A stretch of 31,455 bases of DNA from an uncultured Methanosarcinales archaeon (GTDB taxonomy: Archaea; Nanobdellota; Nanobdellia; Woesearchaeales; JAGVZT01), in the NCBI GenBank assembly GCA_964419615.1, contig CAYQPU010000019.1:1-31455 (forward strand). The letters run 5' to 3'. Numbering within the stretch: the stretch's first letter is position 1; each line of letters begins with the position of its first letter. The notes beneath the pieces are model-generated. The model made no database searches. It worked only from the letters and a program-made list of their open reading frames with translations, and was not told the DNA's origin. This document shows, piece after piece, positions 1-31,455 of the stretch. The translations under genes were made by a program, and so were the position numbers.

Positions 1-55
1 CTTTATTTAACTAAGTGATATATAAACTTTTTGTTTTGTATGATGAAGTATGAAA

Positions 56-439
56 TCATATTCTTATAGTAAGGATTCTAACTTTATTCACAGAATCAAT
101 ATACCCCTCTGCCTGCTTTGTGTTCTTAACTTTATTTACTCTTGATTTAAGATCAGCAAAAAATTTAACAATTTTCTTTTCAACTTCATTTTTGTCTTTG
201 ATCCTAACCAAAGTTTTGTGACCTTTAATAACCTGACCATTAAACTCAAAAGATCTGTTCTTAATCATTTTCCTAATATCCTCAAAAATGCTTTGAGTTA
301 AATCTGGCTCATCAACAAAAACAGATTTATGAAACTTTCTATAATCTCCATCAAAAAAGGCAACTTCGAGTTCTACAGAGAAATCTTTGGGTGAGAATTT
401 AGAAACCTTAATGCTTTCAAGTTCAACATCAACTTTCAT
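56..439 (-). CDS. hypothetical protein (127 aa)
   Basis: Clean ORF, co-oriented with and just downstream of 479-727; no recognisable motif. Confidence 0.75.
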   Translation of the reverse strand: MKVDVELESIKVSKFSPKDFSVELEVAFFDGDYRKFHKSVFVDEPDLTQSIFEDIRKMIKNRSFEFNGQVIKGHKTLVRIKDKNEVEKKIVKFFADLKSRVNKVKNTKQAEGYIDSVNKVRILTIRI

Positions 440-478
440 TTGGTGTTATCCCGCTAACAAGTATAGTGATAGGGATTT

Positions 479-727
479 TTATTTTTTAAATATTTTTGAT
501 ATAAAAGATCTGTCTTCAATTGGTGTATCAGTATCTAGATTTGGTTCAGGAACATTCTTAGGTATTTTACTATAATAATCAATTGTGTTTAGAAACATAT
601 CAATTTCGTTAACCGCACCTTGTAATTCCTGCCTTTTTTCTGTAGAGACGCCATTCTTGCCTTTGAGCATACTCTCCATTTTGCGTTTTCTCTGCTCAAA
701 TATAGCATAAATGTCTGTTAGAACCAT
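479..727 (-). CDS. hypothetical protein (82 aa, helical/charged)
   Basis: ORF with a GGTGGAG SD-like motif just before the ATG and an AT-rich TATA-like tract about 35 nt upstream. Confidence 0.75.
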   Translation of the reverse strand: MVLTDIYAIFEQRKRKMESMLKGKNGVSTEKRQELQGAVNEIDMFLNTIDYYSKIPKNVPEPNLDTDTPIEDRSFISKIFKK

Positions 728-758
728 GTCTCCACCACAGATAAGTAAATATTGGAGC

Positions 759-766
759 TATATATA
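759..766. promoter_or_regulatory. TATATATA box, possibly bidirectional (gene 479-727 on -, RNA element A on +)
   Basis: TATATATA at 759-766, about 32 nt from the minus-strand ATG at 727 and about 35 nt before the P1 stem at 801. Confidence 0.45.
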
Positions 767-800
767 TTTTTCGGTTGATACCAAGTCAAGTTGTTGGCCA

Positions 801-946
801 TTAGTAGCTCCTCGGCCAACATTGTGAACAAGGCTTAAAACTTGGTAAGAACCAATTCGGAACTGTTTGTCTTTTGTTAACATGCTTTCTCAAGGAATTG
901 ATTATAATCTAACAAACAGCCGAGTGAACTGGCCCAGAGCTACTAA
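801..946 (+). ncRNA. candidate structured ncRNA, copy A (unassigned family)
   Basis: Closing stem TTAGTAGCTC(801-810)/GAGCTACTAA(937-946); GGCCA(814-818)/TGGCC(930-934); CTTGG(841-845)/CCGAG(920-924); CTGTTTGT(863-870)/ACAAACAG(912-919). Shares five conserved blocks with 3389-3536. Confidence 0.65.
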
Positions 947-996
947 CCACTCTTATTTACAATATATTTTTAAACAAAAACCATCTTGATTCATTC

Positions 997-1857
997 ATGA
1001 AAAAGGATTTAGTTGATCAAATATCTGTGTTCTTACTAAAACAAGGATTTACAGTTAAGATACTAAATGCAGGTAGTTTTGATATAATCGCAAGAAAAGA
1101 TCAGGTCTTCCTAATAAAAGCACTATCTGATGCAAACTCATTAGAAGATAACTGGGCACAAGGCATGAGGAAAATTGCTGGATACATAAATGGAGTTCCG
1201 TTAGTAATAGCAGATAAAGCTGGAGAACCGCTTGTTGACAATGTGGTTTACCTCAGATATGGAGTATATACAATTAATCTTCCAACTTTCAAAAGCTGCA
1301 TAAAAAAGAAACTGCCAATAATAAAAAGCACCAGAGCAGGGTACACAGCATGTGTATCTGGAAATGAACTTAGGAAAAAACGTGAGGAAGCAGGTTATTC
1401 AATTAACACTCTTGCCACCAAATTAGGCGTGAGTAAAAAAATGATCCAAAACTATGAAAAAGAGCAGTCAGAAATAACACTAAAAAAAGCTCTTAAGCTG
1501 TATGATATTTTTGGAGACCAAGTATTTGAACATATCAACATATTGGATGCATTTGAAACCAAATCAGATCCAAAATCAGAAATATCCAAAAAATACTATG
1601 AACTTGGATTCAAAGCAACAGACACAAAAAGAGCTCCATTTGATGTAATCGCTAAAAAAAACAATGACATAATCTTAACAGAAATTGGAGACAAAGCAAG
1701 TCCGGATTTATTACCTTGGGCAAGACTATTAGAAGTAAACAAATTAGTAATCTTTAGAAAAAAGAAACCAAAAGACATTCCATCTGTAACAAAACCAGAA
1801 TTCTTAGAACTAGAAAAAGCAAAAGAATTGATAAAGTTTGTAAAAGAGTTTGAGTAG
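997..1857 (+). CDS. conserved archaeal HTH transcriptional regulator (COG1395-like; PD-(D/E)xK-like domains flanking a Cro/XRE HTH)
   Basis: N-terminal FDIIARK...FLIK, central XRE HTH (LRKKREEAGYSINTLATKLGVSKKMIQNYE), second PFDVIAK module; TTTTTAAA box upstream. Confidence 0.85.
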   Translation: MKKDLVDQISVFLLKQGFTVKILNAGSFDIIARKDQVFLIKALSDANSLEDNWAQGMRKIAGYINGVPLVIADKAGEPLVDNVVYLRYGVYTINLPTFKSCIKKKLPIIKSTRAGYTACVSGNELRKKREEAGYSINTLATKLGVSKKMIQNYEKEQSEITLKKALKLYDIFGDQVFEHINILDAFETKSDPKSEISKKYYELGFKATDTKRAPFDVIAKKNNDIILTEIGDKASPDLLPWARLLEVNKLVIFRKKKPKDIPSVTKPEFLELEKAKELIKFVKEFE

Positions 1858-1897
1858 GAAGAATTAATGTATTCTTGTTTATCTATACTATTTGAAT

Positions 1898-2370
1898 TCA
1901 TGCAAAGAATATAATAGTAAGTAAAAGAAGTAAAAAAAACACTAATAACAAAATAATAATATAAATTTTCAATGGATCTGTTCTATCAATATTTCTTTCT
2001 TCTACCTTAAGTTTGGGTTCATTCAAATTCTTAGTTAGTGCATGTTGTAAAATAGTATTAACAAATGAAGGTAATATCATAAGTATGCAAAATATCAACA
2101 AAACACCCATTTTTTTAGAGATGAGATCCTCAAGTTGATCAAAAATAAACTGATCAAATAATTGGTATGAAAGTGTGTAAACCAAAAATGCTAGATATAA
2201 TAATCCTACTGATAATATACAAAAAAAAGAAACCATGACAACCTTTTTTTATTTTCTTTTTTTGCTTTAAGTCGTAAGAACCAAGAATTTCTATCAACAA
2301 TTAAAAACTGAATATATATTGTTATCCAGATTGTAATAAAAGTCAGAATAAGTTCTAGTAGATCTATCAT
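1898..2370 (-). pseudogene. membrane protein interrupted by an apparent 1-nt frameshift in an A8 tract (2221-2228)
   Basis: ATG at 2370 reads MIDLLELILTFITIWITIYIQFLIVDRNSWFLRLKAKKENKKRLSWFLFF then stops early. One extra T in the T8 run joins it to ORF 1898-2236 (CILSVGLLYLAF...), giving a ~157-aa multi-TM protein. Confidence 0.6.
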
Positions 2371-2421
2371 TTTCAATGTACAATTCTTTGAGCTATCATC
2401 TTACATTTGGAGTACACAAGA

Positions 2422-2745
2422 TTAGTACAATATTTTATCCAAATCCCTTTTTGCAGAATATAATCCTCCATCAGAATGTCCCATTAATTCATCGACATCA
2501 TAAACTTGTAAGCTAATTGGAATTCTTGGATTTAATTTTGGATGATCATTTTCAATACTACCACCACCTTTCTCCATCTTTTTAGTTCCAATGGGGTAAG
2601 GTACCCAATCAGGCAGATTGATAATCTTTTTATGATCTAATATTGATAATGTGGTTAGAATACCAATTATTCCATTCGTCGCTAAAGTAGCTATTGACCA
2701 GGCATTTATGTAGTCATCAATGAATTTTGGGTTAAATCCTTCCAT
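2422..2745 (-). CDS. hypothetical protein (107 aa)
   Basis: ORF with a TATA-like tract about 30 nt upstream; no motif recognised. Confidence 0.6.
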   Translation of the reverse strand: MEGFNPKFIDDYINAWSIATLATNGIIGILTTLSILDHKKIINLPDWVPYPIGTKKMEKGGGSIENDHPKLNPRIPISLQVYDVDELMGHSDGGLYSAKRDLDKILY

Positions 2746-2791
2746 ATGTTGTTAAATGGTTTACGGATATTTAATACTTATGCAAAAATGA

Positions 2792-3331
2792 TTAGAATAG
2801 ATCTGTAAACTTTAAACTAGCCAAACTTAAGATTCCAACAGTATCAGAACCATTAATCTCTCCAGACTTAATCCTATCATTTAATTCGCTGACAGGTACT
2901 AAAACAACCTCAATATCCTCTGTTAAATCAAGCTCTTGCTCTGCATTAAATTCAACATCACTTGCCAAAAAACCATAACAAATAGCAGTATCTTTAGATG
3001 GAACAGGAGCAAGGTTTCCAACAGGAATTAAATCATCAACCATGATCCCTGTCTCCTCTTTTAATTCACGAATAGCAGCAGCTTTTGGATCTTGGCCATC
3101 AGTTCGTCCTGCCGGAAGTTCAACTGTAATCTTACCAATTCCGTGTTTATATTGTTTAACAAAAACAACTTCCTTTTTCTTTGTAATAGCAATTACCATA
3201 GCAATATCACCTAGCTTTGAGATGTAATAATCTCCAATAGTTCCATTAGGTAGCTTTACCTTATGAACAAAAAGAGGAAACCATTTACTAGGAGAAATAT
3301 CTTTTTCTTCTAACACTTCCCAACTTTCCAT
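2792..3331 (-). CDS. NUDIX hydrolase, ADP-ribose pyrophosphatase-like
   Basis: Nudix box ELPAG...AAAIRELKEETG, VFVKQYKHG and E.IEV motifs typical of NudF/ADPRase. Confidence 0.9.
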   Translation of the reverse strand: MESWEVLEEKDISPSKWFPLFVHKVKLPNGTIGDYYISKLGDIAMVIAITKKKEVVFVKQYKHGIGKITVELPAGRTDGQDPKAAAIRELKEETGIMVDDLIPVGNLAPVPSKDTAICYGFLASDVEFNAEQELDLTEDIEVVLVPVSELNDRIKSGEINGSDTVGILSLASLKFTDLF

Positions 3332-3388
3332 ATCTAGGTCTGATTTCCTTGAAATTAATAAATCTATTGTTCATTATGCTTAAATTAT

Positions 3389-3536
3389 GTTAACCTGTGC
3401 AGGCCGGTTCCCTCAGCTGTTTGTTAGAGTTGATAGGTGCATAATCCTAACTTGTTTTGCAGATAACAAACAGTTCCTTTCTGCACTTATCATGTACCAA
3501 GCTTCGCTCACATAATCTGGCCAAGCTCAAGTTAAC
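3389..3536 (-). ncRNA. candidate structured ncRNA, copy B (unassigned family)
   Basis: On the minus strand: closing stem GUUAACUUGAGC/GCACAGGUUAAC (11 of 12 pairs, including one U.G), GGCC/GGCC, CUUGG/CUGAG, CUGUUUGUUA/UAACAAACAG. 24/27, 12/12 and 7/7 identity blocks with copy A. Begins 10 nt after the stop of 3546-4100. Confidence 0.65.
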
Positions 3537-3545
3537 TAAATCTAA

Positions 3546-4100
3546 TCACTCTGTGTCATATGTTGCTCTAACAACTCTAGCAAATTCATTCAATCCTTCT
3601 TGTGTGTCAATATGGTAGCTTGATACAACAGATTTATCAACAACACCATCAAGTCTAGGTGCAAACCTATATTCATCATTTTCCTCTAAAAAACCTGACT
3701 CCACAAAACGGTTAAATTGATCTTGCTGCTCTCCATCTGGATCAACAATTATCTTTTTTCCATCAACATCATAATGATCAGCCCACTCAGCAGGAGGAGG
3801 ACAACCACAATGACCAGCAACCCTGATAACCTTTCCATAAGTTTCTGGTTCTCTATCTCCCTTAACTGGGTAAGCTTTATTATGCATCTCATCAGCAACT
3901 TTCACATCCAATCCATCTTCTCCAGCAGAAGCAACCCAGTAGTACCAAGCTCTTGATATAGTCCAAGGTCCAATCTTACCTCTAATTGAATATGGTACTT
4001 CTCCTGAGCTTTGCTCACCTTGTACTGCCTCAATTCCAGCCCAGTCCAATTCTCTTGTAATATATGTGTCAGCCTCTTTAACTCCAGCTAAATTTCTCAT
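3546..4100 (-). CDS. conserved-looking hypothetical protein with RAWYYW, RVAGHCGCPPP and YHIDTQEGL motifs (184 aa)
   Basis: ORF 3546-4127; GGAGG SD precedes the ATG at 4100 (MRNLAG), so the start was moved. The His/Cys motifs suggest metal binding (inference). Confidence 0.8.
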   Translation of the reverse strand: MRNLAGVKEADTYITRELDWAGIEAVQGEQSSGEVPYSIRGKIGPWTISRAWYYWVASAGEDGLDVKVADEMHNKAYPVKGDREPETYGKVIRVAGHCGCPPPAEWADHYDVDGKKIIVDPDGEQQDQFNRFVESGFLEENDEYRFAPRLDGVVDKSVVSSYHIDTQEGLNEFARVVRATYDTE

Positions 4101-4236
4101 TTCTTTCCTCCAAGATGTGTTTTTCATCTTACTTAGTAGGAATAGTTGTATTTAGCTAATACATTTCTAGCAATATTTTGTCTACATAGTTGTACTTTTC
4201 AAAAGATTTATATATAAAATTGCAGATCATATATTT

Positions 4237-5091
4237 ATGGTCATGGATAAGAAAACAGAAGAAAAAATCAAATCAGTAGTCTATCAAAGGCCTAGAAACA
4301 TAAATGAAATAGCTCTCATAATCGGGAAAAACTGGAGAACAGCGGATAGATATGTTGAGCAAATAATGCAAAGAACAGGCTATGTGAAAACAATTACGTT
4401 CAGAGAAGGAACAAGAGGCGCTCTAAAAATAGTATACTGGAACAATGTTGAAAAAATATACTCAACAGATGTTCAAGAAGAACTATTCAAAAGCATTGAA
4501 CTTGGAGTAGAAAAATCTGATTTTTCACCATTTGAAATCTACCAATATGTGGATCCTAACAAAAGAAAAGCTTACTATTAAAAAATCAAAGCAGAACAAG
4601 ATTACAACTATCATGTGCAATCACTAGCACCATACTTTGAGTCAGCTGAAAAAGAAATTAGTATCTTTGCTGGCAACTTATCATTCATACATTTAAAACA
4701 CAATAAGAAAACTATCTTTGATCATATAAAAAAATGTGTTAATAAAAAAATTCACATAAAAATAATCACTGACATCAACCTTGTTGATCTAGATAATATA
4801 GAAAAATGTCTCTCTATAAATGCTGGACTAAAAGAACCCTTACTCAAAATAAGGCACGGAATCACACCACTAAGGGCATACATCTTTGATAACACAATTG
4901 TCAAGCTTGGAGAAATCATGGCAGAATTTAGAAAGCAAGGTCAGATCAAAGAAATAATAGCTGTATATTATGAAATTAGAGAAGAAGCTTGGATTGAGTG
5001 GGTGCAAAAACTCTTCTGGAAAAAATTCCAAAACTCAATACCTTCAAGAAAAAGAATAGATGATTTAAGGACAATATCTAAACTTGGGTAG
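4237..5091 (+). pseudogene. wHTH + TrmB/PLD-like effector-domain regulator split by a single in-frame TAA (4579-4581)
   Basis: ORFs 4237-4581 and 4615-5091 are in the same frame. Read-through gives ...KAYY*KIKAEQDYNYHVQSLAPYF..., an N-terminal HTH (RNINEIALIIGKNWRTADRYV) plus a SAEKEISIFAGNLS/RAYIFD domain. TTTATATA at 4207-4214. Confidence 0.7.
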
Positions 5092-5171
5092 AATAAAAGA
5101 AGATCCTGATTATAAGAAAAAATCTTTGATTAAGTATATTAATACTAATCAATTACATTAATAACAAGAAA

Positions 5172-5618
5172 ATGGGATTTGACTTTGGATATCATATTAA
5201 AAGTATAGCTGTTGGCACTTTAATATATGCAACAATTTTTGGATTAACTATGCTTGGCTTAAGGGCTTGTAATGCTGAAGCTAATACTGGGAGTATAAAT
5301 CACCCAGGCCATCAAACAATATCTTACCCAATCAACACCACAGGGCATGTTGATTATACTAGATTTAGTGATGGAAGTCAGGAAATTTATATCCATCCCA
5401 ATAAAGGAATTCTAGGTTATGCTTTCAAACTGATACAAGATACTAATGGAGATTGTCTTGCAGACAGAATCAGAAAACAAAATCCTTTATGGAAACTTGA
5501 CAGTCTTCAAGAGATTTTGATAAGAGATCAGGATTTAGGATTACATCAGGAAGATTTTGATGAAGCAGATGAACTACTCCAAGAATTAGGACAAGAGTAT
5601 TTTGGAGTATGTTATTAA
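5172..5618 (+). CDS. hypothetical protein with N-terminal membrane anchor/signal
   Basis: Hydrophobic N-terminus (IAVGTLIYATIFGLTMLGL); its stop overlaps the convergent gene's stop in a TTAA palindrome. Confidence 0.7.
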   Translation: MGFDFGYHIKSIAVGTLIYATIFGLTMLGLRACNAEANTGSINHPGHQTISYPINTTGHVDYTRFSDGSQEIYIHPNKGILGYAFKLIQDTNGDCLADRIRKQNPLWKLDSLQEILIRDQDLGLHQEDFDEADELLQELGQEYFGVCY

Positions 5619-6895
5619 TCAATTCTTTTTCCTATTAAGTAAAAAGGTGTAACTTCTTCTATTTTTATTTTGATTAACTTTCCCATCATAGATTCATCAC
5701 CTTCAACAACCACTTGTTTGTATGCAAAATTCCTACCAATAACTGTCCCTTTTTTTCCAATCTCATCAATTATAATCTCACCTTGCCAGTCAATCCATTT
5801 TTTGTTATTTTCCAAGGCTATATCCCAAAACAACTTTGTGATTAAATTTGATCTTTCTTTAACCAAAATTTTGTCTACGTGATCATTCATATTCTGTGCA
5901 GCAGTACCTGGCCTTGCACCAAACCTAGAAATATTAAGGTGATCTGGTTTAATTTCGTTAATCAAATCAAGTGTATCTTCAAACTGTTCATAAGTCTCAG
6001 AGGGAAAACCACAAATAACATCTGTGCTTATTGTAATCTTAGGAATAGTTTTTCTAAACTCATTAACAATCTTCATAAATTCATTTACAGAGTATTTTCT
6101 ATTCATCTTTGTTAAAATATCATTATTACCTGATTGAACTGGGATGTGAATAAACTTGAATAACTTGTCTGATTTGAAAACCTCAATTAATTCATCAAGC
6201 ATAGGTAAGATGTTGTTTGGATTCATCATCCCAACTCTAACAAAAAACTCTCCTGGAATACTCACAATCTTCCTAAGCAAACTTGGAAGTTGTGAAATAT
6301 CATTATTCTCAAGGCCATAAGCTCCATTATCCTGAGAAGTAATCCAAATCTCTTTACACCCTTTATCAACTGCATTTTTAACTTCATTAACAATTTCATG
6401 TTTTGGAAAAAAAAACAATGTTGGCTTTACATGTTTAACAATACAGTATGAACAATTTCCATTACAACCTTCAAGAATCTGAATAATATCAATCACTTTA
6501 TTCTTGTTTAATTTTGGCAAACTAACTTTTATTGCACTCTCTTTGTTAGTATAATTAACAAATTTACCCTTGACTGTTAAATTAACAACCTCAACAATAT
6601 CCTCAATATTATGTGGGCCAATGGCACTCACTTCTGCAGGTAGTTTTAAAACCTGGGGCATGCACCCAGCAACAATTATTTTTTTATTAGGAAATTCACT
6701 TTTGTATTTTCTAACTAGATGATTCATCTTATTATGTGTTGGCTCCTTTACAATACAAGTATTTACAATAATCACATCAGCATTCTCAACAGTATCAACC
6801 AAAATAAAATCTGCTTTTTCCAAGAGACCTGCCATTATCTCAGAATCATTTTGGTTTGCTGAGCAGCCGTATGTGTCAATATAGACTTTAATCAT
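5615..6895 (-). CDS. mtaB: tRNA t6A37 methylthiotransferase, archaeal MiaB-like (e-MtaB/CDKAL1 family) radical SAM enzyme
   Basis: UPF0004 N-domain (TYGCSANQNDSE, NTCIVK, AGCMPQ), CxxxCxxC (CNGNCSYC), RVGMMNP, HIPVQSG, TDVICGFP, C-terminal TRAM domain. Confidence 0.9.
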   Translation of the reverse strand: MIKVYIDTYGCSANQNDSEIMAGLLEKADFILVDTVENADVIIVNTCIVKEPTHNKMNHLVRKYKSEFPNKKIIVAGCMPQVLKLPAEVSAIGPHNIEDIVEVVNLTVKGKFVNYTNKESAIKVSLPKLNKNKVIDIIQILEGCNGNCSYCIVKHVKPTLFFFPKHEIVNEVKNAVDKGCKEIWITSQDNGAYGLENNDISQLPSLLRKIVSIPGEFFVRVGMMNPNNILPMLDELIEVFKSDKLFKFIHIPVQSGNNDILTKMNRKYSVNEFMKIVNEFRKTIPKITISTDVICGFPSETYEQFEDTLDLINEIKPDHLNISRFGARPGTAAQNMNDHVDKILVKERSNLITKLFWDIALENNKKWIDWQGEIIIDEIGKKGTVIGRNFAYKQVVVEGDESMMGKLIKIKIEEVTPFYLIGKRID

Positions 6896-7008
6896 GTTTA
6901 ATGTTAACTTACGCTCCTTTAAAAGGATTGTTGTGGGATTGAATTAATCACTTCAGAGTGATCAAAAAATCGAAAGATTTAAAAATGTAAACTTCTTTAT
7001 GTTGTGTT

Positions 7009-7299
7009 ATGGCAGTAGATGACCAAGATCTTAAACGAGTACTTGAGTTATTAGAAGCCGGAGGAACTTGTGATTATCAACCAGTTCAAGGAGGAGTTTT
7101 GGTGTTTGATTCTGAAAAAAAAGCATATGAGGGTGTTGACATTGAAACCTTTATTGCACTTACAGAAAAAGATCTAATAAGTCAGAATAAAACTCTTAAT
7201 CAATGGCATCCTGTTTGGCGTCCTTCTTTTCAGAATCCAATTTATATATATGAAATATCTGATACGGGTAAAGCATATCTAGGAACTCCTTCCCAATAG
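7009..7299 (+). CDS. hypothetical protein (96 aa)
   Basis: ORF with TTTAAAAA about 30 nt upstream; C-terminal YEISDTGKAYL resembles a winged-helix wing (weak). Confidence 0.7.
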   Translation: MAVDDQDLKRVLELLEAGGTCDYQPVQGGVLVFDSEKKAYEGVDIETFIALTEKDLISQNKTLNQWHPVWRPSFQNPIYIYEISDTGKAYLGTPSQ

Positions 7300-7331
7300 A
7301 TTTATATTTCTTACTGCATTCTTTAAAGAAT

Positions 7332-8033
7332 ATGACAACCACAAAACCAGTCTTATCTGTTAATGAAACTAAAGATTTTTTAATGGAACATATTATATCA
7401 GAAGGTAGTGTGAATCGTAATGATCTTATAAATCTATATTTTAATCGTGGTGGACTACACCTCGGATCAGAAACTGTTACTGATTGGGTTGAAGATCTTG
7501 AAATGAAAGGGATTTTGTACCGTGATTACTCTGATGAAGCAATACAAAAAATTAAACCAGTTGGTGTTAGAATTCACCCTTATGCAGATAACTTATTTGA
7601 GGTGTTTTCAGATTCAGATCTTACTCATGCATTACTTAGAACAGCAGATGATCCATATAATGCAGTTGATTGGTTTGATTCAATCTTTCCAGGACCTGCA
7701 ATGGGAGCATATGCTATCTCAGCTGATGGAAGTTTTGCCAGAAGCCATGCATCAATTGATCCAGAAGAGAGTTTACCAATCCCGTATGTAGCAAAAACTT
7801 TAGAAATACCTGGGAATCCAAATGATAAAGGTGAAGATCCCTTTGAATGCTTTGTTAATCTAATTCACAGATTACATGAAGACACTGATAAAATTCAAAT
7901 GGTAATGTCAGAAAGAACTCTAGATCTAGTAAAAGAATTTGCTCATAGAAAAAATGATGGAGCAAGAGAAGTTTATGATCACATGGGATTTTTCATACTA
8001 AAAACAGACCTGGATTTTTATAGGGTTGCTTGA
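7332..8033 (+). CDS. hypothetical protein (233 aa), possible N-terminal winged helix
   Basis: Long ORF with own TATA (TTTATATT); SVNRNDLINLYF...VTDWVEDLEMKGIL looks wHTH-like (weak). Confidence 0.75.
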   Translation: MTTTKPVLSVNETKDFLMEHIISEGSVNRNDLINLYFNRGGLHLGSETVTDWVEDLEMKGILYRDYSDEAIQKIKPVGVRIHPYADNLFEVFSDSDLTHALLRTADDPYNAVDWFDSIFPGPAMGAYAISADGSFARSHASIDPEESLPIPYVAKTLEIPGNPNDKGEDPFECFVNLIHRLHEDTDKIQMVMSERTLDLVKEFAHRKNDGAREVYDHMGFFILKTDLDFYRVA

Positions 8034-8105
8034 TTCTTTTTTACTTATTTTTCACTACATTTAAATAGCAATATTGGTTCCTTTTTTAGATTAACGCTGT
8101 TAAAA

Positions 8106-9146
8106 ATGCTAACAAAAAAAACAATTGTAGATTACATTAAAGAACAATTTGCAGCTTCTCTAGATCAAACTTTCTTACCAAAATCAGATTCGGATCAAAT
8201 TGCTGCAGAGCGACCCAATGTTCCTGCGAGTGTTGTGAACCATAATGTTTGTTTATGGGGATTAAGTGGAGCTGGAAAAACTTCATTAAAAAATGGTTTT
8301 TTTGCTGCTTTATACTGGCTTGATAAATATGATAAGCACTTTGGGTACCATATTCTAGATGAAAAATTAGAAGAATTTCAAAGTGGGAAAATGTGGCAGA
8401 TGATAAAGACTAATCAAAGTAAACTAGCATTAAAAACAACTCATCGAACAACTCAAAAAAATATGTTTTACAGAACACCCAAAGGAAGGAGTTCAGGTCA
8501 TGCAAAAAGCGCAAGTTTTGCTCACAATCTTCGGCTAATTGATATTGTTGGTGAGGAAGCACCATTAGTATTTGATTCAGAATCTGAATATGGTCTAACT
8601 CATGAAGCTTTAACAAAAGCTACATCATTAATTGTAGTGATTGATCCTCTGCAAATTGGTGAAAATGGAATTATGACTCCCAAAGAATATCAATCAGCGT
8701 TTGGACAACTTCTTGACTTTGTTGCAACTAAATCAAAAGGATTAGATTATTTTGCAGTATGTCTGCATAAATATGATTTAACCAGATACCTTGAGAATGC
8801 TGAGGAAATTCAAGGAAGAATTATCGGTGAAGAAAACATGTTAAAACTAAATGATCTTGACACAGACAAATATTGTTTTTATACCTCTGCTGCAAATACA
8901 GTTGGTATCACAAGAAACTTAGATCCAGAGGACGCATCAGCAGGAGGTATATGGACTACCAGATTCACCTTGGATCCTTTTATTTTCCCATTTAATCTAA
9001 TTGAAAGAAAGATTCTCAACAAACAAGATAAATGGTGGGCGCGTGATACAGACCATATTAGTATTGGTCTTCAAAGTAGAGATATTCAAGGAATAATGGA
9101 AGGCTTGTATCACCTAAGAGAACAGGGTTTTCCTGATGATCAATAA
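8106..9146 (+). CDS. TRAFAC-class GTPase-domain protein (double-GTPase-like)
   Basis: G1 GLSGAGKTS, G2-like TTHRT, G3 LIDIVG, G4 CLHKYD, G5 TSAA in correct order and spacing. Confidence 0.75.
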   Translation: MLTKKTIVDYIKEQFAASLDQTFLPKSDSDQIAAERPNVPASVVNHNVCLWGLSGAGKTSLKNGFFAALYWLDKYDKHFGYHILDEKLEEFQSGKMWQMIKTNQSKLALKTTHRTTQKNMFYRTPKGRSSGHAKSASFAHNLRLIDIVGEEAPLVFDSESEYGLTHEALTKATSLIVVIDPLQIGENGIMTPKEYQSAFGQLLDFVATKSKGLDYFAVCLHKYDLTRYLENAEEIQGRIIGEENMLKLNDLDTDKYCFYTSAANTVGITRNLDPEDASAGGIWTTRFTLDPFIFPFNLIERKILNKQDKWWARDTDHISIGLQSRDIQGIMEGLYHLREQGFPDDQ

Positions 9147-9162
9147 TATGATTACTAATTCT

Positions 9163-9912
9163 CTATTCTAATAATGCAATTATTTCTTGGTGTAACTTCG
9201 CATTAGAAACCAACATTTTATTTGACTCAATATTCCACTCACTGCCATTAAAATTAGTCACTTTCCCACCAGCTTCCTCTACAATCAGATTTGCAGCTGC
9301 AAATCCCCATGGAACTTTTGTAACTTTGATAAAACCATCAGTTCGTCCACAAGCAACCAAACAAGTCTCATAAGCAGAAGAACTAGTGATCCTAAATCTT
9401 TTAATCTTGTCAAATAAACTACTGACATATTCTTTTGATCTGTACAATTCAGTAGCATAAACAACTGACTTTGATAACTGACTAACATCAGAAACCTTAA
9501 TTTTTTGACCATTAAGAAATGCACCTTTTCCTTTTTGAGCTGAAAACAACTCATTTGTTAATGGATTATAAACAACACCCAGTACAACTTTCTTGTCTTT
9601 AACAAGTGCTATGGAAATACCATATAGTTTAATACCTCTAGAATAATTAACAGTGCCGTCAATAGGGTCAATGACCCAAGTATATTCAGAAGATCCTTCC
9701 TTACCTTTTTCCTCACCTAAAAATGCATGATCTGCAAATTCCTTTTTTATAATTGATTTAATAACATCTTCACACTTGATATCAACATCAGTCACAATCT
9801 CCTCTTGTTCTTTATAGCTAATCTCTTTTTCCTTATTAAAGAAATCTAAAGATAATTCTCCTGCAGCTTTTGCTGCTTTAATTGCTACTTTAATTTGAGA
9901 TGAATTGTTCAT
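9163..9912 (-). CDS. suhB: inositol monophosphatase family protein
   Basis: IVTDVD...E, FLGEE, WVIDPIDGTVNY, GRTDG and WGFAAANLIVEEAGG motifs. Confidence 0.9.
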   Translation of the reverse strand: MNNSSQIKVAIKAAKAAGELSLDFFNKEKEISYKEQEEIVTDVDIKCEDVIKSIIKKEFADHAFLGEEKGKEGSSEYTWVIDPIDGTVNYSRGIKLYGISIALVKDKKVVLGVVYNPLTNELFSAQKGKGAFLNGQKIKVSDVSQLSKSVVYATELYRSKEYVSSLFDKIKRFRITSSSAYETCLVACGRTDGFIKVTKVPWGFAAANLIVEEAGGKVTNFNGSEWNIESNKMLVSNAKLHQEIIALLE

Positions 9913-10006
9913 TAAGATTTACAGTGGATAAATTATATATAAATATGATGTAAATGTAATATTATCCATAACATTTATATATTAGTTATTACTGGTTCGT
10001 AGTTAC

Positions 10007-10468
10007 ATGGGCCGAAATAGTAGTTTCTTTCATGCATATGCAGTTGGAGCATGGCTGGAACCTTTAGAACAGAATGGAAAAGAAGGGTATTTTACACTAA
10101 ATGTGGGGTACATGACCCTTGATCCAGAAGAAAATAGACCTCCGGGTCAACTTGAGTATGTAATTATGTTTAATAATCCATTATCTACAATTGATGATAT
10201 GCAAATTAAGGGAGTAATACCGTTGGGAGGCTTAAATCATGTTAATGAACATGAATTAGAGTATACATTATCTGATGAACCAAATTTGGACATTGTTATC
10301 TATTACTGCGCTAGTCCTGATCAATGGGGACCCTTAGTTCAAACAGCATGGACTGGGGAAGATATGTTAGGTCAAGAATGTGGTGTTTCTATGGTTGGTG
10401 GCAGAAAAACAATGAAAAAACATTATGGTATAAATTTGCAGACAGACGGTAAAATGAGAGTATTCTAA
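10007..10468 (+). CDS. hypothetical protein (153 aa)
   Basis: ORF with TTTATATA at 9974-9981; no motif recognised. Confidence 0.7.
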   Translation: MGRNSSFFHAYAVGAWLEPLEQNGKEGYFTLNVGYMTLDPEENRPPGQLEYVIMFNNPLSTIDDMQIKGVIPLGGLNHVNEHELEYTLSDEPNLDIVIYYCASPDQWGPLVQTAWTGEDMLGQECGVSMVGGRKTMKKHYGINLQTDGKMRVF

Positions 10469-10478
10469 AAAAAAGTGT

Positions 10479-10703
10479 TTAATTTTTTACCAAGCTATTC
10501 CCAAAAAAATCATTAATATACCTGTCCACTTGATTGAACTCATCTTTATCATAATGATTAAATGCTGCGATAACAGGGGGCACTATGTCTGGTAGCAATC
10601 TTTGTAGATATCTAATCATAGCAATCTCATAGAACTTCATTTCTAAAAATCTTTTTCTTCTAGTTTTCTTGTCAATTCCTAACTTCTTGTAATCTATAAA
10701 CAT
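10479..10703 (-). CDS. small hypothetical protein (74 aa)
   Basis: ORF divergent from 10766; basic N-terminus. Confidence 0.55.
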   Translation of the reverse strand: MFIDYKKLGIDKKTRRKRFLEMKFYEIAMIRYLQRLLPDIVPPVIAAFNHYDKDEFNQVDRYINDFFGNSLVKN

Positions 10704-10731
10704 GGCTTATTTCCAAGAAAAAAAGCAAATA

Positions 10732-10757
10732 TTTAAATACAATTAGTTGTATCAACT
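10732..10757 (+). promoter_or_regulatory. TATA box followed by overlapping palindromes (candidate operator)
   Basis: TTTAAATA 10732-10739; ATACAA-TTAG-TTGTAT 10737-10752; AGTTG-TAT-CAACT 10745-10757. Confidence 0.5.
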
Positions 10758-10765
10758 GATATAAC

Positions 10766-11056
10766 TTGAAACCAAAAAGCACATTCTTAAAAAATACTCG
10801 GGTTCTGCGGTACCCAAGGTTAGATACAATCCTTATGGTTGAGACATTTATAAAAGAGCATGACGGAGAATTTAAAAAGAAAAAATTGTGGGAATCCTTA
10901 CCTAAGAAAATGATGTACCAAACATTTAATGTGATAATTCAGTATCTGTTGCATTCAAGAAAAATATCAATTGATGCAAAAGGAAAAATTGGATGGATAT
11001 ACTATCCGAAGCAAGCTAAAGAGTACATCAATAGAAAAGACTTAGGTAGAGAATGA
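10766..11056 (+). CDS. small winged-helix protein, candidate antitoxin
   Basis: TTG start; YPRLDTILMVE...LWESLPKKMMYQTFNVIIQYL...GKIGW wHTH-like pattern; 4-nt ATGA overlap with the next gene. Confidence 0.65.
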   Translation: MKPKSTFLKNTRVLRYPRLDTILMVETFIKEHDGEFKKKKLWESLPKKMMYQTFNVIIQYLLHSRKISIDAKGKIGWIYYPKQAKEYINRKDLGRE

Positions 11057-11388
11057 AAGTACCTTCTGTAATTAGGTTTATTGATGCTAAAGCTAGGAAG
11101 AGATTCTACAAATTAAAATCAGGAGGAACAAAGGAGATAGAATTATTCAGAATAATTAACCTAGCACTTGATCATATTGAAGAAAATGCTTTTTGGGGAA
11201 TTCAAATTCCAAAAAGGTTGATTCCGAGATCTTATATTGTTAGGTATGACATCAAAAACTTGTGGAAATATAATCTTCCAAAAGGAAGAAGACTACTTTA
11301 CTCAATAGTGTCTAATGATAATAGTGTTATCTGTTTGGTTATTGAATGGCTAGACCATAAGCAGTATAATAGGAGATTTAACTATTAG
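11053..11388 (+). CDS. RelE/ParE-like protein, candidate toxin
   Basis: 111 aa, basic; NLWKYNLPKGRRLLYSI...VIEWLDHKQYNRRF resembles the RelE-superfamily core (R-x-x-Y strand and C-terminal H..Y). Confidence 0.6.
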   Translation: MKVPSVIRFIDAKARKRFYKLKSGGTKEIELFRIINLALDHIEENAFWGIQIPKRLIPRSYIVRYDIKNLWKYNLPKGRRLLYSIVSNDNSVICLVIEWLDHKQYNRRFNY

Positions 11389-11424
11389 CACCTTTTATAA
11401 ACATTTTTAGATTACCTCTTAGTT

Positions 11425-12147
11425 ATGGATCTAGCTCAAAAAGTACGACTAATAGAACAAGCAGAAATATTCATAGAGGAAAAAATTCCTTTAATCTTGG
11501 TGGTTGCTGGAGAAAAACCAGTTTGTCAATTATATGCAGGTTTTTATAGAGAAGGAGCAAAATATACTCTAGTTGAAGATTTTTTTCCAGAATCTTCATT
11601 TCCATACAAAAAAATAAAATATGATATTGACCACCAAAATGTTCAGGAAATCGTGGCATTGCTTGAAGAAATCAAGATTCCATATCACATACGAAAAGTA
11701 AAAACATTTTCTCGACCTGTAAACTTATTTTATTGTGAGTCAGATTATCTTCCAATTGTGGTCTCACAATCTCGTAGAAACATTAGAAGATATATTCGAG
11801 CTAATGATAAAAAAGATGATAAAGCTTTAGGCAAATTGTATGGTTACCCTAAAACCGCTGTTAAAGCATATCTTGATCCAAAAATCCTAACTGTGGATGT
11901 TATCCATACTGAAAAAACCATTCATCGAAATTCTCCTATTAGATTCTTGCCTTATTTGTCAGAATTTGCTATTTATTCAATGTCTGAGGATAACTTTGAA
12001 GAAGAACTACAAACCGCACTTAGGTGGCAACTAACAGTAAGGACTCTTAGTTGGAAAACATATGTAGAGTCTTTTACTCCAAGCTATTTTTTAGGAGGCA
12101 GATCCGCACATTGGAGTAACCCAGGAATACCAAAAGAGTTAATGTAA
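11425..12147 (+). CDS. hypothetical protein (240 aa) with LGKLYGYP motif
   Basis: Long ORF with TTTTATAA box upstream; G-x-L-x-G-Y-P motif reminiscent of DUF483-like proteins (weak). Confidence 0.7.
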   Translation: MDLAQKVRLIEQAEIFIEEKIPLILVVAGEKPVCQLYAGFYREGAKYTLVEDFFPESSFPYKKIKYDIDHQNVQEIVALLEEIKIPYHIRKVKTFSRPVNLFYCESDYLPIVVSQSRRNIRRYIRANDKKDDKALGKLYGYPKTAVKAYLDPKILTVDVIHTEKTIHRNSPIRFLPYLSEFAIYSMSEDNFEEELQTALRWQLTVRTLSWKTYVESFTPSYFLGGRSAHWSNPGIPKELM

Positions 12148-12157
12148 AAAGTTAACT

Positions 12158-12571
12158 TCATTCTGATCCATAAAAAATCTTAACATCAAAACCAAGGCTT
12201 TTCATACCATAAAATGCTACATGGTCTGGACCAGAATCTCCATAATCAAAAGTTCTTGACCCCAAAGGAGTTTTCTGACTTTCCACTGTTAATCTTTCTT
12301 TTACTGGTGCGAGAACAATCTCTTTGTATGGTCTATGATTCTCAAACGGTCTTCCTTCTCTTGGAACAATACTTGCTTGAATCCTAAGGTCTTCATATTC
12401 ATTTTCTCTGACAATTTCTAAAGGAATATCCATAATATCTCGCAGAACTTGTTCTTCTAAAGTTGCATTAGTTTGATCATGAGCACCAACAATATCTTCA
12501 TTTGTTAATATTGTATCTTCATAACGAATATAAGTCATTTCATCAATTTTAAGTAAATACTTGAATGCCAT
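12158..12571 (-). CDS. hypothetical protein (137 aa)
   Basis: ORF with GGTGA SD before the ATG. Confidence 0.7.
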   Translation of the reverse strand: MAFKYLLKIDEMTYIRYEDTILTNEDIVGAHDQTNATLEEQVLRDIMDIPLEIVRENEYEDLRIQASIVPREGRPFENHRPYKEIVLAPVKERLTVESQKTPLGSRTFDYGDSGPDHVAFYGMKSLGFDVKIFYGSE

Positions 12572-12647
12572 TTATATCACCAATCTTTAGGAAAAGAACT
12601 GAACTTATATAATTTACGATGCATTACTACTCAAAAAGAGGAAAAAA

Positions 12648-12748
12648 TGGGCCCGGCCGGATTTTCGGAAATACCATCGAACCGGCGATCCTCGCCATTT
12701 TGAACCGTGATTCGTCAAGGCGATATCATGCCGCTAGACCACGGGCCC
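12648..12748 (-). tRNA. tRNA-Val(GAC) with two introns: 37/38 (15 nt, 12698-12712) and 59/60 (14 nt, 12662-12675)
   Basis: Acceptor GGGCCCG/CGGGCCC + A73, D arm GTCT/TGAT, anticodon stem TCGCC/GGCGA with TT-GAC-G|T, T stem GCCGG/CCGGC with TTCGAT|T. Both inserts form BHB motifs (UUGA/UCAA and UUCG/CGAA central helices with 3-nt bulges). T6 run downstream. Confidence 0.93.
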
Positions 12749-12796
12749 ATAATTATCTAGAACAAGTAATCATTTAAAAAAATATCGATATTAACC

Positions 12797-13492
12797 CTAT
12801 GCATTAACATAACTAACACACTTTGCACTAGTCGCAGAATTCTCAATCAAACCACACAATTCAGCATTTTTTGTGTTAATTGCAACAGTTTGAATACACA
12901 TAATCTCTTGGGCTTCATCTGAAACTTTATCACAAATAGAAACATCACCACTATCCTTAGCAGCTTTCATATAACAAATATCTTTTGACAATCCAATCAT
13001 AGAACCACATGAACTAACATCAACAGGTTTTATTGCTCCAACATTATACGGTTGCATAAGATTATTAGTAAAACTCAAACCAACCACTAAGAAAAATACA
13101 ACAGCAATTATAATTGGCATTATAAAGCTTAAAATAATTGCTGCAATTGCCATTCCTTTGCCTTTTAGTGAAGGGTCTTTCTTAATTTTAACCAAACTCA
13201 AAATCCCCAATATCAAACCAACTATAGACAAAAATGGAATAAATGAAAATATAAGGGCAGCAACAGGCATGCCAAACTTTTTATCAGATTTTAACTTTTG
13301 TTTTGGTTCAGGTGAAAATTCTGTTGGAATGTCTGAGGGCGTATCTTTTTTTGGATAATATGCTTTTATAAAAGCTGCATCAACAACTTCTTTAGAATAA
13401 CCATGCATAATCAGACCATTATCTATATCCCTTTGACTAAACCCCTTTTCTAATGTGTCTTGAATATACTTGACAAGCTTTTCATCAGCCAC
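12797..13492 (-). CDS. membrane protein, DUF4190-like two-TM domain plus extracellular Cys-repeat tail
   Basis: GTG start; GLILGILSLVKIKKDPSLKGKGMAIAAIIL pattern; C-terminal C-x9-C-x11-C-type repeats with 6 Cys. Confidence 0.75.
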   Translation of the reverse strand: MADEKLVKYIQDTLEKGFSQRDIDNGLIMHGYSKEVVDAAFIKAYYPKKDTPSDIPTEFSPEPKQKLKSDKKFGMPVAALIFSFIPFLSIVGLILGILSLVKIKKDPSLKGKGMAIAAIILSFIMPIIIAVVFFLVVGLSFTNNLMQPYNVGAIKPVDVSSCGSMIGLSKDICYMKAAKDSGDVSICDKVSDEAQEIMCIQTVAINTKNAELCGLIENSATSAKCVSYVNA

Positions 13493-13552
13493 TTTAGTTA
13501 AATTTTTAGAAAAAGACTATTTATGTTTTTCTGTTTCTTTGCAGAAAAGGAA

Positions 13553-14746
13553 TTATTCCAGCTTCTCATGATCATAAACATAACCATTCATCTGATCTGC
13601 AATAACTTTGATATTATCACCTGGCTTGATATCATAAAACAATGCTCCTTTACCAACTGTTCCAAGATAAAAAGCACCTGTCTCAGCAATTAATGAAGCA
13701 GGATGAGAATAACGTGATGCATACTCTAATGTTACAACAGCTTTTGCATTGTTTACTGCATTGAGCATGTAAGAATATTTATTGAGAGTAAATGTAACAA
13801 GACAATAGCCATGTGGATGAGCTTTATTAAATGATTGAAGATTTGAAAAATCATTACTTTCTGATCTGCTTGAAAATCCAGCAACTTGTGGATCAGGATT
13901 AAAATATGGGTAAGCAGGACCTTCAAATTCACCAGCCCCTCTTACTGCAATCGCATCAGTAATAACTCTATCCTCTTCAATTTCTGGAATCACAACCTCT
14001 GGCCAATGTGGTTCAGTAATTGGTCTAAACTGAATAACATAAATCTCTGGATTAAATGAATCATTATGAAGAATGCCAAACTCCATATCAACTCTGTACC
14101 CAACTTTTTCTTCTAGGGACCTTGATACCTTTGCAACCTCTTTTAATAACTCTTCATATACATCCCTCGGATCATACTGATAGTGCCAGAATAAATCCAG
14201 ACTCTCATCAAAAGCAGCAATGTTTGCCTGCTTTCTTCCATTCATTATTGATCTAACACTCTCTGAATGACGTAAAAACAAATACTCAATAAATGTTTCT
14301 TTTGAACCTTGCTTTGCACTGGAATAACAAACACCTGCAAGATCAAACTCCATTTGTTCCTGAACAATCAATGCCATTTCTTCAGGTATATCAATCCCAT
14401 GTCTCTTTGCATATTCAAGTGCTTTTTTTCCTCTAGCACTTGCTCTAACTCTATCAATTGATGGTAGAAAATGAAGTTGAAAATAAGAATTATGCATATC
14501 AGAATCAAATACTCCTGGAAAAGCAAATCTTTTTCCATCCTCAACAACTGACGAAGACCTAACAATAATAGGTCTCTTGTACTCATTATATATTCTTAGA
14601 AGTTCCTTTCTGTTTGGATAAACGCCAACTGGAATAATCTCTCCATTAGGAACATTATATCCTTCCCAAGCTGCAACAAGCTGATTATAACCTTTACCTC
14701 CCACCGCTTCAGGACTAGTGTCAGCAGGATTACTACCTATTCTCAT
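13553..14746 (-). CDS. PEP-synthase/PPDK-like protein: ATP-grasp (PPDK_N) plus phospho-His swivel domain only
   Basis: VGGKG, VPNG, IIVRSSSVVEDG..FAFPG, LIVQEQM, DMEFG, VIQFRPIT, then AKAVVT...YSHPASLIAETG and IKPGDNIKV; the ORF ends there (397 aa). Confidence 0.85.
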   Translation of the reverse strand: MRIGSNPADTSPEAVGGKGYNQLVAAWEGYNVPNGEIIPVGVYPNRKELLRIYNEYKRPIIVRSSSVVEDGKRFAFPGVFDSDMHNSYFQLHFLPSIDRVRASARGKKALEYAKRHGIDIPEEMALIVQEQMEFDLAGVCYSSAKQGSKETFIEYLFLRHSESVRSIMNGRKQANIAAFDESLDLFWHYQYDPRDVYEELLKEVAKVSRSLEEKVGYRVDMEFGILHNDSFNPEIYVIQFRPITEPHWPEVVIPEIEEDRVITDAIAVRGAGEFEGPAYPYFNPDPQVAGFSSRSESNDFSNLQSFNKAHPHGYCLVTFTLNKYSYMLNAVNNAKAVVTLEYASRYSHPASLIAETGAFYLGTVGKGALFYDIKPGDNIKVIADQMNGYVYDHEKLE

Positions 14747-15267
14747 TGTTCTAATTCAAACTGAATTTCTTCATGAACTTTGTCTAGGTCGTATTTATAT
14801 CCCATAACATCTGCTGCCTTTAACAGTAATTCATATTGAGCAGGTACTTCATCAAGATTTCTGTGAGTTATTCGAGAATGATTTGGAAGATTCCACTCAG
14901 GATTATAATCTTCCCAGCATCCACCTAACTGGCTTCTATTGTTGGAATCCTCGTGATAAATAAAGGGGGAGACAAACATTTTCATTTCACCATCACATAT
15001 GTATACCATAGCTTCTACATCAAAATTAATTCCATGATCTGGTGCGGCTTTTATGTACGTTATTGGACAAAGGTCTATCTTGTCTTTACCAAACTCCTTG
15101 ACAAATTTATTAAGCAATTCAATAGTTAACTCGTGAGTTTCAGTTAACAAATCGTCCAATAAGTCAGATGGTACTGTATCCACCACTCTTTCATACTGTA
15201 TTCCACCATATGTATTACAAATTTGCTGCAATTGGTTTTCAATATCTATTTTTACCATAGTAATCAT
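14743..15267 (-). CDS. hypothetical protein (174 aa), translationally coupled to the dikinase-like gene
   Basis: Its TGA stop overlaps the ATG of 13553-14746 (ATGA). Confidence 0.75.
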   Translation of the reverse strand: MITMVKIDIENQLQQICNTYGGIQYERVVDTVPSDLLDDLLTETHELTIELLNKFVKEFGKDKIDLCPITYIKAAPDHGINFDVEAMVYICDGEMKMFVSPFIYHEDSNNRSQLGGCWEDYNPEWNLPNHSRITHRNLDEVPAQYELLLKAADVMGYKYDLDKVHEEIQFELEQ

Positions 15268-15332
15268 ATATATGAGGAAAAACCTCTAATTAATAAATTT
15301 ATTGATTCTAGCCACTCTCTAGTAAAGAAAAG

Positions 15333-15417
15333 AGCCTCTGCCGAGACTTGAACTCGGGACCTTAGCCTTTTTGTGGTAAAATACCAAGGCTACGCACCAC
15401 CACTATGCTACAGAGGC
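15333..15417 (-). tRNA. tRNA-Thr(GGT) with ~13-nt intron at 37/38 (15369-15381)
   Basis: GCCTCTG/CAGAGGC + U73 (archaeal Thr discriminator), D stem GCAT/GTGC, anticodon stem TAGCC/GGCTA, TT-GGT-A|A, T arm CCGAG-TTCAAGT-CTCGG. Confidence 0.9.
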
Positions 15418-15474
15418 GAACATGGTGAGCATCTGAAGCAACTCGAAATGCTTTTTCGAGTATGCTACAGAGGC
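15404..15474. repeat. 14-bp direct repeat of the tRNA-Thr 5' end flanking a 43-bp palindromic insert
   Basis: TATGCTACAGAGGC at 15404-15417 and 15461-15474; the insert contains the CTCGAAA-TGCTT-TTTCGAG hairpin (15442-15460). Confidence 0.9.
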
Positions 15475-15574
15475 TTAGAAAAAGCAGAATCAAAAACCGT
15501 ATATAAAGCTTTTTGTTAAATTCATTTTTTACTATACAATAACTTTTTAAATACTTTAATTTTAGCCTATTTTT

Positions 15575-16483
15575 ATGCAGGCTGTAAGAATAAATAGGGT
15601 TTCAAAGCACTTTTACACAAATAAAACTAGATTTGATGCTCTAAAAAACATCTCAATCAATATAGAAGAAGGAGAAATATTTGGAATATTGGGAGCTAAT
15701 GGTGCTGGGAAAACTACTCTGCTTAATTGTATAAATGGAATGCTGATACCAAATAAAGGAAGAGTAGAAATATTTGGAAAAACAATTGAAGAAGATTTTT
15801 CCTTACTAGAAACAATGAACTCTGTATCTGGTGAAACTAGATTTCACTGGAGCCTCTCTGCAAAACAAGTCTTGAAATTCTACAGCATGTTATATAAAAT
15901 TCCAGCTAAAGAGAGTAAAAAAAGAATTAAAGGATTAATCAAAGACCTTGAAATAAAAGATTTCATGGATCAGAAATTTGACACTTTATCAACAGGACAG
16001 AGAGTAAGATTAGTGCTTGCAAAATCATTAATCAATCATCCAAGATTATTATTATTAGATGAACCAACATTAGGATTGGATCCAGACATAGCAGTAAAAG
16101 TTCGAAAAAAAATTACCCAAGTTAGGGAAAAATACAATACAACAATAATCTTAACCTCGCACTATATGGATGAAGTTGAGCAGCTCTGTGATAGAATTGC
16201 ATTTATTCATAAAGGAGAACTAATTGACATTGGAGCAGTAAAAGATGTAAAAAAGAACAAATTTGACACTTACCAAATAATCATTGATATAAAAAATCCT
16301 AAAAAAACTCAATTAGAAAAAATGGGCTTTAAAGTTAAAAACAAGCAAATTTCAAAATACCTAAAACATGATCAGGACATTAGTAAAGTACTCTCTGACT
16401 TAGTAAAAGGAGGATATAAAATAATTGACATGGAGGTTAGAAAACCATCTTTAGAAGATTATTTTATTAAAATGTTAAAATGA
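15575..16483 (+). CDS. ABC transporter ATP-binding protein (ABC-2/drug-resistance exporter type)
   Basis: Walker A GANGAGKTT, signature LSTGQ, Walker B LLLLDEPT, H-loop TSHYM, C-terminal PSLEDYF. Confidence 0.95.
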   Translation: MQAVRINRVSKHFYTNKTRFDALKNISINIEEGEIFGILGANGAGKTTLLNCINGMLIPNKGRVEIFGKTIEEDFSLLETMNSVSGETRFHWSLSAKQVLKFYSMLYKIPAKESKKRIKGLIKDLEIKDFMDQKFDTLSTGQRVRLVLAKSLINHPRLLLLDEPTLGLDPDIAVKVRKKITQVREKYNTTIILTSHYMDEVEQLCDRIAFIHKGELIDIGAVKDVKKNKFDTYQIIIDIKNPKKTQLEKMGFKVKNKQISKYLKHDQDISKVLSDLVKGGYKIIDMEVRKPSLEDYFIKMLK

Positions 16484-17259
16484 TAAGCATTCAAAAAATC
16501 AAGGCACTTTTGTATAGAGACTTTGTAATACTTTCTAAATCAAAAGAAAGAATAATAGAGTTCCTATTCTTCCCTCTTACTTCCACATTAATTTGGGGAC
16601 TGTTTGCAAATCATTTCAGGCAATTTTCAGTAGAAACAGCAATGATGTTGTTGATAATAAATGTGTTTTGGTCATTTTCATATCTCTCACAATCTGCTGC
16701 AAACCTACAAATCAATTTAGATGTGTGGAGCAGGAGTATATACCAGTTATTGGTTTCAGGAATTCATGAATTAGAGTATCTACTCGCAAGAATACTATTT
16801 TCTATTATAACCTCTTTGGTAATATTAATATCTATGTTATACATAACTCACTGGTTTGGGTTCCAGCTTCCAGCAATCCTGCCTTTTATATATTTGATAA
16901 TCTCAACTCTATTGGCATCATCAGCTCTATGTATATTAATAGTCTCACTTTATATTCTAATGGGGAGAGAATATGCATTCTTATCTTGGAGTTTTCTACA
17001 ATTAATCATACTACTTTCAGCACCCTTTTTCCCAATCACAACATATCCAGTTTGGATGCAAAAAGTTGCATATATATTACCTCACACTTGGATATTTGAA
17101 ACTCTAAAAAGACTTCCAGAAACAGGATCTTTAGATATTTTACTTATTAACAGGTCAGCAACAATATCTATTATTGTGCTATGTGTTGTAATACCATTCT
17201 ATTTATATGTGTTTCAAAAATCAAGAAAATCAGGTCAACTAGTTAGACTTAGCACATAG
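16480..17259 (+). CDS. ABC-2 type permease
   Basis: About six TM segments, ALLYRDF start, APFFPITTYPVW...ILPHTW motif; ATGA overlap with the ATPase. Confidence 0.9.
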   Translation: MISIQKIKALLYRDFVILSKSKERIIEFLFFPLTSTLIWGLFANHFRQFSVETAMMLLIINVFWSFSYLSQSAANLQINLDVWSRSIYQLLVSGIHELEYLLARILFSIITSLVILISMLYITHWFGFQLPAILPFIYLIISTLLASSALCILIVSLYILMGREYAFLSWSFLQLIILLSAPFFPITTYPVWMQKVAYILPHTWIFETLKRLPETGSLDILLINRSATISIIVLCVVIPFYLYVFQKSRKSGQLVRLST

Positions 17260-17409
17260 AGCTTTAACAACTTTACCACATTTAGTGCATTTATGCGCTT
17301 CTAGTTTATCATCAAACTCTGTGGTTATACCCCAATCTATCTTAGAGCCGCACTTTCCACACTTCGGCTCCAAATGCTCAATAGAATTTAAGAAATTAAA
17401 CGCTTCCAT
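17239..17409 (-). CDS. small zinc-ribbon protein (56 aa), absent from the ORF track
   Basis: Manual translation: MEAFNFLNSIEHLEPKCGKCGSKIDWGITTEFDDKLEAHKCTKCGKVVKALCAKSN*; two CxxC motifs; overlaps the permease 3' end by 21 nt. Confidence 0.75.
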   Translation of the reverse strand: MEAFNFLNSIEHLEPKCGKCGSKIDWGITTEFDDKLEAHKCTKCGKVVKALCAKSN

Positions 17410-17597
17410 AGCTCTAATCCCTAATTATGGTAAAATTAGTATATAAACCTTTCGGAATTGGGCTGAAATGCTTTAATTCTAGCAATACAGAAGGTTGTAT
17501 GGAAACATTTATATATACCTTGATCAAAAATCTATACCAGATTAGAAATAATCTTTATTATCATATATGGATTGCATATAAAAAGAGGTGTATTTTA

Positions 17598-20500
17598 ATG
17601 AATAAAAAGAGGACGATACTTACCATACTATTTCTATTTGTGTTTTTGGCCATGATAAACATGGTGTCTGCTTATGTTGATTGTTATACAAGTGGTATGG
17701 CAAATCAAGTAAATTGCTCGGCAGAAGCTGATTGTGTCTGGCGTGATGAAGAATGGGACAGCTGGTGTGAAAACAGGGGCTGTTATCAGGTTTTTACACA
17801 AGATGCCTGTGGGCAATCAAGTAACTCATCCTCTGAGTCTTTTATAAACAAAACTTGTGCATGGCAATCCGTTTCTGAAACTGGTTATTGTTCATACCTC
17901 TCTTGTTGGACATTTGATGGAACAAATTCTAGTGCTTGTGTGAATAATACAGATAACTTAAGATGTTCTTGGGTTGATACTTATAATCCTGCTGAATATA
18001 ATTATCCTTGTATGGGTCCTCCAGAAAAACAATGTTGGAATCTTAACACCTCTTCAACTTGTACTGCAGTTCAAGGATGTACCTGGGGAGCATGTATGCA
18101 AGAAGACTGTTGGGACTATTCTAGTACAAATAAAACTTATTGTGAAACTCAACTTGGAAGAAGAGGAAATGCCTGTGAATGGGATACACAATATTCAAAT
18201 TGTAGAGAATCAGGATGTCATTCAAAAACAGATTCTTCAACTTGTTCAGCCGATGGTAACTGTACCTGGTCTGGATCTTATTGTAATGAACTAAGCTGTG
18301 GAGTATATAGCTGGACAAATGCAAGTAATTGTGAAAACAACACTGCAAGTTTAGAATGTCAATGGAATGTTACTTCATCAATTTGTACTGATATAACATG
18401 TAATGATTACTCAACCACTGGAACATGTAGTGCAAACGCAGATTGTAATTGGGAAACTTATACTGGAGGATATTGTTCAGAAGTTGACTGTTATACTTTT
18501 GGAACAAATGTTACATGTGAAAGCAACACAGCAAACTTAGAATGTGTATGGGGAGGAAATGAATGTTACAGAAATATGTCAGCAAAATCCTGTGGCATTA
18601 TTCAAGGTCAGAAAGACTGTTTTGACACAATGTATTGTTTCTGGAATGAAACATCATCTGCATGTAGTGATCCAAGTGGAGATTACTTCACTGATTTTGA
18701 AGGTTGGAATCCAGGATGTTATTTATTTGATAGCAGACAAGCAATATGTGAAAACACAACAGGTTGTGATTGGTCTGCAGGAGATTCTGAATGTAATACC
18801 AATCTAACCGTAATTGCAAGTGGTCAATTAAATTGTTCAATGATAACTAATAATAGTATATGTAATAGTATCCCAGCCTTTAGCAGTTGTTGTACTTGGG
18901 CTGGTGGTGAATGTGTAGAAGACAAATTTACAAAAGCATGTTGGGATGATATGAAAGAGCCTCCTGAAGGAGCTTATTACTGTGATGACTATAATTCATA
19001 CACAGATCCAACACTATGTGCTCAAATTGCAGGTGATCCTTGGTTTATGCCATGTAATTGGGATTCAAACACAAGCAGGTGTATCTTTAAACATGATGAT
19101 GTGTTTGGGGACAAAGACAAAAATATTATGGCCATTGATAACAAGAAAAACTGTGAAGCAGCAGGGGGTAAATGGATACTAGACACTTACTGTGAAGGTA
19201 ATGTTGCTATACCTATGGGTAGATGTGAATTCAAATTTGATGAAGAAAGAAACTGTGACAAAGAATGTTTTGCTTGTGAATACAAAACTGATAAAACTAA
19301 TTGGGCAAGTCAAGCTGATGCTAAAGCGGCATGTGGAGCATCTAAGTCTGGTATCTGTGGCTTTACTGAAGACTCAACTGCACCAAATGGTTATGGATAT
19401 TGTAAACCAAAAGAAGAATTCAAAAGTGGGCAAGCTGGTGACTGTAAATCAGACTGTGGTTCTTGTGCGTCAATGGGAGATCCAACAGCATCTGAGAAGT
19501 TTTCAGGAAATACTGCTCAATATGAAACTTGTATAGCTCCATCTTGTTATTGTTCAAACAGTCCGGCAAAATGTAAATGGCTGGCTGACCCAAACAAACA
19601 AACAGATGAAGCAGCAGGAGTTTGTGTTTCTAAATCAGAAAAAACATGTCAGGATCAATGTGACAAATGTTATGATGAAGGGAACTGTAAAAACAAAGGT
19701 GGTAAACTAGGTAATGCTACTGCAGCAGCAGTTTGTGAATGGTCTGGATCAATCTGTCAATATAAATCTGGAGCAGATTCATTAGAAATTTGTTGGGATG
19801 GAATAGATAATAATGATGACAATAAGATGGATTGTGCAGACTCAATGTGTTTCTCAGATCCGTTCTGTGGTGGAGAATTTATGTTTTCATCATTTGGAGT
19901 AGACTGCTTTGGATACGATGAGGAAACACCTTGTGAGAATGAGGGTTGTGTCTGGATAAACGAGACATGGGGTAGCAGATGTGATATTCCTGCAGCAGCA
20001 TGTTGGAAACTAGATGGAACAAACCAAACTTATTGTGAAAATAATTCAATAACTGGAGTAGGTACATGTGAATGGCACTCAGGCTTTGGTGGAATGTGTG
20101 AAGGAAACTGGAACATTGGAAGTGCATGTCATGGATTAAATGAAGTGTCTTGTGATGGTGCCAATGCTTTAGGCTGTACTTGGCTTGTAGATGATTGGTG
20201 TACAGAATTTGGAGCCATTTGTGAACCAAATGATGCATACAGTGGATCATGGTACAAATGTTGGGAACATGATATGGATGGAAATGCAACTTGTAGGACT
20301 TCAGGTACAGCTGATGGAGATGGGAACTATCCTTGTGATTGGGTACCTGATCCATGGTGTGCACAGCAAGGTGTAAACGCAGGATTCTGTGAGCATGAGA
20401 GCTTTGCTTGTATGCAATATGATGACAATCAAACTGCCTGTGGTCTAGCCGGAAATTGTACCTGGCAGGTAGATTCATATGGTAGTTTTTGTGAACCGAG

Positions 20501-23492
20501 TATGGGTGAAGATTGTAAAAACCAACCAAACGCAACCGAATGTTCAGATGCAGGCTGTAACTGGATGTCTGGATTCTGTGACCCAGCTGGATTTGGCGGT
20601 GAAATGATGCCAGGAATGTCTGGTGGTGGCGGCGGTGGCGGTGGAAGTGGTATGACAATGGGAGGATCAGGTATGCAGTGTATGCAATATAATGGAAACC
20701 AAACAAATTGTGAAGCACAAACAGGTTGTGGTTGGTTTGATGAACCTTGGCCTTTCTGTGATATCAACTTTGCTAGCAATTGTCCTCAACACTCCTATAA
20801 TCAAACAGTCTGTGAGGGAGAATCTTTATGTATGTGGAATCCAGATGCTAGTTTCTGTGATGAAAAAGCATTTGAGTGTATGTGGAATCAAACATTGCAG
20901 ACTGATCTAGCTATTTGTGATGCACATCCTTTATGTGTTAATGCTACTGGGTATTGTGAACCTGCTGCGTTTACAGTAAGTACTCAGGCAGAATGTGATG
21001 CATTGAATGAATCATTCAAATGGGCAACAGGATGGTGTAACCCGGGTATGGCAGCTCAATTCTTCCAAGGAATGGAAATGAGTGGACCTCCAACACCTCT
21101 TGGAAATGATCCACTTGATAATGACATTGAAGCTGAAGTTGATATTCTTGACTTTGGTATGAAAGACATGGGAGATGCTTATGGATTTGGTATTGGAATT
21201 AGAGACATGGCCAATGCAGCAGCATGTAATAACATTAAAATGCAGGGAGGAACAGGCGGTGGAACAAATCAGACCACATATTATTGGTATTTTGATACAG
21301 ATAGTAATCAATCAAATAACTGTGCACTAAACCATGACTCAAACGAATTGGGTTATGAATTCTACATGAAAAATGGTTGGGTATATGATGACCAATCTGG
21401 AAGTGTAACAGAATCTCCATCTGCATACAGATGTTCAGAAGGCTCTTGGATTAAGGCTGAAATCAGTGTTAGTAGTGTTCGACAAATAATGTGTTCCATG
21501 ATAGGTGGAGCAATGATAGCTATTGATATGGATGATCTGGAAAAATACACAGATATGTATGACGAAAATGCTGATTTAAGAGTGACAGTTGCAAGTGCTG
21601 GTCCGTCAAACAATGAGACAGATCCATCAGACTCTGCTAGTGCAGGATATGCAACACCTGGATCATTTGACTTCTCATTTGATGACTTAGATATGTTCAA
21701 GTTTGAAACAGATGGTTCTAAAAAAGCAGGTAAAGAAGGATCAAGCACAGGTTGGATAGATTATGCAACTGATGCAGATTGTTGGACTTCCTCTGGCTGT
21801 GGAGATTATGCCTGTAAGGCACATCCTTATTGTGTAAACAATTCATTGGGTGTTGAGGCAAATAACTTTGTTGACTCTAAAACACCAATGATAATAGGTA
21901 TCTCTAAGGAAGTATACCCAGATGGTGCATTCATTGCTTACTACACAGATAAACCAGCAAATGGAACGTTGAAGTTCTATAAAAATGACAGTACATGTAA
22001 AGCAACGTCATTAAATGTAACAATTGCAGACGTTGGAGTAGCAAATTCAGATGTAGAGGCATACAAACTGTGGCACACAGCAGAAATTGACATTAATAAC
22101 TTGGGCTATAACTTAGATGCCGACACAAGATATTATTACAAAGTCAAAATCTGTGACCAAGCAGGAAAATGTGGAGAGAGTAAATGTTCAAGCTTTAGAA
22201 CTGAAACAAATACAAACTGTCCATTCTGTAAGTTTGTAACAAGGCTAAAAGCTCCAACTGGATGGGAAGTTAAATACGACTTAAATCAAGATGCAACCTA
22301 TGAACACTGGCAAGGAAATGTATGTGGCGATGCAGCAGGAATGAAGACCAACTACACTAATGCCAGAAGAGCAAACATCTTGCTGACATCAACTGACAAC
22401 ACATCTTACATTGAATTCCTGGATACAAGAATTACAAAAACAGGTCTAAACAGTAAAACAAGTGAGATTGATTCAAGTGGTGCATTGCAATCTGGAACAA
22501 CAGAATCCACATCAGGAGCTACAGTTGGTTATGCTGGTATGGCAGAAGCAACAAGAGATAAGATCGTCAATAATCTTTATCCTCAAAAATGTTTGATGAA
22601 GATACCAAGTGAGGGAACTTGTGAAGAGTTCTGGCATTGTAATAACGATATGACTTTATGTCTGAACAGAACCTCAGAAGCAACACTGAATGTAACTGGT
22701 AGTGATTTCTGTATCTGGGAAGTGCCATACTGTCAATTCTCTACATGGGTTGGTGGACAACCAGGAGAAGCAGCAGCAGCTTCTTCATCTAGTAGTGGAG
22801 GTGGGGGAGGCGGAGGAGCAATTGCCACGGCAACTAAAACCACATCAGAAACAAGAGTTTGGGCAGAGATCAAAGCTGGAGATAAAATCTCCATGCCCGT
22901 CTCAAAAGAAGAGATCCCTATCTCCCAGGTAGAGTTTACAGTTGAAAATGACAAACTTGGTGCTGAAGTTAAAGTATCAGGTCTAGGTGAAAAACCAACC
23001 AGTGTTTCAGCAGCCTCAAATAAAGTCTATAAATATCTGGAAATCGCACCAAAAGTAATAACAACAGATGACGTTAGCAGTGTTAAAATCGACTTTAAAG
23101 TACCAAAAACTTGGGTTGTTGAAAACAACATCAAAAAAGCAACAATAGTGCTGCTTAGATATGTGGACGACAAGTGGGTAGAACTATCTACAACCAGTAA
23201 AGGATCTGATTCAACCAATTACTTTTTCCAAGCTGTGTCCCCAGGATTTAGCTACTTTGCTATCTCAGCAGAACAATCAGAAGTAGCACAAGAAGTTGTT
23301 GTAGAAAAAGAAGCACAGCAAGAGGAAGCTTCAACAGTTGAAGAAGAAACCCCAGCAGAAGCTGCAGAAGAAGAACAAGAAAGTGAAGGACAAAAAGATG
23401 TATTAAAAAACACTGTAATCGTATTGGTTGTTGTTGCACTGGCAATATTAATACCTGTGTTTATTGTTTTCTTCAAGAAGAAAAAAGAGTAA
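17598..23492 (+). CDS. giant cysteine-rich cell-surface protein with PGF-pre-PGF domain and C-terminal TM anchor (~1964 aa)
   Basis: GAGGTG SD before ATG 17598 and a signal peptide (MNKKRTILTILFLFVFLAMINMVSA); >20 CxW repeats; CWDGIDNNDDNKMDCADSMC Ca-binding-like motif; Gly-rich linkers; FN3-like YYYKVKICD; SPGFSYFAIS; acidic stalk; TM + KKKKE. Confidence 0.9.
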   Translation: MNKKRTILTILFLFVFLAMINMVSAYVDCYTSGMANQVNCSAEADCVWRDEEWDSWCENRGCYQVFTQDACGQSSNSSSESFINKTCAWQSVSETGYCSYLSCWTFDGTNSSACVNNTDNLRCSWVDTYNPAEYNYPCMGPPEKQCWNLNTSSTCTAVQGCTWGACMQEDCWDYSSTNKTYCETQLGRRGNACEWDTQYSNCRESGCHSKTDSSTCSADGNCTWSGSYCNELSCGVYSWTNASNCENNTASLECQWNVTSSICTDITCNDYSTTGTCSANADCNWETYTGGYCSEVDCYTFGTNVTCESNTANLECVWGGNECYRNMSAKSCGIIQGQKDCFDTMYCFWNETSSACSDPSGDYFTDFEGWNPGCYLFDSRQAICENTTGCDWSAGDSECNTNLTVIASGQLNCSMITNNSICNSIPAFSSCCTWAGGECVEDKFTKACWDDMKEPPEGAYYCDDYNSYTDPTLCAQIAGDPWFMPCNWDSNTSRCIFKHDDVFGDKDKNIMAIDNKKNCEAAGGKWILDTYCEGNVAIPMGRCEFKFDEERNCDKECFACEYKTDKTNWASQADAKAACGASKSGICGFTEDSTAPNGYGYCKPKEEFKSGQAGDCKSDCGSCASMGDPTASEKFSGNTAQYETCIAPSCYCSNSPAKCKWLADPNKQTDEAAGVCVSKSEKTCQDQCDKCYDEGNCKNKGGKLGNATAAAVCEWSGSICQYKSGADSLEICWDGIDNNDDNKMDCADSMCFSDPFCGGEFMFSSFGVDCFGYDEETPCENEGCVWINETWGSRCDIPAAACWKLDGTNQTYCENNSITGVGTCEWHSGFGGMCEGNWNIGSACHGLNEVSCDGANALGCTWLVDDWCTEFGAICEPNDAYSGSWYKCWEHDMDGNATCRTSGTADGDGNYPCDWVPDPWCAQQGVNAGFCEHESFACMQYDDNQTACGLAGNCTWQVDSYGSFCEPSMGEDCKNQPNATECSDAGCNWMSGFCDPAGFGGEMMPGMSGGGGGGGGSGMTMGGSGMQCMQYNGNQTNCEAQTGCGWFDEPWPFCDINFASNCPQHSYNQTVCEGESLCMWNPDASFCDEKAFECMWNQTLQTDLAICDAHPLCVNATGYCEPAAFTVSTQAECDALNESFKWATGWCNPGMAAQFFQGMEMSGPPTPLGNDPLDNDIEAEVDILDFGMKDMGDAYGFGIGIRDMANAAACNNIKMQGGTGGGTNQTTYYWYFDTDSNQSNNCALNHDSNELGYEFYMKNGWVYDDQSGSVTESPSAYRCSEGSWIKAEISVSSVRQIMCSMIGGAMIAIDMDDLEKYTDMYDENADLRVTVASAGPSNNETDPSDSASAGYATPGSFDFSFDDLDMFKFETDGSKKAGKEGSSTGWIDYATDADCWTSSGCGDYACKAHPYCVNNSLGVEANNFVDSKTPMIIGISKEVYPDGAFIAYYTDKPANGTLKFYKNDSTCKATSLNVTIADVGVANSDVEAYKLWHTAEIDINNLGYNLDADTRYYYKVKICDQAGKCGESKCSSFRTETNTNCPFCKFVTRLKAPTGWEVKYDLNQDATYEHWQGNVCGDAAGMKTNYTNARRANILLTSTDNTSYIEFLDTRITKTGLNSKTSEIDSSGALQSGTTESTSGATVGYAGMAEATRDKIVNNLYPQKCLMKIPSEGTCEEFWHCNNDMTLCLNRTSEATLNVTGSDFCIWEVPYCQFSTWVGGQPGEAAAASSSSSGGGGGGGAIATATKTTSETRVWAEIKAGDKISMPVSKEEIPISQVEFTVENDKLGAEVKVSGLGEKPTSVSAASNKVYKYLEIAPKVITTDDVSSVKIDFKVPKTWVVENNIKKATIVLLRYVDDKWVELSTTSKGSDSTNYFFQAVSPGFSYFAISAEQSEVAQEVVVEKEAQQEEASTVEEETPAEAAEEEQESEGQKDVLKNTVIVLVVVALAILIPVFIVFFKKKKE

Positions 23493-23497
23493 AATTA

Positions 23498-23510
23498 TTT
23501 TTTTCTTTTT
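23498..23510 (+). terminator. archaeal oligo-T terminator candidate
   Basis: TTTTTTTCTTTTT 6 nt after the stop of the giant gene. Confidence 0.5.
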
Positions 23511-23565
23511 CTCTTTATTAATCTTAAAGTAAATTATATATACTGAAATATTAAATATAATATTA

Positions 23566-25038
23566 ATGCTAACAAACATATTAAAGATAATCAATCCCTT
23601 CTTTAACATCCCTGGGTTTTATAACAAATATTACATCTTATTCTTCCTTGTAAATCTTATCCTCTTAATTTACTTCTTGATACCATGGATAAAAAAACAA
23701 AAACTAAAAATCTCAAAAACAGCAAAAATTGCTTTAGTTCTAATTATAATCTCGCATGTTGTAAACTGCACAGTCAGCATGAACCCAATAAACAACATAG
23801 CTGACATAGGTGTGCAGGAAGTATGTCAGGCAGATAATCTTTTTAATAACAGCAGGATAGAAAAATTTGAAAGAACCCATGGATTTAGTATTCTTATTTA
23901 CTTTGCTAAACTTCTCTTTTCAAATACTGCTACCTATTACTTAACAGGAGCATTAGGTATTCTAGGAAGTGTTTTGATAATTATTTTACTATTCATAACA
24001 ATAAAAACCTACACAAAAAAAGACCACTATGCAATCCTTGGTTGTTTGACTTATATTCTAATTGATTATGTTGTTCTCACCTCAAGCACTTATGTAACAG
24101 GTCTGACCTATTCATCATTAATAATCCTGTTTCTATTCATATTATACCTAACAGAATCACCAAAAAACAAACATCCAAGACTTATATTCTACACAACACT
24201 ATTTTCAATGTTCTTTCGAATGGAAAACGCAATACTCTTTATCCCCTTCATAATTTACTTAATAAAAAACAGGACATTTGTCAAACCAATTGATATACTA
24301 GTCGGATATTTATTACTTATTCCAAACTTGGTTCCGATATATAACCATAGTATGGTGCATTCCAGTATTGGTAAGTTTGGTTTTTCACTTAATTCCTTAA
24401 ACCTATCATTCACAACTGCCTTTATCCAAATGTTCTCATCAATCTTCTTTGTTTTTTTATTAATTGGATATCTTAAGTTAAAGAAAACAACTAAGTGGAT
24501 TTTACCAAGTTTAATTATAATATACTCAGCATATTTTGTTTATCAGAGTTTTTTACAAAGACATCTTTTGAATCTAATACCTATTCTAATAGCATATATC
24601 TTGATTGGGTTAAGCTTTACTAGTAATTTAAGCAAAAACCGGATCTGGAAAATTTTGGTTGTTGGTTTGTTTATTTATTCATTAATTTTCATCCAGCATA
24701 ATCTCTTTACTAGATACCCTGAAAACTCTCATTACATAACCTCCCAAAAACAAGCTGGAAAAATAATGGGAAATGATTCAATAATTATATATACAGAGCA
24801 ATGTCTTGCAGATACTTATTCAATATTCTACAACAATTATATAATTGTAAATCTGCCATTAGGCAACATGCATCACACAATGGATGATTTTCTCTCAGAA
24901 CACTCTGCTTTAGAATATGACTATATAATCTTCTTGCAGGACTGGAAACCAGAAAAAAAGGAACTAGAATCTGTATTTAACATTAATCTAACAGAACAAG
25001 AACAAGTGGGCGTTGTAAAAATATATAAAATAGAATAA
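23566..25038 (+). CDS. polytopic membrane protein, probable GT-C (ArnT/PMT-like) glycosyltransferase
   Basis: About 11-12 TM helices, first external loop with DIGVQE, FRME motif after a mid-protein TM, C-terminal soluble domain. Family assignment is by architecture only. Confidence 0.6.
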   Translation: MLTNILKIINPFFNIPGFYNKYYILFFLVNLILLIYFLIPWIKKQKLKISKTAKIALVLIIISHVVNCTVSMNPINNIADIGVQEVCQADNLFNNSRIEKFERTHGFSILIYFAKLLFSNTATYYLTGALGILGSVLIIILLFITIKTYTKKDHYAILGCLTYILIDYVVLTSSTYVTGLTYSSLIILFLFILYLTESPKNKHPRLIFYTTLFSMFFRMENAILFIPFIIYLIKNRTFVKPIDILVGYLLLIPNLVPIYNHSMVHSSIGKFGFSLNSLNLSFTTAFIQMFSSIFFVFLLIGYLKLKKTTKWILPSLIIIYSAYFVYQSFLQRHLLNLIPILIAYILIGLSFTSNLSKNRIWKILVVGLFIYSLIFIQHNLFTRYPENSHYITSQKQAGKIMGNDSIIIYTEQCLADTYSIFYNNYIIVNLPLGNMHHTMDDFLSEHSALEYDYIIFLQDWKPEKKELESVFNINLTEQEQVGVVKIYKIE

Positions 25039-25040
25039 TA

Positions 25041-26117
25041 CTACCTTGTAACTGTAAAACTTTCTACTTTTTCTTTCAAAACCTTGGCTTTTTTATTTTT
25101 TTCAAAGTGCTCCCTTACTGGCTTGATCATCTCATTAATATAAAAAGCAGTTGATTTTTTTAAGTCAAGTGGGTGAATATCTCCATTAACATATGCTTCT
25201 TCCAATTCTTTGTAACTATTAAATGTAACATTACCTCCAAACTTTACAGGTCTCTTAATCTGAAAACAGTCATATTTTTCAAAAACAATGCATTTACACC
25301 ATTCAAGAATCGGATTTTCTTCAACTTGCTTTTCTGGACACCATGCTTTCTCAAGCTTTCTATAAATGTCTTTTTCAGTATCTGTCATAAAAACAGCAGA
25401 ATCTGGTTTGGATTTGCTCATCTTTAATTCCATTGTTCTTTCTTCAGCATTTAGATCCTTAGCTACAGGCTGGTTGAGACCCATAAGCATTCTATGACTA
25501 ACAATAACTGGTTTCCAAAATCCAAGTTTAGGCCCAAGTTCTCTAGCTAATATATTGACCTTTGTTTGGTCAACTCCTAATTGGCAAACATCAACATCCA
25601 GATAAAAAATATCAGCGGCTTGCATAACTGGCGCAAATATCTGAGATGCTTGTCTCATCTCGCTTTCTTTTCTACCCAAAATCGTCCCGCATCTCACGAT
25701 TCTTTTAATAGTTGAATTAATAGCAATTCTCATCACAATTTTCCAATACTCTGGATCTGATACTGCATCAGAAGCCCAAACAAACTCAACATTGTCCATG
25801 TTCATACCACAAGCTTTCCAAACCTCAATAAAATACTCACCAACAATTTTAATTTTTTCCAGATCACCACCCATCTTGTTATTTGCCCATGCATGCCAAT
25901 CTGCCACCCACATCTTAAAGTGAGCGCCTGCTTTTATCATCTTGTTAACATTAATAGCTCTTAAAATACCCTGAGCAATATGAATATTACCTGAAGGCTC
26001 AAAACCATCATAAGCAACAAACTTTTTCTTTTTTTCAAGCAATTCTTTTAGATCTTTCTCTGTTACAATCTCTTCTCCAACTTCTCTTATTAGCTTTAAT
26101 CTCTCATCAACTTTCAT
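25041..26117 (-). CDS. tyrS: tyrosine--tRNA ligase, archaeal type
   Basis: AYDGFEPSGNIHIAQG (HIGH-like), ADWHA, MQAADIF, LGVDQ, KMSKS, HPLDLK. Confidence 0.95.
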   Translation of the reverse strand: MKVDERLKLIREVGEEIVTEKDLKELLEKKKKFVAYDGFEPSGNIHIAQGILRAINVNKMIKAGAHFKMWVADWHAWANNKMGGDLEKIKIVGEYFIEVWKACGMNMDNVEFVWASDAVSDPEYWKIVMRIAINSTIKRIVRCGTILGRKESEMRQASQIFAPVMQAADIFYLDVDVCQLGVDQTKVNILARELGPKLGFWKPVIVSHRMLMGLNQPVAKDLNAEERTMELKMSKSKPDSAVFMTDTEKDIYRKLEKAWCPEKQVEENPILEWCKCIVFEKYDCFQIKRPVKFGGNVTFNSYKELEEAYVNGDIHPLDLKKSTAFYINEMIKPVREHFEKNKKAKVLKEKVESFTVTR

Positions 26118-26185
26118 TTTAATATCTCAAACTATTTTCATTTATTAAATCTTTTGGAAAAATAAAAAAAACAAAAAAATTTGGC

Positions 26186-27295
26186 CTACTCATTACCCCA
26201 AATATCTCTTGCGACTTGAGCAACAAGCTTTAGCTTCTTTTTCTGCGTTTCAAAGTCAATAGAGTTTCCTTTGGCAACAGATGCAAATCCGCATTGGGTG
26301 CTAATGGCAAGCCTTTCAAGAGGAATAAACTTTGAAGCTTCTTTAATCCTAAGCTTTAGCTCCTCAGCTGTTTCTTCTCTTGGTGTCTTTGTAGTCACCA
26401 ATCCTAAGACAACTACTTTGTCTTTTGGCACATGTTTTAAAGGTGCAAAATCTCCTGAGCGCTCATCATCAAACTCAAGCAGCAATCTTTGTGCATGGGT
26501 TTTTCTAAAAACTCTTTCAGCGATCTTGGTATAGCTACCCTTGGCCATAAACCTACTTTTGTCATTGCCCCTGCAGATATGAATCCCGAAAGTAATCTCT
26601 GGATGCTTGTCAACTATAGCATTCATCATCTCAATTCCATCATCAATAAGCTCGTCAGGATCAAATCCTTTACTTTTAAACCACTTCTGCTGATGTGGGT
26701 CAATTAACATGCCGAACTCAGGAGCATCAAACTGAATATACTCCACTCCAAGTCTTTCTAACTCCTCTACTTCTTGTTCAAGGATTTTTTGCACATCAGC
26801 TAAAAACTTCTTGTTAGATTTATATGCCTTATCAGAGACTCCTGGCAACCAGTAGTATGCATACATGGTGGGGCTTGGCAAAGTTACCTTAATTTGTTTC
26901 TTGGTTAGGCCTCTAATAAAACAAAACTCCTCAGATGACATGTGTCTTTTCTGTTTTACTTTACTCACTACAGCAACAGTCACTGGATCTTTTATTTTGT
27001 TGCCTTCCATATCGAACCAATCAACCCAATTACCCGTTACAGTGTCAAACCCTTCAGTTGCCTGAGTCAACTGGCTCGCAAATACATTCCTTCTCATCTC
27101 TCCATCAGTCACTACATCAACACCTGCTTCCTCTTGAATAGCAATACATCTTTTAACTGCATCATCTTCAATCATCTTGAACTTAGCATTGCTAATCCTC
27201 TTCTCTTTGAGTTTTTCCCTTGCTTTCAGAAGTGGTTTTGGGCGAAGCATACTACCAATTACTTCTGCCCTCCACTCTTTCATTTTGTTTACCAT
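26186..27295 (-). CDS. cobalamin-independent methionine synthase-like protein, catalytic (C-terminal) domain only (369 aa)
   Basis: RAEVIGSMLRP, TDGEMRR, Zn ligands HICRGN, LLEFDDERSG and STQCGFAS; GAGGT SD supports a start at 27295 (MVNKMKEW). Confidence 0.85.
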   Translation of the reverse strand: MVNKMKEWRAEVIGSMLRPKPLLKAREKLKEKRISNAKFKMIEDDAVKRCIAIQEEAGVDVVTDGEMRRNVFASQLTQATEGFDTVTGNWVDWFDMEGNKIKDPVTVAVVSKVKQKRHMSSEEFCFIRGLTKKQIKVTLPSPTMYAYYWLPGVSDKAYKSNKKFLADVQKILEQEVEELERLGVEYIQFDAPEFGMLIDPHQQKWFKSKGFDPDELIDDGIEMMNAIVDKHPEITFGIHICRGNDKSRFMAKGSYTKIAERVFRKTHAQRLLLEFDDERSGDFAPLKHVPKDKVVVLGLVTTKTPREETAEELKLRIKEASKFIPLERLAISTQCGFASVAKGNSIDFETQKKKLKLVAQVARDIWGNE

Positions 27296-27303
27296 TTTCT
27301 TGA

Positions 27304-28095
27304 TTACCTCTTGTGTATTTCCACTTTCTGAGAGATCTTGTAGTCTAGATGATGTGGAACAGGATCTTGCTCGATAATCCACCTGGCTCTTTCTGACAGT
27401 CTGGATGGATCTATGGCATTGGCTACACTAAATTTTATACCATCTATCTCACTTAGTATACCTCTAAACTCATCCTTTGTTAATGATGCACAAACTGAAT
27501 TGGCTAGATCTCTCCAGATTGCTGGTTTGGTATAACTAATACGTGCAGCCAACAATTCTTCAGAGATATCTCTGCGAAAGTCCCAGATATGTATCTGCCC
27601 TCCACTCTTTGTCACTTTGACCATCTCCTCTAATGCAGTTTTGGGATTGTGCAACTGATGAAAAGTGTTTTGACACACAACTACATCAAACAACTCCTTG
27701 AACTCATTGGGAATTGAGTAAACCGAGATTGGCGAAAACCTCATTATATTCTCATCTATCTCCTTAGCAAATTTCCCATCTAAGTATTCCATCATCTGCA
27801 TTGAAGGATCTATGCCAAACACAAATCCTGCTCCAGCTTTGCTTAGCTCCTCAGATAAATTACCTGGTCCTGGTCCCACTTCCATTATCACTTGACCCTC
27901 AATTTTTGTATTCTTAAATCTAAGATCTTCAACAGCTAAAACATAATCTGCATTTTCTGGATAATCACAAGCCTCATTATATCTAATCGCATCATTCCCT
28001 TCTACTAGTTCACTTTGCTCTGGAATCCTAATACTAAGATCCACTCCTGCAATAAATGCAGCTATCTGCTCTTCTATTTCATCTTTGTTATTCAT
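27304..28095 (-). CDS. class I SAM-dependent methyltransferase (263 aa)
   Basis: Motif I MEVGPGPG, GIDPSMQM, FDVVVCQNTFHQL, VTKSGG; GGAGG SD supports a start at 28095. Confidence 0.9.
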   Translation of the reverse strand: MNNKDEIEEQIAAFIAGVDLSIRIPEQSELVEGNDAIRYNEACDYPENADYVLAVEDLRFKNTKIEGQVIMEVGPGPGNLSEELSKAGAGFVFGIDPSMQMMEYLDGKFAKEIDENIMRFSPISVYSIPNEFKELFDVVVCQNTFHQLHNPKTALEEMVKVTKSGGQIHIWDFRRDISEELLAARISYTKPAIWRDLANSVCASLTKDEFRGILSEIDGIKFSVANAIDPSRLSERARWIIEQDPVPHHLDYKISQKVEIHKR

Positions 28096-28137
28096 TTTCT
28101 TCTTCCTCCTACTTGTCACCCCTTATCACACTCTTTA

Positions 28138-28208
28138 TCCCTGCACCCGGACTTGAACCAGGATCAATCGGTCTACAGCCGATTACTTTGCCATTAAGCT
28201 ATGCAGGG
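28138..28208 (-). tRNA. tRNA-Tyr(GTA), intronless
   Basis: CCCTGCA/TGCAGGG with C1-G72 and A73, D stem GCTT/AAGT, ATCGG-CTGTAGA-CCGAT, CCTGG-TTCAAGT-CCGGG. Confidence 0.95.
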
Positions 28209-28252
28209 TAAATTACCAATTAGTGGGAACTAGGTGAACCTATTATATTTAA

Positions 28253-28267
28253 TTGAATCAAATTCAA
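28253..28267. promoter_or_regulatory. 15-bp palindromic operator 1 (TTGAAT-CAA-ATTCAA), candidate Lrp site
   Basis: Perfect 6-3-6 inverted repeat between the divergent tRNA-Tyr and lrp promoters. Confidence 0.7.
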
Positions 28268-28293
28268 AAAAACATCAAAAAATTTATAAATAA

Positions 28294-28308
28294 TTGAATT
28301 TTATTCAA
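28294..28308. promoter_or_regulatory. 15-bp palindromic operator 2 (TTGAAT-TTT-ATTCAA), candidate Lrp site
   Basis: Same palindrome, lying between the lrp TATA box (TTTATAAA 28283-28290) and ATG 28313. Confidence 0.7.
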
Positions 28309-28312
28309 AAAT

Positions 28313-28762
28313 ATGAAAAACATTAAACCAAAACTAATCAAATTGTTTAAGCAGGGTTACTGTACGCCACAAATAGCAAGAGTGGCAAAAAAGATCAAAG
28401 AACCTTCAACAACTATTCATTATAATATAAAGAAATTGGAAGAAGAAGGGGCAATAAAACTATACAAAGCGGTCTTTGACTACAAGAAAATAAATCAAGG
28501 ATTTTGTTGTTATACCTTGGTGAACTTAAGTCCAAAAGAATACAAATCACCTGAAAGAATAGCTAGACAGTTTGCACAACTTGACGAAGTTGAAAGTATT
28601 GACATACTCACTGGAGACTGGGGAATGATACTTAAAGTAAGGACTGAAGATCAAGAAAATTATTTTGAGTTCCTAAAAAACAGTATATTCAGAGATGGAG
28701 TTGCAGAGGTAAAAACAATGATCTCATTAAAGCAAATTAAAACAGAATTTGTTAAGTTGTAG
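28313..28762 (+). CDS. Lrp/AsnC family transcriptional regulator
   Basis: HTH (IARVAKKIKEPSTTIHYNIKKLEEEGAIK), DYKKIN linker, RAM domain LTGDWGMILKV...GVAEVKT. Confidence 0.92.
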   Translation: MKNIKPKLIKLFKQGYCTPQIARVAKKIKEPSTTIHYNIKKLEEEGAIKLYKAVFDYKKINQGFCCYTLVNLSPKEYKSPERIARQFAQLDEVESIDILTGDWGMILKVRTEDQENYFEFLKNSIFRDGVAEVKTMISLKQIKTEFVKL

Positions 28763-28838
28763 GACAATTAGGCTAATGTAATGCTTTTTGTATTCTTTTA
28801 TCCAAAAAAGATATAAACACAAAGCCAATTATAACTGC

Positions 28839-29417
28839 ATGATCAAATCAATAATCTTTGATTGGGGTGGAGTTTTAGCTCCTTCAGATAATAAGATTGC
28901 AGCTGTTAGGTTAAGGAAGAATTTTGATTTTGATGTTAATGAATTTTACAAATATTTTGAAGAACATGAAGATAATTTATGTCATACAAATGAGGATAAG
29001 AAGTTTTTATTGATTGCTTCTAAAAAGTTCAATATACCAGTTGGGTCAATAATTAATGCTCTAAGTGCTGATCCTCCGGATGAAGTATTTGAAATTGCCA
29101 AAAGCTTATCTAAAAAATACAAAACATACATCTTATCCAATCAATTAAAGTTTAGAACAGATTATATTAAGAGTACATTTGATTTAAGTTTTTTTGATAA
29201 AGTATTTTTTTCTAATGAAATCGGTTTGAAAAAGCCAAATAAAGATATATTTAATTATTTACTAAAAGAAATCCAAAATAAACCTGATGAGTGCCTGTTT
29301 ATAGATGATCTGTCTGAAAATATTCAGGTTGCAAAAAAACTAGAATTTAATACAATCTTATTCAAAAACTTAGAGCAACTAAAAAAACAGCTTTCGTCAT
29401 TCTCATTAGATTATTAG
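28839..29417 (+). CDS. HAD-superfamily hydrolase (subfamily IA, variant 3-like)
   Basis: IIFDWGGVL, ILSN, FSNEIGLKKP, LFIDD; start moved to MIKSIIFD. Confidence 0.9.
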   Translation: MIKSIIFDWGGVLAPSDNKIAAVRLRKNFDFDVNEFYKYFEEHEDNLCHTNEDKKFLLIASKKFNIPVGSIINALSADPPDEVFEIAKSLSKKYKTYILSNQLKFRTDYIKSTFDLSFFDKVFFSNEIGLKKPNKDIFNYLLKEIQNKPDECLFIDDLSENIQVAKKLEFNTILFKNLEQLKKQLSSFSLDY

Positions 29418-29484
29418 TGTGTTACTTCTTTTTTATGAGATATGAGAAAAATTTATATAAAGCAGAATTCGTGATATAATTAAA

Positions 29485-30687
29485 ATGAAAAGAGTGATAA
29501 TTTTTCTATTAATAATCCTATTAGTGGGCTGTAAATCTAATGATCCTGTAAAAGAACCAGAACAACTTGATGAAAATATTGTTGAAAATTCTCAGCCAGT
29601 CCAAGAAGAAAGTGATCAAGAAAAAAACTCGGAGATTGAGTTGAATGTTGTTAAAATTCCAGATTCAATTATATCAAACTGTATTGGTTTTCTTAGTGGA
29701 GATCCAGAGGAATCAGCCTCATTTAGTGAAAAAAGTGGAGCATGGGTGAGACCACATATAGGTCCATTTGTGTGGGATAATGTGCAAAAAGAGGGATACC
29801 GAGAAACAGATATGTGGGTAAAATCCTCTGGGAAAAATCAAGTGGCAATCCTAGCCACAGTGTGGCCATATTCAGACAAAGATCAAGCAAGATGTCATGC
29901 TACCAGCTGTAAAGTATCAAAAACTGACACATTTTATCCAACATACGGGCCTGGATTACCTATATCAAGATGTGCTCCTTGTGATTATGAAGATTATAAA
30001 GAATTTCTAGTAAATCTTGTAGAAAGATATGATGGGGATGGTATTGATGACATGAAAGGATTGACAATTCCTATAAAATATTGGGAAATTATGAACGAAC
30101 CAGAAATGAAAGAGGATTTCCTCACATTCTTTAAAGGATCTAAAGAAGACTATGTGAAAATTCTAAAAATTAGCAATGAAGTAATCAAAGAAACTTGTCC
30201 TGATTGTGTTATTGTTCAGGGAGGATCTGCAGGAAGTTTTAACACAATATCTTATTGGAGAGATATATTCAAATTAAATGGTGATGAGTATTTTGATATT
30301 GCGAATGTCCACTATATTAATCACGGGGATCTTGCAACATTAAATGTAAAAGAATTCAAAAAATTAATGGACGAATTTGACATTAGTAAACCAATTTGGG
30401 TAACAGAGGTTGAATGGCAAACCGATGACCATGTCAGTGTTGTTAGGGGATCCATTGAAGCTGGAGCATCAAAATTCTTTCTACCAAATGTGTTAACAGA
30501 GTGGGTTATTGATGGTAATGTTGTAAAAGAAGATTCAATTGATTCTAAGGATAAAAAAGATGATGGTGTAGATTACACTAAAAAAGAAGACGGTGTTGAT
30601 TATACTGTAGAAGAAAAGAATGCAAAGAAAACATTATCAGAACAAGACAAAAAAAGTTATTTAGAAATACTGCATTTGTGTCCTTAA
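29485..30687 (+). CDS. lipoprotein with clan GH-A glycoside hydrolase domain (GH39/GH5-like)
   Basis: Lipobox LLVGC; catalytic-like WEIMNEPE (acid/base) and PIWVTE (nucleophile); FDIANVHY. Confidence 0.75.
   Translation: MKRVIIFLLIILLVGCKSNDPVKEPEQLDENIVENSQPVQEESDQEKNSEIELNVVKIPDSIISNCIGFLSGDPEESASFSEKSGAWVRPHIGPFVWDNVQKEGYRETDMWVKSSGKNQVAILATVWPYSDKDQARCHATSCKVSKTDTFYPTYGPGLPISRCAPCDYEDYKEFLVNLVERYDGDGIDDMKGLTIPIKYWEIMNEPEMKEDFLTFFKGSKEDYVKILKISNEVIKETCPDCVIVQGGSAGSFNTISYWRDIFKLNGDEYFDIANVHYINHGDLATLNVKEFKKLMDEFDISKPIWVTEVEWQTDDHVSVVRGSIEAGASKFFLPNVLTEWVIDGNVVKEDSIDSKDKKDDGVDYTKKEDGVDYTVEEKNAKKTLSEQDKKSYLEILHLCP
30553..30606 (+). repeat. imperfect 27-bp tandem duplication encoding KKDDGVDYT/KKEDGVDYT
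   Basis: AAAAAAGATGATGGTGTAGATTACACT followed by AAAAAAGAAGACGGTGTTGATTATACT. Confidence 0.8.
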
Positions 30688-30794
30688 ATTGAATTTGATA
30701 ATGAACTTAAGGTTCTTTTATGGAGCCCTTAAACTTTTACTTACTCTGATTTAGTTACATTATTATACTTATTAGGATTTGTTAAACCTGTAAA

Positions 30795-31061
30795 TTGGAA
30801 AACAAGGATAATAAAATAGAACTGCCTGATGAAGTCTTGTTTATTACAAATATGTGTAATAATAACTGTTTGATTTGTCAAGACAGAACCACTGGTTTGT
30901 CAGTCACAAAGACCTTAGAACAGCTTAAAGAGGAAGTTAATAAAAAACACAAATTAGGTGTAACTGGGGTAAGTATATACGGAGGGGAGCCTTTCACCTT
31001 TTTTAGGCTGCTTAACCATCAAAAGTCTTTCTTTAACTGGTCTTTTAATCCAGCCAAATAG
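30795..31061 (+). pseudogene. truncated radical SAM gene (N-terminus only)
   Basis: FITNMCNNNCLIC (CxxxCxxC) and IYGGEPF are present. Similarity ends right after GGEPF (~30995), and the shifted frame I translated does not continue as a radical SAM domain. Confidence 0.7.
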
Positions 31062-31238
31062 GCATTCATTAGTACCAACAGTCTCATCTAACAAGCCCAC
31101 TCCATAAGCAGTAAAGCCTTCATACACATAGCCATTTGCTATATCAACTGTTCTGCTATCAGATGATAATTCATCAACTATGGATTCTAGAGCCTGATAT
31201 ACAAGCCTAGAGATTGCAGTTTCATCATATTGTTTCAT
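30954..31238 (-). CDS. hypothetical protein (94 aa); C-terminus runs antisense into the radical SAM fragment
   Basis: AGGTGG SD before the ATG; the last ~15 codons are the reverse complement of the radical SAM GGEP region. Confidence 0.55.
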   Translation of the reverse strand: MKQYDETAISRLVYQALESIVDELSSDSRTVDIANGYVYEGFTAYGVGLLDETVGTNECLFGWIKRPVKERLLMVKQPKKGERLPSVYTYPSYT

Positions 31239-31369
31239 TTAACCACCTAAAAATAGGAATAAATCACTTAAATAAATACTTGATTGTTGTAATTTATCTA
31301 AAATCTGTAATAATACTCAAAGTTATTACTAAATTTAGGGAAAATACACTTAATATACTTAAATAAAAA

Positions 31370-31455
31370 TTATGGGTTGATTATCTCACTAACAATCTCA
31401 TAAACTTCAGAATATTTCTCAGGATCAACCATGTCTCTATGTAAATCTACACCTA
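31370..31455 (-). CDS. 3' end of a gene entering from beyond the window
   Basis: Open frame ...GVDLHRDMVDPEKYSEVYEIVSEIINP* ending at TAA 31370-31372. Confidence 0.5.
   Translation of the reverse strand, partial: GVDLHRDMVDPEKYSEVYEIVSEIINP

Follow-up and report, generated by a model that had tools for sequence, protein, structure and literature searches.

Two structured repeats in a Woesearchaeota genome are probably worn copies of a lineage-specific MITE

The 31,455-nucleotide stretch of archaeal DNA analysed here (the window; contig CAYQPU010000019.1 of assembly GCA_964419615.1) contains two ~147-nt elements, A and B, that are very probably ancient copies, no longer mobile, of a MITE (miniature inverted-repeat transposable element) peculiar to this lineage. 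Small non-coding elements of this type are familiar, and the pair does not constitute a new class of RNA genes. What marks the family as a MITE is the set of terminal inverted repeats, 9-bp target duplications and size variants, all without an open reading frame, in the only congener of this 1.48-Mb DPANN genome, Ca. Woesearchaeota SuakinDeep_MAG79_5, together with empty sites that face copies in both directions between the two genomes. The candidacy of the pair as a "new ribozyme or ncRNA class", put forward in a first-pass annotation, is thereby removed and replaced by a concrete identity. The copies have lost all that a transposase needs and have kept a multi-helix fold by compensatory change, and they offer a small natural test of RNA-level selection against DNA-level palindrome maintenance as the source of structure in mobile repeats.

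Elements A and B are homologous and can be aligned end to end. Their likeness is far beyond chance, since a profile built from the two recovers each of them at E about 1e-38, together with 23 more full-length copies in the same genome. The full-length alignment and the profile matches thus bear out the original description of two homologous ~147-nt elements; the blocks GGCCA, GUGAR and GGAACUGUUUGU and the closing stems lie at the positions claimed for them, and the identity reported for the 27-nt 3' block was reproduced (24/27, or 89%). The heptamer CUUGGUA is indeed common to A and B, but its positions are non-homologous in a 24-copy alignment, and the outer stems, which had been described as unrelated in sequence, are both variants of the family consensus TTAGCTCCACC / GGTGGAGCTAA. 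The parts of the two copies are as follows.

801..946, plus strand: conserved core of copy A, from P1 to P1, by alignment and profile matches (covariance model score 121.5 bits)
774..952, plus strand: putative full MITE of copy A with decayed outer segments, its boundaries drawn from a congener copy that has terminal repeats at the orthologous locus and the same 9-bp target
765..773, plus strand: putative left remnant (TATTTTTCG) of the target-site duplication of A, which aligns with the perfect congener duplication TGTAAAATA, read here as TATTTTACA (7/9)
953..961, plus strand: right remnant (TATTTACAA) of the same duplication, by alignment with the congener duplication
801..810, plus strand: P1 5' arm of A, which pairs with 937-946 (family helix of 12 bp, double changes at 12/12 pairs, 89% paired)
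814..817, plus strand: P2 of A (GGCC), which pairs with 931-934 (100% paired, covarying)
824..834, plus strand: P3 5' strand of A (GUGAACAAGGC) with tandem G.A pairs, which pairs with 919/920-929 (covarying pairs 37:140, 38:139 and 41:136)
863..870, plus strand: P4 5' strand of A (CUGUUUGU), which pairs with 912-919 (98% paired; one pair exchanges among A-U, U-A and C-G)
871-911, plus strand: variable loop of A (loop identity among copies 0.39)
3389..3536, minus strand: conserved core of copy B, by alignment and profile match (covariance model score 118.3 bits)
3525-3536 with 3389-3399, minus strand: P1 of B
3519-3522 with 3402-3405, minus strand: P2 of B
3501-3511 with 3407-3416, minus strand: P3 of B
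3466-3473 with 3417-3424, minus strand: P4 of B
3370..3556, minus strand: tentative full MITE of copy B, 187 bp and so of canonical size, with a geometry borrowed from congener copies (weak)
3557-3565 and 3361-3369: possible target duplications of B (CAACATATG / CAATAGATT; a weak match, 6/9)

The complete form of the element is best seen in the congener, which has about 35 more family matches and in which the core sits within a unit of ~190 bp (187-191 bp) that has no ORF and is bounded by outer terminal inverted repeats, GGCAAAGTCAAC. This repeat occurs 28 times in the congener, versus 3 for a control, in pairs spaced 179-347 bp apart, and a second type of terminal repeat, GGTTGAGTCAAGTTTGATG, is found among its subfamilies. 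Six congener copies are flanked by perfect 9-bp target-site duplications (CTATAACTT, CTTTGTAGG, TTATTGAGA, TTTAGAATG, AACATATCA and TGTAAAATA). Size variants have the same core with inserts of roughly 60, 150 and 290 nt (a 470-bp variant was inspected and has no ORF), and related subfamilies have other terminal repeats around a common core, with arm sequences that differ yet remain complementary. Identification as a MITE had been rejected at the outset because the terminal repeats of A and B seemed unconserved; this argument fails, since the true termini and the 9-bp duplications lie ~20 nt beyond the element as it was described and have decayed to background in the present genome.

The full-length copies in this genome form a closed set of 25, A and B among them, which are distributed over 20 contigs and are intergenic without exception (25/25). 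Their outer segments show an identity of 0.31-0.32, as compared to 0.30-0.31 in distant flanks, and a search for target duplications around them gave a signal weakly above a mismatched-flank control; as a result, the MITE status of these copies rests on homology to the congener and on a few informative loci. No exact GGCAAAGTCAAC occurs in the genome, where matches have one or two mismatches; one near-match, GGAAAAGTCAAC, flanks the copy on contig C9, and vestiges of the terminal repeat are found at A (11/21 positions of the left outer segment still match the congener repeat), C9 and C24. The right duplication of A and its flank, TATTTACAATATATTTTTAAA, equal those of the congener save for one absent T, and the copies at C7 and C1:6398 have outer segments that are homologous to the congener termini but decayed.

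Comparison of filled and empty sites between the two species documents past mobility in both directions. Five insertions are confined to the congener and face an empty site in this genome, one of them within the window at 15520-15542, and two are confined to this genome with conserved flanks (C18:4680 and C4:28372). The copy at C18:4680 lies between duplications that agree at 8/9 positions, and its outer segments have the canonical length; the congener shows a clean empty site opposite it and lacks the C4:28372 copy as well. At the locus of A, the congener has a copy with terminal repeats between identical 9-bp targets that is reversed relative to the flanks, as is the congener copy at C42:8868; such reversals were seen at 2 of the 7 shared loci. 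In size (core 147 nt, unit 187-191 bp), the lack of an ORF, dispersed intergenic copies, the fixed length of the 9-bp congener duplication and the filled and empty sites, the family agrees with what defines a MITE; a cognate autonomous IS with matching ends is the missing item, as far as the searches for PF01609, IS1 and IS256 reach.

These searches, in which the matches were inspected, yielded no autonomous IS with matching terminal repeats in either genome: DDE_Tnp_1 (PF01609) was represented by fragments only, with GGCTCTGTCCAAAA as their terminal repeat in the congener, IS1 by one fragment of that type and IS256 not at all. The mobilising enzyme is nevertheless likely to be a DDE-type transposase acting in trans, as the terminal repeats and the constant 9-bp length of the duplication suggest. 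That length and ends that begin with GG resemble those of the IS903 group of IS5 and of IS1, which is no more than a lead; an IS903 end likewise begins GGC and contains GT, but the searches of both genomes turned up no intact transposase from these families with ends that match. The complete unit would begin and end with a terminal inverted repeat of 12 nt, which reads GGCAAAGTCAAC in the subfamily that is best preserved, and short linkers, 6-9 nt long, would join these repeats to the ~147-nt core. It would have no gene of its own and would be moved, now or once, by the enzyme in trans, with 9 bp of target duplicated upon insertion. In the present genome the family appears to be inactive, its termini and target duplications having decayed and the core alone remaining recognisable.

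The core is predicted to be a quasi-palindrome that folds as P1-P2-P3-P4, with its pairing kept through many double substitutions. Folds closed by the terminal stem give z -3.2 for A and z -2.3 for B, and their reverse complements fold no less well, at z -3.4 and z -3.1. Among the copies in this genome 89% of cells are paired, with double changes at 21 of 32 pairs, and among congener copies 85%, with double changes at 24 of 32; in both cases 0 of 500 shuffles did as well, in a control that leaves the relatedness among copies in place. Sliding the partners lowers the paired fraction to 28-40%, versus 89% for the actual partners. P2, which is GGCC in A, covaries to AGCC/GGCU elsewhere in this genome and to UGCC/GGCA in the congener; P2 and P4 have an identity of 0.87-0.96 among the copies in this genome, P1 is still 89% paired, single-stranded blocks such as GGAAC and GUGA/GAAC are conserved, and the loop is almost constant in length and free in sequence. 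The fold originally proposed was right about P1, P2 and the GGAACUGUUUG/CAAACAG hairpin, all of which covary, but its P3 fails: the helix CUUGG/CCGAG is paired in 36% of cells, equal to shuffles, and the C-to-U change that had been taken for a G.U wobble is compensated by a G-to-A change in the true P3 partner. The real P3, which takes the place of that helix, carries tandem G.A pairs. Tandem sheared G.A pairs bring to mind the archaeal RNAs that contain K-turns, but here they form part of an uninterrupted helix that lacks the 3-nt K-turn bulge. A small hairpin considered for columns 44-72 of the alignment, within the 5' internal segment, has no consensus fold.

Wobble pairs had been taken to fix the RNA strand. 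They leave it unfixed in this genome, where G.U and A.C stand at 18:15, although the congener ratio is 31:9. It is the tandem G.A asymmetry that points to one strand, with G.A against U.C at 84 to 0 in P3 and 89 to 3 in total. P1 taken alone has changes that are nearly all Watson-Crick to Watson-Crick (G.U 11 versus A.C 13). Between C12:36671 here and C3:24545 in the congener, the only orthologous copies that are mutually closest, both P1 and P3 show double changes, and one of these turns a tandem G.A into U-A/A-U.

Several groups of bacterial and archaeal repeats invite comparison. The ERIC and Correia (NEMIS) elements of enterobacteria and Neisseria are imperfect palindromes of 100-170 bp that are co-transcribed as RNA hairpins able to affect neighbouring genes. 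They resemble the present family in being imperfect palindromes in promoter or terminator spacers, but have no sequence similarity to it, and their mRNA effects were tested experimentally. The ~155-bp bcr1 of the Bacillus cereus group is likewise non-autonomous mobile DNA with direct repeats, a distribution that differs between relatives, and a structure kept via compensatory changes; it is transcribed and has 5-bp direct repeats, in contrast to the 9-bp duplication of our archaeal family, which has no sequence relationship to it (PMC3184786). MITE RNAs classically form long stem-loops (PMC3184786), and prokaryotic MITEs such as Sulfolobus SM1-SM4 (PMC3184786, PMC10969869) share with our family a size below 200 bp, the lack of an ORF, terminal inverted repeats (here those of the congener copies), a duplication of fixed length, numerous copies between genes, insertions that one close relative has and another lacks, and the ability to form a long stem-loop. 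What sets the present copies apart is that no cognate IS was found and that an internal multi-helix core, asymmetric and with tandem G.A pairs, has outlasted the termini in this genome. A Woesearchaea genome is already among the archaea of highest MITE density (PMC11602168), and the family described here, with its ends, target duplication, subfamilies and insertion polymorphisms documented, should help in annotating and comparing DPANN genomes.

Why the fold persists is a separate question from what the element is. By analogy with bcr1, ERIC and Correia, we prefer the reading that the core is transcribed by read-through from neighbouring genes and that its fold may be selected as RNA, a reading to which we would give an even chance. 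A selected function beyond that of a MITE is hinted at because termini and loop have decayed while the helices stay paired, and neutral relics should lose their helices, and also because of the double changes between the two orthologues noted above.

The main competitor, which we consider somewhat less probable and still a serious contender, is that the structure is a DNA-level by-product with no RNA role, the palindrome arms being kept complementary by DNA processes. Sub-terminal inverted repeats might evolve together because a single transposase has to accommodate the two ends, or quasi-palindromes might be re-perfected by template switching, hairpin-directed repair or recombination between arms. 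The Watson-Crick character of the P1 changes, the equal folding of both strands and the complementary arms of subfamilies that differ in sequence would all agree with such processes, as would the opposite orientation at two orthologous loci, which is expected from recombination between arms, and the homogenisation with one another of congener copies at shared loci. However, in most copies P3 does not form an inverted repeat at the DNA level, since it holds G.A/A.G pairs, which the opposite strand would show as U.C/C.U, and yet the pairs next to these covary; in addition, this genome has lost precisely the outermost repeats, on which a transposase depends most.

Less probable again, and in our view unlikely, is an exapted module, in which a core delivered by a MITE would now be a strand-specific structured RNA selected by the host; its domestication at some two dozen promoter spacers, with tandem G.A motifs, a free ~45-nt loop and purifying selection that outlasts the transposon ends, is similarly doubtful. 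Possible roles are an RNA bound by L7Ae-type proteins, a transcript insulator or stabiliser, or small RNAs with loop-borne specificity, and, if true, exaptation would add a MITE-borne regulatory or RNP-forming RNA family to a DPANN archaeon. Outer segments, duplications and loop at background beside retained P2-P4 pairing, the G.A bias, the G.U excess of the congener, the double changes made in place between the orthologues and the steady loop length would speak for it. Against it stand the near-parity of G.U and A.C in this genome, a reverse strand that folds equally well, confinement to one genus with copies freely gained and lost between two species, and the lack of any orientation bias or of promoter-like sequence conserved upstream of the copies. 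In tandem-gene spacers 7 copies run in the direction of the gene and 5 against it, and a convergent gene lies opposite 7 copies; these counts led us to reject a cis-regulatory leader of the downstream gene. No conserved small ORF was found in the copies, in which stop-free stretches vary in strand and frame.

The first reading given to A and B, that of a free-standing, non-mobile DPANN family of ncRNA genes, ribozymes or RNP scaffolds, is now very improbable, being largely refuted by the insertion polymorphisms. The DPANN assignment itself has held up, the congener being a Woesearchaeota MAG, as has the failure to match a known RNA family: A and B gave nothing in Rfam at the gathering score nor at E<=10, although in size and multi-helix fold they are like RNase P, SRP, C/D and H/ACA sRNAs, self-cleaving ribozymes and riboswitches. 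Over the window, Rfam and a tRNA/tmRNA scan returned two tRNAs only, unrelated to A or B. Strong covariation and the conserved single-stranded blocks would also suit an ncRNA gene family; conservation in syntenic positions across lineages, free of transposon hallmarks, is what the family lacks. The terminal repeats, 9-bp duplications, empty sites, insert-bearing variants and near-identical contig-end copies of the congener argue otherwise, as do 25 diverged copies in promoter spacers with no common upstream signal. A covariance model retrieved homologues in one genus alone, namely in this genome and its congener; there were none in 59 further genomes (6 other genera of the family and 53 genomes of the order), two pattern scans of metagenome contigs gave 0 matches, and one pattern match among viral contigs was not confirmed by the model.

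An inverton-like cassette, invertible or replaceable through a site-specific recombinase, is equally improbable: the congener copies reversed at the A locus, on the same 9-bp target, and at C42:8868 would fit it, but most shared loci show no reversal, the elements have no linked recombinase, terminal repeats differ from one subfamily to another, and new sites that hold clean insertions flanked by target duplications denote transposition.

The repeat family represented in the window by copies A and B, each a ~147-nt core, is a MITE family and not a new class of ncRNA or ribozyme; the phylum of this archaeon has already been reported to be MITE-rich (PMC11602168). The features of the window referred to here are as follows.

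801-946, + strand: copy A
997-1857, + strand: gene downstream of A, whose 286-aa product has an HTH_3 (XRE-type) domain at its centre
2792-3331, - strand: NUDIX hydrolase gene, inside the stretch 1858-5693 and beside several small unassigned ORFs
3389-3536, - strand: copy B
15333-15417, - strand: tRNA gene (Rfam, 55 bits)

As the first-pass annotation proposed, A and B are homologous: they align from end to end with the shared blocks present, and BLAST returns the same 24/27 identity for their 3' block. Each has terminal stems when folded (z -3.2 for A, -2.3 for B), the same is true of the opposite strands (z -3.4 and -3.1), and the outer stems once taken to be unrelated are variants of one closing-stem consensus, TTAGCTCCACC/GGTGGAGCTAA. 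In an Rfam scan of the window the only matches were two tRNAs, and relaxing the cutoff to E<=10 brought no match to A or B; likewise, the first pass had matched the element to none of the RNA classes it considered. With an nhmmer profile built from A and B and iterated once against the whole 1.48-Mb assembly (G000), the family comprises 25 copies, of which one is truncated and 24 have the full length of ~147 nt; the next match lies at E>0.08. All 25 are intergenic, in 11 divergent, 12 tandem and 2 convergent spacers, and the tandem spacers reveal no orientation bias relative to genes (7 same versus 5 opposite). A covariance model located copies in G000 and its one congener (G001) alone, the latter identified through exact sequence identity of loci as Candidatus Woesearchaeota archaeon SuakinDeep_MAG79_5; none turned up in 53 genomes of the order or in 6 further genera of the taxonomic family. 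Two pattern scans of metagenomes gave no matches, and a single viral pattern match was not confirmed by the covariance model.

Evidence of mobility came from mapping the flanks of congener copies back onto G000, where five of these copies face empty sites. One of these empty sites is within the window (15520-15542, closely upstream of the tRNA gene), where well-conserved flanks enclose ~21 nt of unrelated spacer; the copy that fills it in the congener (G001:C40:36478-36632) belongs to the G000-like type, which lacks clear terminal repeats. At filled sites in the congener the inserted unit exceeds the core, starting and ending GGCAAAGTCAAC...GTTGACTTTGCC, and has perfect 9-bp direct repeats on either side; its terminal repeat occurs 28 times in that genome versus 3 times for a control. 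In the reverse direction, the congener has a clean empty site opposite the G000 copy C18:4680, whose duplication matches at 8/9 and whose outer segments (the stretches between core and true ends) are of canonical length, and it likewise lacks copy C4:28372. Size variants in the congener carry inserts of about 60, 150 and 290 nt, sister subfamilies there have related but different termini, and no conserved ORF was found in the elements. Terminal repeats, 9-bp duplications, empty sites, variants and the lack of an ORF are defining features of MITEs; the empty sites, termini and duplications decide the matter for mobile DNA, against both the earlier rejection of a MITE and the proposal of an undescribed DPANN ncRNA, ribozyme or RNP scaffold. 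Longer variants were seen at the congener loci L076 (2970-3442), L077 (3022-3271), L087 and L089, where additional non-coding sequence interrupts the 5' internal segment or the P4 loop. Several of this set are located at the ends of contigs and share 90-98% identity, and so were active recently; contigs have been broken by near-identical copies.

No autonomous partner was found, the searches giving DDE_Tnp_1 fragments, one IS1-like fragment and no IS256. The DDE_Tnp_1 fragment of the congener has the terminal repeat GGCTCTGTCCAAAA. An IS5-family element of ~955 bp at L090 1415-2369 (G001:C58) is bounded by 18-nt terminal repeats, GGCTCTGTCCAAAATAGA, and a TGA breaks up its DDE_Tnp_1 gene; in G000 this element is present only as a 220-aa chimeric fragment (C2:51060-51455).

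In the core, a fold of four helices is supported by RNAalifold and explicit pair counts.

P1: 12 bp, with double changes at 12/12 pairs
P2: GGCC/GGCC
P3: G-C, U-A, tandem G.A/A.G and two covarying pairs, then two positions taken by G-C/A-U or by another tandem G.A, then G-C
P4: CAGUUUGY/RCAAACUG

Across 32 scored pairs in G000, 89% of cells are paired and 21 pairs include double changes; 0/500 shuffles did as well, and sliding the partner columns by 1-3 lowered pairing to 28-40%. The congener has the same structure (85% paired, double changes in 24/32). The CUUGG/CCGAG helix first put forward does not stand, being paired in 36% of cells, equal to the shuffle level; the 3' segment pairs instead with GUGA(R)YGAGRC, and G/A in this true partner strand compensates the C-versus-U difference between A and B that was formerly taken for a wobble. 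Nor do wobble pairs fix the strand, as had been argued, since G.U versus A.C stands at 18:15 in G000 (31:9 in the congener, where copies are closely related to one another), but the strand originally chosen is favored by G.A versus U.C, 89:3.

Among the G000 copies the outer segments have diverged to background (identity 0.31-0.32 versus 0.30-0.31 for distant flanks) and the loops stand at 0.39, as compared to 0.96 for P2, 0.87-0.89 for P4, 0.81 and 0.67 for P3, and 0.56 for P1, which is nevertheless 89% paired. Where both species have a copy at one site, as at the C7 and C1:6398 loci, the termini are intact in the congener and their G000 homologues have decayed. Just one pair of orthologues, G000 C12:36671 and G001 C3:24545, are mutually closest; double changes separate the two in both P1 and P3, and in one case U-A/A-U has taken the place of a tandem G.A. 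Thus, with termini at background, helices paired and double changes arising in place, copies in G000 have retained their fold at their sites while losing the parts that a transposase requires. The fold may have been kept by RNA-level selection, which has been reported for bcr1 (PMC3184786), by DNA-level maintenance of quasi-palindromes, or by conversion among copies.

Congener copies at shared loci are closer to one another than to their positional orthologues (alpha-alpha 0.71-0.83 versus 0.43-0.49), which points to homogenisation or replacement in the congener lineage. Five of its ~12 young-looking copies (L047, L063, L239, L077 and L086) share their intergenic sites with old G000 copies (A, C24:16710, C7:35319, C1:6398 and C3:32777), and these five resemble each other and not their positional partners. 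Orientation is reversed between the species at the A locus and at C42:8868; the pattern as a whole could reflect a hot spot, gap-repair replacement or in-place inversion.

At the syntenic A locus, the congener copy has terminal repeats, lies between perfect TGTAAAATA repeats and occupies the matching position within the conserved flanks, in the opposite orientation. Reading the flanks across from the congener places duplication remnants around A at 765-773 and 953-961, and the left outer segment of A matches the terminal repeat at 11/21 positions. The TATA-like box of the 997-1857 gene directly follows the right remnant. B lies inside a 3.8-kb stretch (1858-5693) without counterpart in the congener, which has ~1.1 kb between the same flanking genes; this stretch is therefore a variable island. 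B can be drawn, weakly, as a 187-bp unit (3370-3556) with a 6/9 duplication. With these tentative boundaries, the last three codons and TGA of the upstream ORF (3546-4127, - strand) fall in the outer segment (3546-3556), so that, if the boundaries are right, insertion of B may have re-tailed this ORF. The tRNA gene at 15333-15417 has a 15-nt insertion in its anticodon-loop region, presumably an intron, and ARAGORN gives no anticodon for it.
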